Origin: Actinomycetes bacterium
GTDB taxonomy: Bacteria; Actinomycetota; Actinomycetes; Nanopelagicales; Nanopelagicaceae
Direction of reading: 5' to 3'
NCBI GenBank assembly: GCA_025360085.1
Contig: JANYCW010000014.1
Coordinates: 28,357-92,356 of the forward strand
Length of the DNA stretch: 64,000 bases
Positions 1 through 64,000 of the stretch are shown here, one piece after another; the first letter of the stretch is position 1, and each line of letters begins with the position of its first letter. A model generated the notes under the pieces. That model saw nothing but the letters and a program-made list of their open reading frames with translations. It had not been told where the DNA came from and did not search any database. Made by a program: the position numbers and the translations under genes.

Positions 1-1
1 A

Positions 2-250
2 GCCGTCGGCTCTACCCTTCGCGCCGCACGTACTTCGCAAGGTCGTACTTTGCGTGATGTAGCTCGCGCTGCCCGAGTGTCCCTTGGCTATTTATCTGAG
101 GTCGAACGCGGACAGAAGGAGGCCTCTTCTGAACTTCTCAATGCAATCTGTGTAGCCCTTGGTCTCTCACTTTCAGGTGTATTTAGCGATGTATCAATCG
201 AACTAGCAAGCCATGAAGGCGTAACTCTTACTGTCGTCGATGCCGCTTAA
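2..250 (+). CDS. clgR: XRE-family HTH transcriptional regulator, ClgR-like (5' end outside window)
   Basis: Frame is open from position 2 ([46 protein letters not shown]), the typical actinobacterial ClgR HTH; DUF3046 lies nearby. Confidence 0.8.
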
Positions 251-764
251 TAAGTACGCACCGCAAGTACTTACACATCGGCGCACAGAAAGTTCGATTT
301 TAGCGGCAACAAAGCATCTGATTGCCACGGTAGGACTTACAAAGATGACAATGATTGAGATTGCCGATTCTTCCGAAGTCTCGCGCGCTACCTTATACAA
401 CCATTTTCGAGATAAAGAGAGTGTCATCCTTGCTCTGTGTCAGAGCGAATGTGGACGTCTCATAAATATCGCGCGCAGTGCTCTTCATGCAACTGATGCG
501 TTAGAACTTCTATCGATTCAAGTGTCTACGGATAGCGCACTTGCACATTTGCGAACTCATGATCCTGCGCACTTGTCAATCGGACTAAGTGCAATACATA
601 ACAGACTCTGGACGGACTTAACCGACACCCTTTGCGAAATTACAGGCAGTCGGGTTCTTTCTGACGTGTCGTTACGTTGGTTAATAGGACAAGTTTTCAA
701 TCCATTGACTCCGCAGGATTCGCGTTTGCAAGCAGAACTACTTATTTCTCGTGCGCATTTCTGA
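240..764 (+). CDS. TetR/AcrR-family transcriptional regulator
   Basis: N-terminal TetR HTH motif [24 protein letters not shown]. Confidence 0.85.
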
Positions 765-945
765 TTTACGTGAGCGCCTAACGCTCTCATTCGGTGTAGG
801 TTCACACTTTCCCGTCGATATTGCAATCTCTGAACTTGGAAGCCGAAGTGTTAATGAAGCGCTGGCTGATGGTTATGAAGCTGATGAAGTATGGAAAGCG
901 GTATGTAAAGCCCACCCTCATGAAACAGAAAAATATAGGTATTGA
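751..945 (+). CDS. DUF3046 family protein
   Basis: 64 aa with LGSRSVNEALADGYEADEVWKAVC, matching the small actinobacterial protein usually found just upstream of recA. Confidence 0.8.
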   Translation: MRISDLRERLTLSFGVGSHFPVDIAISELGSRSVNEALADGYEADEVWKAVCKAHPHETEKYRY

Positions 946-1739
946 AATTGAAACTTGCTACGGCACTAACGCAAACAGACTCTCAAAATCCACCGCTAGT
1001 TTTAATTCATGGTTTGGGTTCTGCCGCTACGGTCTTTAAATTAATTGTTCCGCAGCTTTCGAAATCCTTTCGGGTTATCACGGTTGATTTACCCGGACAC
1101 GGTGATAGCCCATTGATAGAGAATGTGGAGATGGACCCGAAGTCATTAGGAAGCGCTATCTTTGACGTAATAAGTAGTGAGTATGGGATCGATAAATTTC
1201 ATGTTGCAGGTAACTCGTTAGGGGGTTGGATTGCTTTAGAAATGGCGGCAAGCCAACCCGATCGAATATTGAGTTTAACGGGTTTGGCACCGGCTGGATT
1301 ATGGCTTGAACCTGCACTTGGACGTACGTTATCTGAGGCAAGGGCACATTACTTAGCGGCAGTATTAAAACCTTTTATCAAACCTGCGCTCAGGTTTCAC
1401 ATATTACGCAAGATTGGCTTTTCGTTAGTTAGCCCCAAATGGCAAGAGTTAAGTTATGAATCGTGTTTAGATGCAAGTATGGCGATGGCCAATTGCTTGG
1501 GCTATTTTTCGGCTTGGGATGGCATGTTGAATCGGCGTTTTGATTCCCATGTACCTCCGAGTGTTCCAGTAACAATTCTCTTCGGCGATAGCGATAACAC
1601 GTTGCCTCGCAATGGCTCACAAGAGCGCACTTTGGCACCTTCTCATAGCACATGGCAGATTATCGATAACTGTGGCCACGCACCGATGTGGGATCACCCA
1701 GATCTGATTGTCGGAATCATCAAAGATACTTCACAGTAA
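942..1739 (+). CDS. Alpha/beta fold hydrolase
   Basis: HGLG oxyanion motif, GNSLGG nucleophile elbow and C-terminal GHAPMWD catalytic His. Confidence 0.85.
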   Translation: MKLKLATALTQTDSQNPPLVLIHGLGSAATVFKLIVPQLSKSFRVITVDLPGHGDSPLIENVEMDPKSLGSAIFDVISSEYGIDKFHVAGNSLGGWIALEMAASQPDRILSLTGLAPAGLWLEPALGRTLSEARAHYLAAVLKPFIKPALRFHILRKIGFSLVSPKWQELSYESCLDASMAMANCLGYFSAWDGMLNRRFDSHVPPSVPVTILFGDSDNTLPRNGSQERTLAPSHSTWQIIDNCGHAPMWDHPDLIVGIIKDTSQ

Positions 1740-1854
1740 AATTGCCTGATATTTAATCAATAATTTTTATCGCCTGTAGTTTTCAAGGAAGATGAGTTTC
1801 ATTGCGCTAGTCTATGACCTTCCACATTTCAATTGACCCTGATTAGGTGCACTT

Positions 1855-3207
1855 ATGAATTCAAAAGAAGTTTTAGCCGATGTGAAAGAAAATAACACCC
1901 GTTTGATTCGATTTCTATATTGTGATCCATCTGGAGTTATCCGTGGGAAAACGGTTCATGCATCTCAGTTTGAATCCAAATTAGAAGAGGGTGTTGGCCT
2001 CACTCGAGCACAGAATGCCGTCAACCTCTTTGAAAATTTAATTCAAGTCGATGGCATGGAGCCAGTCGGTGAAGTTCGCATCATTCCAGATCCAGCAACT
2101 TTTACGCAGTTGCCTTGGCTCAATCGCACCGCCAGTATGCTAAGTGATTTACGCGAACAAGATGGCTCTGAGTGGGGCGGATGTCCTCGAACGGTCTTAA
2201 AGCATGCCATCGAAACCGCACATCAAGCTGGAATTCAAATTTTTGCCGCCTTTGAGAGTGAATTCTACCTTGCCGAAGATATAGGTGATGGGTTAGTCCC
2301 ATGGGCTAACGGCCCTGTCTATTCAAGTGCTGGAATGGATCGTGCCAGCGCTGTCATTGATGACATGGTAGATAATTTAACCGACCAAGGTTTTATCGTT
2401 GAGCAAGCGATAAATGAATATGGTCCAGGTCAACAAGAAATTGTTTTACGCTATACGGATGCACTTGCAGCGGCCGATCAACATTTGAAATTTCGAGATA
2501 CGATTCGAGGCACAGCTGAAGTTGAACATGGTTTAACTGCTTCATTTGCACCCAAACCATTTGTAGATGGAATTGGTTCAGGTGCTCATTTGCATTTCTC
2601 GCTTTGGTCACTCGATGGAAAAGTGAATTTGCTGCATAGCCCGCAATCTCAACGTGAAATATCTGATCTCGGCAAGAGTTTTGTAGCTGGACTTTTAGAG
2701 CACATGCATGCGGTGGTTGCGCTGACATGCCCCTCCTTTGTCTCTTATCAACGCCTAAAGCCGCATTCGTGGGCCGGCTCGACGATTTCTTGGGGATATG
2801 ACAATCGAGAGTGTGCAGTGCGCGTTGCAAGTCCATTTACGGGCAGAGAGTCTGAGTCAATTAATTTAGAACTGAAAGTTTCAGATGGCACGAGCAACCC
2901 GTATCTTGCACTCACCGCAGTTATTCTCGCTGGATTAGATGGAATTAAACGTAATTTAACGCCGCCCAAACCTGCCCATCGCGACCCACTCTTACTTACT
3001 ACGCAAGAGCAGGTGGATTGCAATATACGCCCACTTCCTGCAACTCAACTTGATGCCCTCGCTGCTTTGGAAAACGATGAGGTTCTGAGTCAAGGTTTAG
3101 GTGAGTTAATGCTGCGGTGCATCATGGCCACTCGAAAGGCCGAATCCGCAAGAGCCGTTCAAGAGGGCGATGATTGGGCTCGGCTGGCAACCTTTTCGGT
3201 CTTCTGA
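1855..3207 (+). CDS. Glutamine synthetase-like gamma-glutamyl ligase (GlnA3/FluG C-terminal type)
   Basis: GS fold motifs FESEFY, EYGPGQQE, GSGAHLH, NRECAVRV and ELKVSDGTSNPY. The flap reads PHSWAG rather than PGYEAP, so it is not a canonical GS. Confidence 0.85.
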   Translation: MNSKEVLADVKENNTRLIRFLYCDPSGVIRGKTVHASQFESKLEEGVGLTRAQNAVNLFENLIQVDGMEPVGEVRIIPDPATFTQLPWLNRTASMLSDLREQDGSEWGGCPRTVLKHAIETAHQAGIQIFAAFESEFYLAEDIGDGLVPWANGPVYSSAGMDRASAVIDDMVDNLTDQGFIVEQAINEYGPGQQEIVLRYTDALAAADQHLKFRDTIRGTAEVEHGLTASFAPKPFVDGIGSGAHLHFSLWSLDGKVNLLHSPQSQREISDLGKSFVAGLLEHMHAVVALTCPSFVSYQRLKPHSWAGSTISWGYDNRECAVRVASPFTGRESESINLELKVSDGTSNPYLALTAVILAGLDGIKRNLTPPKPAHRDPLLLTTQEQVDCNIRPLPATQLDALAALENDEVLSQGLGELMLRCIMATRKAESARAVQEGDDWARLATFSVF

Positions 3208-3326
3208 AATTTTTTTAAGTTATTTTGTAAAAAATAGCGAACCATCCTTCAATTCCTGGTAACTGGCTGAGATACTAACCCGGTCAGAGATTGGAAATAA
3301 TTATTAGCTAGGGGGAGGGTAGATCT

Positions 3327-4778
3327 ATGACCGATGTAGGAGTTAAGGGTTTAATCAAGAATCTCAATATTTGGGAGGCAATTGGAATTTCAGTTGCGCT
3401 CATGGCCCCATCAATGGCGGCAAATATCAATCCGCAAGGCACCGCAACGACCGTTGGTCGCGCCGTTCCCGTTGCATTTGCTCTTGCAACAATCGGCGTT
3501 TTACTTGTTGCTTATGGGTTTGTACGGTTAAGTCAGAACTTTCATCATGCAGGAAGCGTCTATGGCTTCGTCGGTGCAACAACTGGGCCACGAAGTGGTG
3601 TCGTTGCAGGTTGGGGATTAATCGGCACGTATATTTTTTACGGCTGTGTTACTTCAATGGCCGCTGGAATTTTCGGTGCAAAATTCCTAGACGAAATCGG
3701 TCTTTGGAAAAATCAATCACCATCTGCAGGATTTTTAGTCGGCGCAATCGCTCTCGTTTTAGCGTACTTTCTCGCAATCGTCCCAGCTCGAAACGGAACT
3801 CGCTTATTGCTAATCGTCGAAGCGATTACCGTAGTCCTGATTCTAATAACTGCATTTGTAGTTCTCGGAAAGCTCATTGGCGGTACGGCCCCAAATGGCC
3901 TTGGTGTGGATATGTCGGTATTTTCAATTCCATCTGGAACTGGCGGATCAACAGTTTTCCTTGGTGTCGTATTTGGGTTCTTATCTTTTGCCGGATTTGA
4001 AGCCGCTGCAACCCTTGGAGAGGAAGCCCGTAACCCTCGAAAAGATATTCCCCGTGCAATTCTAGGTACAGCAATCTTCGGTGGAGTCTATTTTGTCTTT
4101 GTTACCGCCGTTGAAATGATGGGATTTGGAACCAACGAAGCCGGTGTCAAATCATTTATTGCTTCGGGTTCGCTCATGGGAGATTTAGGTACTCAATATG
4201 TTGGCTCTTGGATTGGCACAATAATTACTTTAGGTGCGGCAGTTAGCGCTTTTGGCTGTTGTTTAGCCTGTATCGTCGGAAGTTCGCGGATGCTCTTTGC
4301 CATGGGCCGTGACAGTGGAAACGCCCGTTTAGCTTCTATTTCAAGTAAGAATGGCGTTCCTACAATGGCTACGCGAATGGTTACTGGAGCTGCCGCCATC
4401 ATTATCGCACTCTGGGCAGTAATTGGTAACGCAAAACCCTTCGATATCTTTGTTGGAAGTGGTGTTATTGGCACACTTATTTTGGTGGCAGTGTATGTAT
4501 TTGCAACCATTGGTGCAATTAAATTCCTCTTCCTCTCTGGAACTAAACGTGTAGCCACGTGGGAGATTATTATTCCAATCGTGGGCTTAGTAGTTCTAAT
4601 TTATACGCTCTACCGAAATGTAATCCCATTTCCAACTAGCGGACCTTCTCGAATATATCCGATTGTGAGCGCATTGTGGCTTGCTGTCGGAATAATTACG
4701 GTATTTGCGCGCCCAGCTTTCACTAAAAAACTGGGTACCCGACTACTTGCTGATGAAAATCTATCTGCTTCACGTTAA
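3327..4778 (+). CDS. APC-family amino acid/amine permease
   Basis: About 12 hydrophobic segments; SFAGFEAAATLGEEARNP and SRMLFAMGRD APC signatures; SD GGGAGG upstream. Confidence 0.9.
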   Translation: MTDVGVKGLIKNLNIWEAIGISVALMAPSMAANINPQGTATTVGRAVPVAFALATIGVLLVAYGFVRLSQNFHHAGSVYGFVGATTGPRSGVVAGWGLIGTYIFYGCVTSMAAGIFGAKFLDEIGLWKNQSPSAGFLVGAIALVLAYFLAIVPARNGTRLLLIVEAITVVLILITAFVVLGKLIGGTAPNGLGVDMSVFSIPSGTGGSTVFLGVVFGFLSFAGFEAAATLGEEARNPRKDIPRAILGTAIFGGVYFVFVTAVEMMGFGTNEAGVKSFIASGSLMGDLGTQYVGSWIGTIITLGAAVSAFGCCLACIVGSSRMLFAMGRDSGNARLASISSKNGVPTMATRMVTGAAAIIIALWAVIGNAKPFDIFVGSGVIGTLILVAVYVFATIGAIKFLFLSGTKRVATWEIIIPIVGLVVLIYTLYRNVIPFPTSGPSRIYPIVSALWLAVGIITVFARPAFTKKLGTRLLADENLSASR

Positions 4779-4819
4779 TTAATCGATATCAATAACAACT
4801 GCGGGAGATGAAATAAAAG

Positions 4820-5515
4820 ATGCTAGAAAATGTCAAAGTTGTAGATTTAACGATTCCACTTGGGACGGACATCATTATGTGGCCGGGGGCACCTTCTCCA
4901 GAAATGGAGACGCTCGTAACGGTTTCGCACGATGGTTACTTTGCCAGACGAGTATCGTTCTTTGAACATACGGGTACGCATTTTGATGCACCATGCCATT
5001 TCATTGAAGGAACTGCAACGACTGACACAATTTCAGTCGATTCTTTGGTTCGACCCGCAGTTGTTATAGATATCTCTTCTGCCATTGGAAACGATCCCGA
5101 TGCCGTCTTAACTTTGGAGCAGGTGGAGGATTTTGAAAGAACACATGGTGAGATTCCATTTAACGCCGCTATTTTATTGCGGACAGGTTGGGAGGATTTC
5201 AATACCGATTCATTGAAATATTGCGGTCCCGATGGCGATCTGCATTTCCCGGGATTTGGCGTTGATGCGGCGAGATTTTTAGTCGAAGAACGCCACGCTG
5301 CGGGTCTTGGAATCGACACTTTAGGAATCGATCCGGGAAATCGCCCAGATTTTCCGGTGCACTCGCAGATATCGCACCCTAAAGGTCTGTGGCATTTAGA
5401 GAATTTACAGAACTTAAAACTTCTCCCACCATTGGGTGCGTGGATTATCGTTGGAGTTCTCCCGCTCGTGGGAGGCTCAGGAAGTCCCGCTCGAGTTATT
5501 GCGCTTCTACCTTAA
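4820..5515 (+). CDS. Cyclase-family metal-dependent hydrolase (kynurenine formamidase KynB-like)
   Basis: HTGTHFDAPCH (HxGTHxDxPxH), GIDTLGID, HLENL and GGSGSPAR motifs. Confidence 0.88.
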   Translation: MLENVKVVDLTIPLGTDIIMWPGAPSPEMETLVTVSHDGYFARRVSFFEHTGTHFDAPCHFIEGTATTDTISVDSLVRPAVVIDISSAIGNDPDAVLTLEQVEDFERTHGEIPFNAAILLRTGWEDFNTDSLKYCGPDGDLHFPGFGVDAARFLVEERHAAGLGIDTLGIDPGNRPDFPVHSQISHPKGLWHLENLQNLKLLPPLGAWIIVGVLPLVGGSGSPARVIALLP

Positions 5516-5516
5516 T

Positions 5517-6106
5517 ATGCCCGAAAAATGGGCCTTTATAGCCACCTGTGACTTAGTTGCTCACGTTCGAGGTCGAAGTGCGCCCTACCAACAATTAATT
5601 GAACGGGAATCTGGAGTTGGTTGGGTACCGGCTGATTTAGCAATGAGTGCATTTGGCACAGTAACTAGCCCTAACGCCTTTGGAGTCCTGGGGGGATTTG
5701 CATCGCAAAAGAGAATCGAGAGGCGTTGCTCCGAATTTGTCCACAAATAAAAATTGCCAACCACAATCAATCCAAGAGTTTCAATATTGAATATCGGGCA
5801 GCCGATGCCACGGCAAATCCTTGGATAGTTTTCGGAAGTCTTATTCATGCGATGCGAACCGGTCTAGAATCAAATCTTATTTTAGATCACGTGATAGATT
5901 CCGAAATTGAAGGAGTTGAAGGAGTGAGGCCACTTCCCGTGAGCCTGGAACACGCACTTTCATTTCTTGTAAAGGACGTGATGGTACAAAGTTGGTTTGA
6001 CCCGATTCTTCTTTCAACATTTTTGGGCATTCGCGCCAGCGAGGCCCACGAGTTGATTGATTTATCCCCAGAAGAAAGGTGTACCCGATATGTCAACGTC
6101 TACTGA
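5517..6106 (+). pseudogene. Glutamine synthetase-like gene with a large internal deletion and frameshift
   Basis: ATG 5517 gives the GS-like N-terminus (FIATCDLVAHVRGRS...GVGWVPADL). A different frame from about 5675 gives the GS C-terminus (LWSPGGICIAKENREALLRICP...FNIEYRAADATANPW...PLPVSLEHAL). The central catalytic region is absent. Confidence 0.85.
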
Positions 6107-7241
6107 AGAACTTCGCGAACATATAGAAAATATCAAACTTACTGACCATCATGTTCATGGTGTTGTACGCGATAATCCCAGTGCAGAGCAGTTTGCAAAC
6201 ATGATTACCGAATCTGATCGAACACCTAAATCTGTTGAAGCGGCATTGGATACTCAAGTCGGATTCGCCGTACGTCGCTGGTGCGCGCCGGTGCTCGGCC
6301 TACCTGTACATGCCTCTGCCACTGAGTATTTTCACCGCAGAATTGATTTGGGTAGTGAGCGCGTAAATCAGCTGCTTTTGAATAAAACTGGCATTTCGCA
6401 CTACTTGATTGAGACGGGCTTTCGGGGCGATGAGATCTATGGAGTCGAGGGAATGCGCGAAATTACAGGTGCTAAAGTAAGTGAAGTCATCAGGTTAGAG
6501 GTTTTAGCCCAGATTCATGCCGAGAGTAGCGGCACTACTGTTGAGAATTTTAGCAAAAGTTTTGAGGCGATTTTAAGGCAAAGGGCGGTTAATGCCGTCG
6601 GTTTGAAGAGTATTGCAGCGTATCGAATTGGTCTAGATTTTGATCCAACAAGACCAAATGAGTTTGAACTTCGCGCGGCATTAGATGCGTGGTTTAAGTC
6701 CATTCATAATGGAGGCGATCCTCGGCTAAATAACCCGATAATTATTCGTCATGTAATTTGGCAAGGCATAGATTTAGGTTTGCCAATTCAGTTTCATATT
6801 GGTTACGGTGATCCAGATTTAAATCTTCATAAATGTGATCCTCTTTTAATGACTGAACTAATTCGGATGACCGAAAAATTAAATGTCCCTATTATGCTTT
6901 TACATAACTATCCATATCAGAGAAATGCGGGCTATTTGGCTCAGATGTTTACAAATGTTTTCATCGATGTTGGATTAGCCATTAATTATGTCGGTGCTAG
7001 GGCGCCAGCGGTAATCGCCGAATCATTAGAGCTTGCCCCGTTTAGTAAAATCCTTTTTTCATCCGATGCTTGGGGTCTACCTGAATTGACCTATTTGGGT
7101 GCTCGACTATTTAGAAATGGTTTATTTGAAACTCTGGCGCAATGGGTTGAAAAAGGTGATTGGTCATTAAATGATGCTAAACACGTGAGTGATTCAATTG
7201 GTTTTATGAACGCAAACCGCGCCTATTCGTTAGAGGCCTAA
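6090..7241 (+). CDS. Amidohydrolase family protein (FluG N-terminal / Amidohydro_2 type)
   Basis: DHHVHG metal site, GLKSIAAYRIGLD, QFHIGYGDPD, LLHNYPY and FSSDAWGLPE. ATG 6090 is preferred over 6057. Confidence 0.88.
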   Translation: MSTSTEELREHIENIKLTDHHVHGVVRDNPSAEQFANMITESDRTPKSVEAALDTQVGFAVRRWCAPVLGLPVHASATEYFHRRIDLGSERVNQLLLNKTGISHYLIETGFRGDEIYGVEGMREITGAKVSEVIRLEVLAQIHAESSGTTVENFSKSFEAILRQRAVNAVGLKSIAAYRIGLDFDPTRPNEFELRAALDAWFKSIHNGGDPRLNNPIIIRHVIWQGIDLGLPIQFHIGYGDPDLNLHKCDPLLMTELIRMTEKLNVPIMLLHNYPYQRNAGYLAQMFTNVFIDVGLAINYVGARAPAVIAESLELAPFSKILFSSDAWGLPELTYLGARLFRNGLFETLAQWVEKGDWSLNDAKHVSDSIGFMNANRAYSLEA

Positions 7242-8432
7242 AGTAGATCGTGCATCGACAAAGGCATCAACGCACGTCCTAATCTCTTCAAAAGTATGGC
7301 TTGCACTTAATTGGATTCTTATTCGTGCTTTCCCCAGTGGAACCACGGGATATGAAAAGGCAACGGCGAAAATTCCGCGTTCAAAAAGGGCCTTTGCCAT
7401 GGCCACTGCGGTGTGTTCGTCACGAAACATCACGGGAACGATTGGATGCTCACCAGGCAAAAGTTCAAAGCCATTTTCGAGCATTAGTGCACGAAATAAA
7501 GCGGCATTTGCTAGTGTTTTTTTGCCTCGTTCTGGGTGTGCCTTAATGACATCAAGGGCGGCAATGCTGCCTGCGACAACTGATGGCGGCACCGAGTTTG
7601 AAAATAGATAAGGGCGAGCTTTTTGACGGAGCATTGCGATTATTTCGGGGTGGCGTGAGCTGATGTAACCACCTGATGCCCCGCCCAAAGCTTTTCCTAA
7701 AGTGCCAGAGAGAATATCCACGCGATTGACCACGTCAAAATACTGTGGTGTGCCCGCGCCCGTTGCTCCGATAAATCCCGTTGCATGCGAATCATCGACC
7801 ATGACTAACGCCCCGTATTTTTCGGCCAAATCACATATTCCCTTAAGAGGCGCGAAGGATCCATCCATGGAAAAAACTCCATCGGTGATGATTAAAATAC
7901 TCTTGGATCCAGATGCGGCTTTGAGTTGAACCTCCAAATCCGCTAAATCTCGGTTTTGATAGCGTAAGCGTTTAGCTTTGCATAATCTGATGCCATCAAT
8001 TATTGAGGCGTGGTTGAGTGAATCAGAGATAATTGCATCGTTTTCATCGAAGAGGGCCTCAAAGAGACCCCCATTGGCATCAAAGCACGAAGGAAAAAGT
8101 ATTGTTGCCGAAGTTGCCAAAAATTCAGTGAGTTTTTTTTCTAAGAGAAGATGTTGATTGTGGGTACCGGCAATAAATCGAACGCTCGCCATTCCAAATC
8201 CATAGGTATCTAAAGCTGATTTTGCTGCTGTAATAATTTCTTCGTTATTTGCCAAGCCGAGATAGTTATTAGAGCAGAAATTTAAAAGTTCTTTGCCTGA
8301 TGCCTGAATTTCCACGGCTTGAGATCCGGACAGGGGGCGCTCTTGCTTTAACAGCCCCGCATCTTCTAGAACAACTAATTTATCCCGAAGCTCGTTGATA
8401 AAATCACCTATGGAAGAAATTTCTAGCTCCAA
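7230..8432 (-). CDS. kbl: Glycine C-acetyltransferase (2-amino-3-ketobutyrate CoA ligase)
   Basis: [36 protein letters not shown] (PLP Lys) and [12 protein letters not shown]; adjacent to tdh. Confidence 0.93.
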
Positions 8433-9448
8433 TCCAAAATTATTTTTCCGCAGTTTCCAGATCTTGCGAGTTCAAAGGCAGATTCCCATTCATTGGCGGC
8501 AAATCTATGCGTAATCACACTGGAAATATCTAAGCCTTTTTGAACCATTGAGTTCATCGAATACCAGGTTTCATACATTTCGCGGCCATAGATTCCTTTA
8601 ATAGTAATCATATGTGTGACGACCTTAGCCCAGTCAATAGATATGGGATCCTTCGGTAAACCAAGAGCTGCGATTCGCGCACCATGTCCCACGTTTGCAA
8701 GGATCATAGGTATGGCAGATTGGTGCCCGCTCATCTCAAATGCAACATCAAATCCCTCTTTCATGCCAAGGCTTTTCATTGTTGTTGAAATCTCGTGAGA
8801 AGAGATATTAATTGCTGCATCGACTCCCATGTCGCGCGCTAACTTTAAGCGGTACTCATTGACATCGGTGATGACGATAAATCGTGCACCGACAAATCGT
8901 GCGATTGCCGCCGACATTAATCCGATGGGTCCAGCTCCTGTAATCAAAACATCTTCACCAACAACGGGAAAACTTAAAGCCGTGTGTACTGCATTGCCTA
9001 ATGGATCAAAGATTGCTGCAAGATCTAAATCAATATCAGGTGGGTGTGACCACACATTGCCTTCGGGAATTACAACAAACTCCGCAAAAGCACCATTGCG
9101 ATTAACACCGACACCTAATGTGTTCATACATAAATGACGGCGGCCCGCGCGGCAGTTACGACAAAGACCGCAGACGATATGGCCTTCTCCTGAAACGACA
9201 TCTCCAACTTTTATCGTTGTAACATCGCCTCCGATTTCACTGACTCGGCCGACGAACTCATGGCCAGGAATAAATGGAGGATTCAAATTTTGATCTGCCC
9301 AAGAATCCCAACTTTCAATATGGAGATCTGTTCCACATATTCCGGTTTTTAGCACACGGATTTTGACCTCTCGGGCACCGACATTGGGTTCTGGCAGTTC
9401 AAGGAGCTCTAAGCCAGGTGCACGGTGTGCCTTATACAGAGCTCTCAT
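8423..9448 (-). CDS. tdh: L-threonine 3-dehydrogenase
   Basis: Zn-ADH motifs [33 protein letters not shown] and [12 protein letters not shown]. Confidence 0.95.
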
Positions 9449-9520
9449 GCCAACCTCTCGCTATACCTAGGTCAACACCCTACTCGTAGAGCGAGGTTTT
9501 TTGGGATGAGAACGAACTAG

Positions 9521-11752
9521 CTAGAAAAGCACCCTCTTCATCTCCGCTGATTTTGCAATAGCAACAAAGACTGGAATCTCATCTACTGGTGTATCTACAT
9601 GAATCCATTGTTTGCCAGTGAACTCTTCATCGCTCCAAAGATTCACCCACGTACCTTCTGGCAAGTACACCTCCATACCTGTTGTATGGGGTTGGATGAC
9701 TGGGGCAATAAGCAAACTGGTTCCGAGCATATATTGATATGGCGCTTTCCAAATTTCTTCATCATCGAAGTAGTCAAAAAATAGACCAGCCATGAGGGGC
9801 CGACCGGTCTCAATCGCTTTTTTTCCTTCCACGGAAAGGTAAGGAATTAGGCGCTTTCGCAGGGATGCAAAACTGCGAAAGATTGAAATTACCTCTGGGC
9901 TGCCATTTTGTTCGGCGATATTCCATGGAGTGCGATCATTGGAGGGAATCTGATGGTGATTAAACTCAGAATGAAACTGCATAATTGGACAGAATGTCGC
10001 CATAGCGCTTGCGCGTAGATACAAATCTGTTGATGGGAGGTCCCCGCTAAATCCAGCAATATCCCAGCCCCAAAAAAAGATTCCACTTGCCGAGGCGGTT
10101 ATTCCTGCTCTGATGGATGCACGATATGCATCCCACGTAGAATCCTCATCCCCTGCCCAAAACGTTGGATATGAGCTACTTCCTGCAAAACCTGCACGTG
10201 AAAAGGTAATTGCCTCACTCTGCGTGGAGCTGATTAATTCATGGAAAGTCTGTGCATAAGCAACCGGGAATAGATTATTTTTTTCGATTCCCAATGCACC
10301 ATCGAGATACCTAAGATCAGAACCCCATGCGTGTTCTCCACCATCAGTTTTAAAACCATCAATACACATCTCTGTTAGCAGATATTTGTGTAGGTCGCCC
10401 CACCACTTCCTAACTTTGGAATCGGTAAGATCTGGTAAGAGACCATCTCTAAACCAGAAACCGGGCACGCGATAAGGTTGGTCTGATGAGTCTTTAATGA
10501 CAAGATTGTTTTCGATTGCATAGTTCCATATCGCACGGATTTGGGAGCCAGGCTCACCCTGATCTTTAATAACTGGAATTTGCCAGAGGATACATTTGCT
10601 TCCTTGGGCATGAATGTCATCGATCATTTTCTGAGGGTTAGGCCAGGCACCATCACGTGGATATGTGATTTGTGTGCTGTGTAATCCAATCGAGCCGTCG
10701 GTGGGAGTAAACACGGCATCTCTGAATACGGCGAATGTGGATTCATCAGACCATGCCTCTAAAACAATTACTCCGAGATCAATTCCATGGGCCAGACTCA
10801 ATGCAATTTCTTCCTCAACGCGCGCTTGGGTATTCCACTCGTTGCTGCTACCCCAGATACTGTAAATCCAGTTCGGAGGAGCCTTGGGCAGTTCAAACTC
10901 GGAGATATATTGCTTAAGAATTGAGACGTAATCACCTCCATAAATCTTTATTTCGCACTCTGACTGCCCCGGTGCGATGTCAATCTCGATAATAAGACGA
11001 TCGCTTTTTGAAACACCCACGTCGAAGCGAGTTGGAGTTGATGTCTTTACATAAAAACCGTAGTTACTGCCAATAACCATTCCGAAGGGAGCTGGGAGAT
11101 AAGTTCTGTGCCCTTGCCCCTTGTACTCTTCATACACAACGGCATCGACAAACTCTCCACGTTGATCAATGGAGTTAAAGCGCTCGCCGAATCCGACAAC
11201 GTGGTCGTTCACGGTCAAAGGTAGTGAGGCACGGAGAGAAAAGATTCGCCCAGTTGAATCCCGTAGGATTTCAATATCACTACATTGAACATTTACATCA
11301 AAGCCGGAGGTAACTTCGAGAAAGCCATTTTCATCTGGAGCCCACGCTAGGGCAGAAAATGAATATGGAGTAGTGCGCTCTTTACTATCGCTTTCGAACC
11401 AGTACGTGATCTCTTCGAAATTGAGAAGAATTGGTAGATCGATTTCCCACTGGAGTTCTCCTGGATATTCACCTGATCGTGCGGCCGCATCGGCGAGGTG
11501 TGTATCTGCACCAATATATTTTGCGGTCTGACCATAAGGACCATGGTCATCAGATCGGGCATTGCCGAGCAGATTCAATTCATAAATCTCTGATTTCAAT
11601 TCTCCTCGCACATATAGAAAGACTTTTTTTGTCAACTCATCGCTGCGAGCCCGTACTTTCCATGCCTGACCAGAGATTGGATATATGGGAATGCGTTGAT
11701 CTGGCTCATATCGATATGGGTGGCCAATTCCAATTGGAACGTGGTTTAACAT
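9521..11752 (-). CDS. Glycoside hydrolase family 31, probable 1,3-alpha-isomaltosidase (cycloalternan-degrading) type
   Basis: GH31 nucleophile region DGFKTDGGEH, acid/base WAGDEDSTW, WGWDIAGF and MQFHSE. No signal peptide. Family assignment is secure; substrate is inferred. Confidence 0.88.
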   Translation of the reverse strand: MLNHVPIGIGHPYRYEPDQRIPIYPISGQAWKVRARSDELTKKVFLYVRGELKSEIYELNLLGNARSDDHGPYGQTAKYIGADTHLADAAARSGEYPGELQWEIDLPILLNFEEITYWFESDSKERTTPYSFSALAWAPDENGFLEVTSGFDVNVQCSDIEILRDSTGRIFSLRASLPLTVNDHVVGFGERFNSIDQRGEFVDAVVYEEYKGQGHRTYLPAPFGMVIGSNYGFYVKTSTPTRFDVGVSKSDRLIIEIDIAPGQSECEIKIYGGDYVSILKQYISEFELPKAPPNWIYSIWGSSNEWNTQARVEEEIALSLAHGIDLGVIVLEAWSDESTFAVFRDAVFTPTDGSIGLHSTQITYPRDGAWPNPQKMIDDIHAQGSKCILWQIPVIKDQGEPGSQIRAIWNYAIENNLVIKDSSDQPYRVPGFWFRDGLLPDLTDSKVRKWWGDLHKYLLTEMCIDGFKTDGGEHAWGSDLRYLDGALGIEKNNLFPVAYAQTFHELISSTQSEAITFSRAGFAGSSSYPTFWAGDEDSTWDAYRASIRAGITASASGIFFWGWDIAGFSGDLPSTDLYLRASAMATFCPIMQFHSEFNHHQIPSNDRTPWNIAEQNGSPEVISIFRSFASLRKRLIPYLSVEGKKAIETGRPLMAGLFFDYFDDEEIWKAPYQYMLGTSLLIAPVIQPHTTGMEVYLPEGTWVNLWSDEEFTGKQWIHVDTPVDEIPVFVAIAKSAEMKRVLF

Positions 11753-11756
11753 GGCG

Positions 11757-12884
11757 TTAATCCTCTCGAATTGCGTAATACAAAGACAAGAACATCGCGT
11801 GGCTCCAGAGGAGTGGAACCGCTGGCTCCCCCCATCTGGCTATCCATTCTGCTCTCATGTGTGGGCGCTGCAAATCTTCGGGTAACTGTTCGGGTAATTC
11901 ACATTTTTCATTTGCAAGGCTGCCTACCCACGTCAAAATTTCAGTTGCTTGATCAATCTGCTTCATTGAAACTAGGGCAAGTCCGAGAAAACATGAAAGG
12001 AGTGGCCAACGGCCTCCACCGAAGTATTCATCCTCTAAGTGTCTGAATGTACCCAGCCTGCCAAGTGTTTGAGAGACCGCGTTTATTGTAGAAAGAGCTA
12101 TCTCATCAGAGGCATCAAAAAGAGCAAATGGTGCGATGAGTGCCACAAGAGAGGCGTCGAGGCCCTCGCCATCAATCCATTTTGCTAAGTGCCCATCGAT
12201 AAGCCCACGGCTACGGATATGGAGCATTATGTCGCAGGCCGTCTTTGTAGCCAGAGTTTGTGAGGCGCTGGAAATCTCTGGCCAATGACTGGCTCTTGAA
12301 AGGCCTGCAACCATGCTGCCAAGACTTGCAACATGTTGATGTCCAAAGTTTTCTTCCCACCAGTCAAAACTTGGAATTTGCCAGAACGTGGCTAAGTAAG
12401 CAATTAAAGTTTCTACTGCACGAAATGTCGAAGGTGGGAGTGTATTGCCTCGCTCCAAAAACTTATCTAGAGAGAATATCCAACTTCCAAATCCATCTAG
12501 CTGAAGATTGGTCCAGGCCTCGGATGACTCCTTACCATCGAGGGTAAAGCGACAGTGCAGATGTTCATCATTTGCAATTGTTTCGCCCTGCTTTTGACGT
12601 TTAATTAATGAAGAGATTTTTTCTTCACGCTCAAGGATGACCCGAGTGGCCCAATTATGAAAATTTAGTGCACACTCATTTTCTCCACTAGCGCTCATCG
12701 CCTCAGCGATGAAGGCTCCGTCTCTAAACCAGCTGTAGTTGTAAACAGCAAAGTGGGGAGAGGCTAGGTAGGCACCGGAGTCAGATTGATACTTTTTAAT
12801 GATGTCGATGCTTGCGTCTTTAAGAAGTGAAAGCTTGTCAATAATAAGTTTTACCATCAATTTCTCTAGCGGTTCTTGAATCAA
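11757..12884 (-). CDS. Glycoside hydrolase family 15, probable isomaltose glucohydrolase
   Basis: GH15 motifs YSWFRDG, QLDGFG, FDWWEE, LPEQ and PLLWSHA. Alternative ATG at 12857. Confidence 0.88.
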   Translation of the reverse strand: MIQEPLEKLMVKLIIDKLSLLKDASIDIIKKYQSDSGAYLASPHFAVYNYSWFRDGAFIAEAMSASGENECALNFHNWATRVILEREEKISSLIKRQKQGETIANDEHLHCRFTLDGKESSEAWTNLQLDGFGSWIFSLDKFLERGNTLPPSTFRAVETLIAYLATFWQIPSFDWWEENFGHQHVASLGSMVAGLSRASHWPEISSASQTLATKTACDIMLHIRSRGLIDGHLAKWIDGEGLDASLVALIAPFALFDASDEIALSTINAVSQTLGRLGTFRHLEDEYFGGGRWPLLSCFLGLALVSMKQIDQATEILTWVGSLANEKCELPEQLPEDLQRPHMRAEWIARWGEPAVPLLWSHAMFLSLYYAIRED

Positions 12885-12892
12885 TAATTAGG

Positions 12893-12926
12893 ATGGCGTT
12901 GCGGCCAATTGAGACCGCAACGCCAT
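12893..12926. terminator. 12-bp perfect stem-loop between the SBP and GH15 genes
   Basis: ATGGCGTTGCGG-N10-CCGCAACGCCAT. The T-run follows on the + strand, i.e. opposite to the operon direction. Confidence 0.6.
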
Positions 12927-12940
12927 TTTTTACCCCTGAA

Positions 12941-14209
12941 TTATTCTTTTGCCAGGATTGCGTTTACATCCTTAGCAGCCGAATTCAAAGCCTCTGTAAC
13001 TGATATTGAGCCATTGAGAGCCTTCTCGAGCCATGCATTCACCACGTCCTGCATTTCATTTTGTTGACGAATTACTGGAGGTGTCACAGGGTTCTTAAGT
13101 GCCTCAAAGACTGCTGCACGGTTGGCAGGTGGTGTCTTTGAGAGATAAGAGGAGAGCGTGGCTTTGTTTGAGATCGCTGGAATTTCCCAGTTAGCTCCCA
13201 AACGGATCTTGATTGCAGCAGGATCGCTAGTCATGAACTGTGCCCATTTCCATGAGGCGTTCGGATACTTTGACTTAGCAGATGCAACCACTGCATTAGC
13301 AAAGAAGTGGTTACCTGGACTAACTCCACCTGGCTCCACGGCAATGTCCCACCCAAATGGAGCATCTTTGAAAGAGTCAAAGAGCCAAATGCCTGAGTGA
13401 TACATCGCAATCTTGCCAGCCTTAAACATCGCATCATCTGCAAGTGTTCCCATTTGAGCCTTGGTTGGCGTATATCCTGCTACCGTTTTTCCGACAAGCC
13501 AGTTGAGAGCATTAATGCCTGGCTGCTTGTTAAAGAGGGCAGTCTTCTTATCGGCGCTGAGGAAACTTCCGCCGGCCTGACCGAGGACTTTATAAAACTC
13601 CCAAAACTGCGTTGGTTGGAAATCAGCATATGTGCCTGCTGGAAGTTTTGCCTTCAACGCAGCTGATGCAGAAGCTTCATCGCTCCAGTCCCAATTAGCC
13701 TTTGGTGCCTCTACTCCGGCCGCCTTAAATAAATCCTTGTTGTAATAGAGAACAACCGTGGAGAATGAAGCTGGAACCCCATACTGCTTTCCTCTGAGAT
13801 TGAAGACGTCATAGGCCTTGCCGTAGTAGATGCTCTTCTTAAAAGACTTATCCTTTTTAGATTCTTTACTCAAGTCAAGAAGCGTTCCTGCCGCAGCATA
13901 AGTAACGAAGTTCTCATAATTTAACTCAAATGCATCCGGTGTCTGATTACCCGCAACGCGGGTCTTAAGTTTGGTCCAGTAATCAGCATATGAGGCAGAC
14001 TGGATGTTGACATGGATAGTTGGATTCTTCTTTTCAAAGGCCGCAACCATAGCTTGGAGATCCTTCATATGGTCAGGAACTGCCGTGAATGTAAAGAAGT
14101 TGATTGTTGTCTTGGAAGCAGCAGCAACAGTATTGCTCACTAGCCCAACACTTGCGATGAGCAATCCAGCGATGCCGGCAGCCCAGAACTTGCTTTTCAT
14201 GCCTTTCAT
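12941..14209 (-). CDS. Carbohydrate ABC transporter substrate-binding protein
   Basis: N-terminal signal-like segment; YGVPASFSTVVLYYNKDLF and FKAGKIAM are CUT1 SBP motifs. Confidence 0.92.
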   Translation of the reverse strand: MKGMKSKFWAAGIAGLLIASVGLVSNTVAAASKTTINFFTFTAVPDHMKDLQAMVAAFEKKNPTIHVNIQSASYADYWTKLKTRVAGNQTPDAFELNYENFVTYAAAGTLLDLSKESKKDKSFKKSIYYGKAYDVFNLRGKQYGVPASFSTVVLYYNKDLFKAAGVEAPKANWDWSDEASASAALKAKLPAGTYADFQPTQFWEFYKVLGQAGGSFLSADKKTALFNKQPGINALNWLVGKTVAGYTPTKAQMGTLADDAMFKAGKIAMYHSGIWLFDSFKDAPFGWDIAVEPGGVSPGNHFFANAVVASAKSKYPNASWKWAQFMTSDPAAIKIRLGANWEIPAISNKATLSSYLSKTPPANRAAVFEALKNPVTPPVIRQQNEMQDVVNAWLEKALNGSISVTEALNSAAKDVNAILAKE

Positions 14210-14284
14210 TTCTTCCCCCTTAGTAAGTGATGTGCTACCCCGTGTAGGGCTTTCTCTCGTATCTGGAATTTCAAAGTTTGCGTT

Positions 14285-15100
14285 CTATCCTTTGATTCCT
14301 GCCGTGAGAAAACTTTGTGCGATCTGTTTTTGTAATAGAAGATAAACAAAGGCAATGGGTAAAATTGCAAGTGTTGTTCCAGCCATGACCATCGGCCAGT
14401 CGGTAAGGTTCTCACCTTGGAGATTGGCCAAAGCCAATGGAAGAGTCATCTTCTCGGGACTGAAAATTATTATTAGAGGCCAGAGGTATGCGTTCCATAC
14501 AGCCATAAAGGAGAGAATTCCTAGGGCCGCTAAGGATGGCAGGGCCAATGGCAGGGCCACTGAGAAAAATAACCGAAAATGATTTGCCCCATCTATTAGT
14601 GCTGCCTCCTCTAATTCTTTTGGAATAGCCAGCATCGCTTGGCGCATAAGAAAGACACCAAAGGCTGAAGAGAGCATAGGAAGGCCGAGTCCGAGAAAAG
14701 AGTCGATAAGTCCGAGCGCTCGCATCTCAATAAAGAGTGGCACGATTATTACCTGAAAGGGGATCATCATCGTCGCAAGGTAGATGAAAAACAAAAAATT
14801 CTTGCCACGAAAATACAATCTAGCGAATGCATATCCCGCAAGTGCTGAAGTAAATAGTTGAAGTGAAACGACAGTTATCGAAATCAAAATTGTGTTTAAG
14901 AAGAGTCTTGGCAAATTCAAAGTTTCAAATAAATTTCTGTAGTTCTCAAAAGTTGGAGATTTTGGAATGAGAGTAGGAGGAGTTGCAAATGCTTCGACGC
15001 TATTTTTAAGAGAGGAGCTAATCATCCAGAAAAATGGAAAGAGCATGATCAACCCGAAAAAATAAGTCAAATATTTTGGACGAGTATGTTTTTTATGCAT
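14285..15100 (-). CDS. Carbohydrate ABC transporter permease (MalG-like)
   Basis: EAA motif ELEEAALIDGA; LAGYAFARL and WNAYLWPL. Confidence 0.93.
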   Translation of the reverse strand: MHKKHTRPKYLTYFFGLIMLFPFFWMISSSLKNSVEAFATPPTLIPKSPTFENYRNLFETLNLPRLFLNTILISITVVSLQLFTSALAGYAFARLYFRGKNFLFFIYLATMMIPFQVIIVPLFIEMRALGLIDSFLGLGLPMLSSAFGVFLMRQAMLAIPKELEEAALIDGANHFRLFFSVALPLALPSLAALGILSFMAVWNAYLWPLIIIFSPEKMTLPLALANLQGENLTDWPMVMAGTTLAILPIAFVYLLLQKQIAQSFLTAGIKG

Positions 15101-15968
15101 AGTTGACCCACTTTTTTTGAAGACGAATTTGAATTACGGTAACAGCCATGATGATCGCAAAGAGAGACATGCTCATTGCCGATGCGTATCCCATTTTTCC
15201 GTAAGCAAAAGAGTTTTTCACAATCTGCTCAACAATTACCGATGTAGAGCCTTCGGGTCCGCCTGAAGTCATAATCCAAATTTGATCGAATACTTGAAAA
15301 TTATTTATGAGACTAATAACGAGTACAAAAAATGATGCTGGAGTCAATAGCGGAAGCGTTATATGCAAGAGAATTTGACGCTTGGAGGCACCATCGATTG
15401 CGGCAGCTTCTTTATACTCAGGTGGAATTGCCTGTAGCCCGGCCAAAAGAATAAGCATGACCCAACCGAGGTCTTTCCATGCTGAAGGTACGATGACAGA
15501 AATCATTGCCCAGGATTTGCTGGTCCACCATCCGGGGCCTTGTATTCCGAATAGGTGTAGGGCTGAATTAACTACCCCCCCGTTGGGATTTAAAATCCAC
15601 TTCCACAGTAGGGCCACGATTACCCAACTGGTAATAACAGGCAAGAAAAAGGCGGCCCGAAGCGCCATGGAACCTTTGAATTTTCTATCCAGAGCAAGCG
15701 CTGCGCTGAGGCCGAGAATGTAAACCAGCGGTAGATAGCCCGCAATGAAAATGAGCGTGTTCTGTAAGGCATTGCGGAAATTGGCATCATGGAGCAGAGC
15801 TTTGAAGTTCTCAAAGCCCACCCACGTAGGGGGAGAAAGTAAATCCCACGTAGTAAAACTGAGAACTCCCGCCGCCAGCATTGGCAGGATAAGGAATAAA
15901 ACTAGTGGAATCAGACTAGGTGCAATAAAAACTGCTGCAGTCCGACTTTGCCCGCTCTTAAGACTCAT
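15093..15968 (-). CDS. Carbohydrate ABC transporter permease (MalF-like)
   Basis: LLAGLQAIPPEYKEAAAIDGA EAA loop; FQVFDQIWIMTSGGP; GYASAMS. Confidence 0.93.
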   Translation of the reverse strand: MSLKSGQSRTAAVFIAPSLIPLVLFLILPMLAAGVLSFTTWDLLSPPTWVGFENFKALLHDANFRNALQNTLIFIAGYLPLVYILGLSAALALDRKFKGSMALRAAFFLPVITSWVIVALLWKWILNPNGGVVNSALHLFGIQGPGWWTSKSWAMISVIVPSAWKDLGWVMLILLAGLQAIPPEYKEAAAIDGASKRQILLHITLPLLTPASFFVLVISLINNFQVFDQIWIMTSGGPEGSTSVIVEQIVKNSFAYGKMGYASAMSMSLFAIIMAVTVIQIRLQKKWVNYA

Positions 15969-17152
15969 GCAGAAAATCCAGAAGCGGAAGCGATGCGTAA
16001 ACGGTTCTTAACCTCCACTGATTGTGAGTTGATATTTGAGTTCCTACTCAATGATGCCTGCAAAACAATTGCAGTGGCACCGAGTGCCCATTTCGCATCA
16101 TCCCAAGGATCGACTTCGATTTCGAACTTGTTCATCGTGGAAACAACACTGGCTTTAAGGCTTTTTTGAAAATGTGGCTCCCAGAGATCCCAGGCTCCAA
16201 CACCTTCGCCACTTATGAAGATTAGTTCAGGACCAAAAACATTGATGACATTACCAAGAGCTATACCTAGAGCTTCAGCAGGTTTTTTAAAGAGCGCATG
16301 TGCAATTTTCTTATCGCTTCGCGCTAACTCCAGCAATTTTGATATGGAAGTATTTGGGCGGATGTAACCCGCCGTGACGGCGGATGCATGAATGGCGGGA
16401 CTGGATGCAAGCGTTTCGAGACATCCCATTTTTCCGCATTCGCAGAGAGCTCCAGGAGAAACAGCCTGCACGTGCCCGAATTCGCCAGCGCCGTAGGAAC
16501 CAGAATAAAGTTCGCCGTTGATGACGAGCCCCATACCAATTCCCCGACCAAGTGTGATTGTGATGAAGTTGCTGACGTCGCGGCCATGTCCATAAAGACT
16601 CTCAGTGATCGAGAGTGTATTAACGTCGTTCTCTAGTAAAACTGGGGTATTGAGTTCTTGAGAGAGTTTTTTACCCACGTCTAAGTTGGTCCATCCAAGC
16701 ATTAAAGAGTCTGCTGTACTTGAATCCAAAGGTGAGACCACGCCAGGCACGCCAATTCCGATTCCAAGGAGTTGTCCCTTAACGCGCTTAACTTGCTTGC
16801 GCAGTAAATTAGTCAACTCTTTTACTGCCGCTTCACCGCGGGATTTGAAAGGCTCCTCGAATTTCCAGAGTATTTCTGAATGAAGATTAACGCAGACTCC
16901 AACGACATGGTCTTCAGCTAATTTAATACCCAGAAGTTGACCCGCATTGGCAACTAGCCCTAAAAGAGTGGCTGGTCGACCGCCCGTAGAAGGGGATTGC
17001 TCCAACTCGGTGATAAGCCCCCGATCTAAGAGGTACTTAGTCGCCTGCGTCAAGGTTGGGCCACTGAGGCCCAAATCTCGAGCTAATTGAGCGCGGGAAA
17101 GTGGTCCCTGAGTAGCGATGTTTCTTAGAACTTCGTTTGTACTATCTCGCAT
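15965..17152 (-). CDS. ROK-family transcriptional repressor
   Basis: N-terminal wHTH (LSRAQLARDLGLSGPTLT...STGGRPA) plus ROK domain (LENDVN, GEFGH, CECGKMGCLE). Confidence 0.92.
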   Translation of the reverse strand: MRDSTNEVLRNIATQGPLSRAQLARDLGLSGPTLTQATKYLLDRGLITELEQSPSTGGRPATLLGLVANAGQLLGIKLAEDHVVGVCVNLHSEILWKFEEPFKSRGEAAVKELTNLLRKQVKRVKGQLLGIGIGVPGVVSPLDSSTADSLMLGWTNLDVGKKLSQELNTPVLLENDVNTLSITESLYGHGRDVSNFITITLGRGIGMGLVINGELYSGSYGAGEFGHVQAVSPGALCECGKMGCLETLASSPAIHASAVTAGYIRPNTSISKLLELARSDKKIAHALFKKPAEALGIALGNVINVFGPELIFISGEGVGAWDLWEPHFQKSLKASVVSTMNKFEIEVDPWDDAKWALGATAIVLQASLSRNSNINSQSVEVKNRLRIASASGFSA

Positions 17153-17179
17153 CCCGACACCTCCCGACTTACTTTCTTT

Positions 17180-17195
17180 ACTTACTTAAGTAAGT
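17180..17195. promoter_or_regulatory. Perfect 16-bp palindrome, candidate ROK repressor operator
   Basis: ACTTACTTAAGTAAGT, 28 bp upstream of the ROK start codon. A half-site-like ACTTACT also occurs at 17167-17173. Confidence 0.6.
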
Positions 17196-17300
17196 GGAGA
17201 TTAAATCTCTATTGAATAGAAAGCAATAGCAAACCGGAGTTTTTTAAATATCGTTTTGATAACGAAAATCCCGTTTGCCCCACGTGCGACACGTGCATCT

Positions 17301-17323
17301 TTGTCAGTGGCATTTGCTATCTT
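17301..17323 (+). promoter_or_regulatory. RecA-NDp / PafBC-type DNA-damage promoter upstream of recA
   Basis: TTGTCAGTG-N8-TATCTT is an exact fit to tTGTCRgtg-N8-TAnnnT. Confidence 0.75.
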
Positions 17324-17339
17324 TCGAACAGGTGTTCGG
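17324..17339. promoter_or_regulatory. LexA (SOS) box upstream of recA
   Basis: TCGAACAGGTGTTCGG contains the CGAAC-N4-GTTCG consensus. Confidence 0.85.
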
Positions 17340-17423
17340 TTATCCTAACCCTGTACAACCAGAGCGGTTCCATCTTCCGCCCGAAGTTCGTTACCCACAG
17401 CCTCTGTGGTGCGTGCTTCGGTC

Positions 17424-17445
17424 CGTCGGTGGGTCTCCGTACCTT
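17424..17445 (+). promoter_or_regulatory. Second PafBC-type promoter motif upstream of recA
   Basis: CGTCGG-N10-TACCTT is one mismatch from TGTCGG-N10-TAnnnT and lies 50 nt upstream of the recA GTG. Confidence 0.55.
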
Positions 17446-17494
17446 CTGGGCCAGAACCCAAACGTCGCATGACGTTCTATCGAAAGGAAAGTAC

Positions 17495-18589
17495 GTGGCT
17501 ACTGAAAAAAACAATAAAGCCAGCGAAGCTGCTCAAGAAAAAGCAACCACCGAACGCCAAAAGGCGCTTGACACAGCCCTAGCCCAGATCGAACGTCAAT
17601 TTGGAAAAGGCTCCGTAATGAAAATGTCTGATCGAGCTAATCAGATTATTGAAGTAATTCCTACGGGCTCAATCGCACTCGATATTGCACTTGGTATCGG
17701 CGGATTACCGCGCGGTCGTATCGTTGAAATCTACGGACCCGAGTCTTCCGGTAAGACAACACTGTCGATGCATGCAATTGCAAATGCACAAAGAGCCGGT
17801 GGGATTTGTGCCTTCATCGATGCCGAACATGCATTTGATGCCGAATATGCAAAGAAGCTCGGTATCGATATTGATGCACTATTAGTTTCGCAGCCAGATA
17901 CGGGTGAGCAAGCCCTTGAGATTATGGATATGTTAATTCGCTCAGGTGCGCTAGATCTAGTTGTTGTTGACTCAGTTGCCGCCCTTGTTCCTCGTGCTGA
18001 AATTGAAGGCGAAATGGGTGATTCACATATGGGCCTACAGGCCCGACTTATGTCACAAGCGCTTCGTAAAATTACGGGTGCTCTTCACCAATCCAAGACA
18101 ACTGCAATCTTCATTAACCAGTTGCGTGAAAAAATCGGCGTATTTTTTGGTTCTCCTGAGACAACTACTGGTGGTAAGGCATTGAAGTTCTACGCATCAG
18201 TGCGATTAGATATCCGCCGTATTGAAACGCTTAAAGATGGACAAGAGGCCGTGGGTAACCGCACGCGCGTAAAGGTTGTTAAAAATAAGATGGCTCCGCC
18301 ATTTAAGCAGGCCGAGTTCGATATTATTTATGGCACAGGTATTTCACGCGAAGGCTCCTTAATCGATATGGGTGTTGATATCGGTATCGTTAAAAAAGCA
18401 GGTGCTTGGTATACCTATGAGTCCGATCAACTTGGACAGGGTAAAGAGAATGCACGTACCTTCCTTCTTGATAATCCAGATCTGGCAAATGAGATTGAGG
18501 CCAAGATTCGCGCTCACTTTGCACCCGTTGAGGTCGATGCCGATCTCATCGCGGCAATTGATGAGGCTGCAGCAGAGGTTGATTTCTAA
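17495..18589 (+). CDS. recA: Recombinase A
   Basis: Walker [17 protein letters not shown] and [17 protein letters not shown] 17495 follows the SD AAAGGA. No intein. Confidence 0.99.
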
Positions 18590-19098
18590 TTAGCCTTGAT
18601 TTTACAGAGGTTGACCAAGAGGCTGACCCTTACTCAATCGCACACACGATTGCATTAAATGCTCTCGTTGCGCGGGCCAAAAGTAAGGGTGAGCTTCTGG
18701 TTCATCTTAAAAAGCGTGGAGTAGAGGACGATGTTGCTAAGGCCATTATCTATCGGCTTCAAGAGGCGGGCTTAATTAACGATGTTGAGTTCGCTAAAGC
18801 TTGGACACAGTCTCGTCATACTTCAAAAAAACTATCTAAACGAATAATCGCCGGAGAACTTCGCACTAGGGGAGTCGATCAAAGCTCTATCGATGAGGCG
18901 CTCGATGGGATCGGTGATGAAGATGAGTATCGAATGGCCTTCGGCCTTGCGATGAAAAAATATTCAACGATGTCGAGGTTAGAGAGCGACGTACAAATTC
19001 GAAGGATTCAATCACTGCTCCAGCGCAAAGGTTTTGGCTTTGATGTGATTGGTCGAGTTATTCGCGAGCTAGATATTCACTCAGGCGAACTCCAGTAG
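18589..19098 (+). CDS. recX: Regulatory protein RecX (no canonical start codon; absent from the ORF track)
   Basis: Manual translation gives an open frame ...ARAKSKGELLVHLKKRG...GLINDVEFAKAW...ELRTRGVD...LQRKGFGFD..., with a stop at 19096-19098. The upstream in-frame stop is at 18580-18582 and the only start-like codon is ATT at 18589. Confidence 0.9.
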   Translation: MSLDFTEVDQEADPYSIAHTIALNALVARAKSKGELLVHLKKRGVEDDVAKAIIYRLQEAGLINDVEFAKAWTQSRHTSKKLSKRIIAGELRTRGVDQSSIDEALDGIGDEDEYRMAFGLAMKKYSTMSRLESDVQIRRIQSLLQRKGFGFDVIGRVIRELDIHSGELQ

Positions 19099-19774
19099 CC
19101 ACAACTGCGGCGGCGTGAATGCGACCAGGTTGTCGACCTAATCGTTCTATGGGTCCGCTAATACTTACGGCGGCAATTACTTTTCCATTAGGGGCTCGCA
19201 CGGGGGCCGATACCGATGCAACTCCGGCTTCGCGCTCTCCAACGGACTGTGCCCAACCTCGTCGGCGATCGGCGGCTAATTGAGCGGCGCTAAAGCGGGC
19301 ATTGACCAAACCGCGGTGAATTTTTTCGCTGTCTTCCCATGCTAATAAAATCTGTGCTGCAGATCCGGCCGCCATTGTTAGCGCAATTCCTACGGGAACA
19401 GAGTCACGCAGCCCTGATAAACGCTCGGCAACGGCAACGCAGATGCGTTGATCGCCTTGTCGTTTATAGAGTTGCGCACTTTCACCCGTGGCGTCGCGAA
19501 GTGTTACAAGGGCAGGGCCTGCAGCGGCGAGCAATCGATCCTCACCAGCGGCCGAACTTAACTCACCACTACGCGCACCGATGGTAAATCGCCCAGATAG
19601 ATCCCGTGTGACTAATCGATGAAACTCTAGGGCTACGGCTAATCGGTGGGCAGTGGGGCGAGAAATACCAGTAGCGGCAACGAGTTCAGCTAAGGAGTGG
19701 GGACCGGCCTCTAACGTGCTTAAAATGGCTACGGCTTTATCTAAAACGCCAATTCCGCTACTCTGTCTGACCAT
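19058..19774 (-). CDS. ndgR: IclR-family regulator NdgR/LtbR
   Basis: SGIGVLDKAVAIL, SRPTAHRLAVALE, GSAAQILLAW and SVGEREAGVASVSAP; divergent from leuCD. Confidence 0.9.
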   Translation of the reverse strand: MVRQSSGIGVLDKAVAILSTLEAGPHSLAELVAATGISRPTAHRLAVALEFHRLVTRDLSGRFTIGARSGELSSAAGEDRLLAAAGPALVTLRDATGESAQLYKRQGDQRICVAVAERLSGLRDSVPVGIALTMAAGSAAQILLAWEDSEKIHRGLVNARFSAAQLAADRRRGWAQSVGEREAGVASVSAPVRAPNGKVIAAVSISGPIERLGRQPGRIHAAAVVATGVRLSEYLARE

Positions 19775-19788
19775 AGGGTGATATTAGC

Positions 19789-19805
19789 ATCCCACTATGT
19801 GATAT
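19789..19805. promoter_or_regulatory. Imperfect palindrome, possible NdgR operator in the ndgR-leuC spacer
   Basis: ATCCCAC-tat-GTGATAT (5 of 7 bases pair) in the 55-bp divergent spacer. Confidence 0.35.
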
Positions 19806-19829
19806 CGCAAAATTAAGGAGTGAGGGCCA

Positions 19830-21221
19830 ATGGCTTCAACGTTAGCGGAAAAGATTTGGGCTGAGCATGTTGTGCGTTCGGCACCTGGCGAGCCGGATCT
19901 TTTGTATATCGATCTGCATTTGATTCACGAAGTGACCAGTCCACAAGCCTTCGATGGACTACGCCTTGCAAGGCGTACCGTACGCCGACCTGATTTAACA
20001 ATTGCAACCGAAGATCACAATGTGCCGACTCAAAACATTGATAAGCCAATTGCCGATCCCGTATCCAAACTGCAAGTCGATACCCTTCGCGCCAATTGTC
20101 TTGAATTCGGCGTTCGTCTTCATTCACTTGGAGATAAAGAGCAGGGCATTGTCCATGTCGTCGGCCCGCAGTTAGGTCTGACTCAACCGGGAATGACGAT
20201 TGTTTGCGGAGATTCACACACTTCAACGCATGGGGCATTTGGCGCCCTCGCCTTTGGAATTGGAACTTCTGAAGTAGAACATGTTTTAGCCACGCAAACC
20301 CTGCCACTTTTACGTCCTAAGACAATGGCGATAAACGTAAGTGGATCATTAAAACCAGGCGTAACATCGAAAGACATCATCTTGGCGATCATTGCAAAGA
20401 TTGGCACCGCTGGTGGCCAAGGCTATGTTATTGAATATCGCGGAAGTGCCATCCGAGAACTCTCAATGGAATCGCGTATGACCGTATGCAATATGTCGAT
20501 TGAGGCTGGTGCACGCGCAGGGTTAATCGCACCAGACCAAACGACTTTTGATTACATTGCGGGTAAGCCACATGCTCCAAAAGATTTCGATGCAGCACTC
20601 ATGTACTGGAAAACTTTCTTTACCGATGAGGATGCAGAATTTGATGTAGAGATAGATCTGAATGCAGATGATATGGAACCTTTTGTCACTTGGGGTACCA
20701 ACCCGGCTCAAGGAGCCCCGCTAAATTCACTAGTTCCTAATCCTGCCGATCTTAGCGATGACGAAGCGCGCGGAGCGGCCGAAAGAGCGCTTGCGTACAT
20801 GGGTCTGACTGCGGGCACACCGCTTAAAAAGATAGCCATTGACACTGTTTTTTTGGGCTCTTGCACCAACGGTCGTATTGAAGATTTACGCGCTGCCGCC
20901 CACATTCTAAAGGGTAAGAAAATATCTTCAACACTTCGTATGTTGGTTGTTCCAGGCTCAGCACGCGTGAGATTAGAGGCTGAAGCCGAAGGTCTAGATA
21001 AAGTATTTATCGATGCCGGTGCTGAATGGCGCAATGCAGGATGTTCGATGTGTCTTGGAATGAACCCTGATCAATTAGTCGTTGGAGAGCGCTCAGCTTC
21101 GACTTCAAATAGAAACTTCGAAGGTCGTCAAGGCAAAGGTGGGCGAACACATTTAGTGAGTCCACTGGTTGCCGCAGCAACTGCACTACGCGGCACACTT
21201 TCATCACCGGCAGATTTGTAA
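19830..21221 (+). CDS. leuC: 3-isopropylmalate dehydratase large subunit
   Basis: [39 protein letters not shown] and [12 protein letters not shown]. Confidence 0.98.
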
Positions 21222-21237
21222 AGGGAGAGATAGACTC

Positions 21238-21837
21238 ATGGAAAAATTCATTAGCCATACGGGCACCGCAGTTCCACTTCGCCGTAGCAATGTAGATACC
21301 GATCAAATAATTCCCGCCGTATATTTGAAACGAGTTACGCGCAGCGGATTTGAAGATGGCTTATTTGCCGCTTGGCGAAGTGAGCCCGATTTTGTTTTAA
21401 ATCAACCAGCTTATAAATCAGCGACCATACTTATCGCCGGCGTGGATTTTGGTACTGGATCTTCGCGAGAGCATGCAGTGTGGGCGCTTCAAAACTATGG
21501 CTTTAAAGTTATAATTTCCAGCCGCTTTGCCGACATTTTTCGTGGCAACTCTTTAAAGGGCGGTTTGCTAACAGTCATTCTGGATCAGAGTGAGATTGAA
21601 GCGTTGTGGCGCAGCGTCGAAGCCGATCCAAGCACGCAGATAAAAGTCGATTTAGAGTCTGGCACAATCACTTATGACCAGATAACACTTCACTTTGTTA
21701 TCGATGACTACACCCGCTGGCGATTAATGGAGGGTCTTGACGACATCGGATTAACTATAAAAAACAGTGAATTCATCGACTCTTTTGAAAAAACTCGAGC
21801 TTCCTTTAAGCCGACTACTCTGCCAATTCGAAGCTAA
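21238..21837 (+). CDS. leuD: 3-isopropylmalate dehydratase small subunit
   Basis: [10 protein letters not shown] and [17 protein letters not shown] 21238 follows a purine-rich SD. Confidence 0.97.
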
Positions 21838-22074
21838 TTCGTCATTATTAGGCTTATTTCACTTCTTTTCGTTGAAGTTCGCGCGTAGAAATTATAACCC
21901 TCAACGCTAAATTGAGGGTTTTCTACGTATAAAACAGGGGTTTTTTAACTCTTTTTGGAAAAATAAATACTGCGACACGCCTGCATTAATAGCCTTACCG
22001 CGGCTTATGTGCGCGTAAGTTTAAGAGCACGTTAAGCAGTTGCTTAACGTTTACGCGTAAATAAGGGGATTTCA

Positions 22075-22578
22075 ATGAATAAGGCCCAATTCATTGCGGC
22101 GTTGGCACCACACTTCAACGACAGCAAGAAGGAAGCAGCTCACGCTGTAGATATCGTTTTTGACACCATTGTTCGCAACCTGCACAAGGGCGAAGATGTC
22201 ATGATCAACGACTTTGGTAAGTTCAAGAAAGTTGATCGCAAAGCACGCATCGGACGTAACCCGTTTACGGGTGAGACCATCAAAATCAAAGCATCGAAGA
22301 AGGCACGCTTCTTACCTGCAAAGGGCTTGAAGGATGTTATCTCAGGTGCGCGAAAGCTTGCTCCTGCACCTAAGCCAGAACCAAAGCCAGTCGTTAAGGC
22401 CGTCGTTAAGGCAAAGCCCGTTGCAAAGAAAGTTGTAGCCAAGAAGGCGCCAGCCAAGAAGGTAGTTGCAAAGAAAGTTGTAGCCAAGAAGGCACCAGCT
22501 AAGAAAGTTGTTGCTAAGAAGGCTCCAGCGAAGAAAGTTGTTGCTAAGAAGGCTCCAGCCAAAAAGGCTAAGAAGTAG
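22075..22578 (+). CDS. hup: HU-family DNA-binding protein with a Lys/Ala/Pro-rich C-terminal tail (HupB type)
   Basis: FGKFKKVDRKARIGRNPFTGE HU core followed by AKKVVAKKAP repeats. Confidence 0.93.
   Translation: MNKAQFIAALAPHFNDSKKEAAHAVDIVFDTIVRNLHKGEDVMINDFGKFKKVDRKARIGRNPFTGETIKIKASKKARFLPAKGLKDVISGARKLAPAPKPEPKPVVKAVVKAKPVAKKVVAKKAPAKKVVAKKVVAKKAPAKKVVAKKAPAKKVVAKKAPAKKAKK
22420..22575 (+). repeat. Degenerate tandem repeats encoding AKKVV/AKKAP units
   Basis: Repeated GCxAAGAARGTTGTT and GCxAAGAAGGCxCCA units in the hup 3' region. Confidence 0.8.
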
Positions 22579-22604
22579 TTCATTCCGCACATTCTCAAGT
22601 GAGG

Positions 22605-22640
22605 CGGGGCTGGCAATTGCTAGCCCCGTTTTCTTTTTCT
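22605..22640 (+). terminator. Intrinsic terminator after hup
   Basis: GC-rich stem CGGGGCT...AGCCCCG followed by TTTTCTTTTT. Confidence 0.8.
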
Positions 22641-22658
22641 ACCCAGTAATATGGGTAA

Positions 22659-23435
22659 ATGACGGAGTACAAGGTTTCCTATGCTCAGCCAACCGGTAAG
22701 CCCCTCGGAACAAATCTCGCCTTTAAAATCGGTACCGCCGCGTGTATTCCAATTCTTAATCTGGTCGGGAAAAAACGCTGGCGCGGGGCGGAAAATATTC
22801 CAAAGAGCGGCAAGATAATTGTGGCTAGTAACCATGTCTCTTATTTAGATGTCTTATTTTTAACGCACTTTCTCTACCGCAATGGTCGCGCCCCACGCTA
22901 CATTGGTAAGGAGGGTGTATTTAAAGTTCCAATTATTGGCAAAATAGTTTTAGCCGCAGGACAGATCCCGGTGGTGCGCGAGAGCAAAGACGCTGCTAAG
23001 GCCCTAGAGCATGCTGTTAAGACGCTGCAGGCCGGTCACCTTTTAGGCGTTTACCCCGAAGGCACGCTTTCACGTGACCCTAATGGATGGCCCATGGTGG
23101 CCAAAACTGGACTTGCCCGCCTTGCAATCATGACCCAATCACCTGTTATCCCAGTTGCCCAATGGGGCTCGCAAATCGTTATGCCAACCTATGAAAAAAA
23201 ATTAAAACTCTTTCCGCGCACGCCAATAAAGATACTGGCAGGCAAAGCACTTGACCTTTCACCCTGGTATGGAAAGCAAGACGACCCAGAGGCATTGACC
23301 CAGGCAACGGCCTTTGTCATGCGGGCGATTACGGATTTGTTAGAAGAGCTCCGTGGTGAAAAGCGTCCTACGGAAATCTTTGATCCACATTTATCGGACT
23401 TGCCTCGAACTGGAAACTTTAAAAAGAAGCGATGA
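22659..23435 (+). CDS. plsC: 1-acyl-sn-glycerol-3-phosphate acyltransferase
   Basis: NHVSYLD (HX4D), YPEGT and KTGLARLA motifs. Confidence 0.9.
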   Translation: MTEYKVSYAQPTGKPLGTNLAFKIGTAACIPILNLVGKKRWRGAENIPKSGKIIVASNHVSYLDVLFLTHFLYRNGRAPRYIGKEGVFKVPIIGKIVLAAGQIPVVRESKDAAKALEHAVKTLQAGHLLGVYPEGTLSRDPNGWPMVAKTGLARLAIMTQSPVIPVAQWGSQIVMPTYEKKLKLFPRTPIKILAGKALDLSPWYGKQDDPEALTQATAFVMRAITDLLEELRGEKRPTEIFDPHLSDLPRTGNFKKKR

Positions 23436-24433
23436 GCAAAATAACCGTTTTAGGTGCAGGGCAATGGGGAAGCACCATGTCACAGGTTCTCTCCGATGCT
23501 GGTAATCACGTATTGATGTGGGGTCGCGACCAAAGCGTCGTTGATGAGATTAATCAGAAACATACAAATTCCAAGTATCTAGATAGAAATATCTTGCCAA
23601 CTGGGCTGCGTGCAACCAGTGATATTGACGAAGCCTTTAATTACTCATCAATCTATGTTTTAGCAGTACCAGCTCAAACCCTGCGCGAGAACCTCATTCT
23701 TTGGAAGCCCAAGGCCGCTCAGAATGCCCTATTTATCAGCACTTTAAAGGGGATTGAGCTCTCAACTCTCCAACGAATGTCGCAGATAATTGAAGATGTA
23801 ATGGACACCTATAACGTAGCTATTATTACTGGGCCAAACTTGGCCAATGAGTTGATTTTGAGACAACCTGCCGGGGCCGTAGTAGCGGCACATACGATGT
23901 TAAATGCAGAAAAAATCGCAAAGATATTTTCAACGCCTTACTATCGGGTATATACCTCGATTGATGTTTTGGGCTGCGAGTTTGCAGGTGCGATAAAATC
24001 CGTTATTGCATTGGCCGTCGGAATGTCCATCGGAATGGGTTTTGGTGAAAATACCCAAGCAATGGTGATTACCCGTGGCCTCAATGAAGTTGCGCGCTTA
24101 TCGGCTGCCTATGGCGCCGATCCACTGAGTGCTGCGGGATTAGCCGGAATGGGAGATTTAGTTGCCAGTTGTGGCTCTGCGCTTTCTCGCAATCGCACCT
24201 TTGGTGAAGTATTAGGGCGCACTGGTTCGATGGATACTGCGCGCCAACTCGTTGCTAAAACGGTGGAAGGCGTTGCCTCATCTAGTGCAGTTCTTGAGAT
24301 TGCCCAACGGATTGGGATCGAAGTTCCTGTCATCGAAGCTGTGGCAGATGTCTGTGCTGGAATACTCACACCAGTGCAGGCATTTGATCGCTTGATGGAG
24401 ATAACCACGCGCTCAGAAAATTTCATCCGATGA
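23432..24433 (+). CDS. gpsA: NAD(P)H-dependent glycerol-3-phosphate dehydrogenase
   Basis: GAGQWG, LKGIE, GPNLA, GLAGMGDLVASC and SRNRTFG. Confidence 0.95.
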   Translation: MSKITVLGAGQWGSTMSQVLSDAGNHVLMWGRDQSVVDEINQKHTNSKYLDRNILPTGLRATSDIDEAFNYSSIYVLAVPAQTLRENLILWKPKAAQNALFISTLKGIELSTLQRMSQIIEDVMDTYNVAIITGPNLANELILRQPAGAVVAAHTMLNAEKIAKIFSTPYYRVYTSIDVLGCEFAGAIKSVIALAVGMSIGMGFGENTQAMVITRGLNEVARLSAAYGADPLSAAGLAGMGDLVASCGSALSRNRTFGEVLGRTGSMDTARQLVAKTVEGVASSSAVLEIAQRIGIEVPVIEAVADVCAGILTPVQAFDRLMEITTRSENFIR

Positions 24434-25479
24434 ATAAAACTACCGTTGCCATTATCTGCGGAGGCCGCAGCAGTGAACATGAAATTTCATGTCTTTCGGC
24501 CGGAGGAGTTCTATCTGGCATAGATAAAAGTAGATACGACGTTGTTTTAATTGGAATAACTAAGTCTGGAAACTGGGTTTTATTACCCAATGATTATCGA
24601 CTTGAAATTCTAAATGGAGTTCTTCCCGTCGTTGATGAACATGCCCCTGTCCTAGTCGCCGATGTACATGGATTTAGGGTTGATGGAAAGCCGCTTGCCA
24701 TAGATGTCGTTTTCCCAGTGCTGCATGGGCCTTATGGAGAAGATGGCACGATTCAAGGTTTTTTTGAAATTGCCAATATCCCTTATGTTGGAAGCGGCGT
24801 GATGGCTTCGGCGCTGGCGATGGATAAATATCTTTCAAAGGCAATCTTTGCCGCGCAAGGCATGAATGTTGCACAGGGAATTGCGGTCACGAAAGAGACG
24901 TGGAAAACTAAAATTGGTGAAATCTCATATCCAGTATTTGTTAAACCTGCTCGAGGGGGATCTAGTCGTGGCACGAACAAAGTTAAATCCGCACACGAAT
25001 TAGAGAGTGCGCTTGACGATGCATTTTTCTTAGATTGTAAAGTGATAATTGAGGCCGCAATAATTGGGCAAGAAATCGAGTGTGCAGTCCTTGAAAACGA
25101 TGGTCGCGTTCAAGCATCGATCGTTGGAGAGATTGTGATCGATTCTAAATTTGAGTTCTACGATTTTGAAGCTAAATACTTAGATGCCGCAACAAGCGTT
25201 AATATTCCAGCAGATATTCCAGAGAGTGCAAGGGATGAAATTCGTGCCAAGGCGATACAAGCATTTCAATCCCTTGGATGCAGTGGCTTAGCACGTGTAG
25301 ATTTTTTCTATACCGACAATGGCGAAGTAGTTATCAACGAGATCAACACTTTGCCAGGCTTTACCGCCACTTCTGTGTATCCCAAACTTATGGCAGCAAG
25401 TGGCGTTGATTACAGCGCATTGATATCGGCTTTGATAACAACGGCCTTAACTCGAACTAACGGTGTCCTTGGTAATTAA
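24430..25479 (+). CDS. ddl: D-alanine--D-alanine ligase
   Basis: GGRSSEHEIS, LHGPYGEDG, GGSSRG, YDFEAKY and NEINTLPGFT. Confidence 0.96.
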   Translation: MNKTTVAIICGGRSSEHEISCLSAGGVLSGIDKSRYDVVLIGITKSGNWVLLPNDYRLEILNGVLPVVDEHAPVLVADVHGFRVDGKPLAIDVVFPVLHGPYGEDGTIQGFFEIANIPYVGSGVMASALAMDKYLSKAIFAAQGMNVAQGIAVTKETWKTKIGEISYPVFVKPARGGSSRGTNKVKSAHELESALDDAFFLDCKVIIEAAIIGQEIECAVLENDGRVQASIVGEIVIDSKFEFYDFEAKYLDAATSVNIPADIPESARDEIRAKAIQAFQSLGCSGLARVDFFYTDNGEVVINEINTLPGFTATSVYPKLMAASGVDYSALISALITTALTRTNGVLGN

Positions 25480-25790
25480 GATTTAACTGAAACGGCTTCA
25501 AGCGGTTTTTCAGTACAAAGAAAGTGCTCATCAGCTAAATGTTTGGTGATGACGCGACTGATTTGATGAGAAACTCGACTTTTTTCCCAATCGAGCCGAT
25601 CGGCGATTTCAGAAGAGTGAAGGGAAGAGCGTGGGGAGTCGATCAGAGTAATTAATAAAAAAAAGTCGGAGGGATAAAGTCCAGTATTTTTGCTGATATT
25701 TTTGGAGAGATGAGGGAGAAGTTGACCCCTCAACTTATGAAAAGCGCGCCATGCTCGAAACGCTTTAACGCTCATGCCGGAGGTTCCCAC
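25476..25790 (-). pseudogene. MarR-family regulator, apparently missing the wing region
   Basis: AWRAFHKLRGQLL...SEIADRLDWEKSRVSHQISR is MarR-like, then the sequence jumps to a short C-terminal-helix-like stretch with no GLVER/DxR wing. It is divergent from a broken azoR. Confidence 0.6.
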
Positions 25791-25894
25791 CATAAAAGCG
25801 TAGTAAAGCAGGAATGGATTCTTAGTCAAATTAAGTTGACCTTTCAACCAATAAGTCTTTAGATAGTTGAACTGTCAACCAATTAGGAGGCTTC

Positions 25895-26314
25895 ATGTCA
25901 TATTTGCTCTATGTATCAGCGAGCCCACAAGGCGAACGTTCAATCTCGCGCAAACTAGCGGCAGAGTTTTTGACTCACTACATGGCTAAGAATCCCAATG
26001 CTCGCGTTGTTGAACGAGATTTGATCAAGAATCCAGTGCCCCATTTAGATGGAGAAACAATTGGTGCGAGCTATAGTCCGGCCGAAAACCACACTCCCAC
26101 CATGGTGCAGAAGCTGAAAGAGCGAATGGAGTTAATCTACGAAATCAAAGTCGCCGATGAGATTCTGGTTTCAACGCCTATGGGGAATTGGAGCGTTCCA
26201 TCGGTGTTTAAGGCATAGATAGATCAACTGATATTTCCGTGCCAACTCGGTGGTGGAGCTGCTAATGATTCCATCTCTGCAAAAGTAACGGTTTTAGCGT
26301 CGCAAGGTGGTTAA
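25895..26314 (+). pseudogene. azoR: FMN-dependent NADH-azoreductase (AzoR/AcpD) with a premature stop and 3' truncation
   Basis: YVSASPQGERSISRKL and STPMGNWSVPSVFKA. TAG 26216-26218 sits at the conserved Trp of KAWID; the frame continues IDQL...VTVLASQGG to TAA 26312-26314. Confidence 0.85.
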
Positions 26315-26539
26315 TTTCTCTCTGACCTGCTTTGCAGATGGATTTGTCATTGCTGTTCCATCTGAAAAAACAAGCGTTGGAACCATTTGATTTCCGTTGT
26401 TAATTCCTTCGACGATGGTCACCGCTTCTGGGGACTCTTCAATGTTGATCTCTTGGAAGGTGATACCCAATTCAGTTAGCTGGGCTTTCAAACGCTTACA
26501 CGGCCCGCACCACGAGGTTGAATACAACGTAAAACTCAT
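26294..26539 (-). CDS. mrx1: Mycoredoxin / glutaredoxin-like protein
   Basis: YSTSWCGPCKRLK, NGNQMVPT and TNPSAKQV. Confidence 0.85.
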   Translation of the reverse strand: MSFTLYSTSWCGPCKRLKAQLTELGITFQEINIEESPEAVTIVEGINNGNQMVPTLVFSDGTAMTNPSAKQVREKLTTLRR

Positions 26540-26670
26540 AGGACAATTCTATTGGTTTGGTAACACTTCAATAAATTGAGGGATTTTGCTGCATGCCTCG
26601 AACGGTCAAGCATAATTTTCGGGCACTGGCCCGCGGAGGTCCTGCGAAACAAATTTCGCTTACGAGTAAT

Positions 26671-27555
26671 TTATCTCACTAAATCTAGAAATTGCGTCAC
26701 GATTCGCTTAAATCGCGCAGGCTCTTCGATATGCGGCATATGTGATGACTCAGGGAATAGTTCCCACGTAGAGCCAGGAATTAATTGGTGAATTTCAGAG
26801 ACCATCGTGGGTGTTGCTTCATCGTATTGGCCAGATACAAGCAACGTGGGAATCGATATTTTATGAAGCTCTTGGAGAATATCCCAATCCTTAAGCGTTC
26901 CAATCACGTGAAATTCACTTGGGCCATTCATCGTGTGATATACCGTTGGTTCGGCTTCCAGTTGCTCAAAACTATCAAGGACATTTTGCGGCATAGGAAT
27001 TCGACAGACGTGACTGGCATAAAACACATTAACTGCGGCAACATACTCTGGCGCATCCGTTGTGCCAGCGGCTTCATGGGAAAGGAGCGTTGCCTGCACT
27101 TCTGGCGAAAGTTCGGCGCGTAATCTATTTGCCTCTGCGAGCCAGACCGGCATGCTTGCAGGGGAATCTGCAACGACGAGTGATTTAAGCCCCTTTGGTT
27201 GCGTAATTGCAAATTGCATTCCAAGCATTCCACCCCATGATTGGCCGACGATTGCGTAGTCATCACTAATGCCTAGATGTTGGGTAAGTAAGACAAGTTC
27301 TTCCATAAATAATTCAGGCGTCCAAAATTTTACTGGCGCATCGACCAGATGTGTGGAGTTACCACATCCAATTTGATCATAGAGAACTGCTGCACGACCA
27401 GATTGGGCAATCATCTCTGCAATTGGAATGCAGTAGTTGTGACCAGCTCCAGGCCCGCCGTGTAATACGATCACGGGTGTTTTACCAGATTTTAAATCAC
27501 CAACAACTCGATACCAAGTCTCTCCGTGTTGCCATTTCATTGTAGATACAGTCAC
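26671..27555 (-). CDS. Proline iminopeptidase-family hydrolase (L-amino acid amidase / tricorn F1-like)
   Basis: HGGPG, YDQIGCGNS, GQSWGG, MNGPSEF and SSHMPH. Confidence 0.88.
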   Translation of the reverse strand: MTVSTMKWQHGETWYRVVGDLKSGKTPVIVLHGGPGAGHNYCIPIAEMIAQSGRAAVLYDQIGCGNSTHLVDAPVKFWTPELFMEELVLLTQHLGISDDYAIVGQSWGGMLGMQFAITQPKGLKSLVVADSPASMPVWLAEANRLRAELSPEVQATLLSHEAAGTTDAPEYVAAVNVFYASHVCRIPMPQNVLDSFEQLEAEPTVYHTMNGPSEFHVIGTLKDWDILQELHKISIPTLLVSGQYDEATPTMVSEIHQLIPGSTWELFPESSHMPHIEEPARFKRIVTQFLDLVR

Positions 27556-27618
27556 AGCATCGCTCCTTCGTTGTTTTGTTAGAAATTAAATGGTGTGGGA
27601 TAGGCAGACCATTTAGCC

Positions 27619-29211
27619 TCATATCTTCTCCCCATTTTGATAAACACTTTTGATCGAAATGGAGGCAACCTCATGAGGCGGTGTTTCAAAGGGATTTCGA
27701 TTCAGGGTTAAAAAGTCAGCTTTCATACCTACTTTTAGGGAGCTTCTCTCGCTTTCCCGGAATAATTGATATGCCGCATTGGCGGTATAAAAGGTAAGAG
27801 ATTCCTCCATCGTTATCGCTTCGGAGATATTCCAACTGTCTTCACTGTGCACACCTGGAGCCAATCGGTTAACTGGAACAGCCAAGGCGAGCAGCGGCAC
27901 CTCACTTGTTACGGGCCAATCACTACCAAATGCGATGGTTGCACCGGTATCTATCAATGTTCGAAGCCGATATTGACGGTCATTTCTTGTTTTACCAAGG
28001 CGGGGAAGAATCAACTCTTTATTCATTGGATCTAAATAACACCAAAGTGGTTGAATATTTGCGATAACACCAAGGGCATTAAATCTCGGTAGATCTTCAT
28101 CACTGATTAATTGGGCGTGCACAATCACTGGGCGTCTATCCCAGTGTGGGTTAATTTTCATCATTGCCTCAATTACATCTAAAGCTTGCTTGACTGCCGC
28201 ATCACCGATTGCATGGATATGTACTTGGTATCCCAGCGCATCAAAGGTGGTGACTGCATCCAGTAACTCCTTATCTGCCCAGATCTTTATTCCATGTGAA
28301 TCGGGGTTATCCAGATATGGATCTATCAGTGCAGCTGTTCCGGCAGAGAGTGCGCCATCTGCCAGAAACTTTATGCTGTTAGCTAGGACTAAATCAGGAT
28401 TGGGAAGTGATGCGAATTCGCTACGAAAAGAATTGAACTCTGTAACCTTTTCTCTCCACGTTGTTGGGGTTGCAAGAAAAGAGAGGTTCATTGCAATCGT
28501 TAAATCACCTGATTGTGCCGCGGCTAAATATGCTTGTGCCATATCTTTTTCAACCCACGAATCAATGGCGGCAGTGACTCCCGCATCTAAATATGCAGAA
28601 CACGCTCGCTTTATTGCCTCTACATCGCTATTAATCGAATCTGGTGGGGCGCAATTGAGAATGAGCTGTATTGCATTTGGTTCACGGAGTGTGCCTTGTG
28701 GTGAGCCGTCGGGGCGGCGGGCGATTGTTCCACCGCTTGGATCTGGTGTTTTCTCGTTAATCTTTGCACGTTTTAAGGCTTCACTATTTACCCAGATTGT
28801 GTGGTGATCGACGGCGTGCAAGACAACGGGACGATCAAATACGACGGAATCTAACCAGTGGGCATCAAAGGCACCTGCCTCGATAATTGCAGCTTCATAT
28901 GCGCCGCCAATGATCCAAGGCATGGTGGGATTTTTTTCTGCGAAGTTCTTTACTTCTTTGAGTATCTCTTCGAGCGAGCTCAGCCCATTAATTTTAGGTC
29001 CCGCCGCTTCGCGTCCGGCAAAGATTGGATGTGCATGCCCATCTAGAAAGGCTGGAATTACAAATGCTCCATCTAAATCAATTACCTCATCGAAATCTGA
29101 AGCTAAGGCTTGATCGCCAACTGCAACGATTATGTCATTTTCAATGAGCAGGCCATCAAAGATTTCTTTCCCCGCGGACCAGCAGTACGCATTACGAAAT
29201 AGCGTGCGCAC
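27619..29211 (-). CDS. Amidohydrolase family 3 (YtcJ / NfdA-like)
   Basis: FLDGHAH, KFLADGAL, HIHAIGDAA, IVHAQL and FGSDWPV. Confidence 0.9.
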   Translation of the reverse strand: MRTLFRNAYCWSAGKEIFDGLLIENDIIVAVGDQALASDFDEVIDLDGAFVIPAFLDGHAHPIFAGREAAGPKINGLSSLEEILKEVKNFAEKNPTMPWIIGGAYEAAIIEAGAFDAHWLDSVVFDRPVVLHAVDHHTIWVNSEALKRAKINEKTPDPSGGTIARRPDGSPQGTLREPNAIQLILNCAPPDSINSDVEAIKRACSAYLDAGVTAAIDSWVEKDMAQAYLAAAQSGDLTIAMNLSFLATPTTWREKVTEFNSFRSEFASLPNPDLVLANSIKFLADGALSAGTAALIDPYLDNPDSHGIKIWADKELLDAVTTFDALGYQVHIHAIGDAAVKQALDVIEAMMKINPHWDRRPVIVHAQLISDEDLPRFNALGVIANIQPLWCYLDPMNKELILPRLGKTRNDRQYRLRTLIDTGATIAFGSDWPVTSEVPLLALAVPVNRLAPGVHSEDSWNISEAITMEESLTFYTANAAYQLFRESERSSLKVGMKADFLTLNRNPFETPPHEVASISIKSVYQNGEKI

Positions 29212-29226
29212 AGTTTTTAAAAGTTT

Positions 29227-29460
29227 TTAATACGTAACGGGGCAGGTTAAAGTCCGAGTGATACCAGGAACTGCTTGCACTTTCGACAAAATAACACGGC
29301 CAAACTCTTCCATGCTGGGCGCCTCTGCGCGCATGATGACATCGTAAGGGCCAGTGACGCCTTCTGAGAGAGTGACACCAGCGATCGCAGATACTGCCTT
29401 GGCAACTGAACTTGCTTTGCCGACCTCAGTTTGAATTAAAATATAGGCCTGAATAGACAT
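29227..29460 (-). CDS. Lrp/AsnC ligand-binding domain protein
   Basis: AYILIQTEVG, VTGPYDVI and GITRTLTC; conserved actinobacterial neighbour of thiL. Confidence 0.9.
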   Translation of the reverse strand: MSIQAYILIQTEVGKASSVAKAVSAIAGVTLSEGVTGPYDVIMRAEAPSMEEFGRVILSKVQAVPGITRTLTCPVTY

Positions 29461-29534
29461 CGCGCTTCCTTTCCTTGGTGGCCAAAGGCTACTTCAGAGA
29501 TGGTGTTACTCGCTAGTGGAATAAGGTTAGTACT

Positions 29535-30455
29535 ATGAATTTTGATGAAGCCCAGGTGATCGAACTGTTGGCAAAAATCTTTGAAAGCGATCACGCTGGA
29601 ATTTACATCGGAATTGGTGATGATGCCGCCGTTGTTTCAACCACACAAAAAACGGTTATTACAACGGATATGGCCGTTGAAAGAACCCATTTTAGAACCG
29701 AGTGGTCTGGCGCCTTTGAAATTGGTCGAAAGATCACTGCGGCTAACTTGGCCGATATTTATGCGATGGGCGCCACACCGCATTACTTAGTAGTAGCGGT
29801 GACACTTTCTGGGCAAGAAACACTCGAATGGATTAGCGATCTTGCCTATGGAATTTTGCACGAAGCGGCGAGCTGCGACGTTGCTGTTGTTGGTGGAGAT
29901 TTAACTCGCGGTGCGATAAAAGTAATCTCAATAACTGCCATTGGAGAGGTTGAAAAACCGGTCACTCGTGGCGGGGCACAGGAAGGTGATTTAATCTATA
30001 TCTCATCACTGCCGGGTTGGTCGGCGGCAGGTTTGGCACTTATCGAAATCGATGGCGTCGATGATCTTGAAGCCTATGCCATTGAAGAGTTCTGCGCACC
30101 GAACGTGGATTACTCTGCGGCAGTTTTATTGGCCACTGCCGGGTCAACTTCCATGTGCGATGTCAGTGACGCACTCATCACTCAAGCAAACCAGATGGCA
30201 CAAGCATCGGGGCTACGCTTTGTCTTTGAGCAAAACGCTTTTATTGCCGATCCAGAGTTCGGTGCACTCAATGAGTTGGCTAATAAACACGGCTTTGATG
30301 TTTGGCAATGGATTTTTGCTGGAGGAGAAGATCATGTCTTTCTTGCAACAGGCACAGATTTACCAGGGTTGTGCGTGGGGAAAGTCTATGCAGGCACTGG
30401 TGTATCTGGTTTGGAAATGAAAAAAGCGCCAGAAACCTGGCGCCAATTCAATTAA
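29535..30455 (+). CDS. thiL: Thiamine-monophosphate kinase
   Basis: GIGDDAAV, ANLADIYAMGA, VVGGD, CDVSD and GGEDH. Confidence 0.93.
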   Translation: MNFDEAQVIELLAKIFESDHAGIYIGIGDDAAVVSTTQKTVITTDMAVERTHFRTEWSGAFEIGRKITAANLADIYAMGATPHYLVVAVTLSGQETLEWISDLAYGILHEAASCDVAVVGGDLTRGAIKVISITAIGEVEKPVTRGGAQEGDLIYISSLPGWSAAGLALIEIDGVDDLEAYAIEEFCAPNVDYSAAVLLATAGSTSMCDVSDALITQANQMAQASGLRFVFEQNAFIADPEFGALNELANKHGFDVWQWIFAGGEDHVFLATGTDLPGLCVGKVYAGTGVSGLEMKKAPETWRQFN

Positions 30456-30468
30456 ATCTTGGTTGAAT

Positions 30469-30654
30469 CTAGCGAGTAACTTTTCCAGCCTTCAGGCATG
30501 AAGTACAGACGTTTTGGCGCTTAGGTGTGGAGCCGACCATAGTGCGCACGCGCTGGATATTTGGATTCCATCGACGACGGGTCTTTACCTCTGAGTGAGA
30601 AACATTGTTGCCAAAACTTGGCCCCTTGTTACAGATATCGCATGTTGCTGCCAC
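30469..30654 (-). CDS. rpmB: 50S ribosomal protein L28
   Basis: GTG 30654 start; CDICNKGPSFGNNVSHS...TRRRWNPNIQRVR...NVCTSCLKAGKV (Zn-binding form). Confidence 0.97.
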   Translation of the reverse strand: MAATCDICNKGPSFGNNVSHSEVKTRRRWNPNIQRVRTMVGSTPKRQNVCTSCLKAGKVTR

Positions 30655-30793
30655 GGCCGTACTCCTTATTGATCTAGTAATTAGTGCGCAGTCCATTAAC
30701 GGACAGGGGGCAAGAGTACCGCGAGAGGCTATTAGAGCGCCAATCCACGCGTGGCATGAACTCGCTGACCGGCCGGCGCGAGAGAATGCCCAT

Positions 30794-32965
30794 GTGGCCA
30801 ACCTTGAAAGCAAAGTAGTAGATGTGGTGGGTGATCGCACTGCAAAGGTTTTGGCCGATGCATTTGGGATAAAAACCGTTGGGGATTTGATGCGCCATTA
30901 TCCACGGCGCTATATGGTCCGCGGAGAACTTTCTGAGATTTCTGCATTGAAAGAGGGCGACGAAGTCACCATTTTGGCCGAAGTTTATAGTTCGGCTAAT
31001 CGCCAAATCCGCGGTCGGAAAGCAAGTATTTTGGAGGTTATTGTCACTGATGGGCGTGACAAACTCTCGCTTACATTTTTCAATCAAGCGTGGCGTGAAA
31101 AAGAGTTAAAGGTTGGGGCTCAAGGTTTATTTGCCGGCAAAGTCGGCCTTTTTAACAACAAGAAACAGTTGGCGCATCCTGATTATCAAATGGTGCCAGA
31201 TGGCGCCGATGTTGATAGCGCAGTGGATAATTTCGCGGGAAAGTATCTTCCAGTCTATCCAGCAACGGCAAAGATGCCGTCGTGGAAAATTGCGCAATGT
31301 ATCGAAATGGCTATTGCATCTCTTGATGAGGTGGAAGATTATCTGCCGCAAGAGATACGAATCGCTCATAAATATCCGGATTTACAAGCTGCGTTAGTGC
31401 AACTCCACACACCGATAGATTTAGATCAAGCTGAGCTTGCACGCGAACGATTGACTTTTGATGAAGCTTTTTTACTTCAACTCATGTTGGTAATGCGGCG
31501 CAATGAGTTAAAAAAACTCAATACGATTTCACGCAAAACCATTGATGGTGGCTTGCTCTCGGCCTTTGATGCATCGCTTGCCTTTGAACTCACCGGCGGG
31601 CAGTTAGAGGTAATAAAAGAAATTGAGAATGATCTGGCCCAATCGCATCCTATGCACCGCTTATTGCAAGGTGAAGTCGGTTCAGGAAAAACAGTTGTTG
31701 CACTTCGTGCAATGTTGGCCGTGGTAGATAGTGGGGGACAGGCCGCGCTACTTGCACCGACTGAGGTGTTAGCTGCTCAACACGTGCGAACATTTGGAAA
31801 ACTTTTAGGAGCTTTAGCCCATGGAGGTATTTTAGGTAGCCCCGAAAAGGCAACACAGGTAACTCTCATTACGGGATCACAGAGTGGCCCAGCGCGAAGA
31901 GAGGCTTTGGCTCTTGCCGCATCGGGTGGTGCTGGCATAGTTATTGGCACGCATGCACTGCTGGGTGAAAAAATCGAGTTCAACGATCTAGGTTTAATCG
32001 TTGTCGATGAGCAACATAGATTTGGTGTCGAACAAAGGGATGCTCTCAAAGTAAAGGCTCAAAAGCCGCCGCACTTACTTGTCATGACGGCCACACCTAT
32101 TCCGCGAACCGTTGCGATGACGGTCTTTGGCGATCTCGATGTTTCAACTCTGCGCGAACTTCCGCTGGGTCGCCAAGCGATTACTACCCATGTGATTGCC
32201 GTTCTAGAAAAGCCAGCATTTTTAGAGCGCGCATGGGAGCGAATCCGTGAAGAAGTTGCGCTAGGTCATCAGGCATATGTTGTGGCTCCTCGAATTGATG
32301 CCGGCAGCGATGAGAGCGCCGATATTGATTTTCTATTTGGTCAGGAATCACCCGATATCGCATCGGTTAATGAACTTGCTCCGCGTCTTGCAGGTGGGGC
32401 GTTGAAAGGCTTGCGCGTAGCCGAACTGCACGGACGCCAGAGCAGTGATGTTAAGGATGCAACGATGCGCGCATTTGCCGACGGTGACATCGATGTACTT
32501 GTTTCGACTACGGTTATTGAAGTCGGCGTCGATGTTGCCAATGCAACGGTAATGGTAATCATGGATGCCGATCGCTTTGGTGTCTCCCAACTTCATCAAC
32601 TTCGCGGGCGTGTAGGTCGCGGTACATCTCCAGGTCTATGCCTCTTGGTGACAACGGCGACTCATGATGCCCCAGCGCGTGCCCGTCTTGATGCCGTTGC
32701 CGCGACCGTGGATGGTTTCGAACTTTCGCGGATCGACCTTGAACAACGTCGCGAAGGTGATGTTTTGGGTGCCAGTCAATCAGGTACTCGCTCGCATCTT
32801 CGGCTACTTCGCGTTTTGCGTGATGAAGGACTTATTGAAATTGCGCGAGCAGATGCAGAGGGCGTTGTGACCGCGTCGTCGGATTTAACACATTATCCTG
32901 AGCTAGCAAAGGAAGTTGAAATAATGGCAAGAGATGCCGCAGTAGATTATTTGGATAAAGGTTAA
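30794..32965 (+). CDS. recG: ATP-dependent DNA helicase RecG
   Basis: LLQGEVGSGKT, DEQHRFG, MTATPIPRT and QLHQLRGRVGRG. Start moved to GTG 30794. Confidence 0.97.
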   Translation: MANLESKVVDVVGDRTAKVLADAFGIKTVGDLMRHYPRRYMVRGELSEISALKEGDEVTILAEVYSSANRQIRGRKASILEVIVTDGRDKLSLTFFNQAWREKELKVGAQGLFAGKVGLFNNKKQLAHPDYQMVPDGADVDSAVDNFAGKYLPVYPATAKMPSWKIAQCIEMAIASLDEVEDYLPQEIRIAHKYPDLQAALVQLHTPIDLDQAELARERLTFDEAFLLQLMLVMRRNELKKLNTISRKTIDGGLLSAFDASLAFELTGGQLEVIKEIENDLAQSHPMHRLLQGEVGSGKTVVALRAMLAVVDSGGQAALLAPTEVLAAQHVRTFGKLLGALAHGGILGSPEKATQVTLITGSQSGPARREALALAASGGAGIVIGTHALLGEKIEFNDLGLIVVDEQHRFGVEQRDALKVKAQKPPHLLVMTATPIPRTVAMTVFGDLDVSTLRELPLGRQAITTHVIAVLEKPAFLERAWERIREEVALGHQAYVVAPRIDAGSDESADIDFLFGQESPDIASVNELAPRLAGGALKGLRVAELHGRQSSDVKDATMRAFADGDIDVLVSTTVIEVGVDVANATVMVIMDADRFGVSQLHQLRGRVGRGTSPGLCLLVTTATHDAPARARLDAVAATVDGFELSRIDLEQRREGDVLGASQSGTRSHLRLLRVLRDEGLIEIARADAEGVVTASSDLTHYPELAKEVEIMARDAAVDYLDKG

Positions 32966-32968
32966 GAA

Positions 32969-33538
32969 TTGAGAATCATTGCAGGAGTGGCAAAGGGACG
33001 CACCTTAGGTGAAGTTGCTCAAGTAACTCGACCAACTTCTGATCGGGCGCGCGAGGGTTTATTTTCATCGCTCACATCTGAGTTCGGCGATTTTTTGGGG
33101 CTTAATGTTTTAGACATGTTTGCAGGTTCAGGTGCAATTGGACTCGAGGCGTTATCGCGTGGTGCCTCTATTGTTGATGTAGTGGAGCAGGACTCGAGTG
33201 CGCAGAAGACAATTGAAAATAACTTTGAATTAGTAAAAAAGAATCAGCCAGTCGGTAAATTTCACTTATACTCGATGTCAGTCCAGAGTTTTGTTTCACA
33301 ATTTCCTAAAGAGAAATATCACATTGTTTATATCGATCCACCATTTGATTTCACTGAAAACGAAATTAAGGAAGTGTTAGAAAAACTTCACACTGGAGCT
33401 TTTTTAAACGATGGTGCTTTAATAGCAATCGAGCGCACCGCAAGGAGTTTTCAGTTTAGCTGGCCAAATGGTTTTGCCCCCGCTAGGCGGCGAAATTATG
33501 GCGCCGCTAGTATCTTCTTTGGCAATTACGTACCTTAA
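32969..33538 (+). CDS. rsmD: 16S rRNA m2G966 methyltransferase
   Basis: TRPTSDRAREGLF, FAGSGAIGLEALSRGA and IDPPF. Confidence 0.93.
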   Translation: MRIIAGVAKGRTLGEVAQVTRPTSDRAREGLFSSLTSEFGDFLGLNVLDMFAGSGAIGLEALSRGASIVDVVEQDSSAQKTIENNFELVKKNQPVGKFHLYSMSVQSFVSQFPKEKYHIVYIDPPFDFTENEIKEVLEKLHTGAFLNDGALIAIERTARSFQFSWPNGFAPARRRNYGAASIFFGNYVP

Positions 33539-33577
33539 GAATGGATAACTTCCCCATCTCTTGCTAGCGTTTGTGCC

Positions 33578-34057
33578 ATGAAGCGTGCCGTATGCCCCGG
33601 ATCATTTGATCCCATCACATTTGGGCACCTCGATATTATCAAACGAGCAAGTGCTCACTTTGATCAAGTCGTCGTTGCTGTCCTAGAAAATCGCACTAAG
33701 TCCAGTCTTTTTACCGTAGCCCAACGAATAGAGATGATTCGAGAGACGGTGAAAGATTTGCCAAATGTAATTGTAGATTCATGGAGCGGGTTACTCGTTG
33801 ATTATTGCAAAAGTAATTCAATTACAACGATAGTCAAGGGACTTCGAGCCGTCACTGACTTTGATTACGAGCTCCAGATGGCCCAGTTAAATCTGCAGGC
33901 ATCCGGTGTGGAAACGATGCTCATGGCAACGGCTCCAGCATATTCATTTCTTTCGTCATCGGTTGTAAAAGAGCTCGCACATTACGGGGGAGATGTTTCA
34001 ACCATGATTCCTCCCAATGTAAATTCCGCAATCAAACTTCGAGTAGGCGGGAAATAG
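33578..34057 (+). CDS. coaD: Pantetheine-phosphate adenylyltransferase
   Basis: PGSFDPITFGHLDII, KGLRAVTDFDYE and LSSSVVKE. Confidence 0.97.
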   Translation: MKRAVCPGSFDPITFGHLDIIKRASAHFDQVVVAVLENRTKSSLFTVAQRIEMIRETVKDLPNVIVDSWSGLLVDYCKSNSITTIVKGLRAVTDFDYELQMAQLNLQASGVETMLMATAPAYSFLSSSVVKELAHYGGDVSTMIPPNVNSAIKLRVGGK

Positions 34058-34060
34058 TCC

Positions 34061-34543
34061 ATGGATTCAATAGAGAAATTGTCTTCTGCCATTACTATGA
34101 TTGAAGAGGCGCGTGGAGTTCCACTTTCTGCCAGTTGCGTTGTACACCGAGGTGAGATGCTCGAACTTCTAGATGAGGCGCGTTCGGCATTACCAACTGA
34201 TTTTAACTCCGCACAAAAAGTGATAACTGCGCGTGATGCAATCGTAGAAGAGGCTCGATTGAGCGCTGAACAGATGATTTCTATAGCACGTGAAGATGTA
34301 GCGCGAATGGTCGAGCAGACATCAATAGTTCAGATTGCTCGAGATGAAGCTCGCAGGATTTTAAATGAAGCTAGAGCAGAGGCTCTGCAAGAAAAAGCTG
34401 AAGTTGAAGAGTTTATTGATGGCCGACTTGCGACTTTAGAGGTTATCTTGAATAAGACACAAGATACGGTTGCCAAAGGCCGTGAGCGTCTAGCCGGTGC
34501 TAGCGATAAAGATGCACTTTCTCAATTATCAGATGCCGATTAA
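34061..34543 (+). CDS. DivIVA-like coiled-coil protein (SepIVA/Rv2927c-like)
   Basis: EEARGVPLSASCVVHRGE followed by a coiled coil; conserved coaD-X-yceD position. Confidence 0.75.
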   Translation: MDSIEKLSSAITMIEEARGVPLSASCVVHRGEMLELLDEARSALPTDFNSAQKVITARDAIVEEARLSAEQMISIAREDVARMVEQTSIVQIARDEARRILNEARAEALQEKAEVEEFIDGRLATLEVILNKTQDTVAKGRERLAGASDKDALSQLSDAD

Positions 34544-34548
34544 TTTTC

Positions 34549-35124
34549 ATGTCCAGAGTTTCTGAGGTTTTTAAACTCAACACGTTCGAACTTGCAAGGC
34601 GTGCAGGTGAGATGAAGGAGTACGAACTCGATATAGAAGTTCCCGAAAAAATTGGGCTCGACTTGATTGCCGTTGCCATAGGTGCAGTCATCGAAATTGA
34701 TGCTCGACTTGAATCGGTGGCCGAAGGGATCTTACTGAGTGCCGATGTTTATGCAGTTGCTACCGGAGAGTGCACGCGATGTTTGGATCCCGTTGAAATT
34801 GTTATCGAAAAGCGAATTCAAGAGCTCTACCTTTATCAGCAAAAAATCGAGCGCAAAGGCCGTACCCCTGCTGGCGATGATCTAGAGCTCGAGGATGAGC
34901 TTGTAATGGATGGCGATGTCATGGATCTTCAGGGGCCAATTCGAGATTCAATCGTTCTTTCGCTGCCTACTAATCCCTTATGCAGCCTAGAATGCCAAGG
35001 CCTTTGTCCTGACTGCGGGGGTAAATTGGCCGAATTAACACCGGATCACGCTCATGAAATTATTGATGTCAGATGGGCCAGCCTTGCAGCGATGGAAATC
35101 GATGGGCTCGATTTCAAAAATTGA
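34549..35124 (+). CDS. yceD: YceD/DUF177 family protein
   Basis: CTRCL and PLCSLECQGLCPDCG...DVRWASL. Confidence 0.9.
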   Translation: MSRVSEVFKLNTFELARRAGEMKEYELDIEVPEKIGLDLIAVAIGAVIEIDARLESVAEGILLSADVYAVATGECTRCLDPVEIVIEKRIQELYLYQQKIERKGRTPAGDDLELEDELVMDGDVMDLQGPIRDSIVLSLPTNPLCSLECQGLCPDCGGKLAELTPDHAHEIIDVRWASLAAMEIDGLDFKN

Positions 35125-35186
35125 GCGTTATAAGGGATACTTACGCCCTGCAACCACCGTTGCGATAAGAAGAAGAGGTTTGACAA

Positions 35187-35360
35187 GTGCCAGTACCAAA
35201 GCGCAAGACCTCGCGTTCAAAGACGCGCTCACGCCGAAGCCAGTGGAAGACGACCGCCGCCGCTCTTGCAACATGCCCACAGTGTCAACAACCAAAATTG
35301 CAACACACGGCATGCCCAACCTGCGGTACATACAACCGTCGTCAGGTATTAGAGGTCTGA
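35187..35360 (+). CDS. rpmF: 50S ribosomal protein L32 (57 aa, below the ORF-track cutoff)
   Basis: Manual translation MPVPKRKTSRSKTRSRRSQW...CPQC...HTACPTCGTYNRRQVLEV. Confidence 0.97.
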   Translation: MPVPKRKTSRSKTRSRRSQWKTTAAALATCPQCQQPKLQHTACPTCGTYNRRQVLEV

Positions 35361-35370
35361 TCTGAGCTCG

Positions 35371-36048
35371 TTGCTCGACGATCAGTTGGGGGTTGTCATT
35401 GAACCCTCTCTTCTCGAATTAGCTTTTACTCACCGTTCATTTGCTTATGAGTCGGCAAGCAAGCAAACCAATGAACGCTTAGAGTTTTTAGGTGATTCAG
35501 TCTTAGGTTTAATTGTTACCGAAGAGCTCTATAAGCGATATCCAGATTTTGATGAGAGCCGCTTGTCTCCGCTTCGTTCAGGCATTGTTAACATGCGTGC
35601 ACTTGCAGATATCGCACGCGAACTAGATTTAGGAAAATATATTCGCTTAGGAAAAGGCGAAGAAGTAACGGGTGGTCGCGACAAAAACTCACTCCTTGCC
35701 GATGCGCTAGAAGCCGTGATTGGCGCAATTTATCTGCAGTTTGGTTTTGAACTCTGTACTCAGATTGTTCGTAGACTTATTTCCACGACGCTGGATTCAG
35801 CGTTTGCTCGCGGGGCGGGCCTTGATGGAAAAACTGCGCTTCAAGAGTTAGTAGCTGCGTTGAATAAAGGTGTACCGGAATACATCGTGAGCGAAGAAGG
35901 TCCTGATCATGATAAGAATTTCACAGCGGTTGCAGTGGTCGCTGGTATTACCGTGAGTGAAGGCATTGGAAAGAGTAAGCGCGAAGCTGAACAAATCGCT
36001 GCGCGTATCGCCTACGAATCTCTAAAAAACGAGCTTCCCCAGCCTTAA
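35371..36048 (+). CDS. rnc: Ribonuclease III
   Basis: NERLEFLGDSVL signature; dsRBD EEGPDHDKNF and GKSKREAEQ. Confidence 0.97.
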   Translation: MLDDQLGVVIEPSLLELAFTHRSFAYESASKQTNERLEFLGDSVLGLIVTEELYKRYPDFDESRLSPLRSGIVNMRALADIARELDLGKYIRLGKGEEVTGGRDKNSLLADALEAVIGAIYLQFGFELCTQIVRRLISTTLDSAFARGAGLDGKTALQELVAALNKGVPEYIVSEEGPDHDKNFTAVAVVAGITVSEGIGKSKREAEQIAARIAYESLKNELPQP

Positions 36049-36088
36049 TTGCGTCTAAAACTCGCTCTTAAAGCGATAGGTTTGCCGC

Positions 36089-39000
36089 GTGTATTTGAAG
36101 AGCATCACTCTGAAGGGCTTTAAGTCCTTTGCCTCCTCCACCACGTTGCGCCTTGAACCTGGAATCACATGCGTGGTTGGCCCCAACGGGTCGGGTAAAA
36201 GCAACATCGTCGATGCCCTGACGTGGGTCATGGGTGAGCAAGGCGCCAAATCTCTTCGTGGCGGCAAAATGGAGGACGTTATCTTTGCCGGCACAAGTGG
36301 ACGTGCACCCCTTGGACGGGCAGAAGTTTCTTTAACGATTGATAACGTCGATGGGGCGCTGCCAATCGATTATAGCGAAGTAACTATTTCACGAATTCTT
36401 TTTCGAAATGGGCACAGCGAGTATCAAATCAATGGTGAGGCAACTCGACTGCTAGATATTCAAGAGCTCTTAAGTGATTCCGGTATTGGCCGAGAAATGC
36501 ACGTGATTGTTGGTCAAGGCCAGTTAGATGCAATTTTAATGGCGACCCCAGAAGAGCGACGTGGATTTATTGAAGAGGCTGCCGGCGTTCTCAAGCACCG
36601 AAAGCGAAAAGAAAAAGCGCTGCGGAAATTGGATTCTATGCAAGTAAATCTCGCCCGCGTGCAAGATCTCACCATTGAACTTCGACGACAATTACGCCCG
36701 CTTGGTAAACAGGCAGAAGTAGCTAAGAAGGCGGCAACAATTCAAGCCGATTTACGCGATGCAAAACTTAGAATCTTGGCCGACGATTTCATTGCACTGT
36801 CAAAGACACTCGATGCAGAAGTGGCTGATGAGACCGAACTTCGCGAGCGTCGCGCCATCGTGGAGGCTGAAGTTGCCTCCATTCGCGCACGCGAAGAATC
36901 TCTAGACGCGTTGGCAGCCATCGAAAGCCCATTACTTGTTGAGGCCCAAGAAACTTATTATCAATTAAATTCTTTGCGAGAAAAATTTCGTGGGACGCAG
37001 AGTTTGGCGCAAGAGCGTTCGCGTTTTCTCAATGATGAGGCGCAGGAAGCTCGTACGTCAGGTCGCGATCCTGAGACATTGGAAAAAGAGGCTGGTGTTT
37101 TGCGGGAGGAAGAAAGTGACCTTCGTGCGGCTGTTCTGGCTTCGCGACAAACTTTGGTCGATACTACGAAGGAACTCTCGGGCAGTGAACACAGACTCAA
37201 AATTGAAGAAGATAAAATCGCCGCGGCGATGCGGGCAATTGCCGATGCGCGCGAAGGTACAGCGCGGCAAGAAGGTCATATTAAATCTTTACAAGCCCGT
37301 CTAGAAGCTATTTCGCAGGAGTTAGAACGTTTAACTCGATCCCGAAATGAAGCTCAAAATCGTGTTGATACGGCTGCACGCGATTATGCAACGTTTGAAC
37401 TTGATATAGCCGGGGCCGATTCAGGAGAGAAAGGACTTGACTCACAGTTTGAGTTCGCAAAGTCCAACCTTGAATCGACAAAAAAGAGTTTAAATGAACT
37501 GATCGAATCGGAGCGTTTAGCCGATCGCGAGCGTAACGCCGTTGAATCAAAAATCGAAGCCATGAAGTTGACTTCACAAAATCGAGATGGTGCATCGGCA
37601 TTGCTGGGCAATTCGCGGGGCGTGCATATTTTGGGATCAATTGCCAGCCTCATAGAGATTGATTCAGGATGGGAATCAGCGGCCGCGGCCGCATTTGGGA
37701 CATTAGCCGATGCGCTTGTGGTTAACGATTTGACCTCGGCCGTTACTGCTTTGACGGTTTTGCGTGATGAAAACTTGGGGCAGGCCGAGGTTCTAGTCTT
37801 TGAAGGGGTAACGAAGTCTTATCAGTCGATTTCAACATCCCTCACACCATTGAATGTGCACGTGCGCTCCGATGTCATTGGCCCACTTGTAGCATCGTTA
37901 TTGGCCGATATCGTTGTAGCCGATTCGGCTGGTGATGCCAAAGCTATTCTTGACGCACATCCACATCTAAGCGTGGTTACTCGTAATGGTGATGTTATCT
38001 CGCGTAGTCGCGCCCGCGGGGGTTCGACATCTTCTTCTTCCCTCATTGAGATTAACGCCCTCATCGCAGAGTTAGAAATATCTCAATCGGAAATTTCTCA
38101 TACATGTGATCGATTAAAGTTTGAAATTGCGACACAAACAAGTGAACTCTCGAAGTATCAAAGTGGTTATGAACTCTCACTCTCAAAACTCAATGAGTCT
38201 GACGCCCACATCGGTGCCTTGACCGAACAGTTAGCCGTTTCCGGCCAAAATATGAAATCAGCAATGGCTGAAGTTGAGCGGTTAAATGCACATATAGAAG
38301 AGGTAAGCGCGGCCAAAGCTGGGGATGAAGGTGAGTTAATTATTGCCCAAAACCAACAGCACCAGCAGGGTGCGATTGCCCAGCCTGATCACACGAATGC
38401 TGAAAACTTTCGAAATGCGGTTTCAGTGGCGCGTACAGCAGAGGTTGAAGCCCGACTAGCGGTCCGTACGACTGAGGAACGAGTTACGTCAATTTCGGCT
38501 CGAGCGCTAGCACTGGAAAATACAGCTCGCAGCGAACGCGAAGCATCCGAGCGCGCAGTTATTCGACGTAGCGCGCGAGCGCGAGCCGCGCTAATTTCTC
38601 AAGCCATTGCCGAAGCAGCCTATGAAGTTCTAATACATATCGAACGTTCTATTTCAAAGGCTGCCATTGAGCGCGCGAAATTAGAGGGCTCACGTGTTAG
38701 TCGTGAAGGTGAAACACTGACGGTCAGATCTCGTGGGCGCGAACTAGTGAGCGAACTTGAAGCTTTAACAACGAGTGTTCATCGAGATGAAATCGCACGT
38801 GCCGAACAGAGAATGCGAATTCAATCACTAGAGAATAAAACCGCCGAAGAGTTTTCAATTGATACCGAGACCTTGGTGGCTGAGTACGGACCGGAAAATG
38901 ATGTTCCTACCTTTTTTGAAAATGAAGCGGGTGAAATCGTTACGACGGAGCTCATTCCATATCGTCGAGATCAGCAAGAGAAACGACTCGCCTCTGCAGA

Positions 39001-39625
39001 GCGTTCGCTCAACCTCCTAGGAAAGATTAACCCACTTGCGTTAGAAGAGTTCTCATCACTTGAAGATCGTTTGAAATTTTTGGCCGATCAATTAGAGGAT
39101 TTGAAGAATACTAAGAAAGATCTCCTTGAGATTATCAAAGAGGTCGATGATCGCGTTCAGTCGATATTTATGGAGGCCTTTGAAGATACGGCCCGTCATT
39201 TTGAAGATATCTTTGCTCGTCTCTTTCCGGGCGGAGATGGTCGCTTAATTTTAATCGATCCTGAAAATCCTTTAACAAGTGGAGTTGATGTGGAAGCCCG
39301 CCCACCGGGAAAGCGAATTAAACGTCTCTCCCTACTCTCGGGTGGAGAAAAATCTTTGACGGCCGTTGCCATGCTCATTGCTATCTTTAAAGCCCGTCCT
39401 AGTCCCTTCTATGTACTCGATGAAGTTGAAGCCGCCCTTGATGATGTCAACCTAGGGCGATTGTTAGGCGTACTGGAGGAGCTACGGGCGAGCTCTCAAT
39501 TGATCATCATTACGCACCAAAAACGCACCATGGAGATCGCCGATGCACTGTACGGCGTAACAATGCGTGGAGACGGAGTCACGGAAGTTATTTCGCAACG
39601 CTTGCGTGAATCTGACGCAATTTAG
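36089..39625 (+). CDS. smc: Chromosome partition protein SMC
   Basis: GPNGSGKSN, long coiled coils with hinge, LSGGEKSL, LDEVEAALD and ITHQ. Confidence 0.97.
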   Translation: MYLKSITLKGFKSFASSTTLRLEPGITCVVGPNGSGKSNIVDALTWVMGEQGAKSLRGGKMEDVIFAGTSGRAPLGRAEVSLTIDNVDGALPIDYSEVTISRILFRNGHSEYQINGEATRLLDIQELLSDSGIGREMHVIVGQGQLDAILMATPEERRGFIEEAAGVLKHRKRKEKALRKLDSMQVNLARVQDLTIELRRQLRPLGKQAEVAKKAATIQADLRDAKLRILADDFIALSKTLDAEVADETELRERRAIVEAEVASIRAREESLDALAAIESPLLVEAQETYYQLNSLREKFRGTQSLAQERSRFLNDEAQEARTSGRDPETLEKEAGVLREEESDLRAAVLASRQTLVDTTKELSGSEHRLKIEEDKIAAAMRAIADAREGTARQEGHIKSLQARLEAISQELERLTRSRNEAQNRVDTAARDYATFELDIAGADSGEKGLDSQFEFAKSNLESTKKSLNELIESERLADRERNAVESKIEAMKLTSQNRDGASALLGNSRGVHILGSIASLIEIDSGWESAAAAAFGTLADALVVNDLTSAVTALTVLRDENLGQAEVLVFEGVTKSYQSISTSLTPLNVHVRSDVIGPLVASLLADIVVADSAGDAKAILDAHPHLSVVTRNGDVISRSRARGGSTSSSSLIEINALIAELEISQSEISHTCDRLKFEIATQTSELSKYQSGYELSLSKLNESDAHIGALTEQLAVSGQNMKSAMAEVERLNAHIEEVSAAKAGDEGELIIAQNQQHQQGAIAQPDHTNAENFRNAVSVARTAEVEARLAVRTTEERVTSISARALALENTARSEREASERAVIRRSARARAALISQAIAEAAYEVLIHIERSISKAAIERAKLEGSRVSREGETLTVRSRGRELVSELEALTTSVHRDEIARAEQRMRIQSLENKTAEEFSIDTETLVAEYGPENDVPTFFENEAGEIVTTELIPYRRDQQEKRLASAERSLNLLGKINPLALEEFSSLEDRLKFLADQLEDLKNTKKDLLEIIKEVDDRVQSIFMEAFEDTARHFEDIFARLFPGGDGRLILIDPENPLTSGVDVEARPPGKRIKRLSLLSGGEKSLTAVAMLIAIFKARPSPFYVLDEVEAALDDVNLGRLLGVLEELRASSQLIIITHQKRTMEIADALYGVTMRGDGVTEVISQRLRESDAI

Positions 39626-39635
39626 AAGTTAGATC

Positions 39636-40475
39636 ATGGCGCTTTTTAGTCGCTTCATTGCGAAAATTAGAGGTGAAAACTCTTTTTCACCTTCGGATTG
39701 GCGCGAATTAGAGATTGAACTCTTAGCGTCGGATATTGGCCCAACGCTGACAGGACAATTACTTGATGCCGCTAAAAAAATAAAAGATAAGAACGCAGTA
39801 CCTGAACTCAATCAGAGTTTAACTTCACATCTGTCGACTAAATCACGTCTACCACTAACTAATCCGCTGGGTACGACGGTGGTTATGGTTGTTGGGGTCA
39901 ATGGCACAGGTAAGACAACATCAGTCGCCAAATTAGCTGCACATTTTAAAAACACCGGAGCATCCGTCATTGTGGCGGCAGGTGATACGTTTCGAGCCGC
40001 CGCGGTAGAACAACTTCAGACGTGGGGATCACGAATAGGCGTCGAAGTAATTTCAGGCAAAGCACATGGAGACCCAGCTTCAGTCGCCTTTGATGGCGCA
40101 AAGGCCGCTCACGATGCTAACGTCGATTTTTTAATTATAGATACAGCTGGGCGTCTACATAATAAAAGTGATCTTATGAGCGAGCTTGCAAAAGTCAAAC
40201 GAGTGGTCGAAAAAATCTCCCCCGTGAATGAAGTGTTATTAACAATTGATGCGACAACTGGTCAAAATGGTTTGCTGCAGGCAAAGATTTTTCTCGCAAG
40301 CGTCGATGTCACTGGAATTATTCTCACTAAATTAGATGGCAGTGCGCGTGGTGGCATCGCCCTAGCAATTGAGAGCGATTTGGATATCCCGATAAAATGG
40401 ATCGCTACGGGGGAGTCGGAGCGCGATTTTGCTCCCTTTAAGCCAGAGACCTACATTTTGGGCCTGCTTACGTAA
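39636..40475 (+). CDS. ftsY: Signal recognition particle receptor
   Basis: GVNGTGKTT, DTFRAAA, DTAGRL and TKLDGSARGG. Confidence 0.96.
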   Translation: MALFSRFIAKIRGENSFSPSDWRELEIELLASDIGPTLTGQLLDAAKKIKDKNAVPELNQSLTSHLSTKSRLPLTNPLGTTVVMVVGVNGTGKTTSVAKLAAHFKNTGASVIVAAGDTFRAAAVEQLQTWGSRIGVEVISGKAHGDPASVAFDGAKAAHDANVDFLIIDTAGRLHNKSDLMSELAKVKRVVEKISPVNEVLLTIDATTGQNGLLQAKIFLASVDVTGIILTKLDGSARGGIALAIESDLDIPIKWIATGESERDFAPFKPETYILGLLT

Positions 40476-40550
40476 CCTCGTTGTAACACTTGGCGTTTTT
40501 TGCAACGTCCACGAAATGCCGACGAGCCTCATCTGTAACGCTTTTAAGAC
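40472..40550 (+). promoter_or_regulatory. GlnR-box-like elements upstream of amt-glnK-glnD
   Basis: GTAAC-n6-GTAAC (40472-40487), GCAAC-n6-GAAAT (40502-40517) and GTAAC-n6-AAGAC (40535-40550). Confidence 0.65.
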
Positions 40551-40612
40551 ATCTTTGCGCCTATCTCAAAGGCGAGGGTTCGTTATTCTATTATTCGAAA
40601 GACGGCTCACTT

Positions 40613-42252
<1,640 letters not shown>

Positions 42253-42262
42253 GATAGGCAAC

Positions 42263-44539
42263 ATGGGAACGCGTGAGAGACGTGAGCGATCAAATGCCAG
42301 TGATCGCACGCTTCTCTCACTTTTTTCTAGCGCGGCCCTTGAGCACCTTGGGGTCAAAGGCGAGAAAGGTATTGCCGTTGCCGCAGTCGGAGGTTATGGA
42401 CGTGGAGAGCTTTCGCCTGGTTCAGATTTAGATATTCTGATTCTTCATCAAGGGCAGTTCGACGGCGAAAAACTCAATAATTTTGTTAACGCTCTTGTAT
42501 ATCCGCTGTGGGATACCAACTCCGTGGATTACTCAGTTCGTACTCGAAGTGAGACGAGCAAAGGCGCGTCTGTCGATCTCAAGGTTGCACTGGGTTTATT
42601 GGATCTACGTTTTGTTTGTGGCGATGCCGATTTGGTTGCCAACGTGGCTCGCGACAGTGTGCAGAGTTGGGAGAGGAATGCGCGGGCACGCCTTCCTGAA
42701 TTAAAACTGACAATGGCGGCGCGTCATGAGCGCGCAGGTGAGTTGGCATACCTTCTGGAGCCAGATATTAAAGAGGCTCGTGGTGGTCTGCGAGACATCG
42801 CCGCATTACGGGCAATCGCCTTATCGGGAGTTGTCCCTGTACCGCTGGAGCGAATTAGTTGGGTCGAATCGACTCTTAATAATCTGAGAGAGTCGTTGCA
42901 TATTTCGACTGGAAGAGACAAAGATCGATTACTTTTTCAGGAGCAGGACAAAGTTGCAGCAACTCTTAATTATGCCGATGCCGATGCAATGATGAGCGAG
43001 GTAGCTCGGGCCGCACGTTTAGTTGACTATCTTCTCGACTACACATGGCACTCTTTAGAGAACCAAGCTAAAGGAAATTTTGGACGGTTTTCAAGAAAAC
43101 AAAAAACGGTTTCAGTTGCAAAAAACATTAGTGTGCGTGATGACGAAATTATTATAGATTCATCAGTGTCAATGATTGATGATCCAGTGATTGGACTTCG
43201 GGCAGCGGCCATGGCCGCCCAACTAGGCTTGCCGATCTCATTAGACACATGCAGCAAAATTAAAGATTCATTTAAATCGGGTGCAGGACTTCTACCAACG
43301 CCGTGGCCGCGCGAAGCCCGCGAACTTTTGATCTCTCTGCTGGGTGCAGGAGAATCAATGGTACGAATCTTTGAGACCCTTGATCAAGAGGAGATTATCT
43401 TTAGTTGGATACCCGAGTGGCGTCCACTTCGATCTCTCCCTCAACGCAACGCACTTCATCGTCATACCGTTGATCGGCATTTGGTTGAAACTGCTGTGTA
43501 CGCAGGTGCTCTGACCCGAAAGGTTCATCGACCCGACTTACTGCTCTTTGCCGCAATTTTTCATGACATTGGCAAAGGTAGCGATGAGGACCATTCAGAG
43601 CGCGGTGCGCGGTTAATTGCCCCATTGGCTACGCGGATTGGTTTTTCTCCAAGTGATGTTTTAACGGTGCAACTGCTGGTCAAACACCATCTCTTATTAT
43701 CGGCCACCGCAACACGACGAGATTTAGATGACCCGGCAACTATTGCATCAATTATTGATGTTATTCCCGATTTAAATACGATTGAACTTTTGCATGCCTT
43801 AAGTGTCTGTGACGGAGAGGCCACAGGGAGTGCTGGGTGGAGTGAGTGGAAAGCCTCATTAGTGAGTGATCTTGTACATCGAGTGCGACGAAAGATGTCT
43901 GGCTCTATGTTGGCACCTCAGCCGGACCTAAGCGATGCTCAACTTCTTTTGGCACAAAGTGCAACGCTATCGGTTGTTCTTGAAAAGCATGCAAGTGGAT
44001 ACAAAATTGAAATAGTTTCACCCGATAAGCCAGGCTTGCTCTCACTCGTTGCAGGAGTTCTCAATATTTCAAGGTTAGATGTTAAATCAGCGCGAACAAA
44101 GAGCCATGGGCCATCAGCGCTTATGTATTGGATTGTGACACCAGAGCCTTATGCACCGGAAATTACGCAGTTAGGGTTGCGCAATGAAATTGTAAAAGCA
44201 TTTGAGGATTCCACTGTGATCGAAGAAAAACTCATTGCGCGAGCTAAAATCTATGCTTCAATTCCAAGTATTCCGGTTCCAGCACCCGAGGTAGTATTTT
44301 TTAACGATGCAGCCACCGATGCCACCGTCATCGAAGTGCGAAGTCATGACCGCCCAGGTCTGCTCTTTAGAATTGGCTCCACCATTACCCTTGCCAAGGT
44401 CGATATCCGCTCTGCAATTGTTACAACTTTAGGTGCCGAAGCTATCGATACTCTGTATGTGACGGAGTTGCATGGCGGTGCATTAAGCGATGCCCGCGCA
44501 CAAGAGGTCACATCGCAACTGCGCCTTGCTCTCAAGTAG
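42263..44539 (+). CDS. glnD: PII nucleotidyltransferase
   Basis: AVGGYGRGELSPGSDLD, EPDIKEARGGLRD, HD domain FHDIGKG and C-terminal ACT domains (DRPGLL). Confidence 0.95.
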   Translation: MGTRERRERSNASDRTLLSLFSSAALEHLGVKGEKGIAVAAVGGYGRGELSPGSDLDILILHQGQFDGEKLNNFVNALVYPLWDTNSVDYSVRTRSETSKGASVDLKVALGLLDLRFVCGDADLVANVARDSVQSWERNARARLPELKLTMAARHERAGELAYLLEPDIKEARGGLRDIAALRAIALSGVVPVPLERISWVESTLNNLRESLHISTGRDKDRLLFQEQDKVAATLNYADADAMMSEVARAARLVDYLLDYTWHSLENQAKGNFGRFSRKQKTVSVAKNISVRDDEIIIDSSVSMIDDPVIGLRAAAMAAQLGLPISLDTCSKIKDSFKSGAGLLPTPWPREARELLISLLGAGESMVRIFETLDQEEIIFSWIPEWRPLRSLPQRNALHRHTVDRHLVETAVYAGALTRKVHRPDLLLFAAIFHDIGKGSDEDHSERGARLIAPLATRIGFSPSDVLTVQLLVKHHLLLSATATRRDLDDPATIASIIDVIPDLNTIELLHALSVCDGEATGSAGWSEWKASLVSDLVHRVRRKMSGSMLAPQPDLSDAQLLLAQSATLSVVLEKHASGYKIEIVSPDKPGLLSLVAGVLNISRLDVKSARTKSHGPSALMYWIVTPEPYAPEITQLGLRNEIVKAFEDSTVIEEKLIARAKIYASIPSIPVPAPEVVFFNDAATDATVIEVRSHDRPGLLFRIGSTITLAKVDIRSAIVTTLGAEAIDTLYVTELHGGALSDARAQEVTSQLRLALK

Positions 44540-44551
44540 TCTTAGCTCACT

Positions 44552-45985
44552 ATGTTTGATTCACTTACCTCGCGCTTTAGTGCAACGTTCACGTCGTTGC
44601 GCTCGCGTGGAAAGATTTCCAGAAACGATATTGAGACAGCCTGCTCCGAAATAAGGACAGCGTTACTTGAATCCGACGTGGCTTTGGAAGTTGTCGAAGA
44701 TTTCATTTCACACATTGCAGAAAAATCAATAAATACCCTTGCCACACTGCAATCAGGGGCAAACCAATCAGGGGCGATTTTTGACATAGTTAATGCATCT
44801 CTCATTGAAATTTTAGGTGGACAAGCCAGGAGAGTACGTTTTTCTAAAAATCCGCCAACGGTGATTATGTTAGCTGGCTTGCAAGGCGCGGGTAAGACAA
44901 CGTTGGCTGGAAAGTTAGCTAAGTATTATGCCGACCAGGGAAACACTCCGCTGCTTGTCGCCGCCGATCTTCAACGACCAAATGCCGTCACTCAACTTCA
45001 AGTTGTGGGCGAAAACGCAGGCGTTGCGGTCTTTTCCCCTGAAGCTGGTAATGGTGTTGGAGATCCAGTAAAGGTTGCTAAATCTGGAGTTGAGTTTGCT
45101 AAGGCTAAGCAGTTCAACATGGTCATTGTTGATACTGCTGGGCGCTTAGGTGTCGATGCCGATTTAATGAATCAGGCCAGTGACATTCGTGATGTGCTAA
45201 ATCCGGATGAGATTTTGTTTGTGGTGGATGCGATGATCGGCCAAGATGCCGTGCGTACTTCGCAAGCATTTTTAGATGGTGTTGGTTTCGATGGAGTCGT
45301 TTTAACAAAGTTAGATGGCGATGCCAGAGGAGGTGCGGCTTTGTCCATCGCCTCCCTAACTCAGCGTCCGATTATGTTCATCTCGAATGGCGAAAAACTG
45401 ACCGACTTTGATATTTTCTATCCCGATCGAATGGCATCTCGAATCCTTGGAATGGGCGATATTGCAACGTTGGCAGAGGCGGCTAAAAAAGCATTTGATG
45501 GCGACACATCTGCAAAGCTTGAGGATAAGTTTGCGCGAGGTGAGGATTTCACATTGGAGGATTTCCTCGATCAACTCAGTGCAATTTCGAAAATGGGGAA
45601 CATGTCAAAGCTTCTTGGGATGCTTCCGGGAGCCGGTGCGATGAAGCCACTAGGTAAGAATGGAAACTTTGACGAGGGCGAGATTGTTCGAACGAGGGCC
45701 ATTGTTGAGTCGATGACACCGGCCGAGCGTCGTGACCCTAAAGTATTAAATGGCTCGCGAAGATCGCGCATAGCTCTGGGCTCTGGCCTTAAAACCTCGG
45801 ATGTAAATAATCTCGTCAATCGCTTTAGTGCGGCACAGAAAATGATGCGCCAGGTTCGAAATGGTGGAATGCCTTCAGGGATGGCTGGTAAGGGTATGCC
45901 AGCGATTCCTATGAAAAAGCCAATCCCTAAGAAAAAGTCCAAGTCGGGCAATCCCGCTAAACGAGCGCTAGAGGAGTCAGGGTAG
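44552..45985 (+). CDS. ffh: Signal recognition particle protein
   Basis: GLQGAGKTT, DLQRPNA, DTAGRL, PDRMASRILGMGD and a Met-rich M domain. Confidence 0.97.
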   Translation: MFDSLTSRFSATFTSLRSRGKISRNDIETACSEIRTALLESDVALEVVEDFISHIAEKSINTLATLQSGANQSGAIFDIVNASLIEILGGQARRVRFSKNPPTVIMLAGLQGAGKTTLAGKLAKYYADQGNTPLLVAADLQRPNAVTQLQVVGENAGVAVFSPEAGNGVGDPVKVAKSGVEFAKAKQFNMVIVDTAGRLGVDADLMNQASDIRDVLNPDEILFVVDAMIGQDAVRTSQAFLDGVGFDGVVLTKLDGDARGGAALSIASLTQRPIMFISNGEKLTDFDIFYPDRMASRILGMGDIATLAEAAKKAFDGDTSAKLEDKFARGEDFTLEDFLDQLSAISKMGNMSKLLGMLPGAGAMKPLGKNGNFDEGEIVRTRAIVESMTPAERRDPKVLNGSRRSRIALGSGLKTSDVNNLVNRFSAAQKMMRQVRNGGMPSGMAGKGMPAIPMKKPIPKKKSKSGNPAKRALEESG

Positions 45986-46146
45986 GCGATTTCGCGTATT
46001 AGTGGCCTAGATGGCACAATAAGCACTCTGTTGGAGGGGCCCTCTACCCCCGAACAACATCCACACAACCGATAGTTGAATCGAGCTCACCACGCACCCC
46101 GCTGTGGAGAAAAAGATCTGACACACTCAAACAGGAGATACATTTC

Positions 46147-46704
46147 TTGGCTACAAAAATTCGTTTAATGCGCATGGGCAAAATCCGCACACCATTTTTC
46201 CGCGTTGTCGTTACGGACTCTCGTAAAGCGCGTAACGGTCTCTCCATTGAAGAGATTGGTCGCTATGTTCCAGGACAAGAGCCTTCGCTCATTGAAATTA
46301 ACTCAGAGCGCGCTTTGTATTGGTTAGGAGTCGGTGCACAACCGTCAGAGGCCGTAGAGGCGCTTTTGAAAGTGACGGGAGATTGGCAAAAACATAAGGG
46401 GCTGCCAGGAAGTGAAGGCACGTTGCGTGTAGCCGCACCTCGCATTGGCAAGCACGTCGCATATGAGGCGGCGGTTAAGAACGCGATGGATGAGCCTAAA
46501 GAGGGCGCAACAACATTGAAGAAGAAGGCGCAAGAGAAGTTAGCTGCAAAGGTAAACCCAGTCTCCGAACCAACGGAGAATCTAGAGGTGTCCGTGTCCG
46601 AACCAGTCGCTATCGAAGCGGTGTCCGAGGTTCCAGCAGTAGAAGCGACTACAGATGCGGTGCTTGAAACTGAAGTGCTTGAAAAAGAAACGGTTACCGA
46701 ATAA
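46147..46704 (+). CDS. rpsP: 30S ribosomal protein S16 with an acidic C-terminal extension
   Basis: KIRLMRMGK...[10 protein letters not shown]...[11 protein letters not shown] start follows the SD AGGAG. Confidence 0.97.
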
Positions 46705-46706
46705 TT

Positions 46707-46946
46707 ATGATGGATGAGGCCCTCGAGCATTTAGTAAAGGGAATCGTTGATAATCCTGCCGATGTTGTTGTTACTGAGAAGACACATCGTCGTGGAACAA
46801 CTCTTGAGGTACGTGTAAACCCGCAAGATATCGGCAAAGTTATTGGGCGCAATGGTCGCACCGCTAAGGCGTTGCGCACGGTTGTTAGCGCGCTCGCGGG
46901 TCGCACTGTTCGTGTCGATCTTGTCGAGACCGACGAACCTAACTAA
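46707..46946 (+). CDS. khpA: KH-domain RNA-binding protein
   Basis: DIGKVIGRNGRTAKALRTV. Confidence 0.95.
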   Translation: MMDEALEHLVKGIVDNPADVVVTEKTHRRGTTLEVRVNPQDIGKVIGRNGRTAKALRTVVSALAGRTVRVDLVETDEPN

Positions 46947-46964
46947 GTACGTATACACATCGCC

Positions 46965-47468
46965 ATGCGTTTACTCGTAGGGCGTATTGGTCGCGCCCAT
47001 GGGATTCTAGGCGAGGCCACGATTGAAGTTAGAAGCGATGACCCAGATGCGCGCTTTGCTGTCGGATCAGAGCTCGGAACTCAAGATCATGGCACCTTAA
47101 CCATCACTTCGGGCCGCGTACACAATGGCGTTTTGTTACTGGGTATTGCGGGCTACCACAATCGTAACCAGATAGAAAAACTAAGAGATACCTTGTTGTA
47201 TGCCGAAGTTGATATCGAAGAGGTACGTGCAAATGCCGATGATTATCACGTTCTGCAGTTAATTGGCTGTACCGCATTTCTTGAATCAGGTGAGCTCTTT
47301 GGCCAAGTTACCGATGTTATAAATCTGCCTGGACAAGACTTACTAGCGATTTCTACCCCTACACATGAGTCATTGATTCCCTTCGTACATCAGCTAGTTC
47401 CACTCGTAGATATTGCCGCCAAAAGAATAGTTGTGATTCCACCGAATATGAGCGAGGTGATTACATGA
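46965..47468 (+). CDS. rimM: Ribosome maturation factor
   Basis: VGRIGRAHGILGE, PGQDLL and LIPFV; position between khpA and trmD. Confidence 0.93.
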   Translation: MRLLVGRIGRAHGILGEATIEVRSDDPDARFAVGSELGTQDHGTLTITSGRVHNGVLLLGIAGYHNRNQIEKLRDTLLYAEVDIEEVRANADDYHVLQLIGCTAFLESGELFGQVTDVINLPGQDLLAISTPTHESLIPFVHQLVPLVDIAAKRIVVIPPNMSEVIT

Positions 47469-48148
47469 AGATAGATGCAGTAACGATTTTTCCCGAGTAC
47501 TTTGCGCCATTGAAACTATCACTGCTGGGTAAGGCAAGTGAGTCAGGAATCGTTGATTTCCATATTCATGATTTGCGCCACTTTGCAAGTAACAATCACC
47601 ATAGTGTCGACGACACACCTTACGGCGGTGGCGCAGGAATGGTGATGTTGCCACAGATTTGGGGCTTAGCTCTTGATCCGATAATGGTCGATGACACTGA
47701 TTTAATAATTTTGACACCAGCTGGAAAACGTTTTGACCAAGCAATGGCGGCCAAATTTTCAACTGCGCGTCATCTGATTTTTGCATGTGGGCGCTATGAA
47801 GGAATCGATGATCGAGTTCGACAATATTATTCAAGTGAACTCTTTGTAGGTAGAAATATTCGAGTGCATGAAGTATCTATTGGGGATTATGTATTAAGTG
47901 GAGGAGAAGTTGCATCTCTTGTGATGATTGAGGCGATCACAAGGTTACTTCCTGGTGTTCTTGGTAACCCCGAATCACTCAATGAAGAATCGCATAATCA
48001 CGATGGGTACCTTGAATATCCCAACTTTACCAAGCCGTCAATCTGGCGAAATATTGCCGTTCCAGAGATTTTATTGAGTGGCAATCACGCAGAAATCACT
48101 AAGTGGCGGAATGAACAAGCCCAAAGGCGTGCAGAAAAAAATTTATAA
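47465..48148 (+). CDS. trmD: tRNA (guanine37-N1)-methyltransferase
   Basis: VDDTPYGGGAGMV, CGRYEGID and SIGDYVLSGGE. Confidence 0.97.
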   Translation: MKIDAVTIFPEYFAPLKLSLLGKASESGIVDFHIHDLRHFASNNHHSVDDTPYGGGAGMVMLPQIWGLALDPIMVDDTDLIILTPAGKRFDQAMAAKFSTARHLIFACGRYEGIDDRVRQYYSSELFVGRNIRVHEVSIGDYVLSGGEVASLVMIEAITRLLPGVLGNPESLNEESHNHDGYLEYPNFTKPSIWRNIAVPEILLSGNHAEITKWRNEQAQRRAEKNL

Positions 48149-48185
48149 CTGGCAAGTAGCACCTGTTGTACCGTAGCGTACGACC

Positions 48186-49154
48186 ATGACAAGTGACGCA
48201 GCCTCCATTCAAGCCCGCTTAATACGCGACCTTGAACCCGTTGTAGCAGTTGAACTTGATAGACATCTAGCGGTTCAAAAAAACTGGTATCCGCATGAAT
48301 ACGTCCCATGGTCGCAGGGTCGTAACTTTGCCGGTCCGCTTAACGGAGATGCATGGGAGGCCAAAGATTCACGGCTCACTCCCGTTGCCCAAGATTCGCT
48401 CGTTCTTAATCTCTTAACCGAAGATAATTTACCCAGTTACCACACTGAAATTGCCATTTCGATGGGTCGTGACGGTGCATGGGGAACGTGGATAGAACGG
48501 TGGACGGCTGAAGAGGCACGCCACAGCATTGTTATTCGCGATTACTTAATGGCCACTCGCGGCGTTGATCCTTATGAGCTTGAAGATTTACGCTTGGCGC
48601 ATATGTCATTGGGTTATCAAACTCCGTATGAGAACGACATGTTGCATACAATCGCCTACGTTTCTTTTCAAGAGCTTGCAACTCGTATTTCACATAGAAA
48701 CACCGGCAAGATTTCAAATGATCCGATTGCCGAAAATATGATGCAACGTGTGGCACTCGATGAAAATCTGCACATGCTTTTTTATCGCAACACACTGAGC
48801 GCAGCCCTTGATATGGAGCCAAATGCAGCAATGCGGGCAATTACCGATGTCGTGACTAACTTTGGCATGCCTGGAGCGAATATGCCGGGATTTGGTCGAA
48901 AGGCCGTGCAAATCGCACTAGCTGGAATTTATGACATGCAACTGCACCTAGATGAGGTCATAGCCCCGGTACTTCGTGCTTGGAAAGTTTTTGAGCGAAC
49001 AGATTTGTCTGATGATGGTCTGATTGCTCGCGATGAGTTGGCCCGCTTCTTGGATAAAACTGCCGCCGAGTCTGGTCGATTTAATGAAAAGCGCGAACTT
49101 CATTTTGAACGTTTAATTGCTCGCGGTCAAAGGCCAATTAGACTGACGAAATAA
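48186..49154 (+). CDS. Acyl-ACP desaturase (DesA1-type, soluble di-iron)
   Basis: TEDNLPSY, WTAEEARH (EExH), FQELATRISH and DENLH di-iron ligands. Confidence 0.93.
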   Translation: MTSDAASIQARLIRDLEPVVAVELDRHLAVQKNWYPHEYVPWSQGRNFAGPLNGDAWEAKDSRLTPVAQDSLVLNLLTEDNLPSYHTEIAISMGRDGAWGTWIERWTAEEARHSIVIRDYLMATRGVDPYELEDLRLAHMSLGYQTPYENDMLHTIAYVSFQELATRISHRNTGKISNDPIAENMMQRVALDENLHMLFYRNTLSAALDMEPNAAMRAITDVVTNFGMPGANMPGFGRKAVQIALAGIYDMQLHLDEVIAPVLRAWKVFERTDLSDDGLIARDELARFLDKTAAESGRFNEKRELHFERLIARGQRPIRLTK

Positions 49155-49188
49155 AGAAATAGATGAGCATTCACGGGTTAGGATCACA

Positions 49189-49977
49189 ATGAAAGAACTT
49201 GAGAATAAAATCGCATTAGTTACGGGTGCAGGCAGAGGTATCGGCCGCGCAATCACTCTGGCTTTGGCCAATGAAGGTGCCCAACTTATTCTTGCCGGCA
49301 GAGATATGCGCGCACTTAATGAAACTGCGGGTTTGATTGCCGAGCTACAAACCGGATTGCCGCCACTAGTCTGCTACCTAGACCTACTCGACCTCACGAC
49401 GATTCAAAGTTCGGTACAACTTTCATTACAGAGTTTTGGTCGGATAGATATCTTGGTACATAACAGTGGAATTACTGGAAAATCTGCCCCACTGTGGGAG
49501 TTAGATGAGGCCGAATGGGATGAAGGCATTGATACTAATTTAAAAGGTCCGTTTTTGCTTTCAAAGGCGGTAATCCCTTCAATGATCTCTCACAAATCTG
49601 GTTCCATTGTTTTTATTGGCTCCATAACCGGGAAGCGCCCTTTGATAAATCGAAGTGTGTACGCGGCCTCAAAATTGGGCATGGTGGGAATGATGCGCAC
49701 TTTAGCTTTGGAACTAGCAATGCATGGGGTTAAAGTAAATCTAATCTCACCTGGATTTGTTGCAGGCCCGCGATTAGATGGTGTTATTGCCAATGTTGCT
49801 ACAGTAGAAAAATCGACGCCCGAAGAGGTAGCAGCGCAGTGGCTTGAAATGGTGCCTATGGGCAGATTTGTCTCCCCAGAGGACATTGCACAAGGAGTCT
49901 TATTTTTTGCATCTAGTCGCTCTGCTTCCACGACAGGTGAGGATTTAAATATTTCGGGTGGGTTGGTGATGTATTAA
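49189..49977 (+). CDS. Short-chain dehydrogenase/reductase
   Basis: TGAGRGIG, HNSG, YAASK and SPGFV. Confidence 0.92.
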   Translation: MKELENKIALVTGAGRGIGRAITLALANEGAQLILAGRDMRALNETAGLIAELQTGLPPLVCYLDLLDLTTIQSSVQLSLQSFGRIDILVHNSGITGKSAPLWELDEAEWDEGIDTNLKGPFLLSKAVIPSMISHKSGSIVFIGSITGKRPLINRSVYAASKLGMVGMMRTLALELAMHGVKVNLISPGFVAGPRLDGVIANVATVEKSTPEEVAAQWLEMVPMGRFVSPEDIAQGVLFFASSRSASTTGEDLNISGGLVMY

Positions 49978-50714
49978 TGGAGGAGAAAATGAAACGCGTT
50001 ATTTTTATCGAGCACGACCACGTCAGCGCTGGCGGACCGATTTGGGCACAGTTTGAGCGACGTGGATTTAAAATCACACGATTTGTTATTGTTGATGAGG
50101 AAAATGCGAAGACCCCTAACGTAACGCCTATCTGGCCAGATTTGCTTAATTTTGATGTTGTTGTCGTGATGGGAGCTCCATATGCCGCTTACGACGATGA
50201 AGTGATTGGTAATTGGCTATTGCCACAAATTGAAAAAATGCGACAGGTCCACAACGCGGGTATCCCAGTTATGGGGATTTGTTTTGGCGGCCAACTTATG
50301 TCGCGAGTTTTAGGTGGAACGGTTTCTAGGTCACCGCGCGCAGAGTTAGGTTGGTTTGAGATTGAAAGTATTGATGAAACTCTGATTCCCCGCGGACCTT
50401 GGTTTCAATATCACTGGGACAGATTTACTTTTCCACCAGGATCAACACAAATCGCACGCAACGAACTCTGCCCACAGGCCTATGTTTACGGACGCACTCT
50501 GGGAGTGCAGTTTCACCCAGAGATCGATGGCGACATTTTGGATATGTGGTTGGCAATGGAGGGCGGTCATGCCGAAGCTGAATCTGAAGGAATTGTTGTC
50601 GAAGATTTGCGGATACAAACTAAGAATCTTGAAAAGGAAAGTAATCAGCGTGGCTATGACTTGGTCGATCAATTTCTCGATCGCATAGCAACCGCGCCGA
50701 TTCGCCTTATTTAA
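49977..50714 (+). CDS. Class I glutamine amidotransferase-like hydrolase
   Basis: GICFGGQ nucleophile elbow and VQFHPE; the Cys-His-Glu triad is intact. Confidence 0.9.
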
Positions 50715-52069
50715 TCATGTGAGATAAAAACATTCTTAACTTCAGTAAATGAGTCGAGCGCATCTGGTCCGAGTTCACGGCCAAGTCCGGACTGCTTAAA
50801 TCCACCAAAGGGAGTCCAGAAGCGCACCGATGAGTTGGAGTTAACCGAAAGCGCGCCCGTATCAATTCCGTGAGATACGCGTAGTGCGCGCCCAACATCG
50901 CGCGTCCATATGGAACCTGATAATCCATATTCGCTGTCATTGGCCATTGCAATAGCTTCGGCCTCATCCTCAAATACCATGACAGAGACGACTGGGCCAA
51001 AGATTTCTTCGCGCCACGAACGTGCCTGTGTATTTTTAGGAAGTAGAACCGTTGGCGCCATCCAGTAACCAGCTCCGCTTGGCGCGCTACCCTTGAATGC
51101 GATTGGCTCATCTAAGAATGATTCAACAACATCTAACTGTTTTTTAGAGATGAGCGGCCCCATATCTGCAGTCGCAAGTTGTGGATCTTCAACGCGAAAT
51201 TTTTTTACCGCAACTTCGAAGTGTTCCATAAAGGAATCAAAAGCCGATTTTTGAACCAAGATACGCGATCTGGAACAGCAATCCTGCCCAGCGTTATCAA
51301 AGACGGCCCCAGGTGCACCTGCTGCAGCCTTAGCAATATCGGCATCGGCAAAGATGATGTTAGAGCTCTTGCCGCCAAGTTCTAGAGTAAGGCGCTTCAC
51401 CTGATCGGCGCAGCCAACCATGATTTGTTTGCCCACCGTTGTAGAGCCAGTAAAGACAACTTTGCGCACTAAGGGGTGTGTCACAAAGCGATTGCCAACA
51501 ACACTTCCCTTTCCAGGTAAGACGTTAAATACTCCATCTGGAATTCCGGCCAAAAGCGCTAATTCACCCAAACGAATGGCGGTCAGTGGCGTGTATTCGG
51601 CCGGCTTTAAAACAACGGTGTTTCCAGCAGCCAGTGCGGGGGCAAAACCCCAGCCAGCAATCGGCATCGGAAAGTTCCACGGCACGATGACACCAACAAC
51701 ACCGAGTGGCTCTTTAAAAGTGATATCGATACCACCGGGCACAGGAATCTGTCGGCCAAATAATCTTTCAGGGGCGGCTGCGTAATACATTAAAGTATTG
51801 GCGACGTTATCGGCCTCCCAGAGTGCATTGGAGCGGGTGTGGCCTGAGTTTGTGATCTCTAGTTGTGCTAACTCTTCACGGTGATCGCTGACTACCTGCG
51901 AAAAACTGCGCAACAAACGTGCACGCTCACCTGGTGTAACGTGTCGCCAACTCAAAAAAGCTTTCGCCGCTTTTTCTATTACATCATCGGTCGCCGCTAA
52001 ATCTAAGTGTGCGACATTTTTGACTACTTGTTCAGTGGCAGGATTAATTACATCATATGAAGTTGACAC
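50711..52069 (-). CDS. Aldehyde dehydrogenase (AldC/PuuC-like)
   Basis: [37 protein letters not shown] and [10 protein letters not shown]. Confidence 0.93.
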
Positions 52070-52075
52070 GTCGAT

Positions 52076-53434
52076 TTAAAACCTTTCAAAGTTGCGGAAG
52101 AGCTCCCAATCGGTAATTGCCTTACCGTATGCCGAGATTTCAATCTTTGCCATATTGGCATAGTGCGCTTGGACTTCTGCACCAAAGACCTCTTTTATCC
52201 ATGCGCTATTTTCCCAAAGAGCTAGCGCTTCGGGCATTGACGATGGAATGCGAGCAGAGTCCGATTCATAGGCATTTCCTTGGAAGGCCGGCTCAAGTGC
52301 CATCTTGTTTTTAATTCCATCAAGTCCTGCTGCGATGACTCCAGATACGGCTAAGTAAGGGTTTACATCACCTCCTGCAACACGATTTTCTAAGCGAAGT
52401 GAGGGACCTTGTCCGACTAAGCGCAGCGCACACGTGCGGTTATCGCGTCCCCAGCGAATTGCAGTTGGAGCAAATGATCCAGGAACATATCGCTTATAGG
52501 AGTTGATATTAGGCGCAAAAAGTAGAGCTAGTTCACGCAAGTGTGTGATCTGACCGGCGATAAATTGTCGGCCTACATCACTTAACCCCTGCTCTGTGTC
52601 ATTTGGATCGGCCATCACCATCGACCCATCAAGGCCTCGAAAAGAGAGATGAATATGGGCCGAGTTGCCCTCTCTTTCATTGGGTTTTGCCATAAAGGTC
52701 AGGGCATAACCCGCATCCGATGCAATCTCTTTTGCACCGTTTTTATAAATGACATGGTTATCGCAGTTGGAGAGTGCGTCAGAGTATTTAAAAGCGATTT
52801 CATGTTGGCCAAAGTTACATTCACCTTTTACCGACTCAACAACCATTCCCGCTTTCGCCATTGATAAGCGAATCCGGCGCAAGAGCGGCTCAATTCGTGA
52901 ACCACCCATAATTGAATAATCGACGTTGTATTGATTCACTGGAATCAAATCTCGATATGACTTGTTCCACGCCTCTTCGTATGTATCTTTATAGACTACG
53001 AACTCGAGTTCAGTGCCACACATCGCCTCCATGCCTGCATCCTTTAGCGCCTTTACTTGTTTGCGAAGGATTTGACGTGGAGAGGCGACAACATCGCTGT
53101 GATCGAGCCATTGCACATCAGCTAAAACCAAAACCGCACCGGGCTGCCAATCAATTAACCGCAACGTATCCATGTCGGGCACTAGAGCAAAGTCACTATA
53201 ACCGCGCTCCCAAGAAGACATCTCATAACCTTGGACGGTGTTCATATCTACATCCACGGCTAGTAAGTAATTACATCCCTCAGTTCCGTGCTTTAGTACC
53301 TCGTCCAAGAAAAACTGGCCATGAATACGCTTACCCGTCAAACGTCCCTGCATATCGGTCATGGCTACAACGACGGTATCAATTGTTCCGTCCTCGACTT
53401 TATTTTTTAACTCTTCAATCGACATTGATTTCAT
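52076..53434 (-). CDS. glnA4: GlnA4-type gamma-glutamyl-amine ligase (GS-like)
   Basis: TDMQGRLTGKR, TEGCNYLLAVDVDMNTV...SSWERGYSDF and KGECNFGQHE. The flap reads PGSFAPT rather than PGYEAP. Confidence 0.85.
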   Translation of the reverse strand: MKSMSIEELKNKVEDGTIDTVVVAMTDMQGRLTGKRIHGQFFLDEVLKHGTEGCNYLLAVDVDMNTVQGYEMSSWERGYSDFALVPDMDTLRLIDWQPGAVLVLADVQWLDHSDVVASPRQILRKQVKALKDAGMEAMCGTELEFVVYKDTYEEAWNKSYRDLIPVNQYNVDYSIMGGSRIEPLLRRIRLSMAKAGMVVESVKGECNFGQHEIAFKYSDALSNCDNHVIYKNGAKEIASDAGYALTFMAKPNEREGNSAHIHLSFRGLDGSMVMADPNDTEQGLSDVGRQFIAGQITHLRELALLFAPNINSYKRYVPGSFAPTAIRWGRDNRTCALRLVGQGPSLRLENRVAGGDVNPYLAVSGVIAAGLDGIKNKMALEPAFQGNAYESDSARIPSSMPEALALWENSAWIKEVFGAEVQAHYANMAKIEISAYGKAITDWELFRNFERF

Positions 53435-53473
53435 TGGACGATGCTATCCATTTGTAATAAAAAAATCTACAAA

Positions 53474-53509
53474 GGAAAACCCTTGTCACCTAAGTGACAA
53501 GGGTTTTCC
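53474..53509 (-). terminator. 16-bp perfect hairpin after the APC permease
   Basis: GGAAAACCCTTGTCAC-N4-GTGACAAGGGTTTTCC, followed by T-rich sequence on the - strand. Confidence 0.8.
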
Positions 53510-53524
53510 AGCACTAGTGCTTTA

Positions 53525-55072
53525 TTATGTGTTGAGATTGCTTCGCGGACCCGTGAACCATTTCTTAGCCGACATACTCCACCAAGCCCAGAGGATTATT
53601 AATGCACCACCGGTAATAATTGGTGCATAATTTACCGCCGTCCAGGTAAAGTCTTTATGACCTGGTATACCAACAGGTGAGAATGGCAAGATAAAGTAGA
53701 CAGAGATGATTGCAATCTCTGCTACTGCAAGTGTGCACATCCACTTATATTTAGCGCCAAGTGTCCATGCCCCGACCTTAAATGAATCTCCAGCTTTGAG
53801 TCGAAGATAAATTGGAATCATGAATGCCAGGTACAAGGCGATTACAGCGACCGATACAACCGCATAGAAAGCAGTTGGAACGCCGGTTGGACTCTTCCAT
53901 AGAGCTGGAAGAGTCATTGCGATACCACCAATTGCCGATGCAATAACTGCATTTACTGGAACATGGTGAGAGTTAACTTTCTTCCAAAGTCTTCCCATTG
54001 GTACGGCACCATCACGTGAGAATGCGTACATCATACGTGAGCATGAGGTTAAACACGCAGTTACACAGAAGATTTGGCCGGCAGTTGTGATAATCATGAT
54101 GAGCTTAAATGAAGTACCACTACCTAGCGCGCTATAAAGTAGTGCGATGATCTGCCCTCCGCCGTAAGGGTTTACTGCAGGGTCAAAAGAGCTGATGTAA
54201 TCGGTATTAGTAGCTACGTATAAGAATGACATCAACAGGATATATCCACCGATTGCAGAGTAAGCAATTGATTTCCAAATTCCTTTGGCCGCTGAAATAT
54301 GGGCATCATGGGTCTCTTCAGATAAGTGCGCCGAAGCATCAAAGCCGGTAATCGTATATTGGGTTAGTAAGAAACCTAAAGGAAGAATAAAGTACCAGTA
54401 AGAGTTATCACTAAAACCTGAGTTATTGATTTTAGTTGTAAACATCCAGTTAAGCGTCTGATGTTTGTCAGTACCAAAAATCAAAATACCCACGATGATT
54501 ACAGCGCCAAAAACATGCCACCAAACCGAAATGTTATTGAACATTGATAGCAGAGGTCCACTATAAACATTTACTAACGTCGCAAAGAGAATAACAATAA
54601 GGAAGATAAAAAATTGCTGTTTAATGTAATCCCCGCCCATAAAACTTTTTGCATATCCTGGGGAATAGAGGCCGATCAGGTTATTAATAAAACCTGTCAC
54701 TCCGTATCCAACGGAGGCGGTGACAGCGACGAGGCCAATTAAGTTAAGCCAACCGGTGAAAAAGCCGGCCTTTGCGCCACCGAGCTTTGATGCCCACCAG
54801 TAAATTCCGCCTGACGTAGGGTATGCCGAAGCGAGCTCTGACATACAAAATCCGATAATCAGAATGAATAGTGAGATGAGGGGCCAACCAATAGAGATTG
54901 CTACAGGTCCGCCGTAATTCCAAGCCTGAGCAAAGGTTGTGAAGCAACCTGCCAGGATCGAGATAATAGAAAAGGAGATTGCGAAGTTAGAAAAGGATGA
55001 CCACGTTCGATTTAACTCCTGCTTGTATCCAAGTTCTGCTAATCGTTTCTCGTCTGCGTCGTTAATTGCCAA
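53525..55072 (-). CDS. APC-family amino acid/amine permease (GABA/polyamine permease-like)
   Basis: ELNRTWSSFSNFAISFSIIS, PTSGGIYWWA, TGFDASAHLSEET and SRMMYAFSRDG. TTG 55072 follows the SD AAGGAGG. Confidence 0.92.
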   Translation of the reverse strand: MAINDADEKRLAELGYKQELNRTWSSFSNFAISFSIISILAGCFTTFAQAWNYGGPVAISIGWPLISLFILIIGFCMSELASAYPTSGGIYWWASKLGGAKAGFFTGWLNLIGLVAVTASVGYGVTGFINNLIGLYSPGYAKSFMGGDYIKQQFFIFLIVILFATLVNVYSGPLLSMFNNISVWWHVFGAVIIVGILIFGTDKHQTLNWMFTTKINNSGFSDNSYWYFILPLGFLLTQYTITGFDASAHLSEETHDAHISAAKGIWKSIAYSAIGGYILLMSFLYVATNTDYISSFDPAVNPYGGGQIIALLYSALGSGTSFKLIMIITTAGQIFCVTACLTSCSRMMYAFSRDGAVPMGRLWKKVNSHHVPVNAVIASAIGGIAMTLPALWKSPTGVPTAFYAVVSVAVIALYLAFMIPIYLRLKAGDSFKVGAWTLGAKYKWMCTLAVAEIAIISVYFILPFSPVGIPGHKDFTWTAVNYAPIITGGALIILWAWWSMSAKKWFTGPRSNLNT

Positions 55073-55149
55073 GATGTACTCCTCCTTGAGCCTCTGGGGT
55101 AGCATTTCTACCTCGTAGTGTGACTTAAGCGAAAGGGATTTAGGTAAAT

Positions 55150-55893
55150 ATGTGCCGATTAATGGGCTACGTGTCGCCGAGCAGGACCTCATTTCCAGCA
55201 CTTGTTGGAGATCAATTTTCAGATTTTGTCGCTCTCTCATCCGTCCACTGCGATGGGTGGGGTTTATCGACGGTGGATCAAGGTGGCGGCCATAACGTTG
55301 TAGAGAAGAGGGTTGAATCTGCCGTTCAAAGCAGTACGTTCAATAAAGCAATGGCCGATAACGCTGCCGATGGCGCACTTCTGCATCTTCGCTGGGCTAC
55401 AAAGGGGTTATCCAATAGCGAAAACAATACCCATCCATTCACGTATGGCGAGTATTCCTTTATTCATAATGGCTCGATTTTCCCGCCCGAGGCAGTTACT
55501 GCATTTATCGACCCAAAATTTAACTCTTTGATCGTTGGAGACACCGACAGCGAACGTTATTTCTATTTAGTAATGACTGAGGTCGAAAAGTTAGGACTGA
55601 CAGAGGGTTTAAAGCATGCTTTAAAATTAATTAAAGCGCACGGCGAGACGACAAGTTTAAACTGCATGCTTATGAATCGCGATTTCTTTATCACTCTGAG
55701 CGAGCACAACGCTATGAAGAAACCCGAGTGGGCACCTGATGATTATTATGAGATTAAATATTTACCGACCCCAGATGGCCTCTTATTTGCCTCGAGTGGC
55801 TGGAATCAACCTGGCTGGACCTTGCTGGAAAATCACCATATGGCCCTTGTTAACCGTTCAACCTTTGAGATTGAAATCTTGGCGCTTACCTAA
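55150..55893 (+). CDS. Class II (Ntn) glutamine amidotransferase, EgtC-like
   Basis: N-terminal MCRL, HCDGWG, HLRWAT, NTHPF, HNG and TDSE. Confidence 0.9.
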   Translation: MCRLMGYVSPSRTSFPALVGDQFSDFVALSSVHCDGWGLSTVDQGGGHNVVEKRVESAVQSSTFNKAMADNAADGALLHLRWATKGLSNSENNTHPFTYGEYSFIHNGSIFPPEAVTAFIDPKFNSLIVGDTDSERYFYLVMTEVEKLGLTEGLKHALKLIKAHGETTSLNCMLMNRDFFITLSEHNAMKKPEWAPDDYYEIKYLPTPDGLLFASSGWNQPGWTLLENHHMALVNRSTFEIEILALT

Positions 55894-55911
55894 AGGCTCT
55901 ACGATAGGCAT

Positions 55912-57333
55912 ATGAACCGTACCTATACAGTCCAAACGTATGGCTGTCAGATGAATGTTCATGACTCCGAACGAATCGCAGGCTTACTCGATGCTGCCGG
56001 CTACATTCCGGCGCTCATCGGGGAGCAAGCCGATATCGTTGTTTTTAATACGTGTGCAGTTCGCGAAAACGCCGATAACAAACTGTATGGAAATCTCTCT
56101 TTTCTCGCACCCATTAAGAAATTAAACCCAAAGATGCAGATTGCTGTGGGTGGATGCTTGGCCCAAAAAGATCAAGCGATGATCATAGAAAAAGCACCCT
56201 ACGTTGATGTCGTTTTTGGTACGCACAATGTTGGCTCGCTTCCAGTTTTACTTGAGCGCGCGCGCATCGAAGAAGAGTCACAGATAGAAATCCTCGAGGC
56301 CCTCGAGCACTTCCCATCTACGCTGCCGGCTCGTCGTTTGTCGGCATTTTCATCGTGGGTTTCGGTCTCGGTGGGCTGCAATAACACCTGCACATTTTGT
56401 ATCGTGCCTACCCTGCGCGGCATAGAAAAAGATAGATCGTCCAAGGAGATTCTTGCCGAAATACGTGCACTCGTTGATCAAGGGGTCATTGAGATAACGC
56501 TTTTGGGCCAGAATGTAAACGCCTATGGGGTCGATTTTGGGGATAGTGCGGCATTTGCGACATTGTTACGTGAATGCGGGAGAGTCGAAGGTCTCGAACG
56601 CGTGCGCTTTATGTCACCACATCCGCGCGATTTCACCGATGATGTGATTGATGCAATGGCGCAGACGCACAATGTGATGCCGCACTTGCACATGCCGCTT
56701 CAGTCGGGTTCGAACCCAATTTTGCAAGCAATGCGTCGTTCCTATCGCACCGATAGATATTTAGGAATTCTTGAGCGAGTACGAAAAGCTATTCCGCATG
56801 CCTCGATTACTACTGACATCATCGTTGGTTTTCCTGGAGAAACAGAAGTCGATTTTCAAGCCACGTTAGATTTATGTACTCACGCTCGTTTTGCCGCCGC
56901 TTACACATATCAATATTCGATTCGTCCAGGAACCCCGGCGGCAACGATGCCCAATCAAATCGCAAGTCACATCGTGGGGGAGCGTTATACACGCCTTCAC
57001 AATCATCAACAGTTGATTTCTCTCTCCGTTAATGAAGAGGCTGTTGGCAAAAGCGTAAAAGTTCTCGTTGGTGAGTATGAGGGTCGCAGAGATAGTGTGA
57101 AGGCACGACTTACGGGGAGAAGTGAAGATTTTCGACTTGTTCACTTTGATAATACGACGCTCGTTCGTCCCGGAGATGAAGTAGAAGTGCTCATCACAGA
57201 TGCGTCTGCACATTATTTGATTGGAACACCGGGAACTGTTCGTGCAACCCGTGGCGGAGATGCGCATGAGGCTCGAAATAAAGAAGCTGTGAAAAGTTCT
57301 ACAATGCTGGGAATGCCGACAATCTCTCGATGA
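55912..57333 (+). CDS. miaB: tRNA-2-methylthio-N6-dimethylallyladenosine synthase
   Basis: [19 protein letters not shown], radical [12 protein letters not shown] and a TRAM domain. Confidence 0.97.
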
Positions 57334-58244
57334 GCGTAATCGTTGTTTGCGGTGCAACGGCTACCGGCAAAAGCAATCTGGCAATAGCAGTGGCGCAACA
57401 CTTAAATGGCGAAATTGTAAATGCGGATTCCATGCAAATTTATCGTGGAATGGATATCGGAACGGCCAAATTGTCTATCGATGAACGCCAAGGTATTCGT
57501 CATCACCTTTTGGATGTACTCGATATTAATCAGGATGCAACCGTGGCTTGGTATCAAGAGCTGGCACGTGCTGCGATTGCCGATATCGAATCTCGAGGCA
57601 AATGTGCAATAGTGGTGGGAGGTACCGGCCTCTACATTAAATCAATTTTAGATGAGTTGAACTTTCCAGATACAAATCCGGTGATTCGTGAAAAACTTGA
57701 AAAAGAGTTGAAGGATTTCGGGATAGATACACTTTTTCAACGCTTAGAAAAGTTAGATCCAGCCGCCGCACTTGCTATTGATCGCGAAAATGCACGCCGA
57801 GTGGTCCGCGCCTTGGAAGTCATTGAGATAACGGGCCAACCATTTACGGCAAATCTTCCACGAGAGGCGAGCACACGCTATCCCGATGCACAGCAGTTCG
57901 GATTGGTTATGGATCGAGAAAAATTAAGTGAACGAATTCATGAACGGGTAGATCAGATGTGGGAGCAAGGCTTTGTTGATGAAGTTGATCGGCTGCTGGA
58001 GGAGGGAATTACCGGGTCCCGCACGGCTCAACTCGCACTTGGATATTCCCAGATAATCGCTTACCGAAAAGGTCTAATGAGCGAGGAGGCCGCCCGCGAG
58101 GACACCAAACGTGCGACTCGCCAATATGCAAGACGCCAAGAGGTTTGGTTCTCGCGCGATCAACGCATCACGTGGATTTCACCTATTCAGCCGAGCTTTG
58201 AGGTTCTACTGGCGCACCTAGAGAGGGTAAAGTTCGGACAATGA
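57330..58244 (+). CDS. miaA: tRNA dimethylallyltransferase
   Basis: [29 protein letters not shown] and YARRQ. Confidence 0.96.
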
Positions 58245-59038
58245 TTGCAACATATGGTCACGGCACCGAAAATGACTTTGTGCTCGTATTTGACCCAGAG
58301 GATAATCACTCGATAACAACGTTAGAAACGGCCGCCATTTGCAATCGAACAACTGGAATTGGTGCCGATGGATTGATTCGCATTGTAAAGCGTGATGGGA
58401 AATGGTTTATGGATTACCGTAACTCAGATGGCTCGATTGCCGAAATGTGTGGAAACGGCATCCGTGTCATGGCGCGCTATCTTGTCGAACGCGGACATAT
58501 TCCAGAGGGAATCTTTGCAATTAATACGCATGATGGCTTAAAGCATCTGCGGGTTCCGTTCGTGGGGGATATTTCAGTAAATATGGGTCAAGTAAGTGAT
58601 GAAGCCGAAGCAATAACTGCCGCAACGAATGGCCATGTGTGGAATGGTTACAACATTAGCGTCGGTAATCCTCATGCAGTTGTCTTCGTCGATGACATCA
58701 ATGATGTTGGTCCATTAAACGAGCCACCCGTCGTGCGACCACGTGCTTCATATCCCGATGGAGTTAATGTGGAGTTCGCCGAAATAACCGGGGATCATGA
58801 ACTCTCCATTCGAGTGTATGAACGAGGAAGCGGTGAGACGCGCTCGTGTGGAACTGGCACCTGCGCAGTAGCTTTCGCAGCCGCCTTGCATATTAAAGAG
58901 CGATTGCCAAGTACATGGGTGATAAAGCCACCCGGCGGGCGTTTAGAAGTCACCATCGATTCACACGCCAACGCCACGTTAACGGGTCCTGCAGTTTTAG
59001 TCAGAGATGTCGATATCACGGAGTTCCTACTTGCCTAA
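58241..59038 (+). CDS. dapF: Diaminopimelate epimerase
   Basis: GHGTENDF, AEMCGNGIR, GNPHAV and ERGSGETRSCGTG. Confidence 0.96.
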   Translation: MIATYGHGTENDFVLVFDPEDNHSITTLETAAICNRTTGIGADGLIRIVKRDGKWFMDYRNSDGSIAEMCGNGIRVMARYLVERGHIPEGIFAINTHDGLKHLRVPFVGDISVNMGQVSDEAEAITAATNGHVWNGYNISVGNPHAVVFVDDINDVGPLNEPPVVRPRASYPDGVNVEFAEITGDHELSIRVYERGSGETRSCGTGTCAVAFAAALHIKERLPSTWVIKPPGGRLEVTIDSHANATLTGPAVLVRDVDITEFLLA

Positions 59039-60491
59039 TTCAGGTGCTGGAGATGAGTTTGAAGTGCTCATGCGCGAAAGCGCGCGTGTTGCAGCTGAAT
59101 TTGATTCACAAGAAAACGATGAATTTGCCGAACCAACGCAAGAGTTGTCAGAGCGCCACGCATTGCGTCGCGTTAAGGGTTTTTCTACCGAACTTCAAGA
59201 TATCTCTGAGGCTGAGTATCGCCAATTACAACTCGAACGTGTAGTCCTCGTTGGAGTTTGGACCGAAGGCACCGCGGTTATGGCTGAAAATTCCCTCGCA
59301 GAGTTGAAAGCTTTGGCAGAGACCGCTGGTTCAGAAGTTCTAGAAGGTCTAATTCAGCGACGCGATAAACCAGATCCCGCAACATATATTGGCTCTGGCA
59401 AAGTCGAGGAGTTGCGACAAGTTGTTTTGGCAACCGGGGCCGATACGGTTATTTGTGACGGTGAACTTTCTCCTTCCCAACTTCGCCAGTTAGAGGAGAG
59501 AGTAAAAGTAAAGGTTGTTGATCGCACTGCATTGATTTTGGATATTTTCGCACAGCATGCAAAGAGCAAAGAAGGTAAAGCTCAAGTTGAGTTAGCCCAA
59601 ATCGCGTATCTGCTTCCTCGACTTCGCGGGTGGGGAGCTTCGCTCTCGCGACAAGTAGGTGGTCGCGCAGCAGGAGGTGCTGGTATTGGTGGTCGCGGGC
59701 CCGGTGAAACGAAGATTGAAACCGATCGCCGCCGAATTCGCGACAAGATGGCCAAACTTCGTGGTGAAATCGCACTCATGAAAACCGCACGCGATACTAA
59801 ACGCCAAGAGCGAAAACGCTTTAATATTCCATCCGTTGCCATCGCAGGCTATACAAACGCCGGAAAGTCATCTCTGCTCAATCGTTTAACCGATGCCGGT
59901 GTGCTGGTGGAGAATGCACTTTTTGCAACGCTGGATCCGACAGTGCGAAAATCACAGACAAGTGATGGCCGTGTTTATACATTGACCGACACTGTTGGCT
60001 TTGTTCGTCACCTGCCACATCAATTAATCGACGCCTTTAAATCCACGTTAGAGGAAGTCTCAGGGGCCGATGTCATTGTGCATGTTGTCGATGGTTCGCA
60101 CTCAGATCCATTTGAGCAGATTCGCGCTGTGCGCCAAGTGATCCAAGAGATTGGGGGTGCTGATATCCCTGAGATAATTGCCATAAACAAAGTCGATATT
60201 GCCGATCCTCAGATGGTCATGGATATTTTGCGAAAGGAGCCGCATAGTTTTGCCTTTTCAGTTCGCACGGGCTTTGGTCTAGAAGCCCTCATTGCCGCGA
60301 TTGAAAGCTCGCTGCCGCGCCCGAAGATTGAAATAAAGGCGGTAATTCCCTATAACCGTGGTGACTTAGTTCACGCAGTCCATGAGCAGGGTGAGATATT
60401 TTCTAAAGAGTATGGGGAGTTAGGGACCATCATTCACGCTCGAGTTGACGAAGGGTTGGCTGAAGCGATAGAAATCGCCTCCGGGGAATAA
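59007..60491 (+). CDS. hflX: GTPase HflX
   Basis: DRTALILDIFAQHA, GYTNAGKSS, LFATLDPT, DTVGF and NKVD. The start could be a later ATG. Confidence 0.97.
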   Translation: MSISRSSYLPNSGAGDEFEVLMRESARVAAEFDSQENDEFAEPTQELSERHALRRVKGFSTELQDISEAEYRQLQLERVVLVGVWTEGTAVMAENSLAELKALAETAGSEVLEGLIQRRDKPDPATYIGSGKVEELRQVVLATGADTVICDGELSPSQLRQLEERVKVKVVDRTALILDIFAQHAKSKEGKAQVELAQIAYLLPRLRGWGASLSRQVGGRAAGGAGIGGRGPGETKIETDRRRIRDKMAKLRGEIALMKTARDTKRQERKRFNIPSVAIAGYTNAGKSSLLNRLTDAGVLVENALFATLDPTVRKSQTSDGRVYTLTDTVGFVRHLPHQLIDAFKSTLEEVSGADVIVHVVDGSHSDPFEQIRAVRQVIQEIGGADIPEIIAINKVDIADPQMVMDILRKEPHSFAFSVRTGFGLEALIAAIESSLPRPKIEIKAVIPYNRGDLVHAVHEQGEIFSKEYGELGTIIHARVDEGLAEAIEIASGE

Positions 60492-60588
60492 CTCCGACAC
60501 GCCGAGGGTTATAGCAACCAGTGCCCGTGTAATAGGTCATGATGCCCCCGCAGGCAACAAATGAGGTTTGAGAATCGAGGTGAGAGCA

Positions 60589-60885
60589 GTGGCAACAGAT
60601 TACGACACACCCAGAAAAACTGATGAAGAACTCCACGAGGAGTCATTAGAAGAGTTAAAGGCAAAGCGTGTCGATGCTCAATCCGGCCAAATCGATGTAG
60701 ATGAGGCAGAAGCTGCTGAAACGCTCGAACTTCCAGGTGCTGATTTATCGGGTGAACAGTTAGCGGTACGTGTTGTTCCAAAACAAGAGGATGAGTTCAC
60801 GTGTTCTCGTTGCTTCCTCGTTCATCATATTACGCAACTTGCGAAAGGCGAAGGCGCTAAGGCAATTTGTAAAGAGTGCTTTTAA
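60589..60885 (+). CDS. DUF4193 family protein
   Basis: MATDYDTPRK...LPGADLSGE...VVPKQEDEFTCSRCFLVHH...CKEC; GTG 60589. Confidence 0.9.
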   Translation: MATDYDTPRKTDEELHEESLEELKAKRVDAQSGQIDVDEAEAAETLELPGADLSGEQLAVRVVPKQEDEFTCSRCFLVHHITQLAKGEGAKAICKECF

Positions 60886-61322
60886 ATAATTATTGAATGC
60901 AAGGCAGAGGTTAATGCATCGGCATGATTGCTGGTGATTAACCAATAAGGAGTTGTATCACGGTCATCTTGTAAAGTAACACGAACGCCAGTTGAAGACC
61001 AAAAACGGATTGCAAGAAAAGCTGCGGGATCTGCATCTCTGGTTCGTAAATTACGCACCTCGATGCTAGATAGCGCTTGGGCAGCCTTTAAAAATTTCAA
61101 ATCGATATGTGCTCTACCAACGCGTAACTCGCCTTGATCAACTTCAATGACCATTGCACTCTTAATGATGATTAAAGCCAGCATCAAAGTCGAAACAACA
61201 AATGAGATGAGCGCCGGAGTGTCACCGATCGCCGCCCAAATCGAGAGAACAAGGGATAAAAAGAAAAAATAGATTACGACTATCAGCCATATTGGCATTC
61301 GAATGACTTCTCGATATCGCAT
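60882..61322 (-). CDS. DUF3093 family protein
   Basis: MRYREVI...LRVGRAHI...DPAAFLAIRFW...DDRDTTPYWLITS. Confidence 0.88.
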   Translation of the reverse strand: MRYREVIRMPIWLIVVIYFFFLSLVLSIWAAIGDTPALISFVVSTLMLALIIIKSAMVIEVDQGELRVGRAHIDLKFLKAAQALSSIEVRNLRTRDADPAAFLAIRFWSSTGVRVTLQDDRDTTPYWLITSNHADALTSALHSIII

Positions 61323-61352
61323 AGGCGTTACCGTATCGGATAGGCTTGGCAT

Positions 61353-61937
61353 ATGAGTCGAATAGCGAGCACTTCTCCACCTGCTGGCGCAGTGATTCCC
61401 GAACGCCATCCAAAAGCGCCTCCTATTGGTTCAAAGATTCCATCGCACTTTGGTCATTGTTTTGGTTGCGGTGAACTTCATCCAACAGGTCTGCACCTAG
61501 TTGCCTACGCTGGGGCAGATGCAAACATAACTTCTCAATTTACTGTGACGCAAAATCATCAAGGGGCTCCTGGTTTAGCTCATGGTGGATTGCTATCACT
61601 TGCCCTTGATGAAGCCCTTGGAAAGTTAATGTGGTTGTTGCGCGCCCCAGCCGTTACTGCTCGGCTAGAGACTGATTTTCTAAAGCCCGTGCCAATCGGG
61701 ACGGTTCTCCACATAAGTGCACAAATTACAGGCCAAGTTAATCGAAAGGTGTATATGAGCGCCGAAGGCCGCCTCAACAGTGTAGATGGCGTTCTAGCTA
61801 TGCGAGCCGCGGCACTCTATGTCATAGTTCCTATGAATCACTTTTTAGAGAGTGCACCAAAAGAGTATCTTGAGGAAATCTCTAAAAGTCCGCAGTTATT
61901 AACATTTGTTGACCCCGACTTTGAGATTAATCCTTAA
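61353..61937 (+). CDS. PaaI-family thioesterase
   Basis: CFGCG, HQGAPGLAHGG, LDEALG and hotdog fold; next to dut. Confidence 0.88.
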   Translation: MSRIASTSPPAGAVIPERHPKAPPIGSKIPSHFGHCFGCGELHPTGLHLVAYAGADANITSQFTVTQNHQGAPGLAHGGLLSLALDEALGKLMWLLRAPAVTARLETDFLKPVPIGTVLHISAQITGQVNRKVYMSAEGRLNSVDGVLAMRAAALYVIVPMNHFLESAPKEYLEEISKSPQLLTFVDPDFEINP

Positions 61938-61940
61938 CTC

Positions 61941-62384
61941 ATGCCCAAACCCCACGTTCTCATAACGCGCCTAGATCAATCGGTGGCGTTGCCGAAATAT
62001 GCCAAAGGCGGTGATGCAGGCGCTGATTTAACATCTGCAATCGACTTCACTCTGGCACCAGGTGAGCGCAAGCTTATTCCAACGGGGATTGCGATTGCAC
62101 TACCCGACGGGTTCGTAGCCTTAGTACATCCACGCTCTGGTTTAGCTCTCAAAAATGGAGTGACATTAGTAAATACTCCTGGGACCGTAGATGCCGGCTA
62201 CCGCGGAGAAATTTCCTGCATTCTTATAAACCACGATCAAAACGAAACCTTCTCCTGTGCAAAAGGAGAGCGCATTGCGCAATTGGTTATTCAGCGTGTT
62301 GAACGCGCTGATTTTGTAGAAGTCTTGAAACTTCCAGGTTCTGTAAGAGGAGATAATGGTTTTGGATCGACGGGGAGAAAATGA
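61941..62384 (+). CDS. dut: dUTP diphosphatase
   Basis: AGADL, PRSGLA, GTVDAGYRGEI and RGDNGFGSTG. Confidence 0.97.
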   Translation: MPKPHVLITRLDQSVALPKYAKGGDAGADLTSAIDFTLAPGERKLIPTGIAIALPDGFVALVHPRSGLALKNGVTLVNTPGTVDAGYRGEISCILINHDQNETFSCAKGERIAQLVIQRVERADFVEVLKLPGSVRGDNGFGSTGRK

Positions 62385-63001
62385 GCGAACATAATCAGGA
62401 TCGCGACAAAGTCATGGCGGCCCTTGGGGGCAAGAAAGGTCTCATTGACTCTGGCGTACCCGCAATTGTCTTTCTCGTTCTTTTTAATATTTATAAAGAT
62501 CTCCAACTAGCCTTAACTGGCGCCGTAATCTTGTCGGTACTATTGGCAATTTTTCGTTTGGCTAAAAAAGATACGATTCAACATGCCTTCTCTGGTTTGC
62601 TCGGAGTTCTCGTGTGTGCATTTTTTGCCCAGAGAAGCGGAAACGCATCGGATTTTTATATTCCTAAACTTCTGACAAATTTGGGTTATGGAAGCGCATA
62701 TCTCATAGGCAACCTTGTCGGATGGCCATTACTAGGTGTTGTTCTCGGGCCACTTCTTGGCGAAAATTTTTTATGGCGAAATGACCCACTGCGAAAAAAA
62801 GTGTATATCCGTGCGAGTTGGATTTGGGTGGCGTTATTTTTTGGACGAATTGCGGTTCAGTATCCAATATATAGAAGTGGAAATGTTAATCTGTTAGGTG
62901 CCGTCAATTTAGCGATGGGATATCCATTGTTTTTCGCCGCTGCTTATCTGTCGTGGCTCGTTATTAAAACAGCACCACCAATCCATAAATCCGATAATTA
63001 A
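62381..63001 (+). CDS. DUF3159 membrane protein
   Basis: ALGGKKGLIDSGVP, GWPLLGVVLG and LAMGYPL; conserved dut-trkA neighbourhood. Confidence 0.85.
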   Translation: MSEHNQDRDKVMAALGGKKGLIDSGVPAIVFLVLFNIYKDLQLALTGAVILSVLLAIFRLAKKDTIQHAFSGLLGVLVCAFFAQRSGNASDFYIPKLLTNLGYGSAYLIGNLVGWPLLGVVLGPLLGENFLWRNDPLRKKVYIRASWIWVALFFGRIAVQYPIYRSGNVNLLGAVNLAMGYPLFFAAAYLSWLVIKTAPPIHKSDN

Positions 63002-63654
63002 GCTATAAAGCAAGCTTTAATCTTGGCCTCTGCTGCAACTGAAGCAACGAAAAGAAGTTCATCACCGGCCAAGAATACATCGTGAGCTTTGGCAGCGATG
63101 ACTTTGCCATCTCTGACAATTACGGCAAGGGTGGCGTCTTCGGGTAAATCAATCTCCTCTACCGTTTTACCAATACATTCAGATCCATCTGGGAGGGTAA
63201 GTTCAACTAAGTTTGCTTGGCCCGCTTTAAAAGAGAATAAGCGCACAACGTCTCCGACACTGACTGCTTCTTCGACAAGGGCCGAGATGATTCGTGGAGT
63301 AGATACGGCAACATCAACTCCCCACGATGAGTCAAAGAGCCATTCATTTTTCGGGTGATTGATTCGGGCGACAACGCGTGGAACTCCATACTCAGTCTTT
63401 CCCAGTAATGACGTCACAAGGTTTGCTTTATCATCCCCAGTAGCGGCCACTAGAACTTGACAGTTATTGAGGTGCGCCTTATCTAAAGACGTTATCTCGC
63501 ACGCATCGGCCATGAGCCACTCAGCACCTGGAACACTTTCAAGTTTGAGCGCTTTAGGATCCTTATCAATCAGGAGAACTTCATGTCCATTATCTAGAAG
63601 TTCGCGCGCGATTGCACGACCTACATTTCCGGCACCTGCAATAGCAATTCTCAT
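62998..63654 (-). CDS. trkA: TrkA-family potassium uptake regulatory subunit
   Basis: GAGNVG NAD-binding RCK_N, ATGDDKANL and RCK_C domain. Confidence 0.93.
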   Translation of the reverse strand: MRIAIAGAGNVGRAIARELLDNGHEVLLIDKDPKALKLESVPGAEWLMADACEITSLDKAHLNNCQVLVAATGDDKANLVTSLLGKTEYGVPRVVARINHPKNEWLFDSSWGVDVAVSTPRIISALVEEAVSVGDVVRLFSFKAGQANLVELTLPDGSECIGKTVEEIDLPEDATLAVIVRDGKVIAAKAHDVFLAGDELLFVASVAAEAKIKACFIA

Positions 63655-63999
63655 TTAACGCTCATTGCCTGGTGAAACTTCAAGAAAAGCTTCCACCTCT
63701 GCGATATCTTCAAAGGCAACCATGACATGAACAATATCCCCATCTTGCAAAACAGTGTGCTGGTCGGGCACCATACCCGCGCCTTGACGCGTAATAAATG
63801 CCACTCGTGCTTTGGTGAGCTCATCGAGGAGCAGGATCCGCAGACCATGCCAATCTCTATGTAAATGCACTTGCACAAGTTGAATTTTGGCACTTGCATC
63901 TCGCCACTCCGAGCGCGAACCTTCTGGAATGAGATTTCTAAGAATCTGGTCAGTCGTCCATAAAACCGTAGCAACGGTCGGAATCCCAAGGCGCTGATA
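63655..63999 (-). CDS. Second TrkA-family protein (5' end outside window)
   Basis: Frame is open to the window edge: YQRLGIPTVATVLWTTDQILR...VAFITRQG...VLQDGDIVHV. Confidence 0.88.
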   Translation of the reverse strand, partial: YQRLGIPTVATVLWTTDQILRNLIPEGSRSEWRDASAKIQLVQVHLHRDWHGLRILLLDELTKARVAFITRQGAGMVPDQHTVLQDGDIVHVMVAFEDIAEVEAFLEVSPGNER

Positions 64000-64000
64000 G

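Follow-up and report, generated by a model that had tools for sequence, protein, structure and literature searches.

The window analysed here, a stretch of 64,000 nucleotides, carries at 1855–7241 a gene cassette that raises the question of what a glutamine synthetase (GS)-like ligase, a permease and two hydrolases encoded side by side would do together. The acI/Nanopelagicaceae dominate freshwater bacterioplankton, and their accessory genes largely decide which forms of dissolved organic nitrogen are open to them. The original prediction described five co-oriented genes at this position. We confirmed the coordinates and the gene content, but the fourth gene is not intact in this genome. The features are as follows.

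1855..3207, + strand: GS1, GS-like gamma-glutamyl ligase, intact, 450 aa (Pfam Gln-synt_N_2 + Gln-synt_C)
3208..3326, + strand: GS1-APC spacer, 119 bp, with the candidate operator GTAAC-n6-AGATAC at 3259–3275
3327..4778, + strand: APC-superfamily permease, 483 aa (AA_permease, 1.3e-29)
4820..5515, + strand: CYC, cyclase-family metallohydrolase, 231 aa (PF04199, 2e-40)
5517..6106, + strand: GS2 pseudogene, whole remnant, with GS-like similarity
5517..5750, + strand: GS2 N-terminal remnant, a Gln-synt_N_2 fragment running from ATG 5517 to TAA 5748–5750
5680..5701, + strand: GS2 deletion junction, 22 nt, aligning to both flanks of the missing segment of ~707 bp
5696..6106, + strand: GS2 C-terminal remnant, covering only Gln-synt_C positions 226–332 and ending at TGA 6104–6106
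6090..7241, + strand: AH2, binuclear amidohydrolase of the 2QPX/FluG-N type, 383 aa (Amidohydro_2; 2QPX, 3.8e-45)

CYC, GS2, and AH2 are tightly packed. CYC and GS2 meet as TAA-T-ATG, and AH2, whose start is most likely ATG 6090 and not TTG 6057, overlaps the end of GS2 by 17 nt (6090–6106), as in intact loci. The cassette contains neither an oxidoreductase nor an aminotransferase.

We compared both ligases with true glutamine synthetases. GS1 matched Gln-synt_C at 9.7e-91. Its best NCBIfam model, NF045547 (GGputSyn), gave 425 bits, under the cut-off of 650, and the GlnA model TIGR00653 (cut-off 429) gave 242 bits for GS1 and 145–159 bits for GS2 orthologues. The metal, ATP, and Glu ligands of GS1 are all kept. 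The ammonium-site Asp50 is replaced by Arg (LTRA vs FDGS of true GS), and Glu327 is replaced by Trp, with PHSWAG aligning to PGYEAP of true GS; the changes D50 to R, E327 to W, and R359 to K extend through the whole GS1 clade. The GlnA1-like and C33 paralogues of the same genome retain both Asp50 and Glu327. Because both ammonium-site acids are replaced, neither GS1 nor GS2 is, judging by these residues, a true glutamine synthetase. This agrees with the original prediction of a non-canonical GS, since GS1 has lost both acids and kept its catalytic ligands, as an amine ligase should. The flap Trp noted there is present but is common to the whole GS1/GS2/PA5508 group, and thus does not distinguish GS1. 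GS1, with an identity of 65–80% in every cassette, belongs to a clade separate from GS2/PA5508 and is 30% identical to Escherichia coli PuuA, against which another paralogue of the same genome scores higher. GS1-type ligases adjoin AH2 homologues in other actinobacteria too. AH2 and the GS-like ligase are encoded separately at every locus inspected; an apparent AH2-GS1 fusion in L146 and L147 was rejected, as the long frames proved to be two different reading frames.

In regards to GS2, the intact orthologues are clearly, by alignment and tree, relatives of Pseudomonas PA5508 (PauA7). They matched PA5508 over the full length with 295 bits and ~40% identity, and the orthologue in L009 aligned to its structure (4HPP) with residues 8–431 on 12–443 (E 1e-86). 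The clade of GS2 and PA5508 had support values of 93/88, and of 100/99 with L039 included. In other AH2-GS2 clusters there are also genes for a class III aminotransferase and an AstE-like protein.

The second GS-like gene had been counted as a gene, and the locus as one with two ligases. In the window the catalytic core of GS2 is deleted and the remainder frameshifted, which makes it a pseudogene and leaves GS1 as the only working ligase of this genome at the locus. What survives is about 59 codons of the N-terminus and 136 of the C-terminus, which lie in different frames. The N-terminal remnant aligns to codons 1–59 of intact GS2 in L009, L155, and L176, and the homology ends at ~5695. The C-terminal remnant has no proper start, and its translation, ICIAKENREALLRICPQ...RYVNVY, matches the C-termini of intact GS2 and PA5508. 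Relative to the same three orthologues, ~706–707 bp is missing, corresponding to Gln-synt_C positions ~1–225; in blastn against L176, window 1701–5701 and window 5680–5901 map 707 bp apart. The missing segment in L176 is flanked by the imperfect direct repeats CTGGGGGATTTGC and CTGGAGGAATCTGC, and a deletion of ~707 bp between two such short repeats results in the frameshift. We propose from this alignment that GS2 was destroyed recently in this genome by a repeat-mediated internal deletion. The dN/dS ratios of the remnant against L176 (0.15 and 0.07) give no sign of neutral decay yet, although they come from few codons and are not decisive. Dating the pseudogene by dN/dS against L155 and L009 was abandoned, as dS was saturated. 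GS2 is also missing from three other cassettes, and the GS1 tree implies at least two separate losses.

The amidohydrolase had been predicted to resemble the N-terminal domain family of FluG, and the match of AH2 to 2QPX (3.8e-45; 3.4e-77 with a profile) bears this out. 2QPX is the only PDB relative of AH2 and the closest structural homologue of the FluG N-terminus (PMC6478659). Seven metal-site positions (HxH, carbamyl-Lys, Tyr, His, His, and Asp), with roles taken from PMC6478659, align to 2QPX and are invariant in 11 diverse homologues. AH2 is of the FluG-N/2QPX/SCO6961 type.

The cyclase-family protein gave 138.7 bits with PF04199 (cut-off 23.1), carries the metal motif HxGTHxDxPxH as EHTGTHFDAPCH, and is encoded by the sole PF04199 gene of the genome. 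Its description as KynB-like did not hold, with 47 bits against TIGR03035 (cut-off 223) and matches to KynB structures in the PDB of only 1e-10. The best PDB match was 8F9X, a Ruegeria cyclase-phosphotriesterase (4.5e-37), and the matches to the isatin hydrolases 5NMP, 5NNA, and 4J0N (~1e-35) were equally good. As judged by these scores, the protein is nearer to isatin hydrolases and the Ruegeria enzyme than to KynB. The permease is present in every cassette and shares 25% identity with E. coli PuuP and 24% with a PA5510-like permease. No equivalog model reaches its curated cut-off for the cyclase protein or for the permease.

We found the cassette in 21 of 251 Nanopelagicaceae species genomes, spread over 8 of 18 genera, and on numerous contigs from freshwater metagenomes; its gene order and its surroundings vary. 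None of the other species sampled from the genus of the window carried it. Three gene orders occur with different flanking genes: GS1-APC-CYC-GS2-AH2, APC-CYC-GS2-AH2-GS1 (order B), and APC-CYC-AH2-GS1 (order C). The constant core consists of GS1, the APC permease, the cyclase-family metallohydrolase, and the 2QPX/FluG-N-type amidohydrolase, and the cassette proteins are 57–92% identical across independent contigs and species genomes. A lack of co-occurrence elsewhere had been named as a ground for giving up the original prediction, and this objection fails, since the genes recur as a unit in many other genomes. Homologues of the cyclase number more than 1,200 at E ≤1e-30 and those of AH2 more than 3,500 at E ≤1e-20; the best 120 listed for each are all metagenome or MAG records, several labelled freshwater or Nanopelagicaceae. 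Plasmid-borne cyclase homologues with ~40% identity (Rhodococcus, Azospirillum, and Thermus) have no GS-like or AH2 neighbours, and were therefore set aside as uninformative.

The distribution is patchy and island-like, and the neighbours are other nutrient-uptake operons (tdh-kbl and a sugar-uptake operon). In a synteny comparison aimed at a precise insertion site, kbl itself was absent from six complete same-genus genomes. The neighbouring alpha/beta hydrolase is 43–50% identical where matched (four of these six genomes). The absence of kbl and this low identity indicate an island larger than the cassette. The best explanation is that the cassette is a conserved, accessory, and horizontally mobile block of freshwater Nanopelagicaceae, and we hold this, jointly with the function given below, to be somewhat probable.

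As judged from its gene content, the cassette probably takes up a nitrogen compound, hydrolyzes it, and gamma-glutamylates it with ATP, in a catabolic or nitrogen-scavenging role. The direction of transport, the order of the steps, the gamma-glutamylation of an amine, and the substrate are what we infer here. The APC permease would import a compound bearing an amine or amide, and the cyclase metallohydrolase and AH2 would each cleave a C-N (amide-type) bond. At the expense of ATP, GS1 would then link the freed amine to the gamma-carboxyl group of glutamate, and in loci with an intact GS2 (PA5508/GlnA3 type), GS2 would perform the same ligation. Since GS2 is destroyed here, the cassette would run on GS1 alone, as in the natural four-gene variants without GS2. 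Without an oxidoreductase or aminotransferase, glutamylation followed by hydrolysis would be futile, unless another bond is cut or later steps are encoded elsewhere. It counts against the proposed function that neither GS1 nor the permease nor the cyclase scores above the curated cut-off of any family model.

Several known systems resemble the cassette in part. The actinobacterial glnA3-SCO6961-SCO6960 of Streptomyces coelicolor and Rv1878-Rv1879 of Mycobacterium tuberculosis likewise have a GS-like ligase directly upstream of an Amidohydro_2 gene. GlnA3 enzymes glutamylate polyamines (PMC5403932, PMC11841054), and glnA3 and SCO6961 (Amidohydro_2) are co-induced by polyamines (PMC5403932). A GS2-AH2 pair with the glnA3-SCO6961 layout in a large actinobacterial genome shares 50% and 49% identity with its counterparts in the cassette. 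The glnA3-SCO6961-SCO6960 operon lacks the cyclase-family hydrolase, second ligase, and permease of the cassette, and the likeness of GS2 to GlnA3 (SCO6962) rests on a review table that places PA5508 beside SCO6962 (PMC9397018). The nearest relative of the characterised PA5508/GlnA3 type in the window is not the 1855–3207 gene but the broken GS2, which is also the ligase with translational coupling to AH2. PA5508, to which GS2 orthologues align end to end with a PH(R/H)WSA flap in common, is reported to prefer bulky amines (PMC6478659). The PA5506-PA5510 cluster of Pseudomonas aeruginosa follows the same logic, with a ligase between two hydrolases and an APC permease. However, its hydrolases, an isochorismatase and an FGase, are of families unrelated to the cyclase and Amidohydro_2 proteins of the cassette, it has a single ligase and an RpiR regulator, and in the window the PA5508-type gene is a pseudogene. 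None of 80 Pseudomonas-type loci had an AH2 or cyclase homologue within 10 kb. The E. coli Puu pathway (PuuP, PuuA, PuuB, PuuC, and PuuD) shares an APC importer and a gamma-glutamyl ligase that depends on ATP and whose flap residue is not Glu (Tyr in PuuA, Trp in GS1), but PuuB and PuuC, its redox enzymes, have no counterpart in the cassette, and the cassette hydrolases are of other families than PuuD. Our literature searches found no described pathway with this gene combination, as the original prediction had held for a cyclase hydrolase with two ligases. These comparisons indicate that the cassette is a new arrangement of a known pathway type.

Fungal FluG, plant NodGS, and the tea protein CsTSI draw on the two domain families found here, namely an amidohydrolase of the 2QPX type with its full set of metal ligands and a GSI-like ligase, and the AH2-GS1 gene order of orders B and C and of L146 is the domain order of the FluG/NodGS fusions. 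FluG, NodGS, and CsTSI are single fused polypeptides, whereas the cassette consists of separate genes and adds a permease, a cyclase hydrolase, and a second ligase; its likeness to FluG is known via 2QPX and published descriptions (PMC6478659). A bolder and, in our estimate, unlikely reading is that the cassette is a free-standing bacterial FluG/NodGS system for ATP-driven nitrogen transfer from an imported inert amide, lactam, or ureide to the glutamate/glutamine pool. The gamma-glutamyl group would then be a removable handle or nitrogen acceptor, both metallohydrolases would cut bonds other than the gamma-glutamyl bond, and the cyclase would fill the slot of the class II amidotransferase or isochorismatase of sister clusters. 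If this reading were true, the substrate would indicate the long-sought substrate class of FluG-type enzymes and an unrecognised source of dissolved organic nitrogen for a bacterial group that ranks among the most abundant in fresh water. The cassette unites a FluG-N-type amidohydrolase and a PA5508/GlnA3-type ligase, families of uncertain physiological substrate that include the fungal developmental regulator FluG. The natural variants form a series (two ligases, one ligase, and a newly formed pseudogene) that, together with sister clusters in which the hydrolases are exchanged, provides a comparative framework for assigning the steps.

As to the substrate itself, our first, and tentative, candidate is a polyamine or diamine. 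In a polyamine/diamine cassette, GS1 and GS2 would be short- and long-chain gamma-glutamylpolyamine synthetases like Streptomyces GlnA2/GlnA3, the permease a PuuP-like importer, and AH2 and/or the cyclase a PuuD-like deglutamylase, with oxidation encoded elsewhere. We regard this as possible but rather doubtful. The best model for GS1 is a gamma-glutamylputrescine synthetase, GS2 is of the PA5508/PauA7 type that the review table sets beside SCO6962, SCO6961 is polyamine-induced, and the aminotransferase and AstE-like genes of other AH2-GS2 clusters would also fit; moreover, two such ligases would account for the dispensability of one. Against this, GS1 falls under the model cut-off and is no closer to PuuA than same-genome paralogues are, the cassette lacks PuuB or PuuC equivalents, no role in polyamine metabolism is known for the cyclase family, and PA5508 reportedly favours bulky monoamines and is not induced by polyamines (PMC6478659). 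The low identities of GS1 to PuuA and of the permease to PuuP make the polyamine assignment weak.

The preference of PA5508 for bulky aromatic amines (PMC6478659) and its grouping with the GS2 clade suggest instead an aromatic amide or lactam route, in which the isatin-hydrolase-like cyclase, encoded directly upstream of GS2, would open or deacylate an aryl amide (isatin-, oxindole-, or N-formyl-arylamine-like) and the arylamine would be gamma-glutamylated as in aniline/naphthylamine systems and PA5508. The products of isatin hydrolases are arylamines, but there are no dioxygenase or ring-cleavage genes nearby, GS2 is dispensable whereas the cyclase is always kept, and GS1 matched NpaA1 (8wwu) at only 4e-45, no better than ordinary glutamine synthetases. 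The acI genomes are streamlined and are not known for the catabolism of aromatics, and we consider this route improbable. Still less probable, and in our view very much so, is a biosynthetic or detoxifying cassette whose ligase makes a gamma-glutamyl amide (a theanine-like solute, a signal, or a detoxified amine) and whose permease exports the product or imports only the precursor. A short conjugation route would suit the absence of redox genes, and there are links between FluG-type proteins and signalling. In tea, theanine is made by the GSI-like protein CsTSI (PMC9909507), and a role of GlnA3 in polyamine detoxification is under discussion (PMC11841054). However, two hydrolases are hard to explain in a conjugation pathway, most APC permeases of this kind work as importers, and the patchy spread beside nutrient-uptake operons looks like the scavenging that we favour.

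Furthermore, we looked for a clear regulator site at the cassette and found none. An Rfam scan of 1–9000 (E ≤0.1) gave no matches and no riboswitch, and a promoter and terminator scan gave no more sites than shuffled sequence. Conservation of the motif GTAAC-n6-AGATAC in the GS1-APC spacer is limited to the closest relatives, L176 and L155, and we therefore do not claim a GlnR-type operator upstream of the permease; as a putative operator the motif is a weak lead. In gene order B, the position of this spacer is the start of the operon.

The original prediction described five co-oriented genes at 1855-7241 of the window. The gene content was found as described, except that one of the five is a pseudogene. 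The block is composed as follows.

1855-3207, + strand: GS1, a GS-like ligase of 450 aa (Gln-synt_N_2 and Gln-synt_C, 9.7e-91)
3327-4778, + strand: APC permease (AA_permease)
4820-5515, + strand: cyclase-family protein (PF04199, 2e-40)
5436-5750 and 5726-6106, + strand: two short overlapping ORFs, the first matching part of the GS N-domain and the second no more of the 344-position catalytic domain than positions 226-332
6090-7241, + strand: AH2, an Amidohydro_2 protein (start most probably ATG 6090, with the ribosome-binding site GAAAGG ahead)

Upstream of the block lies an alpha/beta hydrolase gene. Downstream, a kbl-tdh pair (threonine to glycine and acetyl-CoA; 7230-9448, - strand) converges on the AH2 gene and overlaps its end by 12 nt. 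No match to kbl was found in six complete same-genus genomes, which indicates that a larger accessory region occupies this end of the window. The sources of the close homologues were named Candidatus Nanopelagicaceae. The genome contains four intact GS-family genes besides GS1, one of them part of a GlnA4-like cluster that also lies in the window.

The predicted second GS-like gene (GS2) is a pseudogene in the window, with remnants in two frames and the core deleted. Intact GS2 orthologues (427-431 aa) sit between the cyclase and amidohydrolase genes in related loci. In the closest intact locus, L176 (cyclase protein 92% identical, block 86% nucleotide identity), window 1701-5701 and 5680-5901 mapped 707 bp apart, and the 22 nt at 5680-5701 matched both sides of the gap. 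Imperfect direct repeats, CTGGGGGATTTGC and CTGGAGGAATCTGC, mark the breakpoints in L176 and point to deletion by slippage or illegitimate recombination. The missing segment was 706 bp by comparison with the loci L155 and L009, and the frame is shifted with both lengths. The N-terminal remnant consists of 59 codons followed by a stop at 5748-5750, and the C-terminal remnant of 136 codons (ICIAKENRE...RYVNVY) in a different frame. The loss looks recent, because both remnants are open apart from the frame break and their non-synonymous divergence does not exceed that between intact copies. A second, independent contig whose amidohydrolase is identical ends inside the GS2 remnant, 109 bp upstream of the amidohydrolase gene, and is therefore uninformative on the deletion.

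The block forms a cassette that is both conserved and mobile. AH2 was present in 21 of 251 Nanopelagicaceae species genomes (8 of 18 genera) and in none of the other sampled genomes of the window's genus. Co-occurrence of the block genes in other genomes, which the prediction implied, was seen across the fetched loci, where tblastn comparison gave four layouts. The order GS1-permease-cyclase-GS2-AH2 was shared by the window, L009, L010, L012, L043, and L044, and permease-cyclase-GS2-AH2-GS1 was found in six loci. L042, L045, and L046 have permease-cyclase-AH2-GS1 without GS2, the gap between cyclase and AH2 being only 47-114 bp. L039 and L047 are divergent, with a GS2-like gene (35% identical) on the opposite strand. 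These layouts indicate that the constant core consists of GS1, the permease, the cyclase protein, and AH2; the flanking genes vary from locus to locus. The GS2-less loci occupied two separate places in the GS1 tree, which indicates at least two losses of GS2 besides that in the window. In L042 (genome G181), an apparent tRNA gene 3' end (GGTTCGAGCCCGACGGGGCCCAC), near 9760-9800 on the reverse strand, directly precedes the cassette and lies about 150-190 nt ahead of the permease start; islands typically insert at such sites. The permease-first cassettes L034, L037, L038, L040, and L045 share, about 40-60 nt before the permease start, a C(G/T)CACAAT(A/T)GCGCCAG-like element that may be a promoter or operator.

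GS1 retains the two metal sites and the ATP and glutamate ligands (ESEF, NEY..QQEI, AHLH, YQRL, DNRE..VRV, and LEL). Alignment confirmed the predicted Trp in place of the ammonium-site Glu flap (Glu327); this substitution, Asp50 to Arg, and Arg359 to Lys are common to the entire GS1 clade. GS1 scored below every curated family cut-off (GGputSyn, 425 vs 650; GlnA, 242 vs 429) and was 30% identical to Escherichia coli PuuA. The Pseudomonas ligase PA5508 (PDB 4HPP) matched the GS2 orthologues over their full length (1e-86), shared with them the flap PH(R/H)WSA and the C-terminal ...C..Y..VY, and formed one clade with them. PA5508 has been placed beside Streptomyces GlnA3 in a review table (PMC9397018). 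In other actinobacterial families, ligases 50-56% identical to GS1 also adjoin AH2 homologues; one such locus has the FluG-like order AH2-GS1, and further loci contain SDR dehydrogenases and class II amidotransferases. In L147 (genome G346, 8674-9817), the AH2 homologue beside the GS1-like gene was split by tblastn into two pieces that overlap (8674-9438 and 9308-9817), which may reflect a frameshift, through either a pseudogene or a sequencing error.

The sole PDB match of AH2 was 2QPX (3.4e-77 with a profile), and every 2QPX metal ligand and the carbamylated Lys are retained, in agreement with the predicted likeness to the FluG N-domain. 2QPX is the best published model of that domain, and fluG was complemented by its gene in combination with that of PA5508 (PMC6478659). 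The cyclase protein contains the HxGTHxDxPxH motif. Its nearest relatives were the Ruegeria cyclase-phosphotriesterase 8F9X (PMC12135135) and isatin hydrolases, which were closer than KynB, and the KynB-like label was rejected.

In Pseudomonas, PA5508 lies between isochorismatase-family and FGase-family hydrolases; the cluster also encodes an RpiR regulator and an APC permease. No AH2 or cyclase homologue was found within 10 kb in 80 Pseudomonas-type loci. In Pseudomonas paraeruginosa (L055, 8456-13486), the PA5506-PA5510 equivalents encode RpiR, the isochorismatase-family hydrolase, PA5508, the FGase-family hydrolase, and the APC permease, so that the ligase stands between two hydrolases from families unrelated to those of the cassette. 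AH2 homologues 57-59% identical occur on other freshwater contigs in two layouts: Liv-type ABC importer-GATase_4-GS2-AH2-Aminotran_3-M14/AstE (L170, 1515-6886) and GS1-GATase_4-GS2-AH2-Pro_racemase-P450 (L172, 5542-12387). The GS1, GS2, and AH2 trio is thus also found outside the cassette. The Pseudomonas, freshwater, and cassette layouts indicate that the GS2-type ligase recurrently stands between two hydrolases, one encoded on either side, with the upstream position taken by a cyclase, class II amidotransferase, or isochorismatase protein. SCO6961, the Streptomyces Amidohydro_2 protein adjoining glnA3, has been predicted to be a deglutamylase (PMC5403932). AH2 may not have that role, because in the freshwater clusters it occurs together with a dedicated amidotransferase-type hydrolase.

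The predicted import, glutamylation, and hydrolysis of an amine or amide was partly supported. In the best-supported reading, the permease would import a compound, the two metallohydrolases would process it hydrolytically, and GS1, likewise GS2 where intact, would gamma-glutamylate an amine in an ATP-dependent reaction. The main weakness of this reading is that the cassette contains no redox or transaminase gene, which suggests that later steps lie elsewhere or that the hydrolases cut non-gamma-glutamyl bonds. Three rival readings were ranked as less probable, in falling order a polyamine or diamine cassette, an aromatic-amide route, and a biosynthetic cassette. Literature searches gave no description of the gene combination, as the original prediction had supposed; the parts and logic of the cassette fall within the established theme of gamma-glutamylation and split FluG. 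Its significance lies in ecological abundance and in the chance of finding substrates for a FluG-type enzyme pair.

No riboswitch was found in an Rfam scan of window 1-9000 (E<=0.1), and no regulator site was established at the cassette. The leader of amtB (40646-41878) contains, at about 40490-40620, the GTAAC-n6 boxes GTAAC-CTCGTT-GTAAC, GCAAC-GTCCAC-GAAAT, and GTAAC-GCTTTT-AAGAC, and a similar GTAAC-TGGCTG-AGATAC precedes the cassette permease (3259-3275). These boxes may represent putative GlnR-type nitrogen control.

Follow-up and report, generated by a model that had tools for sequence, protein, structure and literature searches.

The window analyzed here, a stretch of 64,000 nucleotides from a planktonic freshwater actinobacterium of the acI lineage (Planktophila), carries an intact six-gene operon on its minus strand (9521-17152; Table 1), and our ORF calls coincided exactly with the span proposed by the first-pass annotation. 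The genes are arranged in the order ROK, permease 1, permease 2, SBP, GH15, and GH31, with successive intergenic distances of -4, -8, 75, 56, and 4 nt. Their Pfam content (ROK with a MarR-type HTH, BPD_transp_1 twice, SBP_bac_1, Glyco_hydro_15, and a GH31 with PF21568 AIMA-like_N), together with the GFKTDGGEH motif, bore out the earlier description of a ROK/permease/permease/SBP/GH15/GH31 operon. A signal peptide was found in the SBP and in neither GH31 nor GH15. In the PDB comparison, the best solved relative of each of the four soluble proteins was a member of a cycloalternan (CNN) pathway.

Table 1. Features of the operon and its flanking and intergenic elements (window coordinates).
Feature	Position	Strand	Basis
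ROK-family regulator with N-terminal winged-helix (MarR-type) domain, first gene of the operon	15965..17152	-	Pfam ROK 1.2e-48 and MarR_2
ABC permease 1, CUT1 type, MalF/UgpA-like	15093..15968	-	BPD_transp_1 4.3e-18
ABC permease 2, CUT1 type, MalG/UgpE-like	14285..15100	-	BPD_transp_1 5e-21; conserved cassette position
SBP, Lmo0181 (cycloalternan-binding) group	12941..14209	-	5F7V match
Hairpin with 14-bp stem between SBP stop and GH15 start	12893..12926	-	Terminator scan; folding
Single-domain cytoplasmic GH15, isomaltose-glucohydrolase-like	11757..12884	-	PDB match, catalytic motifs
Cytoplasmic GH31, predicted cycloalternan-degrading enzyme/1,3-alpha-isomaltosidase clade	9521..11752	-	PDB matches, PF21568, ML tree
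Candidate ROK operator, perfect 16-bp palindrome ACTTACTTAAGTAAGT	17180..17195		Conservation; putative function

The GH31 protein matched TpCADE (5F7S; 1.5e-187, 629 bits) and 5X3I (1.3e-180) over their full length, with 41% identity to TpCADE (residues 1-731 aligned to 1-728), and Pfam detected both PF01055 (1.1e-56) and PF21568 (3.6e-12, exceeding the cut-off). Its nucleophile motif (residues 466-474) aligns with the Ala-mutated residue of 5X3I, which we take to be Kfla1895 D451A in agreement with where the Ala falls along the chain, and its acid/base motif (WAGDEDS at 532) aligns with the Ala-mutated residue of 5I0G. As expected for this clade, the protein measures about 740 aa, the family-specific N-domain is present, C-terminal binding modules are absent, the alignment starts from TpCADE residue 1, and no hydrophobic leader is seen at the N-terminus (MLNHVPIGIGHPY). 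In the maximum-likelihood tree, the protein fell into a 100/100 clade (10 rows) with TpCADE and 5X3I, while the forming enzyme Lmo2446 was placed outside; it retains 113/125 clade-invariant and 12 of the 13 clade-specific columns. This placement among characterized hydrolases points to membership in the 1,3-alpha-isomaltosidase/cycloalternan-degrading clade and predicts alpha-1,3 cleavage of CNN; a grouping with alpha-xylosidases or sulfoquinovosidases, which the first-pass annotation had regarded as fatal to its proposal, did not occur. For TpCADE itself, specificity for cycloalternan has been reported, its activity on nigerose being below 0.1% (PMC9061262).

The GH15 protein (375 aa) consists of a single (alpha/alpha)6 catalytic domain and lacks the N-terminal beta-sandwich seen in bacterial glucoamylases. 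Its best PDB match was the isomaltose glucohydrolase of Kribbella flavida (5Z3D/5Z3A; 3.5e-75, 38.6% identity over 345 aa), with residues 25-368 aligned to 45-391 of the 405-aa 5Z3D chain, and the second-best solved relative reached only 3e-05. The comparison suggested earlier thus left isomaltose glucohydrolase as the sole significant solved relative, an identity confirmed for 5Z3A (PMC12446779). Both catalytic Glu motifs are retained (WWEE at 175 and LPEQ at 330), and the likeness to KfIG predicts that isomaltose is preferred to maltose, trehalose, and dextran.

The SBP carries a Sec-type signal peptide without a lipobox cysteine and matched Lmo0181 (5F7V) at 2e-101 with 44.6% identity, the next structure following at 1.7e-22; Lmo0181 was crystallized in a closed form with CNN bound (PMC7676653). 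Half of the residues compared (11/22) agree with the cavity list given for 5F7V in a docking paper, a list that does not equal the CNN contacts. A pocket core of seven residues (F41, Y74, V152, E204, G273, W275, and F303) is common to 15/15 cassette SBPs including Lmo0181, position 74 being aromatic (F/Y/W), and is not matched in the cycloisomaltooligosaccharide (CI)-binding paralogue. Co-location of an Lmo0181-type SBP with a GH31 hydrolase is conserved across phyla, and permease 1 shows 78-88% identity among Nanopelagicaceae cassettes and 46-57% in other phyla. An orphan MsiK/UgpC-type ATPase and a ROK glucokinase are encoded elsewhere in the genome, on contigs C51 and C47, respectively.

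The best solved relative of the ROK regulator was Lmo0178 from the Listeria cycloalternan locus (1.3e-47; next, 4.5e-33). The palindrome ACTTACTTAAGTAAGT ends approximately 27 nt before the start codon of the ROK gene, is accompanied by an extra half-site (ACTTACTT at 17167-17174), is kept in 8/8 aligned Nanopelagicaceae loci, and occurs only once in the genome even when up to 2 mismatches are allowed, features consistent with a role as the ROK operator. The hairpin that follows the SBP gene (folding energy, -28.7 kcal/mol) was present in all six folded Nanopelagicaceae loci, with stem sequences that differ yet stay complementary; it is probably an mRNA-stabilizing or attenuating element that would raise the ratio of SBP to hydrolases.

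Based on the homology of the four soluble components, the phylogeny, and the conserved gene order, the prediction that this locus serves CNN-type uptake and catabolism, with a 1,3-alpha-isomaltosidase-like GH31 and an isomaltose-glucohydrolase-like GH15, is well supported. Our preferred model, to which we assign a probability of roughly two in three, is a substrate-inducible operon for the import and cytoplasmic degradation of an isomaltosyl-alpha-(1->3) oligosaccharide, most likely CNN (cyclobis-(1->6)-alpha-nigerosyl). ROK would repress its own operon through the palindrome just upstream of its start codon until a pathway sugar, the putative inducer, releases it. The secreted SBP would capture the sugar and hand it over to the two permeases, presumably energized by the orphan ATPase. 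The cytoplasmic GH31 would then split CNN at its two alpha-1,3 bonds into two isomaltose molecules, which GH15 would convert into glucose for phosphorylation by the ROK glucokinase.

To our knowledge, all known CNN-forming enzymes belong to GH31. A PF01055 profile search of the 1.63-Mb, 99.4%-complete assembly revealed no second GH31, the operon GH31 being the only one, and the sequence nearest to Lmo2446 was this hydrolase itself (37% identity, catalytic domain only). No match to a forming-type GH31 was found in a sample of 201 Nanopelagicaceae genomes, nor in approximately 20 other cassette-bearing genomes from three phyla. The absence of forming enzymes, originally noted for the window, therefore holds for the whole genome, the family sample, and the other cassette bearers, indicating that the consumer-only state is the rule rather than a peculiarity of this genome. 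Since the secreted GH31 6-alpha-glucosyltransferase and 3-alpha-isomaltosyltransferase are both absent, the full producer-plus-consumer pathway does not occur here, and other members of the community would have to supply the sugar. The host thus probably lives in part on a sugar that other microbes produce, and it may plausibly scavenge another organism's cyclic glucan, as first proposed. The secreted alpha-glucan enzymes encoded elsewhere in the genome are a type I pullulanase and a GH13 amylase-like protein (651 aa), whose NCBIfam matches all lie far under the cut-offs and which sits in an apparently ordinary maltodextrin operon that also encodes a maltodextrin glucosidase and a separate set of permeases; two GH13 oligo-1,6-glucosidase-like enzymes are also present.

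The order ROK-permease-permease-SBP-GH15-GH31 is common to Nanopelagicaceae and Microbacteriaceae, and Chloroflexota and a Spirochaete carry these six genes together in slightly different orders. In every Nanopelagicaceae case the cassette adjoins recA, from which we conclude that it was already present in the ancestor and that most Planktophila have lost it. Among the Planktophila sampled, no other genome carries it (those listed measure 1.3-1.5 Mb) apart from one incomplete 1.2-Mb MAG; it is otherwise kept in genomes of larger size, the 1.63 Mb of the host and 1.7-2.2 Mb in a sister genus. The host had been described as a streamlined planktonic actinobacterium; the planktonic actinobacterial part stands, but the framing as streamlined needs softening given that the cassette is kept mostly in the larger genomes. 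In the sister genus, a CI-type cassette is found either in tandem with the CNN-type cassette or as its partial replacement; no CI-type cassette was found in the genome of the window.

Widespread scavenging and a different, linear natural substrate would both be compatible with the consumer-only state, and the linear substrate is a serious rival, even if we consider it unlikely. The same enzymology would then act on a sugar with an isomaltosyl non-reducing end linked alpha-1,3 or alpha-1,4, such as fragments of alternan or alpha-1,3-branched dextran, isomaltosyl-1,3-isomaltose, or panose from pullulan or glycogen limit dextrins, with GH31 freeing isomaltose and GH15 completing the degradation, and no cyclic pool would be needed. 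The CNN reading, by comparison, requires an environmental supply of CNN, as no forming GH31 was found in the approximately 20 cassette bearers, and we know of no report of CNN from natural waters. It also requires GH31 to act on the linear intermediate isomaltosyl-1,3-isomaltose, meaning that the enzyme necessarily cleaves a linear tetrasaccharide, and Tagami et al. reportedly found in 2016 that the rate of Kfla1895 on panose is about 2% of that on CNN. The secreted amylase-like GH13 and the pullulanase would supply alpha-glucan fragments, and the paralogous SBP of the sister genomes resembles TdCIBP, a binder of both cyclic and long linear isomalto-oligosaccharides. Also counting against the CNN reading are the identity of only 39-45% to characterized proteins, at which specificity could have drifted, and the agreement of no more than 11/22 residues with the SBP cavity list. 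Against a linear substrate stand the reported specificity of TpCADE for cycloalternan (PMC9061262) and the closure of Lmo0181 on CNN (PMC7676653); moreover, the two oligo-1,6-glucosidase-like enzymes and the separate maltodextrin operon already cover ordinary limit dextrins, and the conservation of a dedicated cassette across phyla speaks for a special substrate.

Far less probable is an unrelated alpha-glycoside (alpha-xylosides, sulfoquinovosides, maltose, or trehalose), the likeness to CNN enzymes then reflecting shared family only. Weak NCBIfam matches to alpha-xylosidase, MalA, and trehalase models could be read in this way, but their scores (235 vs 606, 191 vs 800, and 43 vs 820 bits) are far under the cut-offs, and the assignment of the GH31 as an alpha-xylosidase was rejected on the first of these. 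YicI- and YihQ-like identities were likewise rejected (148 and 114 bits vs 629 for TpCADE), the placement in the GH31 tree disagrees with such substrates, and isomaltose glucohydrolase is the only solved protein with a significant match to GH15, so that this explanation is already strongly disfavored. Production of the cyclic sugar by the host itself through a non-GH31 enzyme, which would make it both producer and consumer, is the most improbable of all, since CNN is formed by two GH31 transglucosidases (PMC9061262) and the one candidate, the secreted GH13 of uncertain specificity, lies in its maltodextrin operon, although GH13 transferases do serve the cyclic maltosyl-maltose pathway (PMC7676653).

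The acI Actinobacteria are the most abundant freshwater bacterioplankton, and their carbon sources are still deduced largely from genome data; a cassette that is dedicated, regulated, and retained from the ancestor offers a concrete and testable acI substrate in the form of a cycloalternan-type sugar. The literature we searched contained no paper linking such a sugar with Nanopelagicales. We tentatively envisage, as a possibility still on the doubtful side, that lakes contain an unrecognized pool of "privatized" cyclic alpha-glucans (cycloalternan, and CIs for the sister genus) made by other bacteria from algal starch or glycogen and taken cost-free by acI through ancestral recA-linked cassettes, with consumer-only organisms widespread across phyla. 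The lack of forming enzymes in all examined cassette bearers suggests that privatization may be routinely undermined by consumers, or that the natural substrate has been misjudged through reliance on the two or three model organisms for which data exist. In both cases, the annotation of these CAZyme families in environmental genomes would be refined.

Complete producer-plus-consumer cycloalternan pathways occur in Listeria, Kribbella, and Sporosarcina. The Kribbella flavida CNN cluster, comprising a regulator, a transporter, the 1,3-alpha-isomaltosidase Kfla1895 (EC 3.2.1.204), and the isomaltose glucohydrolase Kfla1896 (EC 3.2.1.205), resembles ours in its pair of cytoplasmic GH31 and GH15 enzymes; the GH31 proteins share 40% identity and are alignable over their full length including the AIMA-like N-domain, and the GH15 proteins (38.6% identity) are both single-domain with the two catalytic Glu motifs kept. 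A separate Kribbella cluster reportedly encodes a secreted 6-alpha-glucosyltransferase and 3-alpha-isomaltosyltransferase that make CNN from starch, as Tagami et al. are said to have described in 2016, whereas the genome studied here has no second GH31. The Listeria monocytogenes pathway consists of the ROK repressor Lmo0178, the ABC importer Lmo0179-0181, a cycloalternan-degrading GH31, and the secreted forming enzyme Lmo2446, which has no counterpart in our genome. Both operons begin with ROK, followed by a two-permease importer with an Lmo0181-like SBP (44.6% identity), lack an ATPase gene, and employ a cytoplasmic GH31 hydrolase; Listeria cleaves isomaltose by a GH13 oligo-1,6-glucosidase, not by GH15. 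At the enzyme level, Trueperella pyogenes TpCADE (PDB 5F7S/5I0G), the best solved relative of our GH31, matches it in domain layout and in both the nucleophile and the acid/base motif. The CI system (TdCIBP as SBP, an intracellular GH66 dextranase, and a GH15 isomaltose glucohydrolase) differs in its branch of the SBP family (23% identity) and in the use of GH66 in place of GH31, but shares the logic of importing a glucan that is cyclic or rich in alpha-1,6 bonds, cytoplasmic opening, and a GH15 finish. Among these systems, the locus described here adds another member to an already known pathway.

Six co-oriented open reading frames on the minus strand (window 9521-17152), separated by successive spacings of -4, -8, 75, 56, and 4 nt, encode a ROK regulator, two permeases, a solute-binding protein (SBP), a GH15, and a GH31, so that the operon described in the first-pass annotation was borne out by open reading frames and Pfam matches. 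The contig is 102 kb long and belongs to a 1.63-Mb, 99.4%-complete assembly of 61 contigs. Source names attached to close homologues place the genome in the family Candidatus Nanopelagicaceae, and the nearest match in a genome collection, at 77% identity, bears the label Candidatus Planktophila. The divergently oriented recA is the upstream neighbor of the operon, and tdh and kbl lie downstream; the latter two were placed outside the module because their adjacency to the cassette was found only in the closest relative. We assign a probability of about 0.68 to the combined statement that GH31/GH15 enzymology of the isomaltosyl-α-1,3 type operates here with cycloalternan (CNN; cyclobis-(1→6)-α-nigerosyl) as the substrate. 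As separate claims, enzymology acting on an isomaltosyl-α-1,3 substrate of some form is very probable, and cycloalternan itself as the main natural substrate is modestly favored.

Positions of the cassette genes, their accessory elements, and related loci (window positions unless a contig, C, of the same genome or a locus, L, of another genome is named)
Feature	Position	Strand	Basis or source
ROK regulator with N-terminal winged-helix domain	15965-17152	minus	Pfam
ABC permease, CUT1-type	15093-15968	minus	Pfam
ABC permease, CUT1-type	14285-15100	minus	Pfam
SBP, signal peptide	12941-14209	minus	Pfam
GH15, 375 aa, no signal peptide	11757-12884	minus	Pfam
GH31, 743 aa, no signal peptide	9521-11752	minus	Pfam
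Palindrome, candidate ROK operator	17180-17195		
Additional palindrome half-site	17167-17174		
Hairpin	12893-12926	minus	
MsiK/UgpC-type ABC ATPase	C51:~46200-47350		
Maltodextrin-type operon	C46:2372-8160		
Secreted type I pullulanase, cut by contig end	C1:~13000-14900		
Split GH31 orthologue	L032:10001-12192		Actinomycetota MAG
Second cassette, tandem or partly replacing	L022:12259-19393; L028:2901-12235		sister-genus Nanopelagicaceae

By sequence comparison, all four soluble proteins (GH31, GH15, SBP, and ROK) have a component of the cycloalternan pathway as their best solved relative, with moderate identities to the characterized proteins (BLASTP and alignments). GH31 matched 5X3I, which we take to be Kribbella flavida Kfla1895 D451A, at 1.3e-180 (40% identity), and the 5X3I chain has alanine at the position expected for D451A. 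Its match to 5F7S/5I0G, named as the cycloalternan-degrading enzyme of Trueperella pyogenes (TpCADE) in PMC9061262, reached 1.5e-187 over residues 1-731 (41% identity); that to Lmo2446, the forming enzyme of Listeria, covered the catalytic part only (6.6e-123; 37% identity over the catalytic domain), and the remaining GH31 structures scored 5e-46 or weaker. The comparison of GH15 with isomaltose glucohydrolase suggested in the first-pass annotation returned the Kribbella enzyme as the best solved relative (5Z3A/5Z3D, so named in PMC12446779; 3.5e-75; 38.6% identity), with no further significant relative among solved structures, and both catalytic glutamate motifs, WWEE and LPEQ, are retained. 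ROK was closest to its Listeria counterpart Lmo0178 (1.3e-47; runner-up structure, 4.5e-33).

The N-terminus of GH31 matched PF21568, the "1,3-alpha-isomaltosidase-like N-terminal domain" of Pfam, and the acid/base motif WAGDEDS is found at residue 532. The GFKTDGGEH motif, located at residues 466-474, and the cytoplasmic placement of both glycosidases were likewise as first described. Because the identities to the hydrolase (41%) and the transferase (37%) are close, 19 GH31 sequences were used to build a maximum-likelihood tree. It placed the window GH31 in a clade of ten actinobacterial sequences with 100/100 support, including both characterized hydrolases, and left Lmo2446 and three unrelated GH31 proteins outside. 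Among columns invariant across the ten clade members from outside Nanopelagicaceae, the window GH31 matches 113 of 125, and 12 of the 13 that differ in Lmo2446 and other GH31 proteins. Assignments of GH31 as an α-xylosidase (model score, 235 bits; cut-off, 606; YicI structure, 148 bits versus 629 for TpCADE) or a sulfoquinovosidase (YihQ structure, 114 bits versus 629), which the first-pass annotation had listed as refuting its reading, were rejected, as was a trehalase assignment, with scores far under the cut-offs.

The SBP is most similar to Lmo0181 of Listeria (5F7V; 2e-101; 44.6% identity), with the runner-up structure at 1.7e-22; 5F7V represents the closed, CNN-complexed state (PMC7676653). 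In a docking paper on 5F7V, 22 residues line the cycloalternan cavity, and after verification of the numbering offset at 22/22 residues, 11 of them proved identical in the window SBP, the list deriving from docking and not from CNN contacts. A pocket core of F41, an aromatic residue (F/Y/W) at 74, V152, E204, G273, W275, and F303 is common to 15/15 cassette SBPs, Lmo0181 included, and most of these seven positions differ in an SBP paralogue whose specificity is different. This shared core appears consistent with one ligand class, when read as a set of cavity residues rather than of CNN contacts. Among the SBPs compared (N-terminus at window 14110-14209, and those of loci L019, L023, L030, and L032 of other genomes), the Nanopelagicaceae ones, including a paralogue of the cycloisomaltooligosaccharide (CI) type, lack a lipobox cysteine and carry a signal peptide that ends in an AxA-type site; Microbacteriaceae orthologues have a classical LAGC lipobox.

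A 16-bp perfect palindrome, ACTTACTTAAGTAAGT, precedes the ROK start codon by ~27 nt, is kept in 8/8 aligned Nanopelagicaceae loci, and occurs once in the genome at ≤2 mismatches. We propose it as a candidate ROK operator, in which case its uniqueness would imply a regulon of one operon. A hairpin with a 14-bp stem (-28.7 kcal/mol) and no T-run after the stem is situated 3' of the SBP stop codon, before the GH15 start. Hairpins followed the SBP gene in 6/6 Nanopelagicaceae relatives folded, where stem sequences vary and complementarity is kept through compensatory changes; none was found in the Microbacteriaceae loci. Such hairpins are the usual means of holding SBP transcripts above those of downstream genes, and this one is probably a transcript-stabilizing or attenuating element.

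None of the six open reading frames of the operon encodes an ATPase. The genome has a single MsiK/UgpC-type ABC ATPase (459 bits; cut-off, 432), which has no permease genes beside it and presumably energizes each of the genome's five or six CUT1 sugar importers, the present one among them. A ROK glucokinase and two GH13 oligo-1,6-glucosidase-like proteins are encoded elsewhere. With the ATPase and glucokinase present, the pathway from import to glucose-6-phosphate therefore appears complete: ROK would repress the operon at the palindrome, the SBP and two permeases would import the sugar with power supplied by the orphan ATPase, GH31 would cut the α-1,3 bonds to release isomaltose, GH15 would convert isomaltose to glucose, and glucokinase would phosphorylate the glucose. 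The genome also carries a maltodextrin-type operon with two permeases, a maltodextrin-glucosidase-like GH13, and a secreted, amylase-like GH13 of 651 aa, whose specificity is uncertain as every NCBIfam match fell far under its cut-off. A type I pullulanase is secreted as well, and extracellular α-glucans are therefore attacked by this organism.

The absence of forming enzymes, initially noted from the window, extends to the whole genome, to the family as sampled, and further. A PF01055 profile search of the 99.4%-complete assembly recovered exactly one GH31, that of the operon, and no forming-type GH31; the cell is a general α-glucan user without known means of making CNN. PF01055 scans of 14 cassette-bearing genomes found the cassette GH31 to be the sole GH31 in all Actinobacteria among them, including two cultured Microbacteriaceae. 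The extra GH31 genes of the cassette-bearing Chloroflexota and Spirochaete were rejected as hidden forming enzymes because their identity to the catalytic domain of Lmo2446 does not exceed 31%. A 400-genome Actinomycetota sample yielded the hydrolase in four further genomes, with no second strong GH31 match in any of them, a slightly weaker figure as only two candidates per genome were scored. The consumer-only state was the rule among the cassette-bearing genomes examined, roughly 20 in number. This generality fits equally the widespread scavenging of a sugar made by few producers and a non-cyclic natural substrate. The main rival to our reading is of the latter kind, with a linear isomaltosyl oligosaccharide (alternan or branched-dextran fragments, or panose) as the natural substrate, and we consider it less probable than cycloalternan.

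Orthologues of GH31, full-length or fragmentary, were found in 11 of 201 sampled Nanopelagicaceae genomes, namely the window's own, nine of a sister genus (1.7-2.2 Mb), and one of a further genus; none was found in the other sampled genomes of the window's own genus, 18 of which, listed by name, are 1.3-1.5 Mb in size. In one Actinomycetota MAG (L032), the orthologue matches as two overlapping pieces in different frames (residues 1-593 and a C-terminal 171 aa), as would be expected from a frameshift or a misassembly. The gene order ROK-permease-permease-SBP-GH15-GH31 is common to Nanopelagicaceae and Microbacteriaceae (Leifsonella bigeumensis, Terrimesophilobacter mesophilus, and a Cryobacterium MAG), and several Chloroflexota and a Spirochaetales MAG have the same six genes together in slightly varying orders. 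One Planktophila MAG carries the window's whole layout of recA, cassette, and tdh-kbl, at 77-92% protein identity. As recA directly adjoins the cassette in every Nanopelagicaceae locus with the upstream flank recovered, across at least three groups, the cassette is therefore regarded as ancestral to the family and vertically inherited, and loss is a better reading of its absence from most Planktophila than recent gain. Recent horizontal acquisition was ruled out by the genome-typical GC content, the recA adjacency, and the congruent GH31 tree. The recA-side region is altogether different in own-genus genomes without the cassette; among the own-genus and sister complete genomes compared (L072-L077), cassette-free Planktophila have neither tdh nor kbl within 12 kb of recA, so the flank of recA varies among members of the genus.

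In some sister-genus genomes, a second cassette (ROK'-SBP'-permease-permease-GH15'-GH66) directly follows GH31, and others have kept the ROK and GH31 genes with the transporter and GH15 replaced by the second set; the window's genome has no such cassette. SBP' matched 9XF5 (1.5e-80), the cycloisomaltooligosaccharide-binding protein TdCIBP from Tepidibacillus decaturensis, whose ligands are cyclic and long linear α-1,6 glucans. The GH66 is cytoplasmic and dextranase-like, and no CITase-type forming enzyme was seen at the retrieved sister-genus loci. With CNN-type and CI-type cassettes in tandem, the recA-linked locus would thus be an island for α-1,6-rich, possibly cyclic, glucans.

That these bacteria scavenge the cyclic sugar of others is an attractive ecological idea, which we infer throughout. 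The literature searched contained no mention of the cassette or pathway in Nanopelagicaceae. Earlier work on Kribbella, Listeria, Trueperella, and Sporosarcina has already established the pathway, its enzyme activities, and the pairing of SBP and ligand; new here are the presence and ancestral recA-linked retention of the cassette in the dominant family of freshwater bacterioplankton, together with the consumer-only generality, the candidate operator, and the tandem CI-type cassette of the sister genus.
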